64,000 bases of DNA from Bryobacterales bacterium (lineage in GTDB: Bacteria > Acidobacteriota > Terriglobia > Bryobacterales > UBA6623). Position numbers and translations under genes: made by a program. The notes beneath the pieces are model-generated. The model worked only from the letters and a program-made list of their open reading frames with translations. It was not told where the DNA came from and did not search any database. The stretch's first letter is position 1, and every line of letters begins with the position of its first letter. The DNA lies in contig OY729427.2 in the NCBI GenBank assembly GCA_963422375.2, forward strand, positions 576,001 to 640,000, read 5' to 3'. Of this stretch, positions 1-64,000 are shown piece by piece.

Positions 1-779
1 ACCTCGCTGACGTCCTCGAAGCGCCCGTCTCCCAAGTTCCGGTACAGGGTCACGCCGCCGAATGGCAGGCCTCTCGGCCCGCAATAGACCGGCATGCCCT
101 TCCACTCGCAGTTCGACGTCTCGCCCGGCGGGGGCGCCGTGGTCGGGTCGAACTGCTGGTACTGCGTAACGAGCAGGTCGAGCAGCCCGTCCCTGTCGTA
201 GTCGACGAACGTGCAACCCGAACTCCACTGGCCGGGAGCCCCGGCCACGCCGGCCTCGGTGGCGACCTCCCCGAAGCTCCCGTCGGCGCGGTTCCGATAC
301 AGCGCGTCCTCGCCCCAGTAGCCGACGAACATGTCGAGGCCGCCGTCATTGTCGTAGTCGCCCGCGCACACCGCGCTGCCCCAGCCGGAGCGCCCGACGC
401 CGCTCGCCACCGTGACGTCCTCGAACTTGCCGCCGCCCGCGTTGCGGTAGAGACGGCTGGTCGGGGCCTCGCCTGCGGGGAATCCTGCCAAGCTCGACCC
501 GTTGACCAGGAAAGCATCCAGCCTGGAATCGCCGTCATAGTCCAGAAACGCCACGCCGGAACCGTTGGCCTCGATGATGTAGCTCTTCTCCTCGCGCCCG
601 CCGTAGGTGAACTCGAGATCGAGACCCGCGTCCAAGGCGACGTCCGCGAACTTCGCCTTCCACGGCAGACCCGACAACTCCGGCGCCCTAACCGGCTGTG
701 CGTTCGAGCTGGCGACGCCTTGGCCGAGCAGCGCCGAGGGGACCAGCAGGCAGAGCCACAGCAGCGACGGGACCAGCAT
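1..779 (-). CDS. CRTAC1 / ASPIC-UnbV-type FG-GAP repeat protein, secreted; runs off the window edge
   Basis: Manual translation (absent from the ORF track): MLVPSLLWLCLLVPSALLGQG signal peptide, YIIEANGSGVAFLDYDGDSRLD, CAGDYDNDG, CEWKGMPVYCGPRGL, LYRNLGDGRFEDVSE. Confidence 0.85.
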   Translation of the reverse strand, partial: MLVPSLLWLCLLVPSALLGQGVASSNAQPVRAPELSGLPWKAKFADVALDAGLDLEFTYGGREEKSYIIEANGSGVAFLDYDGDSRLDAFLVNGSSLAGFPAGEAPTSRLYRNAGGGKFEDVTVASGVGRSGWGSAVCAGDYDNDGGLDMFVGYWGEDALYRNRADGSFGEVATEAGVAGAPGQWSSGCTFVDYDRDGLLDLLVTQYQQFDPTTAPPPGETSNCEWKGMPVYCGPRGLPFGGVTLYRNLGDGRFEDVSE

Positions 780-921
780 CGCAGGGGGCGGCAGCCCCCG
801 AATCCAGAGTATCTCACCGGGTTGCGCCGCGAGCGGCAGCCGGCTAGGGGCAGGCGGCGTTCGCGCGGAGCTCGAGCCGAGCGTTCAGCCCGTGCGTCAA
901 CCGCAGCGCTACAGCGGTGCC

Positions 922-2778
922 CTAGCCGACCGCCTCGGAGTCGGGCACGCTGGGCGAATCGCTCAGGGACAACTTGCCTCGGAGGACGACCTCGAAAGCG
1001 TGCTCCGTGGCCGCCTGCCGCTTGATGCGCCTTGACCCGTAGTCCGTGCCCTGCGCGTTGATCCGGTTTCCGAGGCTCCAACCGATGTCGGGTGCGCCGA
1101 CGGCCATGCGGGTGCTTCCATGGGCCTGATGGGCCATCACCGCCGCGGGCCAGCTCGCGCTTGGCGCCGACTGGCCCAGCGGCGTCTCGACCGATTCGTA
1201 GAAGGTGTAGTCCGTAACGCCGCGCGCCGGGAAGCTCGCCTGATGCATCCTGCCCGCTCGCACGACCCGGTGGTGGGCCGACGGATCGGCCGCCTGCTCC
1301 CGCAGCTTCTGCGCGCCTCGGTCTGCCGGGAAGAGCACGTACTCGTAGCTGTGCCCGTCGGGCGGATGACGTGATCGAGGAAGGCCTGCGCGTAGGCCCC
1401 CTCGTTCGGCTCGTACTCTTCCGACATGCTCTTCCGGATGCCATAGGCCGCCGCGAGATCCGCGGTGCTGCCCGCCCGGAAGTAGCTGTTTCCGACGCTG
1501 TCGTCCATCGCCGCCGTCCCCCTCGCTATCACTCGGATCGAGACCTCGAGACCGGTCAGCGAGATCCCGCCTAGCCCAGTGGCGGCTGCGGGGCCCGCGG
1601 ACGGGTCTGGAAGAGAGTCGTGTGCGTCTCGTCGGTCGGCGTGCGTCCGTGGATGTCCGTACCCACGGCCAGCACCCGATCCCCCGCGAAGCGCTAGGTC
1701 TTGCGCGCCCGCAGGTCGGTAGGGGCCGTAATGGACACGGCTTCCCAGTCATGGACGAAAGACCCGTGGTCACCGAGAGAGACACAGCCCACGAGCGTCT
1801 AGGTGCTGTAGCTGCGCTGCGGATGCTTGAGCTCGATTCCCTGGGATCTCTGGCGCACTTTCGAGTTGCCAGGGAGCGCTCTTCGATCGGATAATGGCTG
1901 GCCGTCGGGCCCGGCTCCTGGCACCAATCCCAGCCGTTGTCGAGATCGTGCCCGGAATCCGGCGCGCGGACGGGCGAGCCCGCGCTGAAACCCTGCAGGA
2001 CACCGTACGGCCAGTTCTGGACGAAGCTGTGCTCGAGGGTTCGAATCTGGCCATCGAAGTCCCAGAAGTTCTGTCTGAGTCCCCGCGCCGAAACCAGCCA
2101 GTCCGCGGGCCGGAAGAAGGCGGCCGCGGCGGTGGGCGTGATCCAGACTCCCTGGGGCGTCGGGGCGGCGGCGATGCCCGGTCCCGGCAGGTCCGCGACC
2201 AGCCGGTAGATCCCGAGGCCGCGAATCGGAGCCTGCACCTGCGCTCGAACTAGGCGCGGCTGCCGGGCTCCGGCCAGAAATGGCGGCGGCCGAAGAAGCT
2301 CGAGGAAGCGTGCCCTCATTGCGTCGTCGTTCGATCCGTCCGGATGCGCCCGGAAGGGCATGGCCTTGGAAACGGTCATGGTGGGCCTGTCGCCGTGGTC
2401 GCCGCGCTGCCGCCCTCGCAGGGCGCTGGTGACCGAGTACTTCTGCACCATCACCCGGTCGGCTTCAAGCGCGAGCTTGACCGCGGCGACGTTTCCTCCC
2501 GTATGGCCGGCTAGCCCCTGCGCCACGTAGAGCAACTCGGCGCACGACTCGGGCGCGAAGGGGCCACAAGCGCCCATGCAAGCCGACGCGTAGTGGAAGG
2601 TCGTGCCGTCGGGCTGGATGGCGCCCTGCGCGCCGGGCTTGGCAGCGACGTTCTGAGCGATCGCGCGGGAGAGGGCCGCCGACATCCTTCCGCGCTCGCC
2701 GGCGCCCTCGACCAGCAGGAAGTAGGGTGAGAAGTAGTCTACGAGGAGCCGCAAGGCGTCCGCATTCGAGCGACCCAA
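922..2778 (-). pseudogene. Polysaccharide lyase family 8 (chondroitinase ABC-like) pseudogene
   Basis: PL8-like motifs spread over several frames: IQPDGTTFHY, NGWDWCQEPGPT, DLRARKT*RFAGDRVLAVGTDI (in-frame stop near 1695), DSVGNSYF, GAYAQAFLDH, HSYEYVLFP. Confidence 0.65.
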
Positions 2779-2962
2779 GCGCGGCGCGGCCGGAGGCCGC
2801 GATCAGGGATGCCCGCTGCGCGGGCTGCCGGAAACGGGGTGGCCAGCCTTGGCTGCCAGCGGGTCCGACTGTCGACCGCCCGATATCCAGAGCCGGGACC
2901 GTAGCACCATGCGGGGCCTTCGTCCGAGACTAGGCGCAAGCGTCGGATCGAAAGCGAGTAGA

Positions 2963-5900
2963 ATGCAATCTGTGAGGGTGGCCGGTACGGCCCTGGCGGT
3001 GGCATGTGCGCTGGCCGCATGGGGCCAGAATCCGGAACATCGCTTCTATCCGAGCTACCAGCTGGAGCGACCGGTTGATCGCGTCCTAGCCAAGGCTCAC
3101 CCTAGTGCCGGCGATTGGGTCGGCGAGCGGGACTTCGCCGCGGTCGACGCTCAGCTGAAGAGGATTGCCCGGTCGCTGCTGGCGGATCGGAATTCCTTCA
3201 AGCCCCTCGCAACCGAGACGGAGCGCTTCAGCGAACTAGCCTTGGTCGAGTTCAAGATCCTCTCCACCTCGAGGAACGAAAACCAGCCGCCACTGGTGCG
3301 TTCCGCCGTCCGCATCGAACTGGGAGGCACGGCTGACGATGGCGGGCTGCTGTCGCGCCTCGCCACGGCGCAACTGACCTGGGCGGCGGACGAGGACGGC
3401 CTGGCTCTCCGCGACTTCGCCGTCGGCGACATCCGTGGCGGGCGTTCGAGCGCCTTCGGATTCGCGGAGGTGACGGACCAGGTATTCGGCGGGATCGAGT
3501 CCTTCCGGGAGCAGCTGGTCGCGGGCGTCGATCACTGGCGGGATTCCATCGACGCGGCAGCCGGAGTCACCGTGTACGGCCACCAAGGCCTGTCCCTCGG
3601 GGACTTCGACGGCGACGGACTGGACGACCTCTACGTCAGCCAGCCCGCCGGGCTGCCGAACCGCCTCTACCGCAACAACGGCGACGGGACCTTCTCCGAC
3701 GCCACTCGCCGGGCGGGCCTTGACATTCTCGACGACACTTCCATGTCGCTCTTCGGCGACGTGGACAGCGACGGAGACCAAGACCTGATCCTCGTGGGGC
3801 CGACTCCGCTGCTCTTTCGCAACGCGGGCGATGGGTCGTTCTCGCTGGACGGCAGCGCTGGCTTCGATTTGCCGGAAGAGAAGGCCGCCATGTTCACCGG
3901 AGCGGCGCTGGCGGACTACGACCTAGACGGGGACTTGGATCTTTACGTCTGCGCTTACGATTTCTGGCAGCCCGGGGCCCAGTACGACGCTCCTACGCCC
4001 TACTACGACGCTGTTAACGGTCCGCCGAACCTGCTGTTCCAGAACGACGGACAGGGCAGGTTCGAAGAGGTTGCCGCCCTGGCGGGCCTGCAGCCGACCA
4101 ACAATCGCTTCAGCTTCGCCGCCGCCTGGGCAGACTACGACAGCGACGGCGATCCCGACCTGTACGTGGCGAACGACTTCGGGCGCAACAATCTCTACCG
4201 CAACAACGGAGACGGCACCTTCGTGGAAGCAGCCGGCGAGCTCGGCGTAGAGGATCTTGGCGCGGGCATGTCCGCAGCGTGGGGCGACTATGATAACGAT
4301 GGTGACCTAGACCTGTACACCGCCAACATGTGGTCGTCGGCCGGCCTTCGGATCACGACGAGCCCGCAGTTCGACGCGGTCGCGCCTAGTGCGGCGGTGC
4401 GCGGTGACTTCAAGCGCCACGCGCAGGGCAATTCCCTGTTCCGCAACGACGGAGCACTTGGCTTTCGCGACGTGAGCGACGAGGCCGGGGTGCGCACGGG
4501 GCGCTGGGCCTGGGCGTCCGATTTCGTAGATTTGGACGGGGACGGCCTGCTGGATCTCTTCGTCCAGAACGGCTACATCACCGGCGAGAGCCTAGACGAC
4601 CTTTGAAGCTTCTTCTGGCGGCAGGTCGTGTCGCAATCCCCTCTTGGAGCCGAGGGCTCCAAGAGCTACGCCGAGGGATGGCGAGCGATCAATATCCTGA
4701 TTCGCTCCGACGGGTCTTGGAGCGGCAGGGAGCGCAACCTGTGCTTCCGCAACCGTGGAGACGGCACGTTCGATGACGCGTCCTTCACCAGCGGCCTCGA
4801 TCTGGATGCCGACGGCCGGGCGTTCGTCCCCTTGGACATCGACTCGGACGGGGATCTCGACCTGATCCTCAAGAACCGCAACGGACGCCAGCTGAGGGCG
4901 TTCCGCAACGACATGCGCCCCGGTCACACAAGGCAATTCTCCGTGCGGCTCGAGGGTCGGCGCAGCAACCGCGATGGCGTTGGCGGGAGGGTTTGGATCA
5001 CCACCGATCGACGCACCATGATGCGCGAGATCGCCTCGGGAAGCGGCTACCTGTCGCAGAGATCCCGCCGGGCCCGATTCGCGCTGTCTGAGGCGGAAGC
5101 GGTGCGAGGCGTGCAAGTCCGCTGGCCTCTAGGAGACGTGCAGGAGATCGCGTCTCCGCCGCAAGACGGGCATTTCGCTCTGGTCGAGGGCGATACGGCA
5201 TTCCGGGCGGAGGCTTCTCCGCAGTCGGCAATCGCAGTGCCGGAGCCGGCCCCAAGCTCGGGGCGGCAGGCGAGCCCCGGGGCGTGGCTCCTCGATCCGC
5301 CGCCCGCTCCCGACTTCGAGCTGAGAACCCTTGGCACGGGCGCCTCGGCGCGCCTGTCGGACCACCGGGGAGGCCCGGTATTGCTCAACTTCTGGGCTTC
5401 GTGGTGCCCGCCGTGCCGGACGGAGCTGGCCAGCTTCCAAGACCGAATGGAGGACTTTCGACGGATGGGGGTCGAAGTCGTCGCCGTCTCCCTAGACCAG
5501 CCCGAAACCGCCGAGGCCGCGAAGGATCTGGTGTCGATGCTGGGACTGGACTACAGCGTGCTGCTGGCTGACCCGCAGACGGCCGCAGCTTACAGCGTGC
5601 TGAACGAGCGCCTCTTCGACCGCCGCAGGGCGCTTGCAGTCCCAACGACATTCCTCTTGAACTCCGACGGCCGGATCGTGAAGGCGTATCGCGGCGAAGT
5701 CGATGCCGACGCGGTCATCGCCGACATCCGGGCTGGCAGCGGCGCCGCGCTTCCATTCGCCGGACGCTGGGCCGCGTCCGCGCCGGGCCGGGACTACGAG
5801 GAACTCGCCGCCGCGTTTGCGGAGCGAGGCCTAGGCGTTGCGGCGAGGTCGATGTTCGCCGAGGCGCTCGCGACCGGCGCCCGCTCGCCGGTCCTCCTGA

Positions 5901-6637
5901 ACAATTTCGCCGGCGCCCTGATAACGGACGGCGAAAAGCTGGAAGCGGAGCGGCTCCTGCGCGAAGCGCTGGCCAAGGCACCGGGCCTGACGGACGCAAA
6001 GGTCAACCTAGCGACCCTGCTAGTCGAGCGCGGGGACAGGGCAGAGGCCGTGCGGCTTCTCGAAGCGGCGCTGAACGAGCAGCCGAAGGACGGCCAAGCG
6101 CTCTCCGTTCTCGGAGCCGTCCGGTTCTCGGAGGGCAGGCTGGAGTCCGCGGAGACACTCTTCCGTCGGGCCGTGCAGACTCGTCCGGAGGAGGAGCGGT
6201 TTCGCGCCAACCTCGGAGCGGCGCTCGCGTCCCAAGGACGCTTCGCCGAGGCACTGCAAGAGTACGAGGCGGCAAGGCAACTCGGCGCGGAGAGCGCGGC
6301 CCTGCATACCAACCTAGCCGTGCTCTACATGCAGACGGGCCAACCCGGGAAGGCTCGGGAATACTTCCTGAAAGCGGCCGAGACGGATCCGGACGATCCG
6401 AGCGCACACCTGAACCTCGCTCGTTTCCTCCTCCAAGCGGGCGATGCCAAGCACGCCAAGGATTCGATCCGTCACGCGATGAATCGAGATCCACGAAGCT
6501 CGGCAGCGTTCGCCCTCTTGGCCCAAGCTCTCGCCATGCAAGGGCTAGTCGACCAAGCGCGAGAGGCGGCGGAAGAGGCGCTCCGCCATGATCCGAACTC
6601 GGCTGAGGCTGCTAGGATCATCGATTCGCTCGAGTAG
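2963..6637 (+). CDS. Secreted FG-GAP + ASPIC/UnbV + TlpA-like thioredoxin (WCPPC) + TPR protein with one in-frame TGA at 4604-4606; candidate selenoprotein
   Basis: ORFs 2849..4606 and 4628..6637 share a frame; junction reads NGYITGESLDDL*SFFWRQVVSQSP...WSGRERN; signal peptide MQSVRVAGTALAVACALAAWG; many DxDxDGxxD repeats; LNFWASWCPPCR; C-terminal TPRs. Confidence 0.75.
4604..4634 (+). promoter_or_regulatory. Putative bacterial SECIS element
   Basis: TGA + 11-nt spacer AGCTTCTTCTG + hairpin GCGGCA-GGTCG-TGTCGC (4618-4634; 6-bp stem with one G-U pair, GG-led loop). Confidence 0.6.
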
Positions 6638-6639
6638 TT

Positions 6640-7500
6640 GCAGAGTCTCCGCAGTTGCAAGCGACGACCTTGAATCGATCAACTCCGATTCTTGGACATC
6701 TCACTATACTCTGAATTTCTCACTCAGCGAATAACACTCGGAATATCGTCCGATAAGGAGATCGATAAGAAATACATAGATCTCATAATCTACTGAAATA
6801 TATCAGTTCGTTTTCCGTCTTCATATCGCCATTGTCTTGTCCAATACACTCGAAAGAATTCGCGAACTGAAAGTTAGTCATTAACTGTCAAGATCTCAGA
6901 AGAATTCGATTGTCATTTTAGCAAGATAATTCTACAGATTGAATCGACAGTCTATCTGAATTTGTACCGAATAAACGAACTTAGACCCAATTGGATAGGA
7001 TTGCGTAGAACATCGACAAGTCTTGGAGGAAGCGTTTGGCTCCGATCTTCACCCGCCTGACACGGCTACATTCCACTTATATTTGCAGGCATTCAGACGG
7101 TCCTAACGTCAAGGTCCCGGTCAAATCAGTGCCGGGAAATTCACTGGGATATTCGACAAGAGCAAGGAATTCAAGCTTACCTACCTGCGGACAGTTATCT
7201 CGAAGGTGTCGCACCCGTTTGGATGCACATCAACCGAAGACTACCGGACTGGTGACCAGTATTCCTAGCAAGTCCTTAATCATCAAGTCCTTAATCATCA
7301 CGAATGCGTCGATCTTCGTCAACCTTTGAACCAAGACGTTCAGAGAAGGAATGTCTGTGCGCCAGAATCGGTGGCCCTTGTAGACACGTCCATAAAGGCA
7401 ATTGCCCCTAGACGAGGCCATGAGCATGGCTGGCTTCGGCATGTCAAGCACAGTCCCGGAGTCATGGGATAGATCGTCCACGCTCCCCTATCAATCCCAA
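6640..7500. other. AT-rich eroded segment of unknown origin
   Basis: Abrupt GC drop right after the stop at 6637; only short or stop-interrupted frames; 15-bp tandem duplication at 7269-7298. Confidence 0.5.
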
Positions 7501-7847
7501 GCCCTTCAGTCGCGGTCTGAGGGATCCGGGATCGCAACTGCTCAATCTTCCGGGACGGCCGGAGGGGACCGAGGTACCAGCAGGCAGCGGCAGGCCGGAC
7601 CCGCCGGATCCGGAACAGATCCGCGACGGCATCAAGTCCAGCCCTTGTTGATTCCTGCCGGACTCGCTTGCCACTAGCGGACATCTACGGCCCACCAGAA
7701 CGATTCCTCCCGCGACGTTGCCCAGTGAGACGACCAGAGATCTTCGCCCCCAGTACAGGTGCCAGCACGTGACCCTTCGATCCAACGACCATCATGCCTC
7801 GAGCGGCCCGCTAACGGCCCGTGCCGCACGCCGTAGCATACGAGCAG

Positions 7848-8873
7848 ATGAAGAGCCGGCCCAAGGCCGGGGGCGAGGCGCAGGTCACGGCCGAGAAGGA
7901 GGCCGCGCCCCGGCGCGTGGACTACGACGGGGCCTGCAAGGTCCTCTTCTCCACGGCGCGGATGGTGGTCGACCTGGTGCGCGGCTACGCCAGGGAACTC
8001 GATCTCGACGAGATCGACTACACGACCTTGGAGCCCGCGAGCCCCTCCTACCTCGGCGCGGAGGCCGTCAAGCGCTACGGGGACCTGCTGTGGAAGGTGC
8101 AAACGAAGGGCGGGCGGCCGGTGTACGTCCTCGTGCTGCTGGAGTTCCAGTCGAGCGTGCAGGACTACATGGCGGTGCGCCTGATGACCTACGTGGGCCT
8201 GCTGTACGAGTCGCTGTGCCAGCGGCAGGGGCTCCCCCCCGCTGCCCATCCTGGTGCCGGTGGTGCTGTACTGCGGCCGGAACAGGTGGACGGCCGCGGA
8301 CAGCGTGCGCCCGCTGGTGCTAGCCGAGCCGGCGGCCCTGGCGGGCTTCGTGCCGGGATTCCGCTACATTCTGATCGACGAGCGACGCTGCGAGCTGCTG
8401 GGCCTGGAGCAGCGCAACCTGGTGGACGCGATGATTCGCTGCGGGCGGGCGGCGTCGGCGCCGGCGGCGTCGGAAGAGGTGCTGCGCCTGCAGGAGTGGC
8501 TGCGGGGGGACGCGAACGCCGCGCTGCGGCGGGCCTTCGTGACCTGGCTCGACATCGTGCTGATTCGGCCGCAGTTCCCCGAAGTGAAGCTGAAGGCCGG
8601 AGACGGCCTAGCGGAGGTGGCGAAAGTGCTGGGAAGCTCTATGACTTGGATCGAGCAGGCGGAGACGAAGGGCCGCGCGAAGGGCCGCGAGGAGGCGCTG
8701 AGGGACACGTTCCAGCGAGTGGTCCGAAGCCGGTTCGGGGAACCCTTCGCCGAGGCCGTGGCTTCCCTGAGCCGGCCGTTCGAGTCGGGCGAGGCCTTTT
8801 CGCCCGAGCCTTGGACCGGGCCTACGGCTGCCGAAGCGAAGGCGAGCTCCTGTCCAAGCTGGCCACCCTCTGA
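7848..8873 (+). pseudogene. Rpn family recombination-promoting nuclease / putative transposase (PD-(D/E)xK) with two compensating frameshifts
   Basis: YDGACKVLFS, RYGDLLWKV, LLEFQSSVQDYMAVRLMTYVGLLY; after the C7 run (8234-8240) continues in another frame as LVPVVLYCGRNRWTA...KGRAKGREEA...RFG; returns to the first frame near the T4 run (8797-8800). Confidence 0.8.
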
Positions 8874-8941
8874 CGCTAGGGCAGCAACGGGTCCAGTCGG
8901 CGCGTCGGGGACAACCCTCGCACACCTAGGACGGAGGAGCA

Positions 8942-9130
8942 TCACCGACTCGCTCCAATGTGGATCAATTTGCCGTCCCAAGCGACGCCCGCGCACCCCG
9001 GCCCCGAGATTCGGACTGTCCCGCAGGTCCGTCGGCCCGTCCACAGCCGCGTCGAGCCCCCGGGGTAGGCGAGCTTGACGAGGTTCTGCACCCAGGGGGC
9101 TTCGGCGGCTTCAGCGGCTTCAGCGGCCAC
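8942..9130 (-). pseudogene. Truncated N-terminus of a phage tail hub / minor tail protein
   Basis: LVKLAYPGGSTRLWTG resembles the start of siphovirus genes that follow Dit; GAGGAGG RBS upstream; similarity is lost after about 30 aa. Confidence 0.45.
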
Positions 9131-9157
9131 GTCCGGATCCTCCTCCGCCAGCCGCCG

Positions 9158-9745
9158 TCACGCCGCTTCCTCCCATTCGATCGCCCACGGCCCGGCGAAG
9201 TCGGGATCCAGCCTCCACGGCTCGCGCTCGGGCCCGGTCCGGCGCGCCAGGCAGGTGACGCCCTCCCAGGCGATGCCCCGCCCCGCGGAGGGCGTCGCCG
9301 GCGGCTCCAGCTCGCAGCGGCCGCCCCGCAGGTCCGAGACCAGCTGGTACAGGCGCTCGCCGATGCGCACGTAGTCGCCCGCGACGAGGCCCTCGGAGGA
9401 GCCGTCCGCCCACACGCGCAGGCCGCCCGCGTAGATCCCCGCCGCCTGCACCGACAGCTCGGCCCCGGCGACGAGCGAGCCGCCGCTGGGGCGGTGCAAC
9501 GGCGCCTCGAACGTGTTCCCGGCCCCCCGCAGCCGCGCCAGGAAGGCCTCGACCGCGCGCCGGTCCGCGACCGAGGCGCGGTCGGCCGGGCCGATCTCGA
9601 GCCGTCCGGACCAGATGCCGGGACCGCGCCCGAGCACCTGCGTCCCGCCGCCGTAGGGCGAGCGCAGCACGATCTGGCCGGGATGCGCCAGGGCCAGGTC
9701 CGAGCGCGTCACCGGCACGCCCGGCGGGAACGGGATCAGCGCCAC
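9158..9745 (-). CDS. Phage distal-tail (Dit)-like minor tail protein
   Basis: SPYGGGTQV...GIWSGRLEI...VEAFLARLRGAGNTF...LVAGDYVRIGERLYQLV...IEWEEAA; lies downstream of a tape-measure fragment. Confidence 0.6.
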   Translation of the reverse strand: MALIPFPPGVPVTRSDLALAHPGQIVLRSPYGGGTQVLGRGPGIWSGRLEIGPADRASVADRRAVEAFLARLRGAGNTFEAPLHRPSGGSLVAGAELSVQAAGIYAGGLRVWADGSSEGLVAGDYVRIGERLYQLVSDLRGGRCELEPPATPSAGRGIAWEGVTCLARRTGPEREPWRLDPDFAGPWAIEWEEAA

Positions 9746-9748
9746 GAA

Positions 9749-9782
9749 TCGCCCCCGTCGCCCCCGTCGCCCCCGTCGCCCC
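9749..9782. repeat. 9-bp tandem repeat TCGCCCCCG, about 3.7 copies
   Basis: Read directly; immediately upstream of the Dit-like start codon. Confidence 0.9.
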
Positions 9783-9825
9783 GGCGGTACACTGGCTCGG
9801 GCGCCCCGGAGGCGCCTCGCACCGC

Positions 9826-10488
9826 GTGACCGGCCCTCTCGCCCGCATCCCCGCCCTCCTCTTTCTCGCGTTCCTCGCGGCGGCGCTCGCCGCGGCCCAG
9901 CACGAGCCGGCCGGCCGGCTGGATCCCGACCGCGACGTGCACTGGAATGCCATCGCGATGACCACCGTCGCCAGCGTGTACGGCGGCGATGCCCTGAGAA
10001 CCAAGGCTGTCGTCCATGCCAGATGCGCGCAAGCGAACGGGACCCGCCTCGAAGGATTGGCCAGCCTGTCCGTCGGCCTCTCCGTCGGCCAGGGGCCTAC
10101 CCCCGACGAAACGGCGGACTTCGCGTACGAGAACTCCGCGGCCATGAGCAAGGTGCTGCGCTTGACGGGCCAGCGGCGCCCCGTCGACGTCACGGTGGTG
10201 GAGCTCGCCTTCTGGAAGCGGGCCGGGGACGACGACTCGCGCGAGACGCAGGCTTTCGACGCCCGGCGAGGCGCCTCCCCGCGCCAGGCCTTGGTCCGAG
10301 AAATGGACGCGGCGAGGGTGCTCGCCAGGATCCGCTCCTCGGAGGCCTTCAGCTTCCACATCCAGTGGCGCTCGGACGCCGCGGATCTCGTCTCCCCGGC
10401 CATCCCGGTGACCGCCGAGGCGCGCGAGTACCTCGGTCTCCTGGCGCACGCCTGCATGCTGGACCTCAGGCACGCAGCGTCCCCCTGA
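9826..10488 (+). CDS. Hypothetical secreted protein
   Basis: 220-aa ORF with signal peptide (RIPALLFLAFLAAALAAA-Q) and GC3-rich codons; two Cys; no family recognised. Confidence 0.65.
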   Translation: MTGPLARIPALLFLAFLAAALAAAQHEPAGRLDPDRDVHWNAIAMTTVASVYGGDALRTKAVVHARCAQANGTRLEGLASLSVGLSVGQGPTPDETADFAYENSAAMSKVLRLTGQRRPVDVTVVELAFWKRAGDDDSRETQAFDARRGASPRQALVREMDAARVLARIRSSEAFSFHIQWRSDAADLVSPAIPVTAEAREYLGLLAHACMLDLRHAASP

Positions 10489-10990
10489 GCCCCGACGCCC
10501 GCGCCATGTCCGTTCTCACCGCGCCCTTCGCGAGCTCGGCCGCGTCGGACGCCAGCAGCGGCCGCAGGCGCCGGATCGCCGCCTCCACGCCGGGGCCGTC
10601 CGTGGACTCGACGCGGATGTTGAGCGTGACCGCGGGCGCCTCGCTCCCGCCGGCGAGCGGCCGCAGGCGGTGGTTCGGCATGATGGAACCGGCCGCCGCC
10701 GGCCGGAACAGCTCCACGCCGCTCTCGCCGACGCAGTAGATCCGCCCGGCCTCGACGGGGCCGCCGCCGGCCTTGCCGGGCGCCGCCCCGCCGCCGAACA
10801 GCCCCGACAGGGCCCCGGAGAGCGCGCTCGTCGCCTTGTCGATGACCAGCTTCCGGAGAGCCATTTTCAGCAGCGTCCGGCCGATCTCCTCGAAGTGGTC
10901 CTTCAGCTTGCCACCCTGCTCGACGGCCCGGGCCAGCCCGTCGGAGAGCGCCAGCAGATCCCTCTGGATCGCCTGGCGGCGGCGGAAGTG
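10466..10990 (-). pseudogene. C-terminal fragment of a phage tail tape measure protein
   Basis: LSGLFGGG...KAGGGPVEAGRIYCVGESGVELFRPAAAGSIMPNHRL, typical of lambda-like TMP C-termini; the long N-terminal part is missing. Confidence 0.75.
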
Positions 10991-11303
10991 CTCGCATGCC
11001 CGACTCGGAGCTTGCAGAATCCAGCGGGCAAGATGATCAACCGCGACCGGGCGGTGCCCGGCGACGATGCCTGGGAATTGGCTTCGATTCCGCACGCAAG
11101 AGGGGATCGGCACGGCAAGCTTCGCGACCCGTTGGCGAAGCAGCTGAAGTCCATGACGCTCCAGATTCACTTCCCCGTCCGGACCGCGTCATTCGCGACC
11201 CGCACTTGACACCAGCAGCGCTCACAATGTAGCGTTGCTCGGAAGGGGGTCGGGTGCCGTTGCCGTTGGGCCGACCCCGAACGGCATAGGAGGTACTCCA
11301 TTC

Positions 11304-14300
11304 ATGCGCATTCGCCTCTTCCTGGCACTTGTCGCAATCGTGTCGCTGCCGCTGGCGGCCCAACAGTCCGGGCTGACCGGCGCCGTGACGGACACAACCG
11401 GCGCGGTGGTCGTAGGCGCCGACGTCACCTTGGTCAATTCGGATACCGGGGTCTTGCTCTCGGCGCAGACGAACGAGTCCGGGGCCTTCAATTTCACCCT
11501 AGTGCAGCCCGGCACGTACGAGCTGAGCTGCGAATCGGTGGGCTTCAAGACCTACCGTCTGTCGGGTCTCGTGATGGAAACGGGCCTTACCAAGACTGTG
11601 ACTGCGCAGCTCGAGATCGGGGAAATCACCGAGACGATCGAGGTGACCGGCTCGGCCCCGCTGCTCGAGACAGAGAACACCACGGTGGGGCAGTTCATCG
11701 AGCGCACCACGGTCGCGCAAATGCCGGTCGGCAGCAGGCAGGCAGGCCAGCTAATCAAGCTGGCCGGAAATGTCACCTTCGCCACGTCCGGCGGCGGACT
11801 CTACGACCTCCCATTCTTCTCGATGGCCGGCGGCCGCTCGCGCAACCAAATGTGGCACCTCGACGGCGGCGTCGTTCAGAACATGGCCCTCGGAATCGCC
11901 CAGCTCAACCTCAACCCGCCGGTGGAGTCGCTGCGCGAGTTCAAGGTGGAGTCGAACAACTACGCAGCGGAGTTCGGACGGACGGGTAACGGCCTAATCA
12001 TCATGAGCACCCGCTCGGGGACCAACGACATGCACGGGGCCCTCTATCACAACTTCCGCAACGACAAGCTAGACGCCCGCACGTTCTTCGCCCCCAGCAT
12101 CGCGCCGCTCCGCTACAACATCTTCGGCGGGTCGGCGGGCGGCCCGATCAAGCGCGACCGGACCTTCTTCTTCGTCAACTACGAAGGCCAACGCCGCAGC
12201 GACGGGGTCACGATCGCGAATACCGATGTCCCCCACGCGATCGAGGCCCGCGGCGACTTCTCCAATCGCTCCAGCTTCGCGCTCAAGGATCCTCTCACGG
12301 GCGAGGCATTCGAGAACAACGTCATCCCTCCAAGCCGCATCGATCCCCTCGGCAGAGCCTTCGTCGGCCTGTACCCCGAGCCGAACGCCGCCAGCCCGCT
12401 GTCCTCCGCCCCACGCGACAACTTCGTCAAGAACGTCGCCAACCGCGGCGTGTCCGACTTCACCACCGTCAAGGTCGATCACAACTTCGGCCCGAGCGAC
12501 CGGATCTCCAGTCGCTTCAGCTACGTGTCCGCACCCGCCCAGCCCGAGCCGGTCTACCCGAACAAGTTCGCGGACTTCCGCGCCTCGGATCAGACCCGCT
12601 CGAATCTGGTGTCCACGTCGACCTGGAATCACAACTTCACGACCACGATGGTCAACGAGTTCCGCTACACCTTCGGCAACCGCACTTTCACCACCCGCGG
12701 ACTGGGAACCAACAGCGGCAAGAACGGCGAGCTCGGCGTGCCGAATGTCGACCCAGAGTTCTTCGCCACGGTGAATGTCACGGGCTACACGCGCTTGGGC
12801 GCGGGCAACCAAGAGCGCATTCAGAAGCCGATCCGGACCCACCAAGTCGTCAACAACACCTCATGGTTCAAGGGCGACCACAGCGTCAAGTGGGGCATCG
12901 AGTACCGCTACTCGCGCAACCAAGACGATTTCAACCAGTTCGCCGGCGGCAGCTTCAGCTTCAACAACCGCGTGACCGGTGACGGCATTGCGCAGCTTCT
13001 TCTCGGCTGGACTACGCGCGGACAGCTCGTCGACACGGACATCCTCAATACTCGCAGCGACTACTGGGGAGTGTACTTGCAGGACAGCTGGAAGTTGACG
13101 GACAGATTGACTCTCAACTTCGGCCTGCGCTGGGACCTGGACACGCCTCGCTGGGAACTCAGCAACAACCAGAGCGGGTTTGACCCGGGCCAAATCAACC
13201 CGGTATGCGATTGCTCGGGCGTGATGCTCTTTTCGGGCCGCAACGGCCGCGACAAGTACGCGCACGCCTTCGACGGCAATAACTTGGGACCGCGCGTCGG
13301 CCTCGCCTACAAGGCGACGGATTCGACCGTCGTCCGAGCCGGCTTCGGCGTGAACTACAACGGAGCGTACGCCCGCGCCGTCCCGTTCACGCAGTTCTGG
13401 ACGTTTTCCCGCACTCTGGACATCAACTCACCCGACGGCGGGTTCACGCCGGCCTTCATGCTCAGCGACGGCCTTCCCGCCGTCGATCCGTTCACCGAGG
13501 AGGACAGGGTCGGCACGTTCGGGGCTACGATGAGCGGGCGCCGCACCGTCTCGCCGGATTTCATCCAGCAGAACCAGCAGAACGGCTACTCGCAGCAGTG
13601 GAACCTGACACTGCAGAAGCAACTGCCCAATAGCGTGTTGCTCGAGGCGCAGTACCAAGCAAACGTCGGTCACAGCCTCGGAGGCCCGAACTACAACTAC
13701 AACATGATCCCTCTCGTCGTCGGCCGGGGGCCCGAGCGGCAGAGCCAGAACCTGCGTCTCTTCCCGCACTACAACAGCGTCGTCATCGAGAGCCCGGACT
13801 GGGGCAATTCGACCTACCATTCGCTCAACCTGAAAGCCGAGAAGCGCTTCTCCAGTGGTCTCAGCTACCTCTTCAACTACACGTGGTCCAAGTTCATCGA
13901 CGACGTAGAGTCGGCCAACGAGCTCGGCGGCGAGCAGAACAACGGCTACACGCACTACCAGCTGCGCCATCTGGACAAGGCCCTGTCGGGCAACGACATC
14001 CGGCACCGGCTCGTAGCGAGCGGGGTCTACGAGCTGCCCGTCGGCCGCAACAAGCCGCTTGCGATCGAAAATGCCGCGCTGGACGCGCTGATCGGAGGCT
14101 GGAGCCTCGGGGTAATCGCCGAGTTCCGCAGCGGCTCGCCCTTCGGAATCATTGAGCAGACCAACCGGAGCAACACGTTCAGCCACGGGCAGCGCCCGAA
14201 CGTGCTCGGCGACCCGGTCCTCGCCGGCGGCCGATCGAAGTCTGATCGATTGGTGCGGTGGTTCGACACGTCGAAATTCGAGGCTCCCGGAGCCGGCGCA

Positions 14301-14546
14301 TTCGGCAACTCGCCGCGCAACATCTGCTGCGGGCCGGGCTTCGCAGTCGTCGACGTCTCGATCCAGAAGCGGTTCCGGCTGTCGGAAAAGGGGCGACTGG
14401 AGTTCCGCGCGGACTTCTTCAACTTCACGAATCACGCCAATTTCGGAATCCCGGAACGCCGTCGCGGCAATTCCGGTTTCGGCAGGATTCGAGGCACCAT
14501 CGGCACGGGACGGCAGGCGCAGCTCGGTCTCCGCATCGAGTTCTAG
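11304..14546 (+). CDS. TonB-dependent receptor (Oar-like, carboxypeptidase-regulatory N-domain)
   Basis: AGGAGGT RBS upstream, signal peptide, GAVTDTTGAVVVGADVT, EFKVESNNYAAEFGR, STRSGTN, C-terminal QLGLRIEF. Confidence 0.92.
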   Translation: MRIRLFLALVAIVSLPLAAQQSGLTGAVTDTTGAVVVGADVTLVNSDTGVLLSAQTNESGAFNFTLVQPGTYELSCESVGFKTYRLSGLVMETGLTKTVTAQLEIGEITETIEVTGSAPLLETENTTVGQFIERTTVAQMPVGSRQAGQLIKLAGNVTFATSGGGLYDLPFFSMAGGRSRNQMWHLDGGVVQNMALGIAQLNLNPPVESLREFKVESNNYAAEFGRTGNGLIIMSTRSGTNDMHGALYHNFRNDKLDARTFFAPSIAPLRYNIFGGSAGGPIKRDRTFFFVNYEGQRRSDGVTIANTDVPHAIEARGDFSNRSSFALKDPLTGEAFENNVIPPSRIDPLGRAFVGLYPEPNAASPLSSAPRDNFVKNVANRGVSDFTTVKVDHNFGPSDRISSRFSYVSAPAQPEPVYPNKFADFRASDQTRSNLVSTSTWNHNFTTTMVNEFRYTFGNRTFTTRGLGTNSGKNGELGVPNVDPEFFATVNVTGYTRLGAGNQERIQKPIRTHQVVNNTSWFKGDHSVKWGIEYRYSRNQDDFNQFAGGSFSFNNRVTGDGIAQLLLGWTTRGQLVDTDILNTRSDYWGVYLQDSWKLTDRLTLNFGLRWDLDTPRWELSNNQSGFDPGQINPVCDCSGVMLFSGRNGRDKYAHAFDGNNLGPRVGLAYKATDSTVVRAGFGVNYNGAYARAVPFTQFWTFSRTLDINSPDGGFTPAFMLSDGLPAVDPFTEEDRVGTFGATMSGRRTVSPDFIQQNQQNGYSQQWNLTLQKQLPNSVLLEAQYQANVGHSLGGPNYNYNMIPLVVGRGPERQSQNLRLFPHYNSVVIESPDWGNSTYHSLNLKAEKRFSSGLSYLFNYTWSKFIDDVESANELGGEQNNGYTHYQLRHLDKALSGNDIRHRLVASGVYELPVGRNKPLAIENAALDALIGGWSLGVIAEFRSGSPFGIIEQTNRSNTFSHGQRPNVLGDPVLAGGRSKSDRLVRWFDTSKFEAPGAGAFGNSPRNICCGPGFAVVDVSIQKRFRLSEKGRLEFRADFFNFTNHANFGIPERRRGNSGFGRIRGTIGTGRQAQLGLRIEF

Positions 14547-15947
14547 CCCACATTATTCATGAATGCGGCGCAGGCTCATGGATCCAATTTCTGGGCCCTC
14601 GATGGCCGCCAAATCTGCTTCCGAAACGCCTGCGGGGGAGGAATGCGGGGCTTGCGGGGCGTCCTCGCGAGCGGCGTGCGGAGCTCGCGCACCGCGGCGG
14701 CACCCGCCCGGGGGGGCAGACGAACTGCCCGTACAGCGGGCCCGCGCCCTCCGCGCCCGGCCGGCCCCCTTTGCGTGTCGGCCCCCAGCCGCGGGTACTT
14801 CGCCCGCAACTGCTCCAGGCGGGACGGCGGGTCCCCCGCGGCCGCCCCTTCCCCGCCGGGGTCCGTGCCCGGGGTGCCGCCGGGCGCGCGCCGGGCCTCG
14901 ACGGCCGCCCGCAACGGGGCCGCGCGCCGCTCCGGCACCGCGTTCTTCTGCAGGCACACCACGCACTCCAGGCCCTCGCGGTACTCCAGGCCCTCGCGCT
15001 CGCCATAGGCCAGCAGCTCGTCCCCTTGGAAGCCCGCGTCCAGGCGCAGGCGCAGCGTCGCCCGCGGGAAGAATTCCCGCAGCTGCGGCAGCAAGCGGTC
15101 CAGCAGCGGCAGCAAGCCCTCCGCGGCCGCGGCCTTGCCCGAGCGCAGCAGCGCCGCCACGAGATGTCGCTCGCGCTCGTCGTCGAAGCGCACCGCGCCC
15201 ACCAGCGGCAAGTAGCAAGGCGTGTCGTAGAAGCCGTTGAACGGCGCCAGCTGCCGGCCCCCGTGCGTCGGCTCGCAGGTCGGGTCGAAGTCCAGCTCGA
15301 CGATCCTGGTCTCGGGGCGCCGCTCGTGCTGGCGCCGGACGACGCAGCGGGCGAGGACCGCGGACAGCGCGCTCGGCGCGTCCGCGGTGACGGCGTTCTC
15401 GAAGCGCGACAAGGTGGGCCGGGACGGCAGGTCGCGGCCTTGCAAGGGCTCGCGCCCGAGCGGTAGCTTGAACACGGGGTCGCCGCCGAGGCGCCCGGCG
15501 TCGTTGCAGTCCTCGTAGCCGCAGGCGAGGCCATAGATGCGCTGGCGGAGCATGTCGGCGAGGGAGTGGAGCACCTTGGAGGGCTGGCGCCGGTCGCGCA
15601 GGCAGTCGGCGAACGCCGCGGTGAGGCCGAGAGCGCGATCGGCGGCCTCGACCGGGACAGCGCCGCCGTCGGAGCTGCTGCGCTCGTGATCGAAGCGGAC
15701 GGCGACGGGACAGATTGCGGAATAGAACGCATTGCGAGCCAGCATCTGCGATCATGTATTCAATATAAACTACCGACTTAAAACAGTTTCGGTTTATAAA
15801 ATTGGATCTCATCCGGACCGGACCGGGGTTGCCGCCGGGGATCGCAGGGCACTCCTAGGAGTGAGGATCGCGCTGGACCGGGGGCCCCCACCGCCCGGGC
15901 GGAGGGACCGGACTATGGCCCTCCGGGCTACTCATGAATTATCCGGG
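14547..15947 (-). mobile_element. IS1380-family insertion sequence (degenerate), 1401 bp
   Basis: Imperfect terminal inverted repeats CCCACATTATTCATGA / CCCGGATAATTCATGA; CTAG target duplication at 14543-14546 and 15948-15951. Confidence 0.85.
14576..15745 (-). pseudogene. IS1380 transposase (DDE_Tnp_1_4), C-terminally degraded
   Basis: SSDGG, DRRQPSKVLHSLADMLRQRIYGLACGYEDCND, SRPTLSRFEN, LDFDPT, FNGFYD, LRLDAGF; 3' part scrambled. Confidence 0.85.
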
Positions 15948-15971
15948 CTAGCGCAGCGCACGGGCCGACAC

Positions 15972-15999
15972 GCGACCGGGACCTCGCCGGCCCGGTCGC
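15972..15999. terminator. GC-rich hairpin between convergent genes
   Basis: GCGACCGGG-N10-CCCGGTCGC; no U-tract. Confidence 0.35.
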
Positions 16000-16056
16000 C
16001 CGCCTGCCTTCCGTCGCGAAGCGGGTCTGCGCAAGCTGCGGCCTGCCGCGGCGCGG

Positions 16057-16824
16057 CTAGCCCAGCAGGGCGCGAACCATGGCCGCGTTGCGCTTGCTCA
16101 CTGCGCACTGCACACCGTTGTCGAGGGTCAGCATCCAGCGCCGGCTGCTTAGAGCGCTGATCCGGCGGATCTTGTCGCTGTTCACGAGCAGGCCGCGATG
16201 CACCCGCAGGAACGCGGTATTCGCCAAGCGGCTCTCCAGCGCGGACAGCGTCAGGGTCGCCCGGTACTTTCTGCCCTTGGTCTGAATCCAAACGATCTCG
16301 CCAGCGGCTTGGAACGCGTACACCTGGTCCAAGTCGAGAAGCAGGTAGTCGCGCCCGTGGCACGCAACGATCTTCATCCTCCGCGGCGAGTGCTCCGCGG
16401 CAGCGTTGACGGTCGTAGCGACCTGCTCGGCGGTGTAGCTCGGACGCTTCGCGCCTTCCAGCGCCCGTTCGACGGAGCGCTTCAGCCGCTCGGCGCTGAA
16501 CGGCTTGAGCAGGTAGTCGACGGCCCCTACTTCGAATGCCCTGAGCGCATGCTCGCTGTACGCGGTTACGAAGACGACGGCCGGGAGTCGCCCGCGGATT
16601 CCGCGCACTACCTCGAAGCCGTCGTAGACGGGCATCTGGATGTCCAGCAGCACCAAGTCGGGATCCAGATCGGCGATCTGCCTCTGCGCGTCCGCGCCGT
16701 TCTCGGCCTCGCCGACGATCTCGATCCCGCTCAGGTCCGCCAGGTCGCGACGCAGGACCTCCCGCGCGGCTGCCTCGTCGTCCACGATCAAGGTGCGCAG
16801 CCGGTCCGCCCCACCGAGGTTCAT
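16057..16824 (-). CDS. LytR/AlgR-family response regulator (REC + LytTR)
   Basis: LIVDDE, LLDIQMP, FVTAYSEHALRAFEVGAVDYLLKPF, FLRVHRGLLVN, VSKR. Confidence 0.93.
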   Translation of the reverse strand: MNLGGADRLRTLIVDDEAAAREVLRRDLADLSGIEIVGEAENGADAQRQIADLDPDLVLLDIQMPVYDGFEVVRGIRGRLPAVVFVTAYSEHALRAFEVGAVDYLLKPFSAERLKRSVERALEGAKRPSYTAEQVATTVNAAAEHSPRRMKIVACHGRDYLLLDLDQVYAFQAAGEIVWIQTKGRKYRATLTLSALESRLANTAFLRVHRGLLVNSDKIRRISALSSRRWMLTLDNGVQCAVSKRNAAMVRALLG

Positions 16825-17017
16825 CCCTACCGCTTTGTATCACGCTACCGTCGCAGCCGGGATGCCTCTGACTGCAGGCGGGACGGTCCAGCCTGTCCGA
16901 GGGCCCCTCCGGGCGATGCGCGGGGCATCGAGCCAGCCGTCGGGGGTCTGCTTGCCCAGGCAGCTCTGAATTCCCTTGCCGGGTGCTGTAAGTTGACCCA
17001 AGGGCCGGCAGCTCGCT

Positions 17018-18841
17018 GTGGAATTCGTCGTCCATTTCCCGATCCTCCTCAACGTCCTCGGCCACTCAGCGGGCATCACGGCGTTCGGGGCTTTCCTGGC
17101 GCTGCTGTTCCGCAGCCCGCGCCGAGGCATGCGTGCTCCGGCCGTCGCGGCCGGCCTGGCCCTGTGCTGGAACCTCGGCTCGCTAGTCGTCCTATTGGCG
17201 GAACAGGGGAGCGCCCTCCAAGGGACCGTCGCGGCGGCCAGCCTCGCCGTGCTGAGCATCCTGCCGTGCACCCTGCTGCACCTGGCGCTGCAAGGCGAGC
17301 ACCGGTGGCTGGCCCGGGCCGGCTACTGCATTGGATCGTGCGCCGCAGCCATCCACCTCTCAAGCGCCGCCGACCTGCAGGTCGCTTCCCAAGCCGTCGG
17401 CATTTCGCTGATAATGTACGGATTCAGCGCGGTCGCTATAGTCGGCGCGGCTCTGCTGCTGGCCCGCCGGAACACCCTGCGCAGCGGGCCGGGGATGCGC
17501 TTCCTCGCCGCGATGGCTCTCTTCCTGCTGGCGGCGTCGTTCGTCCATTTCGGCAGGTTCCACGAATCGGGAGCGTGGCTTCACGAGCTGGCCCTTCACC
17601 ACGCCGGCATCCCTCTGGCGCTCTTCGTGCTGCTGCAGGACTACCGCTTCCTCCTACTTGACGTGTTCGTTCGTCTCGCGGGGGCGGGCCTGCTGGCCGC
17701 GTCATTCGCAGGCTCGCTCCTGTGGCTCGCTGACTCCCTCGGGCTGGCGCGGACCGAGGAGTCGACGGCGCTCGGCGTGGCCGTCTTCGTGGTGGGTTCC
17801 GGCGCGATCATCGTGTCCTACCCCGCGCTCCTGCAACGGCTGGGCGTCTGGGTGGAGAACGCGCTCTTCCGCAGGAAGAATGCGCACGAGGCGGCACGAG
17901 CCATCCGCGCCCTCGCAGCCGAGAGCGAGGCCGCGTATCTAGAGCAGGCCTCGCGGACGGTGGCGGACTTCGTTTCCGCGAAGCGCTGGGAGCTGCTCGA
18001 GGCGACGCGCGGACCGCGCGTCGCCCGCTCCGAGGCCGCCCCGGCTCCGATCTTCGAGTCCCTCGCCCCGGCGGACAATGCCTGGGCGGAGGCGGCAGTG
18101 CCGTTGCGGGACGGCACCGGGGCCGACCGCCCCCTCCTGCTGGGACCCCGCGCGGGGGGACGGCGCTACCTGAGCCTTGATCTCGCGGACTTGGACCTGC
18201 TGGCGGCGGAAGTCGCGAGCCGGGTGGAGCGGATGCGCCGCGACGAGCAGGAGAATCTGTTGCGGGACGCCGAGATGGCGACGCTGCGCGCGCAGATCAA
18301 CCCGCACTTTCTATTCAACGCGCTGAACGCGCTGAACGCGATCATCCCTGCCAGCGCGCCGGATGCCCGCCGGACGGTGCTGAACCTAGCGGAAGTGTTC
18401 CGATACTCCCTTGCGGCCAAGCGCCAGCTGGTCCCGCTGGAGGAAGAGCTGGGAATCGTCGAGGCCTACCTGCAAATCGAGAGGCTCCGCCTCGGCAGGC
18501 GGCTGGCTACCAAGATCGATCTGGACGAGCGGGTCCGCTGCAGCTCGGTGCCCGCGCTCTCGATCCAGCCCTTGGTCGAGAACGCAGTCAAGCACGGAAT
18601 CAGCCGCAGGGCCGAAGGCGGGGAAGTCCGGGTGCTGGCGCGCGAGGAAGGAGGGGCGCTGCGCGTCGAAGTGATCGACGACGGCCCCGGATTCGATCCC
18701 GCAGCCCTGCCCGAGCGCGGGCACGGGCTGCGCAGCGTAGAGCGACGCCTGCAGCTGTGTTTCGCGGGGAAGGCGGAATTCGTCCTCGAATCCCGGCCGA
18801 CGGGATCCAAGGTGGGATTCCTCGTCGGCGGAGGCGCGTAG
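17018..18841 (+). CDS. LytS/YehU-type membrane sensor histidine kinase
   Basis: Multiple TM segments; LRAQINPHFLFNALN, IQPLVENAVKHG, DDGPG, GHGL. Confidence 0.92.
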   Translation: MEFVVHFPILLNVLGHSAGITAFGAFLALLFRSPRRGMRAPAVAAGLALCWNLGSLVVLLAEQGSALQGTVAAASLAVLSILPCTLLHLALQGEHRWLARAGYCIGSCAAAIHLSSAADLQVASQAVGISLIMYGFSAVAIVGAALLLARRNTLRSGPGMRFLAAMALFLLAASFVHFGRFHESGAWLHELALHHAGIPLALFVLLQDYRFLLLDVFVRLAGAGLLAASFAGSLLWLADSLGLARTEESTALGVAVFVVGSGAIIVSYPALLQRLGVWVENALFRRKNAHEAARAIRALAAESEAAYLEQASRTVADFVSAKRWELLEATRGPRVARSEAAPAPIFESLAPADNAWAEAAVPLRDGTGADRPLLLGPRAGGRRYLSLDLADLDLLAAEVASRVERMRRDEQENLLRDAEMATLRAQINPHFLFNALNALNAIIPASAPDARRTVLNLAEVFRYSLAAKRQLVPLEEELGIVEAYLQIERLRLGRRLATKIDLDERVRCSSVPALSIQPLVENAVKHGISRRAEGGEVRVLAREEGGALRVEVIDDGPGFDPAALPERGHGLRSVERRLQLCFAGKAEFVLESRPTGSKVGFLVGGGA

Positions 18842-18909
18842 CGTATCCGATGGACTCGCGGCCCGGCGGGCGGCGAGGGGTAGGCTCCGCCGACACTGGG
18901 CGCGAGGCT

Positions 18910-20853
18910 CTAGGCGGTCGCGTCGCAGGAATCGATCAGCGGCTTGAGGTCGGCTAGGAACTCCCTCGGCTTGCGGGCACCCGTGTCACCCGCCCTGCGG
19001 TGCCGCACGGAAACCGTCGCGGTGTCCGTCTCGCGCTTTCCTACCACGAGCATGTACGGAATCTTCTGCAGCTGCGCCTCGCGGATCTTGAAGCCGATTT
19101 TCTCCCCGCGAGCGTCGACCTCCACCCGCAGCCCGCCGGAGCGGAGCTCCCGCGCAACTTCGCCGGCGTACTCGATCTGGCGGTCGGTGATCGGCAGCAC
19201 GATGGCCTGCACCGGAGCGAGCCACAGCGGGAACGCTCCGGCGTAGTGCTCAATGAGCACGCCGAAAAACCGCTCGACGGATCCCCACAGCGCGCGATGG
19301 ACCATCACCGGGGAATGCGCCTTGCCGTCGGCACCAATGTACTCCAAGCCGAATCGGCGGGGCAGGTTGAAGTCGAACTGGATCGTCGACAGCTGCCACG
19401 GGCGCCCGATCGCGTCGACCATCTTGATATCGATCTTGGGGCCGTAGAACGCCGCCTCGTCCGCCATGACCTTCGCCTCGATGCCGCGCTTCCTCAGCGC
19501 CTCGAACAGGCTGTCCTCTGCCAGCTCCCATTCGTCCGGCGTGCCGGCGTACTTGCCGCTCGCCCCGCCGTCCCAAGTGGAAAGCTCCACGGCGAACTCG
19601 GCGAAGCCGAACGCGCGCAGCACCTCCATCGCCAGGTCGACGCAGCCCAGCACCTCGGACTCGACCTGCTCCGGCGTGCAAAAGATGTGCGCGTCGTCCT
19701 GGGTGAAGCCGCGCACCCGCAGCAGTCCGTGCATGACGCCCGATCGCTCGTACCGATAGACCGTGCCGAGCTCGGCCAGCCGGACTGGCAGGTCCCGGTA
19801 GCTGCGCAGCCTGTCCTTGTAGATCAGGATGTGGAACGGACAGTTCATCGGCTTGAGCTGGTACAGCGAGTCGTCCAGCTTCATGGGCTTGAACATGTCG
19901 TCCTTGTAGAACTCGGCGTGGCCGGAGGTCTCCCACAGCCCGTGCCGGGCCACATGGGGCGTCGAAACGAGGCCGTAGCCGCGCGCCACCAGCTGCTCGC
20001 GCAGCCAGTCCTCCATCACGCGCCGGATCGTCCCGCCCTTGGGATGCCAGAAGATCAGGCCCGGCCCGGCCTGCTCCTGGATGCTGAATAGGTCGAGCTG
20101 CTTGCCGAGCTTGCGGTGGTCGCGCTTCCTCGCCTCCTCCAAGCGGTTCAAGTGGGCCTTGAGGTCCTTCTTGGAAAAGAAGGCGGTGCCGTAGACGCGC
20201 TGGAGGCGCTGGAGGCGCTCGTCGCCCTTCCAGTACGCACCGGCCACCGACAGCAGCTTGAAAGCCTTGATGCGCCCCATGGACGGCACGTGCGGGCCGC
20301 GGCAGAAGTCCATGAACAGGTCGCCGGTCTTGTAGACCGACACCCGCGTATCGTCGGTCTTCTCCTCGATCAGCTCGCACTTCATGAACTCGCCCTGGCG
20401 CCGGTACTCGGCCAAGGCCTCCTCGCGCGGAATCCAGACGCGCTCGTTCTCAGGATCGCGCTTGACGATCTCGCGCATGCGATCCTCGATCATCGCCAGA
20501 TCGTCCGGCGTGAAGGGCCGCTCCCTGTACATGTCGTAAAAGAAGCCCTGCTCGGTCGGCGGACCTACCCCGAGCTTCGTCTCGGGAAACAGCTCCAGCG
20601 TCGCGGCCGCGAGCAGATGGGCCGCGGAATGCCGGTAGACCTCCAGCGCCTCGTGGTCGCGATCCGTCAGAAAGCGGACGCTGGCATCCGCGCCAAGCGG
20701 CGTGGCCAGATCCGCCAGATCCCCGTCGATCTCCGCCACCAGAGCGGCGCGCGCCAAGCCGGGACTGATCCGCTCGGCAACGGCTCGCGCGGCCGTGCCC
20801 TGCTCGACGTGCATCCGGCTGCCGTCGGGAAGGGTGACTGCAACGTTGGGCAT
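18910..20853 (-). CDS. thrS: Threonine--tRNA ligase
   Basis: TGS start VTLPDGS, RHSAAHLLA, DFCRGPH, RDHRKLG, KPMNCPFH, RVRGFTQDDAH, AAFYGPKID, MVHRA. Confidence 0.98.
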   Translation of the reverse strand: MPNVAVTLPDGSRMHVEQGTAARAVAERISPGLARAALVAEIDGDLADLATPLGADASVRFLTDRDHEALEVYRHSAAHLLAAATLELFPETKLGVGPPTEQGFFYDMYRERPFTPDDLAMIEDRMREIVKRDPENERVWIPREEALAEYRRQGEFMKCELIEEKTDDTRVSVYKTGDLFMDFCRGPHVPSMGRIKAFKLLSVAGAYWKGDERLQRLQRVYGTAFFSKKDLKAHLNRLEEARKRDHRKLGKQLDLFSIQEQAGPGLIFWHPKGGTIRRVMEDWLREQLVARGYGLVSTPHVARHGLWETSGHAEFYKDDMFKPMKLDDSLYQLKPMNCPFHILIYKDRLRSYRDLPVRLAELGTVYRYERSGVMHGLLRVRGFTQDDAHIFCTPEQVESEVLGCVDLAMEVLRAFGFAEFAVELSTWDGGASGKYAGTPDEWELAEDSLFEALRKRGIEAKVMADEAAFYGPKIDIKMVDAIGRPWQLSTIQFDFNLPRRFGLEYIGADGKAHSPVMVHRALWGSVERFFGVLIEHYAGAFPLWLAPVQAIVLPITDRQIEYAGEVARELRSGGLRVEVDARGEKIGFKIREAQLQKIPYMLVVGKRETDTATVSVRHRRAGDTGARKPREFLADLKPLIDSCDATA

Positions 20854-20906
20854 CTGCAAGCGAGGGCGCGGGGGGAGGCGCCTCCCCGAGCGAGCCTCCG
20901 AAACTC

Positions 20907-21581
20907 TCAGTATCGCTCGAATGACTGCCGGTCGTCCGGAACGCCGGCGGCCGCGAGACGCTCGCGCAGGGAGGCCACCATCGCGGGGTGCCCGCAGAAG
21001 TAGGCGTCGAGGTCGCTTCGGGCGGCAAGCGCCAGTTCCACGTGGTCGGTGACGCGCCCCCGCAGGCCCGTCCACCCGGGCGCGGCCCGGCTCAGGGTGG
21101 GCAGGAACCGGAAGCCCTCGCGGCTCGCCGCGAGCGCCTCGAACTCGCCGCGGTAGAGCAGGTCCGAGGCGCGACGAGCACCTAGGACTAGCGTCGCGAC
21201 CGCGCCGGGATTGGCCTGCAGCTGCGCTCGGAGGATGGCCCGCAGCGGGGAGACTCCCGTGCCCGCCGCGAAATAGACCGCCGGGCGAGCCGGATCAAGC
21301 AGGCGCATCCTGCCGGCGGGCTCGCCGCAGTCGACAGCATCCCCCGGCCGGAGGCCGAGCAGGTGCGCGCCGAATTCCCCGTCGTGGCGGATGCACAGCT
21401 CGACACGCCCGTCACCGGAGGGAGGAGAGGCGATGGAGTAGTAGCGCCGGGCCCGCGACCCGTCGAGGTCTGCTTCCAGCGCAAGATACTGGCCGGGCCG
21501 ATGCCGGAACGGCGTCCGAAAGGAAAAGTGGGTGACGCTCTCGCTGAGGGGGCGCGCCTCGATCAGTCGGATTGTCGCCAC
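20907..21581 (-). CDS. Ferredoxin-NADP reductase-like FAD/NAD(P)-binding oxidoreductase
   Basis: PGQY, RYYSIAS, AAGTGVSP, YFCGHPAMV, terminal FERY. Confidence 0.88.
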   Translation of the reverse strand: MATIRLIEARPLSESVTHFSFRTPFRHRPGQYLALEADLDGSRARRYYSIASPPSGDGRVELCIRHDGEFGAHLLGLRPGDAVDCGEPAGRMRLLDPARPAVYFAAGTGVSPLRAILRAQLQANPGAVATLVLGARRASDLLYRGEFEALAASREGFRFLPTLSRAAPGWTGLRGRVTDHVELALAARSDLDAYFCGHPAMVASLRERLAAAGVPDDRQSFERY

Positions 21582-21611
21582 GCTGCGTCCCCTCGCCGCC
21601 GTCCCAAGCCG

Positions 21612-22016
21612 CTACCGAGACCCGGGTTCCGTGCCGCTCGCCTGCAAGAGCGCACCGGCCCGCTCGGCGAGAATACCCGCCAGGCCGGGATGCCCGTCCA
21701 GCGGAGGCGATGTCCGCACCAGCAGATCCGGATGCGCGGACCGGACCAGGCCCAGCAGCCGCGGCAGATCTTCGGTCAAGTGGCGTCCATTGGTGAGGAA
21801 ATACGGCGTGACCAGCACCTCGCGGACCCCTTCGGCGGCGAGTTGGGCGATCGCCTCGCCCAGCGTCGGATCCGCCAGCTCGAGGAACGCGGTGCGGTAG
21901 GCCGGCAGGCCCGCTTGCCGGGCCGCCTCGCGCGCCACGCGCCTCACGGCTTCATTCGCCGCGACCACGCGCGAGCCGTGCGCGAACACCACCAAGCCGA
22001 TCGCGTTGCAGGTCAA
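21612..22016 (-). CDS. CbiX/SirB-family sirohydrochlorin chelatase
   Basis: AHGSR, AFLELADP, PYFLTNGRHLTEDLP, PLDGHP; TTG start is tentative. Confidence 0.85.
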   Translation of the reverse strand: MTCNAIGLVVFAHGSRVVAANEAVRRVAREAARQAGLPAYRTAFLELADPTLGEAIAQLAAEGVREVLVTPYFLTNGRHLTEDLPRLLGLVRSAHPDLLVRTSPPLDGHPGLAGILAERAGALLQASGTEPGSR

Positions 22017-22035
22017 GGTATACTCTCGATTTCCT

Positions 22036-23616
22036 ATGGACGCCTTTATTATCACCGCATACTTCGTCGCGGTGTTCGGGGTGGGCTTCTACCACTCGCG
22101 GAACAAGAACACCACAACCGAGTACTTCCTGGCCGGCAAGCACATCGGCTGGTTCGCGGTCGGGGCCACACTGTTCTCGACGAATATCGGCAGCGAGCAC
22201 GTCATCGGCTTGGCTGGCTCGGGCGCATCCAGCGGCCTGGCGGTGGGCACCTACGAGTGGTCCGCCAGCTTCTGCCTGCTGCTGCTGGCGTGGATCTTCA
22301 TTCCGCAGTACCTCCGCAGCCGCATCTTCACCATGCCGGAGTTCCTCGAGAAGCGCTTCAGCCCTGGCTGCCGCTGGTACCTGACGACGGTCTCGCTGTT
22401 CGCGTACGTGCTGACAAAGATCTCCGTGGCGCTGTTCGCCGCAGGGATTCTCGCCCGCGAAATCTTCGGCTGGGACTACATGACCACGGCCGTGCTGCTG
22501 GTCATCGCCACCGGCATCTACACCATCACGGGCGGACTCTCGGCCGTGATCTACACCGACCTGCTGCAGGCGTTCATCATGATCGGCGGATCGGCATTCC
22601 TGACGCTGCTCGGGCTGGGCGAGGCCGGGGGCTTCGCCGGGCTGCGGGAGGCGCTCCCGGGCGATTTCTTCCATATCGTCAAGGACATAAGCCACCCGGA
22701 GTACCCGTGGCTAGGCACCACCCTGGGAACGATGATCCTCGGCACGTGGTACTGGTGCACCGACCAGGTGATCGTGCAGAAGACGCTGAGCGCCCGGAAC
22801 CTGCCCCACGCCCGGGGCGGGGCGATCCTCGCGTCGGCGCTGAAGATCCTGCCGGTATTCATCCTGGTGCTGCCGGGTCTGATCGCCCGCGCGCTATGGC
22901 CCGCGGAGGCCACGGGGGACACGGCGTTCCCGCTGCTCGTGCAACGCCTGCTGCCTGCCGGCCTTTCCGGACTCATGATCGCGGCTTTGCTGGCCGCGCT
23001 GATGTCCTCCCTGAGCAGCGTCCTGAATTCGTGCTCGACGCTCGTGACGATGGACATCTACAAGAAGCTGCGACCGGACGCCAGCGAGAAGCGCCTCGTG
23101 TTCGTCGGACGGCTGATTACTGGCTGCGTGGTGCTGGTGAGCATCCTGTGGATTCCCATGATCCGCCACCTGAGCGGCGAGGTCTACCAATACCTGCAGA
23201 GCGTGCAGGCGTACATCGGCGCTCCGATCACGGCGACATTCCTGCTCGGCATCCTGTGGCGGGGCGGAACCTCCCGGGCCGCGATCTCGACCTTGGTCTT
23301 CGGCGGCCTGGCGGGCGGGGGGCGGTTCGCGCTCGACATCCTGTACAAGGCCTACGGCATGGATCTGGGCCCGCTGAACGGCTTGGTCCAGATCCCGTTC
23401 CTGAACTTCAGCGTCGGAGTGTTCGGCGCCTGCCTGGCCCTGTTCTGGGCCGTGAGCAAGCTGGACGAGAGACCGGCAGCCGCCCGCGTCGCGGAGCTCA
23501 CGGTCGACTGGTCCGGGAAACGGCGGGGCGACGGAGCCGGCAGCGAGAAGCTGCAGGGCTGGCTTTCCGCCGGCGTGGGCCTGGCGGTGCTGATGCTGTG
23601 GTTCCACTTCCGGTAG
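22036..23616 (+). CDS. Sodium:solute symporter (SSS, sugar/inositol-like)
   Basis: EYFLAG, FSTNIGSEH, TMPEFLEKRF, GGLSAVIYTD, WYWCTDQ, AALMSSLSS. Confidence 0.93.
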   Translation: MDAFIITAYFVAVFGVGFYHSRNKNTTTEYFLAGKHIGWFAVGATLFSTNIGSEHVIGLAGSGASSGLAVGTYEWSASFCLLLLAWIFIPQYLRSRIFTMPEFLEKRFSPGCRWYLTTVSLFAYVLTKISVALFAAGILAREIFGWDYMTTAVLLVIATGIYTITGGLSAVIYTDLLQAFIMIGGSAFLTLLGLGEAGGFAGLREALPGDFFHIVKDISHPEYPWLGTTLGTMILGTWYWCTDQVIVQKTLSARNLPHARGGAILASALKILPVFILVLPGLIARALWPAEATGDTAFPLLVQRLLPAGLSGLMIAALLAALMSSLSSVLNSCSTLVTMDIYKKLRPDASEKRLVFVGRLITGCVVLVSILWIPMIRHLSGEVYQYLQSVQAYIGAPITATFLLGILWRGGTSRAAISTLVFGGLAGGGRFALDILYKAYGMDLGPLNGLVQIPFLNFSVGVFGACLALFWAVSKLDERPAAARVAELTVDWSGKRRGDGAGSEKLQGWLSAGVGLAVLMLWFHFR

Positions 23617-23638
23617 CTAGGAAGCCGGCGGCAGCCGA

Positions 23639-25105
23639 TTGCGCGGAGTCGCCGTGACGTCACCGTCGCGCGGGCCAGGCATTCTGGCCGGGGCGCTCGC
23701 GCTCGCGCTGGCCGCCTGCGACGCGGGCAACCGGCTTCCGCAGGTCCCGGACGTCGCGGCGGAGGACTTCCCCGAGCGGCTTCGGGACGAGACCGCCCGC
23801 ATGATCGAGGCGGCCGACGGGAAGGGCGGCGATCCGTGGGCCAACGGCGATCTGGCGATGCTCCTGCATGCCCACGGGCAGCGGGGCGCCGCGGAGCCGC
23901 TCTACGAGCGCGCCGAAGCGCTCTCGGGCGGGGAGTTTCGCTGGGCCTACCTGCTGGGCGTCTGCCGCCAGGAAGCGGGCGAGTACGGCGAAGCCGTCGC
24001 TGCCTTCCGCCGCGCCCTGTCCAAGCGCGCGTACGGGCCGGCCGCGGTGCGGCTGGGCGAGTCGCTGGCGGCCGCCGAGTCGCTCGCGGAAGCGAAGACT
24101 GCGTTGCGAGACGCGATGCGCCTGGAGGGCAGCGAGGCCGCAGCGGGCTACGCCCTCGGCCGAGTCCTGCTCGATCTCGGCTCGGCCGAGGAGGCCATTC
24201 CCCTGCTGGAGCGAACCTTGGAGCTTTCGCCGGAATCGGGAGCGGCGCGCTACGCGCTCGCAACGGCCCACCGCGCCGCGGGCGACGAAGGCGCGGCTAG
24301 CCGCCACCTAACCGCGTTGGCCGGGGCCGGTCGCGACAAGCCCTCGCTGGACGACCCCGTGCTCGCTCGGGTGCGGGGCCTCGCCGCCGACGCCCACCAC
24401 TTCCTGAATGAGGGCCGGGCCCTGGCCTCGAGCGGGAGACTGCGCGAGGCGATCAGCGCGTACCAGCGGGCCCTTGCGCTGGACGCTGGCATGGCCGCCG
24501 CACACGCCAACCTCGTCGGGGCGTTCGGTCAGCTCGGCGACTTCGCGCAGGCCAAGGCGCATTACGACGCCGCACTGTCGATCGATCCGCGGCTCGAGGA
24601 GCTCCACAACAACTGGGGGGTGCTGCAGGCATCGAGAGGCGATCCGTCGAGCGCCGCCGAGGCGTTCCGCCGGGCGCTCGAGGTCAACCGGAACTCCGCC
24701 AAGGCCCATGCGAATCTCGGCGTCGCCCTGATCGAACTGGGGAGGAGGGATGCAGCGATGGGGCACTTCCTCACGGCCGTGGAGAGCGACCCGACGAACC
24801 GCCCGGCACGAACGAACCTCGGCACGCAGGCTCTTGAGTACGGTCGCCCGTCGGAAGCGGCCGAGCATTTCCGAGCGGCGCTTGACGGGGCCGATGACGG
24901 GAACGAGGCGTTCATCCGCTTCGCGCTCGGCATGGCCTACGGTCGCATAGGGCGAGACGCCGCCGCTTCCGAGTCGCTGGAGCGGGCGCTCGCCATGGCC
25001 GAGGCTCTGGGGAGGGAGAGCCTAGCGGTCCAGATCCGCAACGAGCTCGAATCGTCGCGGCAGGCGAACCAACACCAGTCGCACGAACCCGTTCCGGCTC
25101 GATGA
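23639..25105 (+). CDS. Tetratricopeptide-repeat lipoprotein
   Basis: Lipobox-like LALAAC followed by numerous TPR-like helical repeats. Confidence 0.8.
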   Translation: MRGVAVTSPSRGPGILAGALALALAACDAGNRLPQVPDVAAEDFPERLRDETARMIEAADGKGGDPWANGDLAMLLHAHGQRGAAEPLYERAEALSGGEFRWAYLLGVCRQEAGEYGEAVAAFRRALSKRAYGPAAVRLGESLAAAESLAEAKTALRDAMRLEGSEAAAGYALGRVLLDLGSAEEAIPLLERTLELSPESGAARYALATAHRAAGDEGAASRHLTALAGAGRDKPSLDDPVLARVRGLAADAHHFLNEGRALASSGRLREAISAYQRALALDAGMAAAHANLVGAFGQLGDFAQAKAHYDAALSIDPRLEELHNNWGVLQASRGDPSSAAEAFRRALEVNRNSAKAHANLGVALIELGRRDAAMGHFLTAVESDPTNRPARTNLGTQALEYGRPSEAAEHFRAALDGADDGNEAFIRFALGMAYGRIGRDAAASESLERALAMAEALGRESLAVQIRNELESSRQANQHQSHEPVPAR

Positions 25106-25322
25106 ATCCAAGGGTGCCGGACCTGCGGCAGCGGTCTCCCCCTGCTGAACCCGCACCGGTTCCGAGCGTGTCGAAGGCGACACGGGCGGTCAGCGGGGGC
25201 AATGACCGCACAGCCTGGCACCAGCGGCAGCGCCGGTCGCCCAATGGCGCGCGTCGTCGCAAGGGCTCTAGCCCGTTGAACACCGAGGGAGCGCTGACCG
25301 GCCTGCGCGCTGCGACAGGACG

Positions 25323-25745
25323 ATGCCCGCCCAGAATGACGATGTGGAGCAGGGATTTCGCGTTGCGACGTATGGAGACTACATTCGCAGGGGCGGGACA
25401 GACTCGGGCCGCTACCGCACGATCCCGAACGACCTGCCGCGCCCGTTCCGCGCGCTGCCTAGGAACTTGCAGGAAGCAGCGTTGGGCGACCCCGCTCCGT
25501 TGAGCGGGCCGCGTTCGGACGCGCTGCTTGCGGCCATGGTCGAGCACGTCGCCCGGCTGCACGGTCACCCGATTCCGGATTGGTTCGAAGAGCCAAGTCG
25601 ATTCCTCGACCGGCCCTGGGGCGTGAGCAAGAATCCCGTCATCGCGGCCGACTCGGCGCTCTACGCGGCCGGGGAGTTCATTCGCCACGGCGCTCTTGCG
25701 GATCCGGCGGAGATGGACTGGCGCGGAGGGAGGTCCATGAATTGA
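25323..25745 (+). CDS. Hypothetical partner of the downstream nucleotidyltransferase (possible antitoxin, probably decayed)
   Basis: DALLAAMVEHVA...PDWFEEPSRFLDRPW...FIRHGA; abuts the downstream gene. Confidence 0.45.
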   Translation: MPAQNDDVEQGFRVATYGDYIRRGGTDSGRYRTIPNDLPRPFRALPRNLQEAALGDPAPLSGPRSDALLAAMVEHVARLHGHPIPDWFEEPSRFLDRPWGVSKNPVIAADSALYAAGEFIRHGALADPAEMDWRGGRSMN

Positions 25746-26403
25746 TCCCTCGATAGGGAAGCGCTCCAGAATGCGCTCTCAGCGCTGTCCGACAAGCTCC
25801 GCCAGCGCAATATTCGAGCTCCCGTGTACATTGTCGGCGGGACCGCCGTGCTTGCTTGCATACCGGCGGAGCTCCGTCGCGATGGACGTGGACGCGCTGC
25901 TGATCGAGAGCAACGCTTCGGTGCTTCCGGTGGTCGAGTCGGTCGCGCGGGATCTCGGCCTCGGCAGCCGCTGACTGAATGACGCTGTTCGGATACTCCA
26001 ACGCATGCCCCCTCGACCCGACAGTCGAGCGATCACGGTATTCCAGTTGCCTTACCTCGTCGTCACGCGGGATTCGGCCAGTCACATGCTGGCAATGAAG
26101 GTGGGGTCGGGGCGAGAGAAGGACTTCGAGGAGATCGAGACCTTGCTGCGCGCTCTGAAACCCGACGACATGGACGGGATTCGGAAGACCCACCGCGCCG
26201 CGTTCCCGCACGAGAACATCCCTGCGCGCAGCGAGAAGCGCGTGGCCGCACTACTGCGGTCATTGCAGTCCTCCGACTGGCGCTACGAACCGGTCGTCTC
26301 CGCAAGCTGCTATCCGCCGGGGCCAAGCAGCCTGCTGTACGCATGGATCGCAGGCGCTCCGCCCAAGTGGACGAACAGAACTTTCGAGCCGCTTGGGAAA
26401 TAA
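25737..26403 (+). pseudogene. DUF6036-like nucleotidyltransferase pseudogene
   Basis: VYIVGGTAVL, frameshift at a GCTT duplication near 25850, DVDA, GLGSR*LND (stop where W is expected), HMLAMK..GREKD. Confidence 0.65.
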
Positions 26404-27326
26404 CCCTGGCGCACAAGGTCGATCAAACCTTGCATGGACTTGCCCTCGTAGACGGGGTCGGTGATCAATGCCTCGGTTCGGGCGGCAACACGGATCGCCT
26501 CGATCGTCTCGCTGGAAGGCATGCCGTAAGCCGGATAGGCGTAGTCTTCGATCAGCACGATGTCCGAAGGGTCGATGTCGAGCCCGAGTCCGACGAGGTC
26601 GGCCGTGTTGCGGGCGATATCGAGGACCTGAGCCCTAGCCCGCTCAGGCGTTGCGGAAGCGTCAATGCCAACTACCCTTCTCTGACGTCCGTCCGCCGCG
26701 AAGCCGACGGCCATCCCCGCATGAGTGGAGCCCGTCACGGTGCAGGTCACCACGTAATCGAACCGAATGCCGAGCTCCGCTTCCTGGGCGTGCACCTCCT
26801 CGGCGAAGCCCACGTATCCCAAGCCCCCGAGCCGGTGGACAGAGGCTCCGGCCGGGATCGAGTACGGCTTCCCTCCAACCGCCTTCACCGTCTCGAGTGC
26901 CTGACGCCAGCTCGCTCGGATGCCGATGTCGAATCCGTGCGGCGCGATCTCGACCTCCGCACCCATGACGCGGCTCATCAGGATGTTGCCGACGCGACCG
27001 TAGCCGGGGTCGTCGACCGGGACCCAAGCCTCCTGCACCAAGTGGCACTTCAGGCCGAGCTTGGCCGCTACCGCGGCAACCTGCCGAGTGTGATTGGACT
27101 GGACACCGCCGATCGTGACCAAGGTATCGGCGCCGGTCGCAAGAACGTCCGGCACCATGTATTCGAGCTTGCGGAGCTTGTTGCCTCCGCAGACGAGGCC
27201 GGAATTGCAGTCCTCCCGCTTCGCGTACAGCTCGACCCGACCGCCCAGGTGCTCCGAAAGCCGGTTCAACGGCTCGACCGGCGTGGGGCCGAATGTCAGA
27301 GGGTAGCGCTCGAATCTGGCAAGCAT
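26310..27326 (-). CDS. acdS: 1-aminocyclopropane-1-carboxylate (ACC) deaminase
   Basis: 338 aa; [57 protein letters not shown]. Confidence 0.92.
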
Positions 27327-27414
27327 CGACGAGATCCTGACTCATTCGCCTCGACCCGCTGGCCGACAACGCTCCGTCGTAGATTCCTTCCCTACACGGT
27401 ACGTGCAAGGGCCC

Positions 27415-27432
27415 GGGGGGGGGGGGGGGGGG
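27415..27432. repeat. G18 homopolymer
   Basis: Read directly; intergenic, about 90 bp upstream of acdS. Confidence 0.9.
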
Positions 27433-27952
27433 CCGCATGGGATCGACGCAGGCAGCGGCAAGCCAAGGGATAGGGCATGGACGCCCTGCCAGGCGAGGTC
27501 CAGGGGAGCCGGGAACGATACTGCGGCACCCCGTATCCGCTGGCTTGATAGACTCGACCCTTGCTCAAGTTCCTAGCCGTCCGCATCGTCGGGTCTTCGG
27601 TGTTCGAGGAAGGGCGCGGCGAGAACGAGATTCTTCGCATTCCGCAACAAGGCCTTCGACACACCTCGGCCAAACGCTTCCCGTCAAGTCTCGCAGGCGG
27701 GGAAGGCAGGCAACTGGCTGAGGACTGGGATCGCAACGAGGCACTGCACCGCCGAGGCTCTGCGCGCGGGACTGAACCGGGACGACCATGTTGCCCGGCG
27801 ACGCCGATTCAAGGGATCGGATACACTTTCCGGTGCTTCGGATTCGAGAGCACTGAAGCGACAGGAAGCGAGGTCGCGGAATCCACGCTGCCGGCGTCCC
27901 GCACCGGATATCCTTGTCTTCGCCGCCAGCGCGGCTCCGACGGAGGCCACCA

Positions 27953-30523
27953 GTGAAGTTCAAGTCGATGGCGCTAGGTGCGCTGCTGCTCTGCCTGCTC
28001 TGGGTGCTAGCCGCCCAGGACCGACGCGGCGGCGCGGAGGACTACCTCGAGCCGGATCTTCGCGAGCGCGTCGAGAGACTCAAGGTCGAAGCCGGAGAGC
28101 CGTCTTCGGACGCAGCCGTCCTCTCCAAGAGGCTAGCCATCCTGTGGGAGTGGGCCAACGCCTACTCGCTGACCGGCGGGCCCGTTCCGGGCGGCTTCCC
28201 GCAGCTCGCCGCCAACGCGAATCGGGGCCTGCGACGGCTAGCGCCGGGGGGACCGCAGATCCCGGTCGATGCGGTCGGTCAATTCATCGCTAGGTACGCA
28301 CGGGAATTCCAGATCAAGGACGAGAATCCGCAGGCCATCGGCACGCTCACGCTCTCGTCGTCCGGCCCCTTCCGAGCCGGCCAGCTCGTGACGGTCAGCG
28401 AGACCTACGAGGTCGGCGACATGCCGATGGCCGTCGGTGGCGGAATCGCCGTCGGCCAGGGACGCGGTAGCCGACTCCAAGCCAGCGACCCGTCCGGGGC
28501 ACGCTACGTGACCGCCGTCACGTCGAACCCGGAGGCGGTGCTGACCGCGACGGAGCCCTGGGGCCGGTGGGTCACGTTCGAGACGCGCAGCACGCTGGCG
28601 TTCCGCCTCTCCGGCACGGAATTGCGGAAGGGCGACACCATCACGCTCACCTTCGGCGACAGAAGCGGGGGCGGTCCCGGTCTCAGGTTCCAGCAATGGT
28701 CGAACGACCGCGTCGTCTTCAAGACCTTCGTCGACCTCGAGGGCAATGGCTGGCTGCTCAGTCCCGCTTGGCCCGCGATGGAAGTCGTCGGCGAGGAGCG
28801 GATTCGATTTGTGAACGCCGTCGCCCCGTCGATTGTCGAGACAGGTGAAGAGTTCGAACTGTTCGTCCGGTCGGAAGACCGGTTCAAGAATCTCGCGTCC
28901 GGCACGACGCCCGACCTCGAAGTGGCGCTCGGCGGCGAGACGGTGCGGGAAGTTCCTGCGGGCAGCCGGGCCATGCACCGGGTGGACGGAATGCGGATCG
29001 AGTCCCCGGGTGTCTACCGGTTCCACGTCCGCTCTCGTGACGGAACGCTGCAAGGAACAAGCAACCCAGTCCGGGTGGAGAACGAGCCGACGCGCAGAAT
29101 CTACTGGGGCGAGACCCACGGCCATACCGGCTTCGCGGAAGGGCAGGGCTCCCCCGACGGGTACTACAGGTTCGGCCGCGATGTCGCGCGGCTCGATTTC
29201 CTGAGCCTCTCCGAGCACGACATCTGGATGGACGACTTCGAGTGGAAGACCCTCCAGGAAATGGTCGAGAAGTATCGCGACCCGGGCAGGTTCACCACGC
29301 TGCTCGGATTCGAGTGGACCTCGCGCTTGCCCTACGGAGGGCATCACAACGTCTTCTTCCGCGACACCCCGGGCCGCCTGCGGGTGCCCAACCAGACGGC
29401 ACCATTGCTGGACGAGCTGTACGAGGGCCTGAGAGCAGGGAACGCCAGCGAAGACGTACTGGTCGTCCCGCACGCCCACCAGCCGGGCGACTGGACTACA
29501 AGCGACGGCGACCTCGAGCGGCTGGTCGAGATCCAGTCTGGCCACGGCACGTTCGACTGGTTCGGGAACAAATACCTAGAGAGCGGCTACCGCGTCGGAT
29601 TCGTCGGGGCGTCCGACAACCATGTCGGACACCCCGGCTACAGCGGGATGACGAACCGCCAGCTGGGCGGGCTCGCGGCCGTCATCGCGGCCGAGAACAC
29701 GGCGGACGCGATCTTCGACGGGCTACGCGACCGCGCCACCTACGCCACGACCGGCGAGCGCATCGTCCTGGACGCCGACCTTAACGGCGTCGGCATCGGG
29801 AAAGAGCAGGCGGACGCGCCGGGCCGGACCATTCGCTGCACCGTGAACGGCACGGCGCCGATCGACGCTGTCGATGTCATCAAGAACGGCGCGGTGGTCT
29901 ACACCCAGCGGTACCTGCAGACCGACCTAGGCGCCGACGCCTTGGTCCAAGTGAGCTTCGAGGCCTCCACCGAGGTGATCGGCAGGCGGCAGGTGCCGCG
30001 CGGGGACCGGCCGTGGAAGGGCGTCATCCGGGCCCAAGGGGCTCGGATCGTGGGACTTGACGAACCGTGGCACCGCCATCCCGGCACCTACAGCGCCAGG
30101 CTCGAGGACGGGCAGGTGCAGTTCGCGATGCATACCCGCGGGCGCAGCACTTCACTCGTCCTCCGCCTGCGCGACGCGAGCGCCAGCACCCGGGTCGTCG
30201 TGGACATGGAGGGGACTAGGGAGCGCCCTGGCTCCGGCGGCTACGAGCGCAGGCCGCAGGGCCTGCCGGCCGCCGAGGCGACGTTCCGGCTCGGCGACCT
30301 CGGGGGCGAGGTGGACCGCAGGGAATTCAAGGTGCTCGAGCACGCGGACGCCCTGTCCGTCCAAGTCATACCGTCCGGCGGGGCGCTCGACCGCGACTTC
30401 ACCTACACCGACCGCGACAGTCCGCAGGCCGGCGACTACTACTACCTGCGCGTGCGCCAGGTCGACGGGGCCATGGCATGGTCCAGCCCCTTCTGGGTCG
30501 GCGCTCGCTCGAGCGGCAGCTGA
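27953..30523 (+). CDS. DUF3604 / PHP-like secreted metallohydrolase
   Basis: Signal peptide; YWGETHGHT, SEHD, GFEWT, GHHNV, PHAH, GASDNH, YATTG, YYYLRVRQ..AWSSP. Confidence 0.82.
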   Translation: MKFKSMALGALLLCLLWVLAAQDRRGGAEDYLEPDLRERVERLKVEAGEPSSDAAVLSKRLAILWEWANAYSLTGGPVPGGFPQLAANANRGLRRLAPGGPQIPVDAVGQFIARYAREFQIKDENPQAIGTLTLSSSGPFRAGQLVTVSETYEVGDMPMAVGGGIAVGQGRGSRLQASDPSGARYVTAVTSNPEAVLTATEPWGRWVTFETRSTLAFRLSGTELRKGDTITLTFGDRSGGGPGLRFQQWSNDRVVFKTFVDLEGNGWLLSPAWPAMEVVGEERIRFVNAVAPSIVETGEEFELFVRSEDRFKNLASGTTPDLEVALGGETVREVPAGSRAMHRVDGMRIESPGVYRFHVRSRDGTLQGTSNPVRVENEPTRRIYWGETHGHTGFAEGQGSPDGYYRFGRDVARLDFLSLSEHDIWMDDFEWKTLQEMVEKYRDPGRFTTLLGFEWTSRLPYGGHHNVFFRDTPGRLRVPNQTAPLLDELYEGLRAGNASEDVLVVPHAHQPGDWTTSDGDLERLVEIQSGHGTFDWFGNKYLESGYRVGFVGASDNHVGHPGYSGMTNRQLGGLAAVIAAENTADAIFDGLRDRATYATTGERIVLDADLNGVGIGKEQADAPGRTIRCTVNGTAPIDAVDVIKNGAVVYTQRYLQTDLGADALVQVSFEASTEVIGRRQVPRGDRPWKGVIRAQGARIVGLDEPWHRHPGTYSARLEDGQVQFAMHTRGRSTSLVLRLRDASASTRVVVDMEGTRERPGSGGYERRPQGLPAAEATFRLGDLGGEVDRREFKVLEHADALSVQVIPSGGALDRDFTYTDRDSPQAGDYYYLRVRQVDGAMAWSSPFWVGARSSGS

Positions 30524-30811
30524 CCGCAGGCGGCCGGATCCCTCGGGCACTCGGCTGGACGCCGCGATTCGCGCGGTTCCCGCTCATCGTCCCAAGCCAT
30601 CCCGGCCGGGCCTGACGCCGCGCTGACGCCCCGGATTCGAGCCCGACGTCATCCAGCGGGCGCGGCTCGGGCGCCTCCTGCGATAGAATGCGGTCCGAAC
30701 CCTCCCTAGGAGCATGCATCCCATTTCAAGGAGAGAAGGCCCAACCGCACTCTTCTCCTAAAGGATCCGACTCGACAGCGACCAACGGCCGCACTTCGCT
30801 AGGAGGCGAAC

Positions 30812-33800
30812 ATGAGAAACCGATCCATCTGGCTAGCAGCCCTGCCGCTGCTTCTCGCCCAAGGAGCGCTCGGCCAGCAAGCCGACACCGCCGTGGTCGT
30901 CGGCTCCGTTAGCGATGCCACAGGCGCCGTGATTCCCGGAGTCGAGCTCCGGTTCACCCATCAAGCCACGGGATCGGCCTACGACGCCCAGACCGATGCC
31001 GGCGGCTTCTACCGGACGCCACCGCTGCGCATCGGCGCGTACCGCATGGAAGCCGAGTCCCCGGGATTCAAGCGCATCCATCAGTCGGGCGTCGTCCTGA
31101 ACGCCGGCGACACCCGCCAAATCGACCTGGTGCTCGAGGTCGGCGAGGTGACCGAGACCATCGAGGTGGTCGCGCAGGCACCGCTGCTGCAGACGCAGGA
31201 GGGGGCGACCGGCACGGTGATGGAGAACCAGCAGATTCTCGAACTGCCGCTCAACGGCCGCGACTACCTGCAGCTCGCGCGAATCTCCGCGGGCGTGACC
31301 CCCCCGGCCCGCTCGGAGGTGGCCAACCGCCAGGGCGTGAGCGTCGGCGGGTCGCAGGCGACCCAAGTCAACTTCATCATCGACGGGATCGACAACAACA
31401 ACCAGTCCATCGCTTCCCAGGGCAATCAGAAGGAAGCGATCAAGCCGCAGATCGACGCGGTGCAGGAGTTCAAGATTCTGACCAACGCCTATTCCGCCGA
31501 GTTCGGTCGCTCGATGGGCGGGGTGGTCACGATGACGACCAAGTCCGGAACCAACGAGATCCACGGCTCGGCCTTCCAGTTCATGCGGAACGAGGGCATG
31601 GACGCCAAGAACTTCTTTGTCCCCCACGACGCCGACAAGCCGCCGTTCAAGCGCAACCAATACGGATTCTCGCTGGGCGGCCCGCTGGCCCGGAACCGGT
31701 CGTTCCTCTTCGGGGACATGGAATACACGGACATCCGCGAATCGACCACCCGCGTCAACACGATTCCGAACAAGCTCGAGCGAGCGGGCGACTTCTCGGG
31801 GCAGAGCGGCATCATCCGCGACCCGCTGACGACGCATGCGGAGACATTGGCCCGCGACCCGTTCCCCAACAACATGGTTCCCGACAGCCGCGTCGACTCG
31901 GTCTCTCGAGTCGCGCGCGACTGGTGGCCGGAACCGACCAACAGCGGCAGCACCCGGAACCACGTCTGGGTGCCGCCCCGGAATCAGGACCTGAATCGCT
32001 GGGACTTGCGCTACGACCAGAGTCTGGACGACCAGAACAACTTCTACTTCCGGATCAGCGGGCAGCAGACCACCAACGGGCGCGTGCCTGTGCTACCGGA
32101 CAGCGCCGACGGCCTCTACCTTCAAGGCAAGGACGTGGACATCACCAACCGCCAGGTGGCGTTCGTGTACAACGGCGTCTGGTCGCCGAATCTCGTCGGT
32201 TCCTTCCGAACCGGCTGGAGCTACATCGACACGGCGGTCGAGCATGCCAACGACGTGGCGGTCAACCCGCTCATCGGGCTGAACATGGGCAACGACCTAG
32301 ACGTTTCGACTCCCGGATCCGGGAGCTTCAATCCGGCCGGGTTCCGCGGCGTGGGCAGTTGCTGCTTCAACTACATCGGATCGCAGACGCGCCAGTTCTC
32401 GGGGGACATCACCTGGACCAAGGGCCGGCACACCGTCAAGTTCGGTCACACCACCTACTGGCTGCAGAGCCAGATCTTCAATGCAGGCTTCATCACAGGC
32501 CGCTTCGTGTTCGACGCCCGCTTCACCGAGGACCCCGTGTCGAGGGCGGGGGGAGACTCGATGGCCGACTTCCTGCTCGGCTACTCGCGCGAGGTGCGGA
32601 ACTCGAACCACCGTCACATGGCCCTGCGCGCCCCTTGGATGCACCAGTACGTTCAAGACGACTGGCGGGTCACCGACAAGCTCACCGTCAATCTCGGCCT
32701 GCGCTACGAGGTAAGCCTGCCTTGGGTCGACGTCTTCGACAAGATCTCCAACCTCGATGTGGACACCGACACGAACGTGCCGAAATTCGTCGTAGTGGGC
32801 GAGCGCGGGGAGGGGCGGTTCCGGCGCTCGCTGGTGCGTTCGGATCTGAACAATCTCGCGCCGCGCTTCGGATTCGCCTACCGCGCCCAGAAGGGCACGG
32901 TGATCCGGGGCGGCTTCGGCCTCTTCTACGCCAACACCATGAATACCGGGGGCGGGGAGTTCATGGAGACGAACCCCCCGGCGCACGTCAAGACCCAGAT
33001 CGCCACCGACCGGATCAATCCTACGATCAGAATGCAAGCGGGCCAAGGCACGGGGGCGCTGACGCCGGAGAAGTCGCCACCCCTGGTCCCGGGATCCTTC
33101 GAGATCGACCCGCCGTGGCCCGTGGCCTCCCAGTGGAACTTCAACATCCAGAAGCAGCTGCCCAGCAACGTGCTGTGGGAAGTCGGCTACTTCGGCACCA
33201 AGGGCACCCACATCATCCGCCGGTACAACCTGAACTACGCCCCGCCCGGCCCGGGAAACCCGAACAGCCGCCGCATCTGGCAGAGGGTGCTCTTCCCGGG
33301 TAGCGAACACCATGTAGGGCTGTCGTTCCTGCACAATTTTCGCAATAACTCCAACTCGAACTACCACGCCCTGCAGACGAAGGTCGAGAAGCGCTACGGC
33401 AGCGGGCTGAGCTTCCTGCTCTCCTACACTTGGTCCAAGGCGATCGGGGACTACAGCTTCATTCCCGGCGAGGACCGGAGCATCGGCGCGAACTGGGGCG
33501 TCCAGAACCCGCTGGATCTGGCGGCCGAACGGTCGCTGCTCAACCAGCACGTCGCGCACCGAGCCGTAGTCAGCTACCTGTACGACCTGCCCTTCGGCAA
33601 GGGACGCCAGTTCGGCGCCGGCTGGGGCAAGGCCGCGAACGCGGTTGTGGGCGGCTGGACGATCGGCGGCATCAACAGCTTCATCACGGGCTTCCCGATG
33701 AATCTCTCCGTCCGCGGCAACCCCTCGAACACGGGCGGGTTCAACCTCGACCGGCCCAAGGTGGTGGGGGAATGGGGGATCCCGCGGTCCGAGCGCGGGC

Positions 33801-34093
33801 CCGACCGCTGGTTCAACACGGCGGCCTTTGTTCGCAACGACCCGTACACCTTCGGCAATGCCGGGCGCAACATCCTCGAGGCGCCCGGGACCGTCAAGTT
33901 CGACCTCGCGCTGCACAAGAACTTCCAAGCGAGCGAGAAGGTGCGGCTGCAGTTCCGGGCCGAGGCGTTCAACGCCTTTAACAGCCCGATCTTCGACGGC
34001 CCGAACCTTCAGGTGGGAAACAGGAACCTCGGGGTGATATCGAACGCCGCTCCCGGCCGGGTCATGCAGCTCGCGCTCAAGGTGATCTTCTGA
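30812..34093 (+). CDS. TonB-dependent receptor (Oar-like)
   Basis: AGGAGG RBS; LPLNGRDYLQL, QEFKILTNAYSAEFGR, TKSGTN, C-terminal QLALKVIF. Confidence 0.93.
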   Translation: MRNRSIWLAALPLLLAQGALGQQADTAVVVGSVSDATGAVIPGVELRFTHQATGSAYDAQTDAGGFYRTPPLRIGAYRMEAESPGFKRIHQSGVVLNAGDTRQIDLVLEVGEVTETIEVVAQAPLLQTQEGATGTVMENQQILELPLNGRDYLQLARISAGVTPPARSEVANRQGVSVGGSQATQVNFIIDGIDNNNQSIASQGNQKEAIKPQIDAVQEFKILTNAYSAEFGRSMGGVVTMTTKSGTNEIHGSAFQFMRNEGMDAKNFFVPHDADKPPFKRNQYGFSLGGPLARNRSFLFGDMEYTDIRESTTRVNTIPNKLERAGDFSGQSGIIRDPLTTHAETLARDPFPNNMVPDSRVDSVSRVARDWWPEPTNSGSTRNHVWVPPRNQDLNRWDLRYDQSLDDQNNFYFRISGQQTTNGRVPVLPDSADGLYLQGKDVDITNRQVAFVYNGVWSPNLVGSFRTGWSYIDTAVEHANDVAVNPLIGLNMGNDLDVSTPGSGSFNPAGFRGVGSCCFNYIGSQTRQFSGDITWTKGRHTVKFGHTTYWLQSQIFNAGFITGRFVFDARFTEDPVSRAGGDSMADFLLGYSREVRNSNHRHMALRAPWMHQYVQDDWRVTDKLTVNLGLRYEVSLPWVDVFDKISNLDVDTDTNVPKFVVVGERGEGRFRRSLVRSDLNNLAPRFGFAYRAQKGTVIRGGFGLFYANTMNTGGGEFMETNPPAHVKTQIATDRINPTIRMQAGQGTGALTPEKSPPLVPGSFEIDPPWPVASQWNFNIQKQLPSNVLWEVGYFGTKGTHIIRRYNLNYAPPGPGNPNSRRIWQRVLFPGSEHHVGLSFLHNFRNNSNSNYHALQTKVEKRYGSGLSFLLSYTWSKAIGDYSFIPGEDRSIGANWGVQNPLDLAAERSLLNQHVAHRAVVSYLYDLPFGKGRQFGAGWGKAANAVVGGWTIGGINSFITGFPMNLSVRGNPSNTGGFNLDRPKVVGEWGIPRSERGPDRWFNTAAFVRNDPYTFGNAGRNILEAPGTVKFDLALHKNFQASEKVRLQFRAEAFNAFNSPIFDGPNLQVGNRNLGVISNAAPGRVMQLALKVIF

Positions 34094-34137
34094 CGGCTCC
34101 CGCCGTGCCCCGGCGAGAACCCGCAAGCGAGCGGCCT

Positions 34138-34174
34138 ACGGGCGGCGCGCCCGGTGCTCGGGCGCGCCGCCCGT
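34138..34174. terminator. Perfect 16-bp-stem hairpin between convergent genes
   Basis: ACGGGCGGCGCGCCCG-GTGCT-CGGGCGCGCCGCCCGT; no clear U-tract. Confidence 0.6.
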
Positions 34175-34247
34175 TCCCGCTCTCGGACGGACGGCATGCA
34201 GCCGGCATTTCGCAGGCGCATCCCGCCCCGCAGGGCATCCGGAAGAG

Positions 34248-35660
34248 CTAGAGCCTCGAGAGACACCCTCCGACGAAGACTGCGTGAAGTTCGCGCAGAT
34301 TGTGGATGTTTTCGAGAGGATTGGCGTTCAGGACCACGAGGTCCGCGAGATAGCCGGTCTTCAGCGCGCCCCGCTCGCTTTCGACGCCGAGGGCGGCAGC
34401 GCTGCCGGTGGACAACGCACGGATCACGCTGGCGGCTGACATGCCCGCGCGTTTCAGCAGGACTGCCTCGCGATATTCCGCAAAGCCCGCGAACGAGCCC
34501 GGAACGCCCGATCCGCTGGCAAGGCCGATCTTCACGCCGGCGGATTCGATCCTCCGCAGGTTGCGCTTGGCGATGTCCAGGCGGATCATTCTCAGGGCGC
34601 GATCCGGATCCAGCGCCTGGCGCATGTGGACGGGCCCCCGCAGCAAGCCGGAGACGCCGGTAGGGAGCGACCGCCGCAAGTAACGGTCGTCAAGCCACGT
34701 CGCTTGGTCGCCGTACTCGAATTGCAGGGATAGTTCCGAGAGCGCAGGCGCGAAGACAGCGCCCGATGCGCGCAGGTCCGAGATGAAGGCTCCCGATAAC
34801 TCGGTGTCGCTGACGCTCCCGAGGATCGCCCGCGCGCCGGCGCGAACCGCGACGGTCGCGGTCCTCTCGGTCGCTGCCAGCACCGCGACCCGCAGGCCGC
34901 GCTGCGAGCCCCGGTCGATCGCGGCCGTGGCGACGGCCAGCCGATCCGGGGCGTTCTGATCGACGTCGCCCAGCCTGAGCTCGATATAGTCCGCCCCTTC
35001 GTCCGCGAGCCGGTCAACCGCATGCCGTGCGTCGGGTGGGCTTCGCACTGTCTCGATGAGAGAGTCGATCTCGCTCGGCCCGCCCCGGCCCGTGCCAGCC
35101 AGTGCCAGCGAGCGAAAAGGCGTCATGACACGGGCCGCGCTCCGTACGACACCAGAGAGAATCTCGTCCCGGAGCCTTCCGAGAACCGCGCTGTCGGGCC
35201 CGAGCGTGGTCGTCGTCGTCACGCCGTAGGCCGAGTACGTTTGCAGCTGCGCGAGAATCTCGGACCGGCTAAAGGGCTCCCCCTGCCCCTCTGGGCTGAT
35301 TACCAGACCGGCAAGTCCGCGCAGGTTGATGATCCCGGGAACGACCGTCTTCCCGGACACGTCGAAGACTCGAGTGCGTTCCGGTGCTTCGAACGAGCCG
35401 GTCGGTCCGATCCGGACGATGCGCCCGCCACTGATCAGAATGTCGGTTCCGGGTCGCGGCGGGCCCGCGGATCCATCGATAAGAAGGCCACCCCTGAGAA
35501 GCGCCGGCGCCGAGCCCGACACGGACGAATCGCACGGAGGGGTCGCCAGCAGCGCGGGCGCAAGGAAGGCCGTCGACAGGCAGGGTATCGCGAACGGGAG
35601 ACCGGCGGAGCCGAGGCGGCCCCGCGGGACTCGAGCGGTGATATCGCGAGCAATCGCCAT
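34248..35660 (-). CDS. Amidohydrolase-fold protein lacking canonical metal ligands
   Basis: GRIVRIG, DVSGKTVVPGIIN, YGVTT, GALKTGYLADLVVLNANPLENI. Confidence 0.85.
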   Translation of the reverse strand: MAIARDITARVPRGRLGSAGLPFAIPCLSTAFLAPALLATPPCDSSVSGSAPALLRGGLLIDGSAGPPRPGTDILISGGRIVRIGPTGSFEAPERTRVFDVSGKTVVPGIINLRGLAGLVISPEGQGEPFSRSEILAQLQTYSAYGVTTTTTLGPDSAVLGRLRDEILSGVVRSAARVMTPFRSLALAGTGRGGPSEIDSLIETVRSPPDARHAVDRLADEGADYIELRLGDVDQNAPDRLAVATAAIDRGSQRGLRVAVLAATERTATVAVRAGARAILGSVSDTELSGAFISDLRASGAVFAPALSELSLQFEYGDQATWLDDRYLRRSLPTGVSGLLRGPVHMRQALDPDRALRMIRLDIAKRNLRRIESAGVKIGLASGSGVPGSFAGFAEYREAVLLKRAGMSAASVIRALSTGSAAALGVESERGALKTGYLADLVVLNANPLENIHNLRELHAVFVGGCLSRL

Positions 35661-35844
35661 CGGTTGGAGCTGGAGTGAGCCTCAGCAGACCCTGAGAGTA
35701 CCGGCCGGAAGACTCCGGCCTGCGCCTAGCCCCCGCCCGCAATTCGGCACGGCCTGCATGGTCGCATGACGGCTTCGAGGAAGGCGACGCCGGTTGAACG
35801 CGGCCGGGCTACGGCGTCGAGGCGGCACCACGGAGGCCTCGGAA

Positions 35845-36936
35845 TCACTGGTCGCCAATGCGGTCGAGGTCGTTCCACAGGAATTCCACGCCGTGACCCG
35901 GGCTTGAGGGAGCCTCTGCGCAGCCGGAAGCGATCGACAGCGGTTGCTCGATGTAAGCGTCCAAGCTGAAACCGTGAACTTCGAGGAACGAGGCGTTCGG
36001 CACCGCCGCCAGCAGGCTGACATGTAAATCATGGACACCGTGCGAGGTGACTGGCAGATGACGTGCTTCGGCGAGGCGAGCGACCTTCATCCAAACCGTA
36101 ATCCCGCCGCAATTCGTGACGTCCGGTTCCGGAACGGTCACGCCGCCAGCCGAGATCAATGCTTCGAATTCGTCCAGCGCATGCAGATTCTCGCCGGCAG
36201 CGACAGGCAGAGCCCCTTCTCGCACGACACGTACATGGCCGCGGACATCTGTCGGGGAGACCGGCTCCTCCAACCAGTAAACGTCGAACTGCGCGAATGC
36301 GCGAGACGCATGGACCGCCTGGTCGGCACTCCACTTCATGTTCGCGTCCACCATCAGCGGCGTTTCCGGTCCGATCAGGTCGCGGATGGCGCGGACGCGA
36401 TCCAGATCGTCGCTCAGCCGCGGCCGCCCGACTTTCATCTTGATGGCGCGGAATCCGCGTTCCAGATGCATCTGCGTCCGCTCTTCCAACTCGGACAGCG
36501 GGAGGTTCAGGTCGATGCCCCCGGCATAGGCTCGGACCTTCGGGTCGTGCCCGCCAAGCAGCCGCCATAGCGGCTCTTGCAGCGCCTTGGCCTTCAAGTC
36601 CCATAGAGCGATGTCAACCGCTGAAATAGCGAAGCTCGCCGGCCCTCCTCGCCCGACATAGTGGGTTCGCTCCCACATCCTCGCCCAGAGATCCTCGATC
36701 CGTCGCGGGTCGGTGCCCCTGAGGACGGGTTCCAGGTCGTCCGCGACCAACGACTCGATGGCCGCCGCTCCGGCCGTACCGACGGTGTAGGTGAAGCCGA
36801 GACCCTCCAGGCCATCGCGCGTCCGCACCCTGACCGCGACGAGGGAGAAGGAAGAAATGAGGCCGTGCGTGGCGTCCCCAACAGCCTCGGCAAGAGGAAT
36901 CGTGTAGCGGGATACATCGACGCTCTCGACCCTCAT
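35845..36936 (-). CDS. Mandelate racemase / muconate lactonizing enzyme family protein
   Basis: AISAVDIALWDLKAK, KMKVG, MVDAN, WLEEP, AAGEN. Confidence 0.92.
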   Translation of the reverse strand: MRVESVDVSRYTIPLAEAVGDATHGLISSFSLVAVRVRTRDGLEGLGFTYTVGTAGAAAIESLVADDLEPVLRGTDPRRIEDLWARMWERTHYVGRGGPASFAISAVDIALWDLKAKALQEPLWRLLGGHDPKVRAYAGGIDLNLPLSELEERTQMHLERGFRAIKMKVGRPRLSDDLDRVRAIRDLIGPETPLMVDANMKWSADQAVHASRAFAQFDVYWLEEPVSPTDVRGHVRVVREGALPVAAGENLHALDEFEALISAGGVTVPEPDVTNCGGITVWMKVARLAEARHLPVTSHGVHDLHVSLLAAVPNASFLEVHGFSLDAYIEQPLSIASGCAEAPSSPGHGVEFLWNDLDRIGDQ

Positions 36937-37582
36937 CCGGTATTCAGGATAGGGCACCTGCGTGCAGACTGCGAGTGACGCCAGGATGCACGAGGCACCC
37001 ATATGCTCCGGTCCCGCGCCAGAGCAAAGGCCGGGAACGGAGGACAACTCGGTCGTTACCGACCTTCGCAGCCTAGGTCAACCTCCCGCAACGCCCAACC
37101 CCTGGCAGCTGTCGGGCAAGCGTCGCCGGCCGTTGGCCCCCTCCGGACATTCTGACTCCAGCGCGCGTCTGCGTCCGGTCCCGCTCCGGTCGGGCTGCCT
37201 ACCGTGACGCATCCCACCCTCGTGCGGGTTGAGCATGCCCTGACGACTAGCACCGCCGAGACAAGCCGCCCGTAGCCGTTGGAGCGGGCTAGACGCCGGA
37301 GGCCGCGAACGCTCGCGACGGCAAGCCGCCGCGTCCGCTCCGACGCACGAGACCACGGTACTCTGTCATCATCACCGGACTGCCACGCTCGTCCGGCGGT
37401 CCACCCGTAGCACGAACACGGTACAATGGTGCCTTGCAGCGGGTATGGTGGGACTTGGAATTCCTCGGCATGCCGTCTGCGGCCTCCTGCGCGGACAGAT
37501 CTACCTCAGTCGTCGCACGCGTCCATCGTGATCCGCACACAGCCCTCGTGCGGAATGCGTGAGGATCGGCCAAGTAGGTCCG

Positions 37583-40030
37583 ATGCCGCAAAGCGGCCTC
37601 CCATTCGGCAGCGAATTCACGCCCCGGACCATTGATCTGCCCGTCCTCATTGAGTTCGCTCATGGGTGCGGACTGGAAAACATTCGAGACCGCTGTGAGA
37701 GATCGTTATTGCTCCGGTCACAGCAGTTTCGAATACAACAAGAGGAAGCTCGCCAGCAACACGAGAGTGGCGATGCGCAGCTACGGGCTCATCCGGCAAG
37801 ATGACACCGTTCTGACAGATACTGGAAACGAACTCTACTCTCTCAGAAATGATGGACCTGCACTCTATGAACGCTTTGCCCAGCATATCTTGCGGAATCT
37901 AAAGGAAATGGAATTCATCAATTGTATTCTTGACATGCAAGTAGAAGGGGAGAGTATCTATCTAGAGAAGTTAAGAAAGTGGCTCGACGAGTGTGGTATT
38001 CACGTCCCTTGAGGAGGCAAGAAACATGAGCACAATACGCATATGGTTGGAACAGTACCGTGTCTTTGATCCAGCCAGATATCGTGTCAAATGTGACCAA
38101 GTCCATGAAATAATAGGAATAGACATTCATGAGGACCAAGGACTTTCTGACCTCACACAATAGCAGAGAGGATTCCTGAAGACCTATGCAAGTTTGGGAC
38201 GTAAGGCCCTTTATAAATCGTCAGATATTGAACGCTTCGCAACAAAAGTTTACCTGATTACCTTACCAACGAACATCAGCCGAGGATATGCTATACGGGA
38301 GGAGGTCGGAAATCTCTGATAGGAAAGGGGATAGCAGCTGAAACGCAATCGCGTGCAATTCCAGAAGGGACTCAGCCAGGGCAAGTTCCTGCAGCGCTAC
38401 GGCAGCGAGGGCCATGCGAGCACGCCGTCTTCAACGCCCGCTGGCCGGACGGCTTCCGCTGCCCGGAGTGCGGCTCCCGCCGGCACTGCCGCATCCGCTC
38501 CCGCAAGCTCCGGCAGTGCAATGCCGCAATGCCTGCCACCGCCGGACCTCCCTCGTCGCCGGCACGATCTTCGCCGCCACCCAGCTGCCGCTGACCGTCT
38601 GGTTGCTGGCGCTCCACCGGCTGACGCAGGGCCAGCACGGCGTTTCGTCGCTGGAACTGGCGCGGCAGCCGGGCGTGAGCCGGAACACGGCTTGGAAGGT
38701 GCAGCACAAGCTCCTGCAAGTGATGAAGGAGCGCGACGAGCGCGTGCCGCCGGGCGGCATCGTGCAGGTGGACGACGCCTGCTGGGGCCTACTGGGGCGG
38801 GGAGCGGACCGGCGGCGGCAAGCGCGGGCGCGGCGCGGCGGGCAAGACGCCGTTCGTCGCCGCCGTGCAGGTCAGCGCCGCCGGCCAGCCGGCAAGGATG
38901 CGCATGAGCAGCGTGGCGGGCTTCCGCAAGAAGACGCTGGCAGCATGGGCCGGGCGGCACTTGCAGCCCGGCACGGAGGTGCATTCCGACGGCTTGGCCT
39001 GCTTGCGGGGCGTGGCCGGCGCCGGCTGCGAGCACGTGCCGACCGTCACCGGAGGCGGGCAGCGGAGCTGCGGGGATTCCCGCTTCGTCCGGGTCAACAC
39101 GATGCCGGCGAACGTCAAGCGGTCCCTGGCGGGAACCTGCCATGCGCTCGACGGCAAGCACCTGCCGCGCTACCTCGCCGAGTTCCGCTACCGCTTCAAC
39201 CGCCGCTACGATCTCGAGGCGCTGGTCCCCCGCCTGCTCCACGCCTCCGTGCGCACCCCGCCCATGCCGTACCGCCTCCTAACCTTGGCTGAGTCTTGTG
39301 GGTAATCAGGAAAGTTTATGGTGTTGAATTTGACGGGAAGAACTTCTCGAATAGTGTGTAATATCCACTAAAGAACGCGAACTATGTTGATCTAAAGCGC
39401 GGGACTAACGTTTCACGAGGAGGAGCGATTCCTTTCTTTGTCACTGCAACAGAATCTCTATATAGGCAGGTCATTCTCCCATTTCTTGATTAGATTGATC
39501 AACTTGCATCCAACGATCTCCTACTATTTCCTCGCAGATCTCTCAATTCCGTTCGAAGTGAACTGGAGTCCAACGATCGGCACATTCGCGTCCTTGCGCT
39601 AGAGGCTCTTGCGTTCAAACTCATGCGACTCATTAATTTGAGATATTTCGCGAAACGTTTGCGCGGCAGCGCAACGGGCGGAGCAGAGGTGGACTTGCTC
39701 TTTGGGAGTGCTTGGCTCGCCTAATCTCGCAGGCAGATTCAATGCAAGAATACGCAGCTCGTGTCTCTTGAAGACGTAGCAAAGGAAGTTGGACTCACCC
39801 GGATTCTCAAAGGAAACGTAGTCGTCATGGTGACCACTGGGTGCATCAGAGAACAAGCCCGAGCGCTTGCAAACAAGGTCATGGCTGACTCAATCCCTTG
39901 CATCGCGATGATCAACGGCAGTGACCTTGCAGAGATCGAGAGCAACCCAGTAGTGATCATTGACGCGCTGAACCGCGAGTCTCGCCAAGCGATTGCACTC
40001 AAGAAACTGGAGGATTGGAATGACTACTCC
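37583..40030 (+). pseudogene. Restriction endonuclease pseudogene (C-terminal Mrr-like PD-(D/E)xK domain) split by IS1595
   Basis: AT-rich; LPFGSEF start; reads through the IS junction as FATKVYGVEF; LALEALA...GGAEVDL...IQCKN...VTTG; several in-frame stops; adjacent to a methyltransferase. Confidence 0.7.
38253..39310 (+). mobile_element. IS1595-family insertion sequence with frameshifted transposase, 1058 bp
   Basis: Perfect IRs CCTGATTACC / GGTAATCAGG; 8-bp TSD AAAGTTTA (38245-38252, 39311-39318); RWPDGFRCPECG Zn ribbon, VQVDD, HSDG, YLAEFRYRFNRR. Confidence 0.93.
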
Positions 40031-41430
40031 AAGTCAAGCTCAGGTCGCTCCGCGCACGTTCCATCAAACCGCGCTTGGACGGATCGTCCTTGGAGACAGC
40101 TTGGAGATATTATCTTCGCCTCGATCCGATTCCGTTAATCTAGTTAGTGCCTGTGACAAAACTCGTATCCCTTTGATAAAAAAGGCGTTAGGTCCAATTT
40201 CTCAAGGCGAAGATTTCACTGGAATGCTACGACTAGTCCGAAATCCTGCCAATTCTGGGTAGAGCGCGGAAATCTTCGCGATTGGCGGCTGAGCAACTTC
40301 CGACCTTGGGCCCTATATGTTGTGCTTGGTTGTGCTTGGAGATCCATCCGACATCAGGATGTAGTATGAAATGCTGATCAGGCCAGAATTCAGGGGTTTT
40401 GTCACAAGCACTAGTTATGACAAGTCCTCCATTCGGACTAGTCAGGAAGAAAGACTATGGCAATGTCGAGGTAGACGAATATGTTGAATGTTTCAAGCCA
40501 TTTGCAAGTGACATCTACCGCATGACATGCGGGAACGGAAGCTTGGTAGTCGATAGAGTAGGTGCTTGGAACAAAGGGTATCCGACTCGCAATCTCTACG
40601 ATTTCAAGCTACTCACAATGCTTTGTGAGGAACTTGGATTTCACTTGACCGAAGATTTATCTTGGTGGAATCCCTCAAGACTTCTCACCCCTTCCGAGTG
40701 GGTCACCGTGCGGATAATTCAAGTAATTGACGCCATCAATCCAGTCTTATGGCTATCGAATATAGCTTGGACAAAGGCAAGAAATCTCCGAGTAATTCCG
40801 CCCTAAGTTCCGAGCATGAGAGACTTGATTTCTAGTCCAAACTACAAGGAAAAAAAGCGCCAATTAGGTCATTATATCAGTGACAATTTCCGGGTTGACA
40901 ATGGCGTTTCCATCCTTCACAACTTTATCTATATATCGAACACCGAGAGCAAAAGTTTCTATTCTAGGTACTATCATAGCAAGGGACTTCGACCGCTATT
41001 TGCACTCATTCCGTCTGATTATCCCGAGTTATTTATTCGACTTCTGACAGATTGTCGTGATATTCTTGTCAATCCATTTGCATGAAGTGGCGTCACCGGC
41101 GAAGTCTGCGAGCGCCTAGGAGGGCAGTGGATTTGCGTGGAGATCGTCGAAGAATACCGCCAGTCTGCTCTCGGACGCTTCTTGCAGGACTCGCGTGACC
41201 AGATACCGCCTCCAGCCAAGCGCGGGAGGTCATCCAGCTACTACAGGGTTTCGCGGCCGGCCGTCCCTTGGGACGAGCCGGCCCGCGAGAGGTTGCAGGA
41301 GAACGGAGGACGGAAACGACTAGTCAAGACGAATTCCGTCAAACCCGCTGCCGTGCGCGGCTCGATTGGCGGGAGCGCCGGCGTGGATCAGCCCGCTGGC
41401 ATGGCGGCGTCGCCGAACGACCCTGAATGA
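40020..41430 (+). pseudogene. Beta-class N4/N6 DNA methyltransferase pseudogene (TSPPF, m4C-like) split by a MITE
   Basis: GDSLEIL..DSVNLV|MTSPPFGL rejoins in frame when the MITE is removed; in-frame stops at 40804-40806 and 41083-41085 (NPFA*SG in place of DPFAGSG). Confidence 0.85.
40147..40411. mobile_element. MITE copy 1 (265 bp)
   Basis: IRs GTGCCTGTGACAAAAC / GTTTTGTCACAAGCAC; flanking duplication TAGTTA; homologous to 54015-54269 in inverse orientation. Confidence 0.88.
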
Positions 41431-41567
41431 GTCCGGCTTTCGGGTCGCGTCGTACCGTACCCGCTTCCCTGCCGCCCGCCTTGGTTCGGGCGCCGGCCTC
41501 CGACCGCGTAATCCTAGACGGGCAAACCCTCCGAGACGGCCTGCGGTCGGTACAATGGTGGCCTGAC

Positions 41568-42446
41568 GTGAGTGTCGCGAAACCGAAGAATCGCAGTCTC
41601 CGGAGCCCAGCGCCCGGACGGATCGCGCGCGCATTCGCTCGAGCGAAGTCGGACGGATCGCGCGCTCTGATCGCTTATTTGACCGCGGGTGACCCGTCCC
41701 CGGACCGAACAGTCGAGCTTGTCAGGGCGCTTGAGCGCGGCGGGACGGACATTCTGGAGCTTGGAGTGCCGTTTTCGGATCCCATTGCCGACGGACCGGT
41801 GATCCAAAGAGCAAGCGGGCGGGCGCTGCAGGCCGGCACAAGCGTTCGGGTAGTGCTGCGCATCGTGAAGGATCTGCGGGCCGCCTCCGATCTTCCGGTA
41901 GTGGTATTCAGCTACCTGAACCCAATCCTCCGCTACGGATTCGAGCGGTTCGCCGACGACGCGGTCGAAGCGGGCGTGGACGGGGCCCTGCTGACCGACC
42001 TGAACATCGAGGAAGCCGGCAGGTACACATCGGAAATGCGCCGACGCGGGCTCGATTGCGTGTTCCTCGTCACACAGAGCACTCCCAGCGAGCGGATCGA
42101 GGAAATCGTCCGCGAGTGCAGCGGCTTCGTGTACGTGGTCTCCCGCGCGGGCGTGACCGGCGTGCGCAGCGGCATCGCGAGCGAGGCGCTTTCCTTGCTG
42201 GAGCGCGCGCGCGGCCGGACGAGTCTTCCGCTGGCCATCGGCTTCGGTCTCTCGAAGCGCGAGCACATGGAACTGGTCGCCCCGTACGCCGAGGGAGCGG
42301 TCGTGGGAAGCGCCTTCATGCGCTTGATTGAGGAGCACTCGGGCTCCTCCGGCCTTGCGGCCCAGCTTGAGTCGCTAGCCCGGGATTTCAAGACAGGCCT
42401 GACACTCCCGCGTTCGGGAGGGGAGGCAGCGAGGCAGCGTCCATGA
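41568..42446 (+). CDS. trpA: Tryptophan synthase alpha chain
   Basis: YLTAGDP, ELGVPFSDPIADGPVIQ, YLNP, SRAGVTG, IGFG, VVGSA; start tentative. Confidence 0.95.
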   Translation: MSVAKPKNRSLRSPAPGRIARAFARAKSDGSRALIAYLTAGDPSPDRTVELVRALERGGTDILELGVPFSDPIADGPVIQRASGRALQAGTSVRVVLRIVKDLRAASDLPVVVFSYLNPILRYGFERFADDAVEAGVDGALLTDLNIEEAGRYTSEMRRRGLDCVFLVTQSTPSERIEEIVRECSGFVYVVSRAGVTGVRSGIASEALSLLERARGRTSLPLAIGFGLSKREHMELVAPYAEGAVVGSAFMRLIEEHSGSSGLAAQLESLARDFKTGLTLPRSGGEAARQRP

Positions 42447-42712
42447 AAGGCCTGAGTGACTGGCGTGCCGAAATCGACCGAGTCGACCAAGAGCTCGTCG
42501 CACTGCTAAACCGCCGGGCCGCGAGCGTGCTAGGGCTCGCGCCGCTCAAGCGCCAGGAGGGCAGGCCGGTTCACGAGCCGCTCCGCGAGCGAAGCGTGGT
42601 CCAGAATATCGTGGCGTCGAATCGAGGGCCCCTGTCCGACGAGGCTCTCGTGCGAATCTATCGTGCAGTGATCGAAGAGATGCGCGCGATGCAGCGAGAG
42701 CGCGGCGACTGA
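42443..42712 (+). CDS. Chorismate mutase (AroQ / CM_2)
   Basis: WRAEIDRVDQELVALLNRRA...K...EPLRE...GPLS; ATGA overlap with trpA. Confidence 0.88.
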   Translation: MKGLSDWRAEIDRVDQELVALLNRRAASVLGLAPLKRQEGRPVHEPLRERSVVQNIVASNRGPLSDEALVRIYRAVIEEMRAMQRERGD

Positions 42713-42719
42713 TCGGCCC

Positions 42720-43658
42720 ATGGGACCCATTGGCACGGTTTCCGTCCTCGGTGTCGGCCTGATCGGCGGCTCCTTCGCCCTTGCCCTGCGCCGAATGGGC
42801 TTTGCCGGCAGAATCCTGGGAGTGAGTTCGGACGCGACGCTGACCCGTGCCCTCGAAGCGGGGGTGATCGACGAGGGGTGCTCGATCAGCGACGCCGTGC
42901 CGCGTTCGGATCTCGTCTACATGTCCCAGCCGGTCCTGCGCATCATCGAGCAGCTGCCGGACGTGCGGCGGCTCGCGCCGGAGCACGCCCTAGTAACGGA
43001 TGCAGGCAGCACTAAGAAGCTGATCTTGGACCGGGCCCGGGAACTCTTTGACGGCGGGCCGGACTTCCTCGGAGGCCACCCGATGGCCGGATCCGAGGGG
43101 CGCGGCGTCGATCATGCCGAAGCGAGGCTGTTCGAGGGAGCGGTCTATGCATTGGTTCCCACGGGCGCATCGCCACCCGAATCGGGAGCGGCGCGGGAGT
43201 TTCTCGGGTGGCTCGGCGCCATGGGATGCCGAACGAAGGTCATCGGAGCCGCCGAACACGACCGCACGGTGGCGTGGACTTCGCACATGGCCCAGCTTGT
43301 CTCGACGGCGCTCGCGGCCGCGATCGGCAGCCGCCTGCGCGCCTCCGGCGGACTGGAAGTGGCTGGCGACGGCCTTCGGGACATGACGAGGCTGGCCGCA
43401 AGCCCTCATGCCGTATGGTCCGAGATCCTGGACACCAACCGGGATCCGATCGACGAGGCGCTGGATTGCTTCGTCCGCGAGGTCGAGGCGCTGCGACGGT
43501 CCATTCGAGAGGACGGCGCCGCGAGCCACTTCGAGCGTGGCAACGCCCTCAGAGCCCGGCTGGAAGCGACAGGCTGGCCCCGGCGGCCCGGCCAGCAGGC
43601 GGAGAATCCTTCGGGCCGGGATTCCGCCGGCGAAGCCCCGACAGCCCCTTTGTCCTAG
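42720..43658 (+). CDS. tyrA: Prephenate/arogenate dehydrogenase
   Basis: GVGLIGGS, TDAGSTK, GGHPMAGSE, EHD..VAWTSH, GLRDMTRLA. Confidence 0.92.
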   Translation: MGPIGTVSVLGVGLIGGSFALALRRMGFAGRILGVSSDATLTRALEAGVIDEGCSISDAVPRSDLVYMSQPVLRIIEQLPDVRRLAPEHALVTDAGSTKKLILDRARELFDGGPDFLGGHPMAGSEGRGVDHAEARLFEGAVYALVPTGASPPESGAAREFLGWLGAMGCRTKVIGAAEHDRTVAWTSHMAQLVSTALAAAIGSRLRASGGLEVAGDGLRDMTRLAASPHAVWSEILDTNRDPIDEALDCFVREVEALRRSIREDGAASHFERGNALRARLEATGWPRRPGQQAENPSGRDSAGEAPTAPLS

Positions 43659-43996
43659 GCCGCGGCCGGCACGGGCAACCTCGGCGCGGTTCTCCAGAGA
43701 CGCTCCAAGTCGTAGTAGAACCGCTTGTCCTTGACGAAGACGTGGACGACGAAGTCGCCGTAATCGAGCAGGACCCACTCGGCCTGGCGGTAGCCTTCCA
43801 CGCTGAAAGGCCGCCGTCCGGCGGACTTGAGTTGCTCCTGCACGGCGTCGGCGATTGCCTGGACTTGGCGGGAGTTCGTGCCGTGGCAGATCACGAACTG
43901 CTCGGTGAATGTGTTGACCTTCCCGATGTCCAGCGCTGTCGGCTCGATGGCCTTGCGATCCACTGCGGCCTTGAAGGCGAGTTCCCAGTCTTCCAT
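43655..43996 (-). CDS. rsfS: Ribosomal silencing factor
   Basis: FVICHGTNSRQVQAIAD, EWVLLDYGDFVVHVF, FYYDLERLW. Confidence 0.95.
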   Translation of the reverse strand: MEDWELAFKAAVDRKAIEPTALDIGKVNTFTEQFVICHGTNSRQVQAIADAVQEQLKSAGRRPFSVEGYRQAEWVLLDYGDFVVHVFVKDKRFYYDLERLWRTAPRLPVPAAA

Positions 43997-44169
43997 GCGG
44001 ATGTGTCGATCGCGGCTAGGGCTTCGGCAGCTGTGCCTCATTCTAGCGAGGCGTCCAAGCTCCGGGGCCCAGCCGCGGGCAGCGACCGGGCCGAGCGATG
44101 TCGCGAGGCTCGGCGTCCCGGATGCCTCCCGCTATCCGGCGCGGACGGCAGCCGCCTAGAATAGTTCTC

Positions 44170-44976
44170 ATGGGGACCCGGTCCTTGCTCGTAGCGCCCG
44201 TGCTTGCGGCGTGCGCGGTCTCGGGCCTGCTCGCCCAGCCGGATCCGGAGATCGAGCGGGTGCGCGACCTCGTCCGAGCCGGTGCTCTTCCGCGCAAGGC
44301 CCTAGCCGAAGCGGAAAGCAGCCAGACGGAGCGCCGCTACCGCGAGATCCTTCGGCGGACGCTGCTGAGCGAGACCCTCGAAGAGTCAGAGATCGACACC
44401 ATGCTCGACGCGGCCAGGGGGCTGGAGAGAGTCGTTCGGCAGCGGTTCGACAGGGTGATGATGCAGGTCGAGGCGGGCGTCGCGCCGGCCAAGCTCCTCG
44501 TGGAAGCGCAGGAGGACTACCGGGCTGCGAAGCGGCAGGCCGAGCTCGCCGAGTCCAGGGCGAACCTAGTGCGCCAGATGGAGCGCATGGTCGCCTCCCA
44601 GACGTACTTGGAGGAATTGGAGGCCGCCGACGAGGTCGAGACGTTCCGCTTCTTCGGATTCGCCGATTACGAGTACGAAGTCCTCACGGAGATTGCGGAC
44701 ATGTACCGGTCCGCGTTCGGGAGCGACCCGCCGGTAAGCGCCGAGGGGGAGACAGACTTCCATCGGTCGATCGGGCTGGACCACACAGGGCGGATCGACG
44801 TGGCGGTGCATCCAGATTCCGACGAAGGGGAGTTCCTGATGTACATGCTCGAGAATCTAGGCATTCCCTACATCGCGTTCCGCACGGCCATTCCGGGCCA
44901 GTCCTCGGGACCTCATATCCACATTGGCCCGCCTAGCGAACGCATCGGGGAGCGGCAATTCGCCGAGATTCCCTGA
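44170..44976 (+). CDS. Secreted hypothetical protein: helical N-domain plus possible Hedgehog/DD-peptidase-type Zn domain
   Basis: Signal peptide; H-x6-D (HTGRIDVA region) and GPHIHIG motifs. Confidence 0.6.
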   Translation: MGTRSLLVAPVLAACAVSGLLAQPDPEIERVRDLVRAGALPRKALAEAESSQTERRYREILRRTLLSETLEESEIDTMLDAARGLERVVRQRFDRVMMQVEAGVAPAKLLVEAQEDYRAAKRQAELAESRANLVRQMERMVASQTYLEELEAADEVETFRFFGFADYEYEVLTEIADMYRSAFGSDPPVSAEGETDFHRSIGLDHTGRIDVAVHPDSDEGEFLMYMLENLGIPYIAFRTAIPGQSSGPHIHIGPPSERIGERQFAEIP

Positions 44977-45191
44977 CCCGCGCCGCCCGGCCCGGCCCCC
45001 AAGTGCCATCCCCGGCCGACGGAAATCGCAAGCGCAGTCCGGCAAGCGGAACCATAGTGTGTCCGCCTCCGCGCCTGCCAAGCCCAGCCGCCGACACCGG
45101 TAAGCTCCACAGGAATTGCAGAGGGAGGGAGCCTCCCCGCATCTGGGCGGCCCGGCGATGACGCGGCGTGCCTGGTTGCCACGGGAGACGC

Positions 45192-45206
45192 GGGGGGGGG
45201 GGGGGG
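45192..45206. repeat. G15 homopolymer
   Basis: Read directly; intergenic between convergent genes. Confidence 0.9.
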
Positions 45207-45216
45207 CTCGCCGGTC

Positions 45217-45726
45217 TCAATCACGCGGGCCGCGACGACCATGTCGCTCCGGCTCACGTCGGGGCTGTCCGCGGTGTCTCCATCCTGGAGCGCCGCGAGG
45301 GCCTCTTTGACCCCCACGGCCGAACCAAGGCGGCCGCCCGCCTCGGCGGTCTGCCCCCCAAGACGGCCAGTAGGGCCTGACGCGCTCCGTCAGTCCCAGC
45401 GCGGCAGCTCCGGCCAGCGCGCTCATCTTGAGGCTAGCCTCCTCGAGCTCATCCACCTTCGCCTTCTGCTCGTCGGTCAGAACCTCTTGAATTCGCTCGT
45501 TCTGCTCTTGGGACCACTCGCGGCGCTCCTCCCGGCTCTGGTCTCGCGGGGGGCGCTCGCGACGGATCTCGCGAATCCGGTCAACCTGCTCGCTGCCGAG
45601 GCCGAGAGCCTCGACGGCCGCGCTGACCGGATTCCCGCGGCCCTGCGGGCCGCGCTGGGCGAGTGCCGCGGCGCTGATCCCGAGGAACGCGCACGCGACG
45701 GCGACCGCTCGCTTGACATGGATCAT
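45217..45726 (-). CDS. Spy/CpxP (LTXXQ)-like periplasmic protein
   Basis: Signal peptide; LGLGSEQ and VLTDEQKAK motifs; Gly/Arg-rich tail. Confidence 0.6.
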   Translation of the reverse strand: MIHVKRAVAVACAFLGISAAALAQRGPQGRGNPVSAAVEALGLGSEQVDRIREIRRERPPRDQSREERREWSQEQNERIQEVLTDEQKAKVDELEEASLKMSALAGAAALGLTERVRPYWPSWGADRRGGRPPWFGRGGQRGPRGAPGWRHRGQPRREPERHGRRGPRD

Positions 45727-45871
45727 GGTGTCCTCCGTTCTTCCTGTCCATCCGCGAGCCCCGCGCTCGCCGCTGTCCTGCCTGCGGCGGCCCGACTCGC
45801 ATGCTCTGTTAGACGGAAGGAACCGAGAAAAGGTGTTGCCCTACGCCGGCAGCGAGGCCCCGGCGGTCCGG

Positions 45872-46843
45872 TCACCGGCTGGTCTTGGAGCGTCCGATGA
45901 CTTCCCGAGCTCCGAAGATGGGCCGGCCCTGACTCTCGAAGTAGGTCCGCATCAACACCTCCCCGAGCAGACCGGTGCAGAGCAGCTGGAGACCCGTCAC
46001 TGCCAGCAGCGAGCCGGCGACCAGCAGCGGACCGTGCTCGACCATGATGTGGATGCCCTGCACTTTCCTTGCAGCGAGGTACGCCAGAATCAGGCCTCCC
46101 GACCCTCCGCACAGCAGTCCGAGAGAACCGAAGAGGTGCATGGGGCGGGTGAGGTAGCGTGCGAGAAACACCACGGTGAGAAGGTCGAAGAAGACCCCGA
46201 GAGTCCGGCTCAGCCCGTAGTGGGACCGACCGGACGACCGCTCGAAGTTCCTGATCGGCACCTCGGCGATTCGGGCGCCGTGCAGGGCCGCCAGCACCGG
46301 GATGAATCGGTGCAAGTCCCCGTACAGGCGCAGCTGCCCGAGCAGCTCGGAACGGTAAGCCTTGAACGTTCCGCCGAAGTCGCGCAGCTCCACCCCGGAG
46401 GCCTTGCGAATCAGCCAATTGGCGATCCTCGAAGGCAGCCGCCGGGTCAGCAGGCCGTCAACCCTACGCTCCCGCCAGCCATTGGCTAGGTCGTACCCCT
46501 CGTCGATCTTCGCCAGCAAGGCCGGGATATCTTCCGGAGCGTGCTGCAGGTCGCCGTCCATGGCGACGACGGTCTCGCCCGCGGCAGACTCAAACCCGGC
46601 CGCGAGCGCGGCCGTCTGGCCGGAGTTCCTCCGCAGAGCGACCGCCTTGAGACGGGGGTCGCTGGCCGACAAATTGCGCAGCAGCCCGAGACTGTCGTCG
46701 GTCGAGGCGTCGTCGACGACCACGATCTCGAACGGCCGGCCGACTCCTTCGAGCGTGGCCACGAGACGGTCGAACAGCGGCAGGAGGCTCGCACCTTCGT
46801 TATGCGCCGGGATGACAACCGAGATCTCGGGCCGACTGTCCAT
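45872..46843 (-). CDS. Glycosyltransferase family 2 (ArnC / DPM-synthase-like)
   Basis: SVVIPAHNE, VDDASTD, RNSGQTAAL, MDGDLQH, two C-terminal TMs. Confidence 0.92.
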   Translation of the reverse strand: MDSRPEISVVIPAHNEGASLLPLFDRLVATLEGVGRPFEIVVVDDASTDDSLGLLRNLSASDPRLKAVALRRNSGQTAALAAGFESAAGETVVAMDGDLQHAPEDIPALLAKIDEGYDLANGWRERRVDGLLTRRLPSRIANWLIRKASGVELRDFGGTFKAYRSELLGQLRLYGDLHRFIPVLAALHGARIAEVPIRNFERSSGRSHYGLSRTLGVFFDLLTVVFLARYLTRPMHLFGSLGLLCGGSGGLILAYLAARKVQGIHIMVEHGPLLVAGSLLAVTGLQLLCTGLLGEVLMRTYFESQGRPIFGAREVIGRSKTSR

Positions 46844-46849
46844 CGGGCC

Positions 46850-47416
46850 TCAGCGTAGCAACCCGGCAACTTCGTCCAGCGGCAGACCGACCACGTTGCT
46901 GTACGAACCTTCGACCGATTCCACGAACGCCGCCGCGCCTGCTTGAATCGCGTAGGAACCGGCCTTGTCGAGCGGCTCGCCGCTGGCGACGTACGCTCGG
47001 ATCTCGACCTCGCGCAGCTCCCGGAAGCGCACGCGAGTCTCCACGTAGAGCGTCGCGCAGGCGCCGCCGTCGAACACCGCTACACCCGTCAGCACCCTAT
47101 GGCTCCGTCCCGAGAGGCTCCGGAGCATGCGCCGGGCGTCCCGCTCGTCGCGCGGCTTGCCGAGCACCTCGCGCCCGGTCACGACTGCCGTGTCGGCTCC
47201 CAATGCACGGAAGCCGGGCCTCCAGGCGGCTCGAGCCTTCTCTTCGGCGAGCCGCACGACGTAGCCTTCGGGGGACTCCCCTTCCAGCGGCGATTCGTCG
47301 ATGTCGGCGGGCCTCTGGTCGAACGCGATTCCCGCGGACGCCAGCAGCCGGGCCCGGCGCGGCGACGCCGACGCAAGGATCAGACGGACGCCTCTGGGCG
47401 CAGGGGTCTGCGGCAT
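46850..47416 (-). CDS. maf: Maf nucleotide pyrophosphatase
   Basis: [40 protein letters not shown]. Confidence 0.93.
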
Positions 47417-47436
47417 CGCCCGGGGCGGTCGGCCCG

Positions 47437-48501
47437 CTAGCGGTTCAGGTAGCTCGGATCGTCGACGGCTGCCCCGGACTCGCCGGAGTCCGGGCTGGCG
47501 AGAGGGGCCTCCTCGGGCGCAGGGCCTACAGCCTCCGGCAGGGAGTCGAGGGGGATCCGGTGGACGCGGCCGTTCAGCGAGCCGAGGAAGGAGATCAAGT
47601 CGTCTTTCTCCGCGTCGGTCAGCCCGAGGGGCCGGATCTCCGCGACGCGCCCTTCCGGAGCGGACCCGCCGCGGTCGTAGTGGGCGATCACCTGGCGGAT
47701 GTTCATCATGCGACCGTTGTGCATGTAGGAATAGCGTCGCAGGCTGTCGCGCAGGCTCTGGGTCTTGTACTTGGTGCCCGCTTCCTCGTGTCCGTCGCGC
47801 TCCGGGACACCCGTGAAATGGAAGTCGTGGTCCGTCAGCAGCGGCCCGTGGTGGCACCGGATGCATTCCGCCTTGGAACGGAAGAGATCGAGGCCGCGCC
47901 GTTCGGACGGGGACAGGGCCATGTCGTCGCCGAGCAGGTAGCGGTCGAAGTCGCTGTCGTAGGAAACCAGCGTGCGCTCGAAGCTGGCGATCGCCTTCGC
48001 AACCAAGCCGAATGTGATGCTGTCTCCCGGAAAGGCACTCTCGAACAGACGACTGTAGAAGGGGTCGGAGCGGATGCGGGCGACGGCGTCCTCGGGGGCC
48101 AGCGCCATCTCGCGATGGTTCTCGAGCGGCTTGGACACCTGCTCCTCCAGGGACTTGACCCGGCCGTCGAAGAACATGCTCCGCTGCCAGCCGACGTTCA
48201 GCAGGCCTGGAGTCTTGCGTGACAGCTCGCTCTCGTCGAGGCCCCACGCGCGCGAGAGGCCGTCCGTGAAGTGCAGCTCGCGCTTGTGGCACGTCCCGCA
48301 GCTGCGCCGACGGTTCCCCGACATCACGGAATCGAAGAAGAGCTCCTCCCCGAGCCGGATCTTGGCGGGGGTGGGCGGGTTGTCGGCTGGGAACGGCGGC
48401 GCTCCTGTCAGGGGAGCGAGGAGTGGCGGCTGTCCGAGCTCCGCGGCCGTCAGGCCGACCGCCAGCAGGACCACGGATACGGACGCTCTCCACTGCTTCA
48501 C
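47437..48501 (-). CDS. Di-heme cytochrome c peroxidase / MauG family protein
   Basis: Signal peptide; [28 protein letters not shown]. Confidence 0.88.
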
Positions 48502-48840
48502 GCTGACATTCTAGCGTCAACCGCCGGTGGCGAGATCGTCGGCCTGTCTCGTCGCAGACGCGGGAAGACGGGACTGCCACGGCACGCTGCGCGCGAGCGC
48601 GGGCTGATGTCGGGGCAACGCCACCCAACGCGGGCATCGGCACCGAGTCGCACCCCGCGCGGCCGGCGAGACCGACCGATTCCGGGACGGCGGAATCGAG
48701 TGGACTACTCTGGGAGCTGTCAGAACGCTCGGAGAGCCCACGCGATAGCTGGGGCAATTCGAGGCGTTGTCCGTTGCCGGTCCCGTCGCGGCCGGACGGC
48801 GTGTGGGGTTCCGCTGGCTCTGCTGCGAGGAGGGAGGAGG

Positions 48841-50034
48841 ATGCGACGAATGCTGCTGGCGGTCACGCTGGCCGCAGGCGCTCTGGCCAGCTCCGAGCCC
48901 GTCGCCGCGGAGGAAGTAAAGGTCGGAATCGCCTTCGGCTTCACCGGGCCGATCGAGTCCCTTATCCCGCCGATGGCCGCCGCTGCCGAGCTGGCCATCA
49001 GCGAGGTCAGTTCGTCTGGGCTGCTCCTAGGGGGCTCGCGGGCGGTGGCCGTGCGGGCGGACACGACCTGCGTGGACTCGGCAGCTGCGAACGCGGCCGC
49101 CGAGCGCTTGGTGACAGCCGAAGGGGTCCGCGGCATCGTGGGTGCCGCCTGCTCGGGTGCCAGCGGCGCCATCCTGCAGAAGGTGGCCCGCCCGAATGGC
49201 GTCGTCATGATCTCCCCTTCCTCGACCTCGCCCGCGCTCTCGGCCGCGGAAGACGACGGCCTCTTCTTCCGAACCTCGCCCTCCGACGCGCGCCAGGCCA
49301 AGGTGATCACGGACGTGCTGACCGATCGCGGGATCAAGGCCGTCGCCCTGACCTACACGAATAACGATTACGGCAACGGCCTGGCCGACAGCTTCCGGGC
49401 GGCGTTCCGGGCCGCGGGCGGCGCGGTCACCGTCAGCTCCTCGCACGAGGACGGCAAGGGCGACTACTCGGCCGAGATCGCCACTCTCCACGCGGCAGGC
49501 GGCGACGCGCTGGTCGTCGCGGGATACATCGACCAGGGCGGCCTAGGTATCGTTCGCGGTGCGATCGACACCGACGCGTTCCGGACGTTCGCGCTGTGCG
49601 ACGGCATGATTGGCGAGTCGCTTGTCGCGAACATCGGGCCCGACCTCGACGGCTCCTTCGGCCAAGTGCCCGGGACGGACAGCCCCGGCGCGGCGCGGAT
49701 GGCCGAGCTGGGGCGAGCGAACGGATTCGAGGCCGACAGGCCGTTCGCCCCGGAAGCATACGACGCCGCGGCGCTCATCCTCCTGGCCATGCAGGCCGCC
49801 GGATCGTCGGACCCGGCGGACTACAAGGGGACCGTGCTCGACGTAGCCAACGCGCCGGGCGAGGAAATCTATCCCGGGGAACTCGCGAAGGCGCTGCGGA
49901 TCCTCGCGGCCGGGGGCGAGGTGAACTACGTTGGCGGATCCGCCGTGGAACTGATCGGGCCGGGGGAGTCGGCCGGCAACTATCGCGAGGTCGAGGTCCG
50001 GAACGGCAAGTTCGAGACAGTCCGCTACCGATAG
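48841..50034 (+). CDS. Branched-chain amino acid-type ABC transporter substrate-binding protein
   Basis: [47 protein letters not shown]. Confidence 0.9.
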
Positions 50035-50059
50035 CGGGGACTGGGAGTTCCGTCCGGCA

Positions 50060-50824
50060 ATGATCGTCGTCGACAACGTCCACAAGCATTTCGGAGGGAT
50101 CCGCGCCGTCGACGGCGTGTCGCTCGAATTCCCCTCCGGCACCATCACCGGACTGATCGGGCCGAACGGAGCGGGCAAGAGCACGCTCTTCGACGTGATC
50201 GCCGGAGCCTACCCGCCGACCTCGGGCGACGTCTACATGGATGGCGAGAACATCACGGCCGTCCCGGCGCACGAGCTGTTCCGCAAGGGACTGGCGCGAA
50301 CCTTCCAGATCGCCCGGGAGTTCCCCACCCTGACAGTGCGCGAGAACCTGATGGTCGTGCCAGCCTCGCAGGCCGGGGAGACACTCTGGAACACTTGGTT
50401 TCGCAGGGCGCGCATCGCGGAGGAGGAGCGCGCGATCGCGCGCCGGGCCGACGAGGTGATGGAGACCTTGACCATCGGGCACCTGGCCGACGAACCGGCC
50501 GCGAACCTGTCCGGCGGCCAGAAGAAACTGCTCGAGCTCGGCCGAACGATGATGGCCGAAGCCAAGGTCGTCTTCCTAGACGAGGTCGGAGCCGGCGTCA
50601 ACCGCACGCTGCTCGAGACCGTCAGCGACACGATCCGCCGGCTGCATCAGGAGCGGGGCTACACCTTCTGCCTGATCGAGCACGACATGAACTTTGTCTC
50701 CCGCATGTGCGAGCGCGTCATCGTGCTGGCCGAGGGAAAGGTGCTCGCGACGGGCACGGCGGACGACATCATGAGCAACGAGCAGGTCATCATGAAGTAC
50801 CTCGGAAGCGGCTTCGGCGCGTAG
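50060..50824 (+). CDS. ABC ATPase, LivG-like
   Basis: GPNGAGKST, RTFQ, LSGGQKKLLE, LDEVGAG, IEHDM. Confidence 0.92.
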   Translation: MIVVDNVHKHFGGIRAVDGVSLEFPSGTITGLIGPNGAGKSTLFDVIAGAYPPTSGDVYMDGENITAVPAHELFRKGLARTFQIAREFPTLTVRENLMVVPASQAGETLWNTWFRRARIAEEERAIARRADEVMETLTIGHLADEPAANLSGGQKKLLELGRTMMAEAKVVFLDEVGAGVNRTLLETVSDTIRRLHQERGYTFCLIEHDMNFVSRMCERVIVLAEGKVLATGTADDIMSNEQVIMKYLGSGFGA

Positions 50825-50836
50825 GCGGCCGCCACG

Positions 50837-51541
50837 ATGAGTCGCCTGGTCGGCCAGCACATGACCGGCGGCTACGGCGGTGCGGACATCCTCAATGACT
50901 GCACCGTGGCCGTCGAGCACGGCGAGATCGCGGTCATCGTGGGGCCGAACGGCGCGGGCAAGTCGACCGCGATGAAGGCGGTCTTCGGGATGGTCGGCTT
51001 GCGCAAGGGTACCGTGCGCATGGACGGCGAGGACATCACGCGCCTGCCGCCGCACGAGAGGGTGGCGAAGGGCATCGCCTACGTCCCGCAGACGGACAAC
51101 GTGTTCCCTTCCCTGACCGTCGAGGAGAACCTCGAGATGGGCGCCTTCCTGCGACGAGGCGGTTTCAGCGAGACCATGGAGCAGGTCTACGAGCTGTTCC
51201 CCGCGCTGAGAGACAAGCGCCGCCAGCCCGCCGGCGAGCTCTCCGGCGGCCAGCGGCAGCAGGTCGCGGTGGGCATCGGGCTGATGACGGGGCCCAAGGT
51301 GCTGATGCTCGACGAGCCGACCGCGGGGGTCTCGCCGAAGGTGCGCGACGAGCTCATCGTACGAGTGGTCGAGATCTCCCGCTCGGGAATCTCGATCCTG
51401 ATGGTCGAGCAGAACGCCCGGCAGGTGCTCGCCATCGCGGACAGGGGCTACGTCCTGTCGCAGGGCCGCAACCTGTTCAGCGGCTCCGGCGAGGTGCTGC
51501 TGCTCGACCGCGAGGTCCGCAAGTCGTTCCTCGGAGGATAG
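50837..51541 (+). CDS. ABC ATPase, LivF-like
   Basis: GPNGAGKST, LSGGQRQ, LDEPTAG, VEQNA. Confidence 0.92.
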   Translation: MSRLVGQHMTGGYGGADILNDCTVAVEHGEIAVIVGPNGAGKSTAMKAVFGMVGLRKGTVRMDGEDITRLPPHERVAKGIAYVPQTDNVFPSLTVEENLEMGAFLRRGGFSETMEQVYELFPALRDKRRQPAGELSGGQRQQVAVGIGLMTGPKVLMLDEPTAGVSPKVRDELIVRVVEISRSGISILMVEQNARQVLAIADRGYVLSQGRNLFSGSGEVLLLDREVRKSFLGG

Positions 51542-51544
51542 CCC

Positions 51545-52554
51545 GTGGATTTCGTCAACGGTCTCATCGTCCTCTGCAACTTCGTCATGGTGCCCGCGAC
51601 GGCATACGGCGGGCAGCTAGCCCTCGGGGCCCTCGGGCTGACTCTCATCCACAGGGTGCTCCGGTTCCAGCATTTCGCCCACGGCGACATGATGGCCTTC
51701 GGCACGATGGTCACGATTCTGGTCACGTGGGTTCTGCAGGGAGCGGGCGTCACGGTCGGGCCGCTGCCGACGGCTCTGCTGGCACTGCCCGCGGGCATTG
51801 GGGCGACGGCGCTCCTTGCGCTCGGGGCGGACCGCGCAGTCTACCGGTTCTACCGCAGACGGAAGGCGTCCCCGATCCTGATGGTCGTGGTGTCCGCCGG
51901 CGTGATGTTCGTGCTCAACGGCCTCGTGCGCCTCGTCATCGGGCCGGGCGACCGGCGCTTCGCCGACGGCGAGCGGTTCATCGTCCGGGCGCGCGAGTTC
52001 AAGGAGATGACGGGGCTTCCCGAAGGGATCACCGTCAGCGTTCCGCAGGTTCTCACGCTGGCCGCGACGATCACCGCCCTCGCGGGGCTGCACTGGTTCC
52101 TCGCCCGCACGCGCACGGGCAAGTCGATGCGGGCCTACGCCGACAACCCCGATCTGGCGTTCGCCTCCGGCATCGATTCCGAGCGGGTGGTGATGGTCGT
52201 GTGGGTGATCGCGGCGGGCCTCGCCACGCTGGCGGGCGTCCTGTACGGCCTCGACAAGAGCTTCAAGCCGCTCACCTACTTCAGTTGATGCTGCCGATGT
52301 TCGCGGCGGCCATCGTAGGCGGACTCGGCAATCCGCTGGGCGCGGTCAGCGGCGGATTCGTGATCGCCTTCTCCGAGGTGTCGATCACGTATGCCTTCAA
52401 GCGAGTGGCCGGCTACCTCCTGCCGGAAAGCCTGGAACCCGAGGGCCTCGTGCAGTTGCTCTCGACCGACTACAAGCTAGCGGTCTCGTTCTCGCTCCTG
52501 GTCGTCATCCTGCTCGTCCGCCCGACCGGCATCTTCAAGGGCCATGCGGCGTAG
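51545..52554 (+). pseudogene. ABC permease, LivH-like, with a single-base frameshift near 52282
   Basis: FAHGDMM, GKSMRA; ends KPLTYFS* at 52288 while QLMLPMFAAAIVGGLG...RPTGIF continues in another frame to 52554. Confidence 0.8.
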
Positions 52555-52647
52555 TCCCGGCTCAGATCGCGGCGCGCCGCGACCGGACCAGCCCGGGCGC
52601 TCCGCTACGGAGCCGCGAGCGACCGCTGCGACGAGACGGCAAGCACG

Positions 52648-53946
52648 ATGAAGACCAACAGCACTCTCCTGTTCGCGGCCCTGCTGGCGCTGCTGGTGCT
52701 GGTGGCCTTTGCCCAGAGCGCGTCCGTTGCGCTGGTCATTCTCAACATGTGCCTGATCTCCGCGATCATGGCGCTTGGCGTCAACATCCAGTGGGGCTAT
52801 GCGGGCCTGTCGAACTACGGCACGGTGGGCTTCGTGGCTCTGGGCGGGGTAGCAGCGGCGCTCGTCTCGATGCCGCCGGTGGCGGAGGCCTGGGCAGCCG
52901 GGGGCCTGCGGGTCGCGGCAGCCCTGGCGCTTGGAGCGGCCGCGATCGCTCTGGCGCTGCAGCTGCACCGGCGTCTCGGGCCGGCGCGGGTGCGGACGCT
53001 GGCGGTGGCGGGCACGCTGGCCGCGGGATTCATCGTTTTCCGGCTCGTCTTCGATCCCGCCGCGGAGGCCATCGAGTCGGTCAACCCCGCGAGCGAGGGC
53101 TACATGGGCGGGCTCGGCCTGCCGGTGCTGCTCTCCTGGCCGGTCGGAGGCCTCCTCGCGGCGGGCGCGGCATGGCTCATCGGCAGGACCGCGCTGGGCC
53201 TGCGCTCGGACTACCTGGCGATCGCGACGCTGTGCATCTCGGAAATCGTCGTCATCGCGATCAAGAACGAGGATTGGCTTACGCGCGGCGCGCGGAACAT
53301 CATCGGCATCCCGCGGCCCGTAGCCCACGAGGTCGACCTGCAGAAGTCGGAGAGCTTCCTCGAATGGGCCGAGCGCCTCGGCATGGACGCGGCCGAGCTG
53401 TCCTCCGTGTACGTGAAATCGTCGTACGCGCTACTCTTCGCGACCGTGCTCCTGGCGCTGCTCTGGCTGTCCCAGAGAGCGCTGGCATCCCCCTGGGGCC
53501 GCATGATGCGGGCCATTCGGGAAAACGAGCTGGCCGCGGGCGCCTTCGGGAAGCACGTCGCAGCCCGGCACCTGCAGGCGTTCGTTCTCGGCTCGGCGGT
53601 CTGCGGCCTCGCGGGGGCGATGATGACGACCCTCGACGGCCAGTTCACGCCGGGGGCGTACGAGCCGCTGCGCCTCACGTTCCTGATCTGGGTGATGGTG
53701 ATCGTCGGCGGCTCGGGGAACAACCTGGGCTCGACCCTCGGCGGCATGCTGATCTGGTTCCTGTGGGTGGAGGTAGAACCCGCGGGCCAGTGGCTCATGC
53801 AGGCGCTCGCGTCCGGCCTGCCCGAGGACAGCGGCATGCGCGCCCGGATGCTGGAAAACGCCGCCAACATGCGGCAGATGGTAATGGGCGCGGTCCTGCT
53901 GCTCGTCCTAAGGTTCCGGCCGCGCGGCCTGATTCCCGAGCGGTAA
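52648..53946 (+). CDS. ABC permease, LivM-like
   Basis: NIQWGYAGL, LRSDYLAIATL, SPWGRMMRAIRENE, VGGSGN. Confidence 0.92.
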   Translation: MKTNSTLLFAALLALLVLVAFAQSASVALVILNMCLISAIMALGVNIQWGYAGLSNYGTVGFVALGGVAAALVSMPPVAEAWAAGGLRVAAALALGAAAIALALQLHRRLGPARVRTLAVAGTLAAGFIVFRLVFDPAAEAIESVNPASEGYMGGLGLPVLLSWPVGGLLAAGAAWLIGRTALGLRSDYLAIATLCISEIVVIAIKNEDWLTRGARNIIGIPRPVAHEVDLQKSESFLEWAERLGMDAAELSSVYVKSSYALLFATVLLALLWLSQRALASPWGRMMRAIRENELAAGAFGKHVAARHLQAFVLGSAVCGLAGAMMTTLDGQFTPGAYEPLRLTFLIWVMVIVGGSGNNLGSTLGGMLIWFLWVEVEPAGQWLMQALASGLPEDSGMRARMLENAANMRQMVMGAVLLLVLRFRPRGLIPER

Positions 53947-54014
53947 CGCGGACCCGAGCGCGGCACGGCTGATTCATAGAGATTCCTAGCGTTCTGGTGT
54001 CGATGGCCTACGTA

Positions 54015-54269
54015 GTGCTTGTGACAAGACTCCTGAATACTGGCCCAATCAGCATTTCATACTACATACCGGGGAGAGATGGATCTCCAAGCACAACATA
54101 TAGGTCCCAAAGTCGGAAATTGCTCAGACGCCAATCGCGAAGATTTCCGCGCTCTACCCAGAATCGCCAGGATCTCGGATTAGTCGTAGGATTCCAGCGC
54201 AATCCTCGCCTTGAGAGATTGGACCTAACACCTTTTCTGCCAAGGGGATACGAGTTTTCTCACGGGCAC
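54015..54269. mobile_element. MITE copy 2 (255 bp)
   Basis: Ends GTGCTTGTGACAAGACTC / GAGTTTTCTCACGGGCAC; flanks TACGTA / TAAGTA; full-length inverse similarity to 40147-40411. Confidence 0.85.
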
Positions 54270-54354
54270 TAAGTAGGGTGTGCTTCGTCCTAGCCTTAGG
54301 GTCCGGCAAACGAGCAGTTAGGGGGTAGGCTGGCTTTCTTGGCGGGAATCGTGT

Positions 54355-56150
54355 ATGCCCGGAGCCATGGCAATCATTGCTGCAGCCTATGTGCTTGCCG
54401 TTCGGAAAAACCCGGGCTTCCGCTTGGAGGAGGTGGTCGTGTGCCTCATTCAGCCCGAGGAGCGGCTGGAGCGGGACCGGCGAACGGAGGCCGGACACTA
54501 CCTGGGCTTCCAGCACTTCGCAGGCCGCGGGCTGCGCTACCTCTCCGAGTGGCGCGGGCAGTCGCTGGCCCCGCTGGGCTGGCAGACCGGCGTGTTCCAG
54601 TGCGCGCCGCGCGACCAGTGGATTGGCTGGCACCGCGCGGTGCGAATGCTCCGCCTGCATCTGATCGGCAAGAACACGCGCTTCCCGGTGCTGGCCGCGG
54701 GCAAGGGCCTGAAGAACCCCGGCTCGTTCGTGCCCCGGGGCCAACCTGCGGCGCCTCGGCGCGGACCGGGAGCTTCCGCTGCCGCTAGCCGAGACCCTCG
54801 TGAGGCCGAGCGCGTACCGCGGCACGGTGTACCTAGCGGCGAACTGGATTCCGGTGGGGCTGTCCCAGGGCTACGCGCGCTCGAACGGCAAGTACGCCGC
54901 CAAGCACGGGGAACGCAAGCGCATGCCGGTGTACCCGCTGCAAGACGGCGCGCAGGAACTGCTGCCGGACCCGCGGGCCCGCCCGGAATGGTCCCGCGGG
55001 GCGGTGCAGGTGCAGTACGAGCTTCCCGAGCTGCGCTCGCTGCGGGAATCGCGGGACGAGCTTGAGGACCCGCGCAGCGTGCGCGTCCTGCGGCTTCCGC
55101 TGGGTGCCGCGGTGGCGTTGCCGGCGCTGGCAAGGCTCGCCGGGCACAGCGGCGGGCGGGCCGCCGACAGGCTCGCCAAAGCCTTGACGCAAAAGGAGTT
55201 GCGTCTCCTAGGATGCCGCTTCCGGCGCGACCGCGGGCGCTACTAGGCGCCCTCGGACACGACCCTCCAGAGCATCATGGAGCGGCTCGCGCCGGGGGAG
55301 CTGGAGCGCGTCGTCCAGCGCTGGACGCAGCCGCGCTGCAAGCGTCCCGAGGCCGTGGCCGCGGACGGCAAGCGCATCCGCGGGACCAACCGCCTCACCC
55401 CGGAAGGCACGCATTGCGAGACGGTCACGCTGGCGGACTACGCGACCGGCATCCCGCTGGCTAGCCGGGGCCGCTGCAAGGAGGGCGGCGAGCCGGCGAC
55501 GATGCGGGGGCTGCTGGAGGAGATTGACGTGCGCGGGCCGGTGGTGACCTTGGACGCGGGGCCCGCCGGGCTCGCTGCGGAGGCCGCCCTGGCGGACCGG
55601 CGCGGCGCGGACTGGCTGCAGATGATCCAAGGTAACTGCAAGGCCACGCTGGCACGGCTGGTGGCCGGGGGTTGGTCGCGGGGGCGCCGCTACGTGCAGC
55701 GCTGGAGGCGCTCGCGCGGGCGCTGGGAGAAGCGCGTGATCGAGGTCGTGCACCTGGAGCCCGGGGAGCTGGCGCTCCGGCACGCACGCCAGGCGATCCG
55801 CGTGACGCACCGCACGCGTGAGGCCAAGGACAGCCCGGTGACCGAGGAGGTGCTCCACGGCATCATGTCGCTGACGCGCGCGCTGGCCGGGGCGCGGCGC
55901 CTGCTGACGCTGCAGCGCGGACGCCGGGCGGCGGAGAACGCGAACCGCTTCTCGCGCGACGCGGTCTTCCGCGAGGACGCCGGCCGCATCCGCACCGGCA
56001 ACGGGCCCTTGGCGAACGCGGCGCCGAGCCACCTCGCGCTGGCGATCGCGCGCCGCCGGGGCAAGGAATTCGACACGGTGCCGCAGGCGCGGATCCACTT
56101 CGCCGTGCGGCGCGAGGACGCCTTGGCGGCGATCCTGCGGCCGACCCGAA
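54355..56150 (+). pseudogene. ISAs1-family transposase with N-terminal DUF4338 domain, degenerate
   Basis: HYLG...LRY...RDQWIGW...NTRF and GTVYLAANW (DUF4338); EDPR, APSDTT, AADGKRIRG, VVTLDA, RGRWEKR, RDAVFRED..RIRTGNGP (ISAs1); frameshift near 54790 and stop at 55244-55246. Confidence 0.8.
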
Positions 56151-56439
56151 CCACCGGCCGCCGACCTGACATCGCAGCGCGCGGGGCGGCCGGCCGTAGC
56201 TTGGAACGCCGGCCCGGCGGGTCCCGCAGCAAGGGACCGGGCGGGGAAACGGCCGGTTCGCGCTTGCTGCCGGGAGAGCCTGCCCGGGCCCGAAGGACGG
56301 GCCGCTACCGGAGGCGGTGCACATCTTCCCGCGCAGACTCGGCCGCTGCGCGGGTCCAAGCGCCCACTCGCCCTCGCACACGACCCGCTTGGCGTAGACC
56401 CACGGACGAGAAGGAACCAACCCTGCCGAGCGGGGACGC

Positions 56440-57003
56440 CTAGACCGGCTGCTGCGTCTGCGCGACCATCACGCGCTGCTTGAAATCCTCCAGCATCGAC
56501 TCGTCGAGGCGGACCTGCGTCGGGCGGCGCTCCAATGTCGTCATGCGGTCGATCTTGTCCTGGAGCTTCATCAGGGCGTAGAACAGGTTCTCCGGGCGCG
56601 GAGGACAGCCCGTCACGTAGATGTCGACTGGGACGATCTTGTCCACGCCCTGCAGGACGCCGTAGGTGTTGAAGGGACCCCCGACCGAGGAGCAGGCGCC
56701 CATCGAAATGCACCACTTGGGCTCTGGCATCTGATCCCAGATCCGCTTCAGCACGGGCGCCATCTTCAGCGTCACCGTCCCGGCGACGATCATTAGGTCG
56801 GACTGCCGCGGGCTCGGGCGGAAAACCTCCGCGCCGAAGCGGGCGATGTCGAAGCGCGACGTGGAGGACGCGATCATCTCGATCGCGCAGCAAGCCAGCC
56901 CGAACGTCAGCGGCCAGATGGCCGACTTCCGCGCCCAGTTGAAAACGTAATCAACCGAGGTCGTCATGAAGTTCCGTTCAAACTGGTTCTGCAGGTAGGG
57001 CAT
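56440..57003 (-). CDS. nuoB: NADH-quinone oxidoreductase subunit B
   Basis: [35 protein letters not shown]. Confidence 0.96.
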
Positions 57004-57706
57004 GAACGCTCCGCACGCCCTTCATTATACCGCCGGGGCCGGTCCTGGCACCCATTCCGCCCCAAGCGGGCTCCGGGCGGCCTGCGTCGGCCTAGCGCTG
57101 GCCGCTGGGGCCGCCTGCGACATCCCGCGCTTCTCGATGCCGGTCCCGCCCGTGTTCGAGACGTACGGCCCGCCCGCCGTCATCGCGGAGACCGATGGCT
57201 CCGGACGAGTCACCAGCGCCCGCACGGTGCCGACCGTGATCCGCAACGACGCCGGCTGGCGGCAGGCCCTTCCGCGCGGGAGCTACCCGATAGCTCGCGG
57301 CGGTGACACCGAGCTGGGGTTCAGCGGCCGCTACCACGACTTCGACCAGCGCGGCGTGTACCGCTGCGTCGGATGCCGGACCGCGCTGTTCCGCTCGGCG
57401 GACAAACGCGCATCGGCGGACGGCTGGCCCAGCTTCTCGCGAACGGTCGCAGCGTCCAACGTCGCCGTCTACTGGGACACCTCGTGGGGCCTGCGGCGGC
57501 GCGCCGTGCGCTGCGCCCGCTGCTCGTCTCACATCGGGCACGTCTTCGGCGATGGTCCGCCGCCGTCACGGCGGCGCTACTGCGTCAATTCAGCGTCGCT
57601 CGAGTTCGTCGCGTCCGGAACCCGACCGGGCAAGCCGCGTCAGGCCAGGACCTCGCCCACCACGCGGCCGTACACGTCCGTCAGCCGGAAGTCGCGGCCG
57701 CTGTAG
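57002..57706 (+). CDS. msrB: Peptide-methionine (R)-S-oxide reductase, probably exported
   Basis: [35 protein letters not shown]; hydrophobic LALAAGAAC leader; start uncertain. Confidence 0.85.
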
Positions 57707-59058
57707 CGATAGGTGAGGCGCTCGTGGTCCAGCCCGAGCAGGTGCAGGATCGTCGCGTGCAGGTCATGCACGTGGACCTTGTCCTCGACGGCGCGGTACC
57801 CGAACTCGTCCAGCTCCCCGAAGGTCATGCCGCCCCGGACGCCGCCGCCTGCCAGCCAGGCGCAGAAGCCGTACGGATTGTGACCGCGCCCGAACGTGCT
57901 CCGATCGCCCGCACCGTCCTGCAGGTCCTGGTAGTGGGGCGTGCGCCCGAACTCCCCGGACCACACCAGAAGAGTGTCGTCGAACAGGCCGCGCTGCTTC
58001 AGATCCCGGATCAGAGCGGAGATCGGCCGGTCGACCGACCGGCAGCGCTCGGGATGGGCCTTTAGGATGTTGGCGTGGCTGTCCCAGCCGTTCGAGGTGA
58101 TCTGGACGAAACGGACGCCGGCCTCGGCGAACCGTCGCGCCAGCAGGCACTGCCTTCCGAAGTCATCGGTCGGCTTGCTGCCGATCCCGTACATGTCGAG
58201 GGTGGACTTGGACTCGCCTGACAGGTCGACCAGCGACGGCACTTCCGCCTGCATGCGAAACGCCAGCTCGAACGACTCGATGACGCCCTCGAGCCCGCGG
58301 TCGGCCCGATGCCGCTCCAGATGGGCCCGGTTCATCTCCTGGATCAAGTCGAGCTGCCGGCGCTGGGCCGCGGGCTCGATCGACGGATCGTCCAGGTAGC
58401 CGATCGTGGCCTTCCTCGACCCGACCGCGGAGTTGCCGAGCGCGGTCCCTTGGTACACCGCCGGAAGGAACGCGTTGCCGTAGAGCTGCACGCTCCCGCC
58501 GTCGCCTGAAATGTTGGGCGCGATCGTCACGAACGCCGGCAGGCTCCGGTTCTCCGTGCCGAGGCCGTAGGCCACCCACGAGCCGATCGAGGGCCGCACG
58601 AGCTGCGTGGCGCCGGTGTGCAGCTGCCGCACCGCGGGCGCGTGGGCCTCGCTGTCGGCCACCATCGCCTTGAGGACGCACAGGTCGTCGACATGGCGGC
58701 TCAGGTGCGGCAGCAGGTCGGAAACCTGAATGCCCGACTGGCCGGCAGGCGCGAACTTCGCGATCGGCGCCATCAGCCTGGAATAGGCCACGCCGGGCAT
58801 CGCCCGGTTCGAGGGCATCGAGTAGGGGAGAGGCTCGCCGTCGCGCCGCGCCAGCGCGGGCTTGTAGTCGAACAGGTCGACCTGCGACGGACCGCCCTGC
58901 ATCCACAGGAAGATCACGCGCTTGGCCCGCGGCTCGTGATGGGGCGCCTTGGGAGCGAGCGGGCCGGGCTTGGCCTGGGCCCGCTCCGCCAGCATCGCCC
59001 GCAGCGCCACCATGCCGAGACCGCACCCCGTGGCTCGCAACAGTTCGCGCCGATTCAT
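57640..59058 (-). CDS. DUF1501 domain protein (Tat-like leader)
   Basis: MNRRELL, AKRVIFLWMQGGPSQVDLFDYKP, GWDSH, GEFGRTP, HDLHATILHLLG. Confidence 0.92.
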   Translation of the reverse strand: MNRRELLRATGCGLGMVALRAMLAERAQAKPGPLAPKAPHHEPRAKRVIFLWMQGGPSQVDLFDYKPALARRDGEPLPYSMPSNRAMPGVAYSRLMAPIAKFAPAGQSGIQVSDLLPHLSRHVDDLCVLKAMVADSEAHAPAVRQLHTGATQLVRPSIGSWVAYGLGTENRSLPAFVTIAPNISGDGGSVQLYGNAFLPAVYQGTALGNSAVGSRKATIGYLDDPSIEPAAQRRQLDLIQEMNRAHLERHRADRGLEGVIESFELAFRMQAEVPSLVDLSGESKSTLDMYGIGSKPTDDFGRQCLLARRFAEAGVRFVQITSNGWDSHANILKAHPERCRSVDRPISALIRDLKQRGLFDDTLLVWSGEFGRTPHYQDLQDGAGDRSTFGRGHNPYGFCAWLAGGGVRGGMTFGELDEFGYRAVEDKVHVHDLHATILHLLGLDHERLTYRYSGRDFRLTDVYGRVVGEVLA

Positions 59059-59079
59059 GATTGCCTCTCTCCTCTCGGG

Positions 59080-61590
59080 CTAGCTGCGGAACAGAAACTC
59101 GCTGGAAGCGAAAACCGCATGGCAGTAGCGCGCCCACGCACCGTCGCGGCCCAGGTCGGCCTCGGTATCGCGCAGGTAGGACCTCGCGCGCGCCGTGTCC
59201 TCGGTCGAGACCGGACGGCCAAGGGCTCGGAGCAGGAACGCGCGCACGCGCTCCTCGTCGCTCGCGCTGTCGTCGGCGAGCAGGGCGCGGGCGGCCGCCT
59301 CCGCCCGTCTGATCAGGAACGGCGAGTTCATCAGGTATAGGGCTTGCGTCGGCACGGTGGTCACGTCCCTGCGGCCCCTGACCGTGTTCGGGTCCGGAAA
59401 ATCGAACAGATTCAGGACGTCGACCTCGGCCAGCTGCGACTTGCGCAGGGTCGGCAGGTACACCGTGCGGCGGTATCTGGCCGCGTCACCCAATTCCAAG
59501 TTGGCCTCCAGGAAGGGAGGCTGCCCCATGCGCACGCTTCCGCGCGAGTGCAGCGGCAGGCTGGGCCCGCCCGCGCGGCGGTCGAGCGAGCCGCTGACAA
59601 GCAGGACCGCGTCCCGGATCGTCTCCGCCTCCAAGCGGCGCCGATTCGAGCGCCAGAGCAGGCGGTTGTCCGGATCCGCCGCGGCCGCCCGCTCGCTGTG
59701 GGACGACGCCAGCGCGTATGTCCGCGAGAGCACGATCTCGCGTATCAGCGCCTTGACCGACCAGTCCAGCCTCTGCAGGCGAATGGCGAGATAGTCGAGG
59801 AGCTCGGGATGGGTAGGCCGTTCGCCGAGCAGGCCGAAGTTGTCGACGCTTGCCACGATGCCCGCCCCGAACAGGTGGTGCCAGATCCGGTTCGCCATGA
59901 CGCGAGGCGTCAGCGGGTTGCCGGGGTCGGCCAGCCACTCGGCAAGCTCCAGCCGTCCGCTGCTTTTCTGAAACCCGACGCCGATCAGCCGCCGGTTGGC
60001 GATCTTCGGAGTCGAGTCCACTGGGACCAGCGATAGGAATCCGCGCGGCACGGATTCGCCGAGATTGCGCGGGTTGCCGCCAAGGCAAACGCTGGCGTCC
60101 TGCGGCTCGGGATCGTCCGAGAGCGCGAGCGCCGTCGGAGGGGCCGGCTTGCCGTAGTACTGGATTCTCGCCACTTCAGTCTTCTCGGCCGCCACCTCCC
60201 GGCGGGCCTTGGCGAGGCGCTCCTTGAGGTCGGCGACCGGGGCGGGAGCGGATCCGCCGGCCTCTGCGGCCGCGACCCTCTCGCTCAGATCCTTCGCGAG
60301 GCGCTCGGCACGAGCCAGATTCTCGGCGGCACGGGTGCGGTCCAGCTCCCACCTCTGGAGGGCTTCGGATCGCTCCCTCAGTTCCGCGGAGGTCTCGGGC
60401 AGCTGCGTGCGGGCGACGTCGCTGAAGACCCCGGACATGCGCCCGTCCAAGGTCCGCGTGCTACGGAAGATGCCCGCCAAGGCGTAGTACTCGCGCGTCG
60501 GCAGGGGATCGAACTTGTGGTCATGGCATCGGGCGCAGCCGATTGTCAGGCCGAGGATCGAGCGGCCCAGGGTGTCGAGCTGGTGGTCTACGATGTCCAT
60601 GCGAAGCTGGACCTTGTCCTGGTCGACCAGCGCCCACGGCCCGATCGCGAGGAATCCCGTTGCGACGACCTGCTCGCGACGCTGCGCGTCGTCCCGGAAC
60701 TCCAGCACGTCCCCTGCGACCTGCTCTTTGACGAATTGGTCGTAGGCCTTGTCCGCATTGAACGAGTCGATGACGTAATCGCGGTAGCGCCAGGCATCCC
60801 GCGCCGGGATGCGCCGGCCCAGTCCCAGCGTGTCGGCGTATCCGGTGAGGTCCAGCCAATGGCGGCCCCAGCGCTCCCCGAAGGCCGGCGACGCCAGGAG
60901 GCGGTCGACGGCCGCCTCCAAGGCCGTGGCCGGATCGTGCCCCACGAGGTCCCGAATCTGCTCGGGCGTCGGAGGCAGGCCGGTCAGGTCGAGCGCTAGC
61001 CGGCGGAACAGGGCGTGGCGGTCGGCAGGCCCGACCGGCGAGAGGCCCGCTGACTCCAGCCCGGCCAGCACGAAGCGGTCGATCTCGCCAAGCGGCCAGC
61101 GGACTCCTTCGACCGCGGGCGCGACGGGCTCGCCTAGCGGCTGCCAGGCCCAGTGCCCGACTCTGTCGCCTGGCGCGACGGACGCGCTTTCCGCGGACTG
61201 CCAGGCCGGGGCCTCGGGCCACGGAGCGCCCCGATTCACCCATTCGACGAGGTCGCCAATTTCCTTCTCTGAGAGCTTGCCCGACGGAGGCATCGAGATG
61301 CGACCGGGCTCGTGCCGCACCGCCTGGATCAGGCGGCTTGCTCCGGGGTCGCCGGGCACGACCGCCGGGCCCGAGCGCCCGCCGCGCAGCAGCCCCTCTT
61401 CGGAGTCGAGATGCAGCTCGGCGAACACCGTCGGGGCTTGCGAGCTATGGCACTGGTAGCAGTGCCGGGCCAGCAGCGGGCGGACCTGACGTTCGAAGAA
61501 TTCGAACTGCTCCGATTCGGTCCCAGCGCCCTTGGCGAGCGGAGCGACGCATGCCGCCAGCGCCACGGACCAAGCGAGAACTCTTCTCAC
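59080..61590 (-). CDS. Planctomycete cytochrome c + PSD1 (DUF1549/DUF1553) protein
   Basis: CYQCH, DLTGLPPT, GERWGRHWLD, CARCHDHKFDP, RVMANRIWHHLFG, PTHPELLDYLA, QALYLMN. Confidence 0.92.
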   Translation of the reverse strand: MRRVLAWSVALAACVAPLAKGAGTESEQFEFFERQVRPLLARHCYQCHSSQAPTVFAELHLDSEEGLLRGGRSGPAVVPGDPGASRLIQAVRHEPGRISMPPSGKLSEKEIGDLVEWVNRGAPWPEAPAWQSAESASVAPGDRVGHWAWQPLGEPVAPAVEGVRWPLGEIDRFVLAGLESAGLSPVGPADRHALFRRLALDLTGLPPTPEQIRDLVGHDPATALEAAVDRLLASPAFGERWGRHWLDLTGYADTLGLGRRIPARDAWRYRDYVIDSFNADKAYDQFVKEQVAGDVLEFRDDAQRREQVVATGFLAIGPWALVDQDKVQLRMDIVDHQLDTLGRSILGLTIGCARCHDHKFDPLPTREYYALAGIFRSTRTLDGRMSGVFSDVARTQLPETSAELRERSEALQRWELDRTRAAENLARAERLAKDLSERVAAAEAGGSAPAPVADLKERLAKARREVAAEKTEVARIQYYGKPAPPTALALSDDPEPQDASVCLGGNPRNLGESVPRGFLSLVPVDSTPKIANRRLIGVGFQKSSGRLELAEWLADPGNPLTPRVMANRIWHHLFGAGIVASVDNFGLLGERPTHPELLDYLAIRLQRLDWSVKALIREIVLSRTYALASSHSERAAAADPDNRLLWRSNRRRLEAETIRDAVLLVSGSLDRRAGGPSLPLHSRGSVRMGQPPFLEANLELGDAARYRRTVYLPTLRKSQLAEVDVLNLFDFPDPNTVRGRRDVTTVPTQALYLMNSPFLIRRAEAAARALLADDSASDEERVRAFLLRALGRPVSTEDTARARSYLRDTEADLGRDGAWARYCHAVFASSEFLFRS

Positions 61591-62232
61591 ATCCCCTCCG
61601 CCGGCTTTCAGTCTACTTCCCTGAACCGCCCGAACCAGAGGGAATCCCGGACCGAGCCGGCGGATTCGGGGCGATTCAGGCCTCCGCGGCGGTCGCTTTG
61701 CGGGAGAAGGCCTGTCGCGTACCGCCGGCGCGCCGCGTGCGGCCCGAATCGGCATCCGGAAGGCGAGAAACGCCCGCGGGGCGCTCGCGAGGAGATGGCG
61801 GGACACGCCGCGCTTTACGGAATCGGCCTCGCCGGAGAAGGCAAGCGGGAGGACCGCCGGGCCCTCCTCCGTCAGATCCCTCCTCCCAGCCCGCACGCTG
61901 CGACTGGCAAGCGGCCCCGGCGGGACCGGCTTGATCAAACGGCGCGCAAGCGACCTGACCGAGAGGTAGACGGACCGCCGCGGAGTCGACGCCGGCCGCC
62001 CCGCGGCATTCGATCACGGCGGTAGCCCGCAATCGGCGAACCGGCGCCGGGACAGCGGAATCGAGAGGAGCGAGACCGCTTGGAAGCGGGGATGCCAGAG
62101 AAACCGTCGAATGATCGCCACGATGCTTGGCGGCTGCTGATCAACCCTCGGGCGCGCGGACGCGGCGAGGTCGCTTGCTGCGGGAAAGCGTTGGACGCGG
62201 AAACGGGCCAGCGCTTGGTAGCGGGCCCATCG

Positions 62233-63372
62233 CTAGTCCGAGCCGGCAGCGATGACATTCTCATACCAGTTGATGTTATTCGTGCGGGCCCCGATGCAGA
62301 CGAGGTCGGTATCGCCGTCGCCGTCAATGTCCGCCAGAGAGCAGCCCGCTGCCGAGATGCCTCCGTCATCGATTACCCGCCGATTCCAGCCGGACGGGCC
62401 GAACTTGTAGAAATACAGTGCTTGGGGCTGGCCCCGCATGCCGGCCACCACCTCGTCCGCCCCGTCCCCGTCCAGGTCTGCCACGTCCAGCACGTGCCCG
62501 TCTACGAACGTGTCGTCGATCACGGTCCGCGAGAGATACCCCCGCCCCTCGCAGCAGTACACAACCACCTTGTCGCCATGCCATGGCTCGATGGTGGCCA
62601 GAAAGCGCCCTCGAACAGAGCTGCCAACCCGCACCTCGCTCGCCCCGTCGTCGGGCCGCGACGCGATCGCGCCGTCAACGAGGCGCGCACGAACCCACCC
62701 TCCGGACTGGTCCGGGCGGAACCTGTCGATCCCGCCCATAGAGGCCGCGAGCACGGCAGGCCCGTCCCAGTCGGCCTCGCGCATCCCGTGGACGACGCCG
62801 TCCAAGTGGCGCGTGACGTACCGACGCTTCCAGTCCTCCGGCTCGTAGTACGCGAGGGGAGTGCCGCAGCGGAAGAACGGCTTGCGGCATCCGGGGCCGG
62901 CCAAGGGCGAGTTCAGCAGTTCGGGCGTACCGTCGCGGTCGAAATCCAGAAACCGCACCCTGTGCGTAGTCGGCAGGCGGTCGATCTCCCGGGCCGCCCA
63001 TGGCTGCGCGACGTCGCCCCGACTGCGGAGAATGTAGACCCGCCCCTCGCTAGTCTCGTCGGTCTGGTCGAAATGCGTGCCCAGCGCGATCTCTGGCACG
63101 CCGTCCCCGTCTAGATCCGCGGTGTCGAGCGTGATCATGCGTCGCATGCCGGAGACGACGGCTCGGCGCTTCCAGCTCGGATTCTCGTACCAATAGAGCG
63201 TGTCGGAGCGCTGGGAGAGGCCGATCACGTCCGGTCGGCCGTCTCCGTTGATGTCCGTCGTGCGAACCTGGTAGCCCGATGGCAGGTCGCTCTCGATGGA
63301 GTGCTGCCGGAACGGCGCCTCTTCCGCCGACAGGAGCAGTGGCAGCGCCAGCAGGAGGTGCGGTCCGCGCAT
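62233..63372 (-). CDS. FG-GAP / VCBS repeat secreted protein
   Basis: Signal peptide; DINGDGRPD, DLDGDGVPE, IEPWHG, DIDGDGDTD, WYEN. Confidence 0.88.
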   Translation of the reverse strand: MRGPHLLLALPLLLSAEEAPFRQHSIESDLPSGYQVRTTDINGDGRPDVIGLSQRSDTLYWYENPSWKRRAVVSGMRRMITLDTADLDGDGVPEIALGTHFDQTDETSEGRVYILRSRGDVAQPWAAREIDRLPTTHRVRFLDFDRDGTPELLNSPLAGPGCRKPFFRCGTPLAYYEPEDWKRRYVTRHLDGVVHGMREADWDGPAVLAASMGGIDRFRPDQSGGWVRARLVDGAIASRPDDGASEVRVGSSVRGRFLATIEPWHGDKVVVYCCEGRGYLSRTVIDDTFVDGHVLDVADLDGDGADEVVAGMRGQPQALYFYKFGPSGWNRRVIDDGGISAAGCSLADIDGDGDTDLVCIGARTNNINWYENVIAAGSD

Positions 63373-63497
63373 GGGCATATGGTCGCATGCGCGCCCCTCG
63401 CTTGAGTCGGTTCGGGGCCTTCTCCAGACCGGGACATGGCCAAGCGCCGGAGACACTGTAGCCGCCGCGGCGGGTCGGCGCCTCGCGAGCACAACGT

Positions 63498-64000
63498 CTA
63501 GTCCGCGTCCGCGATCCGGCCCGCCCACCCGACCGCCCGCTCGAGGATCGATGCGTAGTTCGGGTCGCTGTACGTCGCAGCCACGTGGCCCAAGGCGGAC
63601 AGGAAGGCTCGGCCCTCCCCCAACTCGCGGGTCCATATCACCGGGTGGTCCCCCATCGACAGGTCCCGGTCCATCCACAGTAGCTTCAGCCGCTGGTCGT
63701 ATGTCGACTCGTCGACCGAGGCGAGCACCTCGACGCCCGGCCGGCCGCGAAGACTGCGGTCGAACGAATACCACTCGTCGAAGTGCGCCCACGTCTCCTC
63801 CGCCCCCAACATGGTCGGGTGGTCGGTGCCTTCGACGCGAATCGTCGCCGTCTGATGGTCCAACGGATGCCCCGTGAACTGCATGCCGATAACTTCGCGG
63901 GAATACCATTCCCACGACCGGTGCGAATCGTCGACCGAAGCGTGGATCCCGACGAAGCCTCCCCCGGACTCGATCCAATTGCGCAAGGCCGTCCGCTGGG
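63498..64000 (-). CDS. ThuA-like domain protein; starts beyond the window
   Basis: GGGFVGIHAS, FTGHP, DEWYSF, MGDHPVIW, GRAFLSALGH. Confidence 0.88.
   Translation of the reverse strand, partial: QRTALRNWIESGGGFVGIHASVDDSHRSWEWYSREVIGMQFTGHPLDHQTATIRVEGTDHPTMLGAEETWAHFDEWYSFDRSLRGRPGVEVLASVDESTYDQRLKLLWMDRDLSMGDHPVIWTRELGEGRAFLSALGHVAATYSDPNYASILERAVGWAGRIADAD

Follow-up and report, generated by a model that had tools for sequence, protein, structure and literature searches.

The question raised by this locus is whether a TGA within a long reading frame ends a protein or is read as selenocysteine (Sec). In the 64,000-nucleotide stretch of Bryobacterales DNA analysed here (the window), a 585-aa open reading frame (2849-4606) and a 669-aa open reading frame (4628-6637) lie in a common frame. 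The only stop between them is the TGA at 4604-4606, found in the context GESLDDL-(TGA)-SFFWRQVVSQ, between the motifs NGYI and WSGRERN. Behind this TGA, 677 open and homologous codons follow up to the next stop, the TAG ending at 6637, with no further lesion. ATG 2963-2965 is the likely start, and Sec would then be residue 548. Uninterrupted full-length homologues with an identical domain order have 1,200-1,320 aa. The original prediction had described one frame, free of other lesions and split by a single TGA at this place, and had proposed that the UGA is read as Sec to give a protein of about 1224 aa. The description was borne out on the sequence, and each of the refutation tests named with the proposal and carried out favoured Sec. 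TGA 4604-4606 is very probably (probability about 0.9) a Sec codon that depends on SelB and on the hairpin downstream, and the product one exported protein of 1,224 residues (Table 1). This reading draws on comparative evidence: the recoded TGA is conserved, the hairpin is under constraint, and the genome encodes the Sec machinery.

Table 1. Features of the candidate selenoprotein gene, with positions in the window
Feature	Position	Strand	Remarks
Whole gene, read through the TGA	2963..6637	+	1,224 codons and TAG stop; predicted to encode one exported selenoprotein
Signal-peptide-like N-terminus, MQSVRVAGTALAVACALAAWG/Q	2963..3025	+	Putative; from reading the gene and orthologue N-termini
FG-GAP beta-propeller, CRTAC1-like, with helix-loop-helix insert bearing the predicted Sec	3590..4915	+	Pfam FG-GAP_3 (PF13517), 2.8e-43, 146.8 bits, 6 stretches
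In-frame TGA, predicted to be read as Sec	4604..4606	+	Residue 548 of 1,224 aa; first residue of a helix in the model
Spacer of 11 nt between UGA and hairpin, AGCUUCUUCUG	4607..4617	+	Constant length in 64 loci (alignment A3 without gaps)
Predicted SECIS core hairpin, GCGGCA-GGUCG-UGUCGC (DNA GCGGCAGGUCGUGUCGC)	4618..4634	+	Encodes (W)RQVVS; from folding, covariation and synonymous freeze
Cys at +46 from Sec (ERNLCF)	4742..4744	+	Candidate partner thiol
UnbV_ASPIC domain	4976..5164	+	Pfam PF07593, 3.5e-13, 49.7 bits
ResA/TlpA-like thioredoxin-fold domain	5303..5704	+	Pfam AhpC-TSA (PF00578), 6.2e-25; Redoxin (PF08534), 1.7e-19
CPPC active-site motif (in WCPPC), all-cysteine	5405..5416	+	CxxC in 63 of 64 Sec loci
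C-terminal TPR array	5882..6613	+	Pfam TPR families; NCBIfam TPR models all below cut-off

TGA occupied the Sec column in all 64 related TGA loci. Of these, 52 were closer loci (30 orthologues and the members of two more clades of paralogues) and 12 came from other families of the phylum; the 30 orthologue loci stem from 29 genomes of the genus and one other genus. Tabulation of the codon at this site, proposed as a check on the Sec reading, gave TGA, with no instance of TAA or TAG, in all orthologues and in both of these paralogue clades, and a Cys codon, TGC, in one paralogous clade of 14 loci. The true terminators of the 30 orthologues were mixed (13 TGA, 14 TAG and 3 TAA). A check for sequencing errors had likewise been proposed, and the TGA was retained in contigs from four runs (X1, X3, X4 and X6) of three studies. 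A recent nonsense mutation or a sequencing or assembly error is already refuted: a single substitution turns TCA (Ser) or GGA (Gly), both of them residues that homologues carry at this column, into TGA, and the genome does contain a broken paralogue (C1:943352-946260), but the same TGA recurs across many species and in these contigs, and the rest of the gene is intact. As a side observation, about a twentieth of the sampled words were present in further runs (X7-X19).

The hairpin that had been noticed exactly 11 nt downstream of the TGA folds as a 6-bp stem with the 5-nt loop GGUCG, the loop starting 17 nt after the UGA. Its energy is -7.3 kcal/mol (z = -3.1), and 1 of 200 shuffled sequences was equally good; a fold of the whole region 4598-4680 was uninformative (z = -1.81). 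All pairs of the hairpin are formed in 63 of the 64 TGA loci versus 4 of 28 non-TGA loci, and 4 more of these 28 loci pair at five of six positions. In the hairpin alignment of the TGA loci, 98.8% of cells are paired and three of seven pairs have changed on both sides. Pair 27:37 of alignment A3 is GU in 45 loci, AU in 7, GC in 5 and CG in 4, pair 29:35 is AU in 61 and GC in 1, and the loop pair is GC in 50 and AU in 9. The observed covariation score was reached by none of 500 shuffles. Synonymous sites of the hairpin, whose co-variation the original prediction had proposed to check, were found to be frozen. Among the 52 closer loci, Val+8 is encoded by GTG (52/52) and Ser+9 by TCG (49/49), and five codons are in use for Ser+11. 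Arg+5 is CGG or CGA only in the closer TGA loci, compared with six codons in non-TGA loci. A strain variant (X6) carries T4629C, which opens the top pair of the hairpin. The caveat attached to the original prediction, that protein conservation might dictate the hairpin, stands in part: the element is built of the conserved W-R-Q-V-V-S codons and a few non-TGA loci do pair completely.

According to published rules, a bacterial SECIS element (bSECIS) has an apical loop of 3-9 nt, an upper stem of 4-16 bp, a G in the first two loop positions, a UGA-to-loop distance of 16-37 nt and an MFE of -7.5 kcal/mol or lower (PMC13188914). The 5-nt loop GGUCG, the 6-bp stem and the 17-nt spacing all lie within the geometric limits. 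As to energy, the 17-nt core falls just short of the limit, and the UGA with 34 nt reaches -9.9 kcal/mol. The 17-mer of E. coli fdhF yielded -4.2 with the same program. In the K-12 record, fdhF has its UGA at codon 140, followed by 11 nt and then GGUUGCAGGUCUGCACC with GCAGGUC, which confirms the shared heptamer named in the original prediction. Like fdhF, the present locus has 11 nt between the UGA and a 17-nt hairpin that holds GCAGGUC, with GGUC in the loop. Unlike fdhF, it has an unbroken stem of 6 bp with no bulged U and a loop that starts at +17 rather than +18; the host proteins are unrelated, and the hairpin here encodes a conserved protein motif. An almost identical layout is found in the FdhA-type gene of the same genome (C2, TGA 2609581, minus strand; CNRT-U-HAPS), in which a 6-bp stem with the loop GGUCU lies 12 nt after the UGA. 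That gene would share SelB with the present one. It differs in encoding a molybdopterin oxidoreductase, a known family with the catalogued Sec motif UHxP. A second hairpin, 11 bp long at 4641-4665 (-19.4 kcal/mol), was considered as a SECIS element and rejected, as it is fully paired (11/11) in its own genome only, the other 29 orthologue loci pairing at 4-9 of 11 positions, and also because its loop lies about 48 nt from the UGA.

If the locus were a conserved split gene, translation would stop at the TGA and resume within the hairpin, at the in-frame GTG 4628, yielding two polypeptides. Gene callers indeed output such halves in many genomes (about 540 aa and 669-671 aa), and in 63 of the 64 TGA loci the +8 codon (GTG, TTG or ATG) could serve as a start. 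However, the TGA locus L103 has GCG at +8 and preserves the pairing by a compensating change; therefore it is the stem that is constrained, not a start codon. The cut would moreover sever a propeller blade in what is modelled with confidence as one fold, and the second half would carry no signal peptide yet bear a ResA/TlpA domain of the extracytoplasmic type. A split gene also leaves unexplained that the stop is never TAA or TAG, that TGA forms occur only together with SelA and that 76 homologues are uninterrupted. We regard two separate polypeptides as highly improbable.

The genome encodes the components needed for Sec insertion, another point on which the original prediction could have failed. 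SelA (418 bits), SelB (345.6 bits) and SelD (299.7 bits) were all matched above curated cut-offs, and tRNA-Sec is present; selB lies at C2:1355356-1357227 and the tRNA-Sec gene at C2:1571727-1571821. SelA was found in 53 of 53 TGA-bearing genomes checked, and none of the six family-bearing genomes without SelA has the TGA form. These counts bear on a further explanation, in which read-through of the UGA needs no SelB and is due to a near-cognate tRNA (for Trp, Cys or Arg) or to a leaky context, with the hairpin merely slowing the ribosome. Comparative data show recoding of the UGA and do not name the inserted residue, and most homologues tolerate many residues at the site. In such a case, however, TGA should often have been replaced by a sense codon, whereas at least four phyla have retained it. 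The confinement of TGA forms to SelA genomes and the SelB-type features of the hairpin, a GGUC loop and a spacing shared with the FdhA-type gene and with E. coli fdhF, speak against it as well, and SelB-independent read-through appears hardly more credible than a split gene. With Sec insertion as the preferred reading, SelB carrying Sec-tRNA(Sec) would bind the hairpin during translation, and the GGUC-type loop behind the UGA would lead the ribosome to insert Sec without termination.

The predicted product would consist, in this order, of a signal peptide, an N-terminal alpha/beta domain, a CRTAC1-like FG-GAP propeller with ASPIC/UnbV domain, a ResA/TlpA-like WCPPC domain and TPR repeats. PF13517, PF07593, PF00578 and PF08534 all scored above the Pfam cut-offs, placing the protein with the CRTAC1/ASPIC-UnbV proteins and assigning a thioredoxin fold. 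The NCBIfam scan matched TPR and thioredoxin models only, all of them below cut-off. A lipobox Cys is not conserved in the orthologues, whose N-termini were read from a protein alignment of 13 recoded references with 75 database proteins. An AF2 model of a fragment that includes the propeller reached a pLDDT of 90.9, with a helix (547-557 of the fragment) that begins at the Sec residue; the linker ahead of the thioredoxin domain had a pLDDT of 55-57. The top Foldseek match was murine CRTAC1 (9etn_A, E 1.3e-26, TMt 0.72 over 636 columns). CRTAC1 (PDB 9etn) shares the FG-GAP repeats and the UnbV_ASPIC domain with the present protein; it is only 19% identical, is no selenoprotein and lacks fused thioredoxin and TPR parts. 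The thioredoxin domain matched ResA, TlpA and DsbE (TMt 0.80-0.87), extracytoplasmic thiol-disulfide reductases with which it has the fold, about 30% identity and a WCxPC-type motif in common. Unlike ResA and TlpA, it is one domain within 1,224 aa. It is not an equivalog of either, the NCBIfam scores lying far below cut-off (75 versus 170 bits for ResA, 58 versus 230 bits for TlpA).

At the Sec column, 76 full-length database homologues carry S (24), N (23), A (16), E (8), G (4) or L (1) and Cys in no case. For a catalytic Sec it is unusual that most homologues lack both Sec and Cys at this position. The paralogous clade with TGC does not resemble a classical Sec/Cys pair. A second Cys at +27 is present in 14 of its 14 loci and CxxC in none of the 14, and on the tree the clade branches from within non-Cys forms; judged from these residues, its Cys and Cys+27 look like a disulfide. 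An intact CxxC is present in nearly all Sec loci (Table 1) versus 12 of 103 non-Sec forms, and a Cys at +46 or -30 from Sec is found in 49 of 52 Sec loci. In the numbering of the read-through translation P0001, Sec is residue 586, the +46 Cys is C632 and the CxxC pair is C853/C856. The co-occurrence of Sec and an intact CxxC suggests, at the level of sequence, a redox relay. Tree contrasts for this association numbered three on well-supported (starred) branches and four on all branches, too few for significance (sign test, median p 0.5).

With regard to chemistry, we infer with roughly even odds that Sec is an extracytoplasmic redox centre recycled by the fused TlpA-like CxxC domain. Located at the N-terminus of a helix in the insert of one propeller blade, Sec would be active in an extracytoplasmic compartment. 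Its reduction or recycling would fall to the fused domain, possibly by way of a third Cys at +46 or -30, and that domain would itself draw electrons from a membrane system of the DsbD/CcdA type. In Neisseria PilB/MsrAB, a periplasmic catalytic domain is recycled by a fused TlpA-like domain. PilB/MsrAB serves as an analogy for this working model; its Msr domain is unrelated to the propeller and it uses Cys, not Sec. We tentatively propose, at somewhat less than an even chance, a new class of extracytoplasmic selenoenzyme, in which a catalytic Sec sits on a CRTAC1-like beta-propeller instead of a thioredoxin fold and a fused TlpA-like CxxC domain recycles it. In a large family spread over at least four phyla, Sec together with CxxC would be ancestral and both would have been lost jointly many times, and the SECIS element would be dual-coded with the W-R-Q-V-V-S motif, which would be why the 30-nt DNA is nearly identical across phyla. 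A link between Sec and a fused CxxC offers a concrete hypothesis on the role of bacterial CRTAC1-like proteins.

Sec might also be inserted yet bind a thiophilic metal (Cu or Hg, for instance) instead of catalysing redox reactions, and the TlpA-like domain would then do no more than hold the site in its reduced state for metal loading. Such a role would alter the proposed chemistry and leaves Sec recoding unaffected. The best thioredoxin-domain matches include complexes of TlpA, one with a copper chaperone and one with cytochrome oxidase subunit II (4txo, 4txv), Sec and one nearby Cys would make up a two-ligand site, and several metal-binding selenoproteins are catalogued; against this, Pfam and NCBIfam detected no metal-binding motif or domain. 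We consider a metal ligand rather unlikely; nothing in the present data separates it from redox catalysis.

For a bacterial selenoprotein, 1,224 residues is, in our impression, unusually large, and the Sec is placed outside the thioredoxin fold. Recoding follows the usual bacterial mechanism, but the selenoprotein catalogues do not contain the family. No FG-GAP, ASPIC or propeller entry is listed in Table 1 of the 2026 inventory of 119 selenoprotein families, these terms are absent from the BSepDB text and one supplement, and the deep-Sep main text contains no such family term. A literature search for selenoproteins with FG-GAP, ASPIC, UnbV, VCBS or CRTAC1 gave no relevant paper among those listed, and no NCBIfam selenoprotein model matched the present protein above cut-off. 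Catalogued TlpA/redoxin-type selenoproteins (review Table 1) comprise a UGC-containing TlpA family, Redoxin with UxxC and NF041054 with WAxxUGC. Like these, the present protein would be an exported thioredoxin-fold protein using Sec. Theirs lies inside the CxxC-type motif, whereas here WCPPC is all-cysteine and Sec is 267 residues upstream in another domain; the protein scores 46 bits against NF041054 (cut-off 300). The statement that no characterised selenoprotein has this architecture holds, what is probably this family having appeared only as a candidate in a supplementary table of 2016. Rows of Table S9 in PMC4807772 list candidates with the same domain description, each as a pair of adjacent gene identifiers and therefore split by a stop; the closest match has Gly at the site, and as to a SECIS element one candidate is scored 'yes' and the other 'no'. 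The main text of PMC4807772 does not mention the family, which is confined to supplementary table rows.

At least 119 loci of named genomes carry a match to a 30-nt degenerate pattern of the TGA-hairpin module, far beyond the 0.0005 or so matches expected by chance in the collection searched (a rough estimate). These loci belong to Planctomycetota (46 loci), Acidobacteriota, Verrucomicrobiota and Latescibacterota. The Table S9 candidates probably represent the same family, judging from their description and the 46 planctomycetal loci. In public protein sets, genes of the family are stored as two unnamed halves; therefore the domain architecture is misread, and counts of selenium use in these soil and marine groups come out too low.

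The open reading frames at 2849-4606 (585 aa) and 4628-6637 (669 aa) lie in a common frame and are separated by a single stop, TGA 4604-4606, at the asterisk in the peptide GESLDDL*SFFWRQVVSQ. The sequence GCGGCAGGUCGUGUCGC (4618-4634) starts 11 nt 3' of this codon. The layout described in the original prediction (two in-frame ORFs, one TGA and a hairpin 11 nt on) was thus confirmed in every detail, and its description of E. coli fdhF agrees with the K-12 record, in which UGA codon 140 is followed after 11 nt by GGUUGCAGGUCUGCACC, containing GCAGGUC. The read-through gene likely starts at ATG 2963, so that its 1,224 codons include the TGA at position 548.

For the conservation of the TGA, 60 relatives and the own genome were searched with stops read through. 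Within the genus, 29 of 31 genomes (own genome counted) had a single in-frame TGA in their orthologue, as did one other genus. Upon nucleotide inspection, the TGA occupied exactly the same column in all 30 orthologue loci, each of which continues 3' of it with 636-684 codons of open, homologous reading. The second intact paralogue of the own genome, one broken paralogue and 20 more loci from two paralogue clades likewise have TGA at this column, bringing the total to 52 loci. Across the phylum, sampled evenly, 42 of 401 genomes contain the family and 22 of those 42 the TGA form (own genome counted; these tallies, though no other result, draw on two unpublished genomes, G109 with TGA and G212 without). 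Twelve distant TGA loci from this sample were read, and all carry TGA at the same column. Tabulating the codon at this site, as had been proposed, therefore gave TGA in 64/64 TGA loci, with mixed codons at the real terminators (13 TGA, 14 TAG and 3 TAA in the 30 orthologue loci). Hence, stops are interchangeable at the gene end and never internally.

The segment 4618-4634 folds into a 6-bp stem with the loop GGUCG at -7.3 kcal/mol (z = -3.1; 1/200 shuffles as good). The 11-nt spacer is kept in 64/64 TGA loci. In an alignment of these loci over the TGA-hairpin module (A3, 62 distinct rows), the proposed structure is paired in 98.8% of cells, while sliding the 3' partners left only 17-66% pairing. 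Two-sided changes occur in three of seven pairs, a count reached by 1/500 shuffles, and the covariation score was reached by 0/500. By A3 columns, pair 27:37 is GU 45, AU 7, GC 5, CG 4 and other 1; pair 29:35 is AU 61 and GC 1; and the loop-closing pair 30:33 is GC 50, AU 9 and other 3. The change at 29:35 entails two amino-acid replacements (Q to R and V to A), and that from GC to AU at 30:33 (CAG GTC to CAA GTT) is synonymous on both sides. Judged by codon usage, synonymous sites within the hairpin are frozen in the 52 closer TGA loci. Counting codons from Sec, Arg+5 is CGG in 47 and CGA in 5 of these loci, against six codons in 20 non-TGA relatives; Val+8 is GTG in 52/52 and Ser+9 TCG in 49/49. 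Ser+11, just beyond the hairpin, is TCG 19, TCC 12, TCA 12, TCT 7 and AGC 1. Complete stem pairing is found in 63/64 TGA loci versus 4/28 non-TGA loci, L024 being left out of the latter count and included in A3 as its true site is TGA. The two-sided pair changes provide the hairpin-preserving covariation that had been sought, and these comparisons show the hairpin to be constrained, or selected, as RNA.

The one TGA locus with an incomplete stem (4/6 pairs) is L095 (G389:C67:12069-12476), which may be a copy in decay. Its loop has GG in place of GU, and its protein diverges directly after SFFWRQ; its CxxC, the active-site motif of the thioredoxin domain, is intact (WCPPC, locus L138). The hairpin is also completely paired, with C:G at pair 27:37, in L052-L055, of which three are Cys forms and one is a Met form. 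This has the look of a relict SECIS in genes that have lost the TGA, or of a side effect of the W-R-Q-V-V-A codons.

The bSECIS rules published in PMC13188914 cover loop, stem, loop G and spacing and set an MFE limit of -7.5 kcal/mol. The hairpin agrees with the first four and falls short of the energy limit by 0.2; the fdhF 17-mer reaches -4.2 in the same program. As a positive control from the own genome, a molybdopterin oxidoreductase gene on contig C2 (L113) has an in-frame TGA at 2609581 (minus strand) in the motif CNRT-U-HAPS, UHxP being catalogued as the Sec motif of FdhA (PMC13188914). Twelve nt after this TGA lies GUCGCC-GGUCU-GGCGGC, with a 6-bp stem and a GGUC-type loop. Owing to this resemblance, the candidate is the kind of element that the organism's own SelB must already read. 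The upstream part of the L113 frame contains several stops. The own genome encodes SelA (418 bits), SelB (345.6 bits, cut-off 242), SelD (299.7 bits, cut-off 125) and tRNA-Sec with anticodon TCA. The original prediction had asked whether TGA alleles occur only alongside Sec machinery, and SelA was indeed present in every TGA-bearing genome examined: 33/33 among the relatives and, in the phylum sample, 20/20 versus 14/19 with only non-TGA forms. The six SelA-less genomes that bear the family include no TGA form (0/6). Since SelA is common in the group (54/61 relatives), this co-occurrence is a test of modest power.

On this comparative evidence UGA 4604-4606 is shown to be recoded, and the hairpin to be of the type read by the Sec system of this organism. 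TGA conservation, RNA constraint on the hairpin and the Sec machinery all support the predicted insertion of Sec, to which we assign a probability of about 0.9. Read-through independent of SelB leaves both the SelB-type loop and the co-occurrence with SelA unaccounted for. A stop at the TGA with restart at GTG 4628, yielding two polypeptides, does not fit: the second half lacks a signal peptide, the model described below is a single fold, the site follows a TGA-only rule, and locus L103 has lost the start codon and retained the hairpin pair. A pseudogene or sequencing error is excluded by TGA conservation and by Logan contigs, which retain the TGA in all four runs (three studies) compared.

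Over 4400-4800, the contigs of runs X1, X3 and X4 are identical to the window at the TGA, and those of X6 differ at 4573 and 4629. X6 belongs to the third study and bears the same species label; its T4629C variant replaces Val+8 with Ala and disrupts the uppermost A-U pair, so that the stem shrinks to 5 bp and the loop grows to 7 nt. In X1, X3 and X4, summed depth is about ten-fold higher at 4596-4637 and contigs break in this 40-nt stretch, their loose ends continuing into apparent paralogue sequences; the module is near-identical between gene copies and collapses in assembly graphs.

Pfam recognises six FG-GAP_3 stretches, UnbV_ASPIC, AhpC-TSA/Redoxin and many TPRs in the read-through protein. 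Its N-terminus looks like a signal peptide, and the product is presumably exported. An AlphaFold2 model of residues 40-960 of the translation read through the TGA (89-row alignment) reached pLDDT 90.9 and pTM 0.90, with murine CRTAC1 (9etn_A, E 1.3e-26, TMt 0.72) as the closest solved structure. The thioredoxin domain resembles the extracytoplasmic reductases ResA, TlpA and DsbE (TMt 0.80-0.87). Sec is the first residue of helix 547-557 (model numbering), part of a helix-loop-helix element interposed between two strands of a single propeller blade.

CxxC accompanies Sec in 51 of the 52 closer loci, as WCxPC and missing only from the broken paralogue L036, and in 12/12 distant ones. It occurs in 10/75 database homologues that have a scorable tail and carry S, N, A, E, G or L at the site, 0/20 of the Cys clade and its neighbours, and 2/8 distant non-TGA loci; overall, 63/64 Sec versus 12/103 non-Sec forms have it, counts drawn from related sequences. 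Most non-Sec forms have a decayed thioredoxin domain (SxxC, AxxS and similar motifs), and Pfam finds no redoxin match in the Cys-form paralogue L035. A FastTree of 150 rows gave three well-supported independent Sec/non-Sec contrasts, CxxC being concordant in 2.3 on average and never opposite; with only three, a sign test is unable to reach significance. In 49/52 Sec loci there is a Cys either at +46 (37) or at -30 (12), and in no case at both positions; the non-TGA loci have neither (0/20). A further Cys at +27, within GWNCLNQ, is shared by all 14 Cys forms, the six non-Cys neighbours having Ala there; the Cys at the site looks like its disulfide partner. We give roughly even odds to a role of Sec in redox chemistry, or possibly in metal binding, at a centre that the fused TlpA-like domain would service.

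On the same tree, a quick FastTree rooted on three distant FG-GAP/ASPIC proteins (one long-branch warning), Sec forms fall at at least four places; the label requires four changes, at least three forced by well-supported branches, counts that do not distinguish gain from loss. Non-Sec forms are nested within Sec forms, and the Cys clade is one group (support 100) nested within non-Cys forms. Decayed CxxC domains and partial hairpins in non-Sec forms are more easily read as relics. Under this interpretation, ancestral forms would have had Sec and CxxC and repeatedly lost them, and the Cys pair would be a later invention rather than a Sec-to-Cys swap. The own genome holds three further copies, tabulated with the neighbouring genes, none of which is one for thiol-redox or selenium.

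Family copies in the own genome and genes neighbouring the read-through gene
Feature	Location	Strand	Remarks
Second intact Sec form (L034)	C2:3297294-3300659		42% identity, WCAPC, Cys at -30
Broken copy (L036/L037)	C1:943352-946260		3 TGA + 1 TAG
Cys form (L035)	C2:1411714-1414788		second Cys at +27, thioredoxin remnant without CxxC
FG-GAP protein running off window start	3-779	-	neighbour
Weak polysaccharide-lyase-like ORF	922-2778	-	neighbour
YhgA-like transposase ORF	7821-8873	+	neighbour
TonB-dependent-receptor-like outer-membrane protein	11235-14546	+	CarboxypepD_reg + 838-position beta-barrel

An FG-GAP, ASPIC or propeller entry is absent from the 119 families in Table 1 of a 2026 review (PMC13188914, available text). 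Family terms are likewise absent from the main text and one supplement of BSepDB (PMC13326102) and the main text of deep-Sep (PMC12013277), and passages of the main text of Kim et al. 2016 (PMC4807772) make no mention of the family, which, judging by its domain description, figures as a candidate in supplementary Table S9 of that paper. A full-text literature search for selenoproteins with FG-GAP, ASPIC, UnbV, VCBS or CRTAC1 returned nothing else relevant. In the protein collection, close relatives are present solely in the form of two unnamed pieces, ~531-569 aa and 669-671 aa long, and full-length entries are non-TGA forms (49-54% identity). A 30-nt degenerate pattern spanning TGA, spacer and hairpin hit at least 119 loci among contigs representing one genome per species, against roughly 0.0005 estimated by chance; among the matches listed are Planctomycetota (46), Acidobacteriota (38, including 14 titled Bryobacterales), Verrucomicrobiota (33) and Latescibacterota (1).

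A perfect 11-bp hairpin at 4641-4665, CUCUUGGAGCC GAG GGCUCCAAGAG, 34 nt after the TGA (-19.4 kcal/mol), was rejected as a SECIS. All 11 positions pair in the own genome only, the other 29 orthologue loci having 4-9/11, and it may be due to chance or a trait of this lineage.
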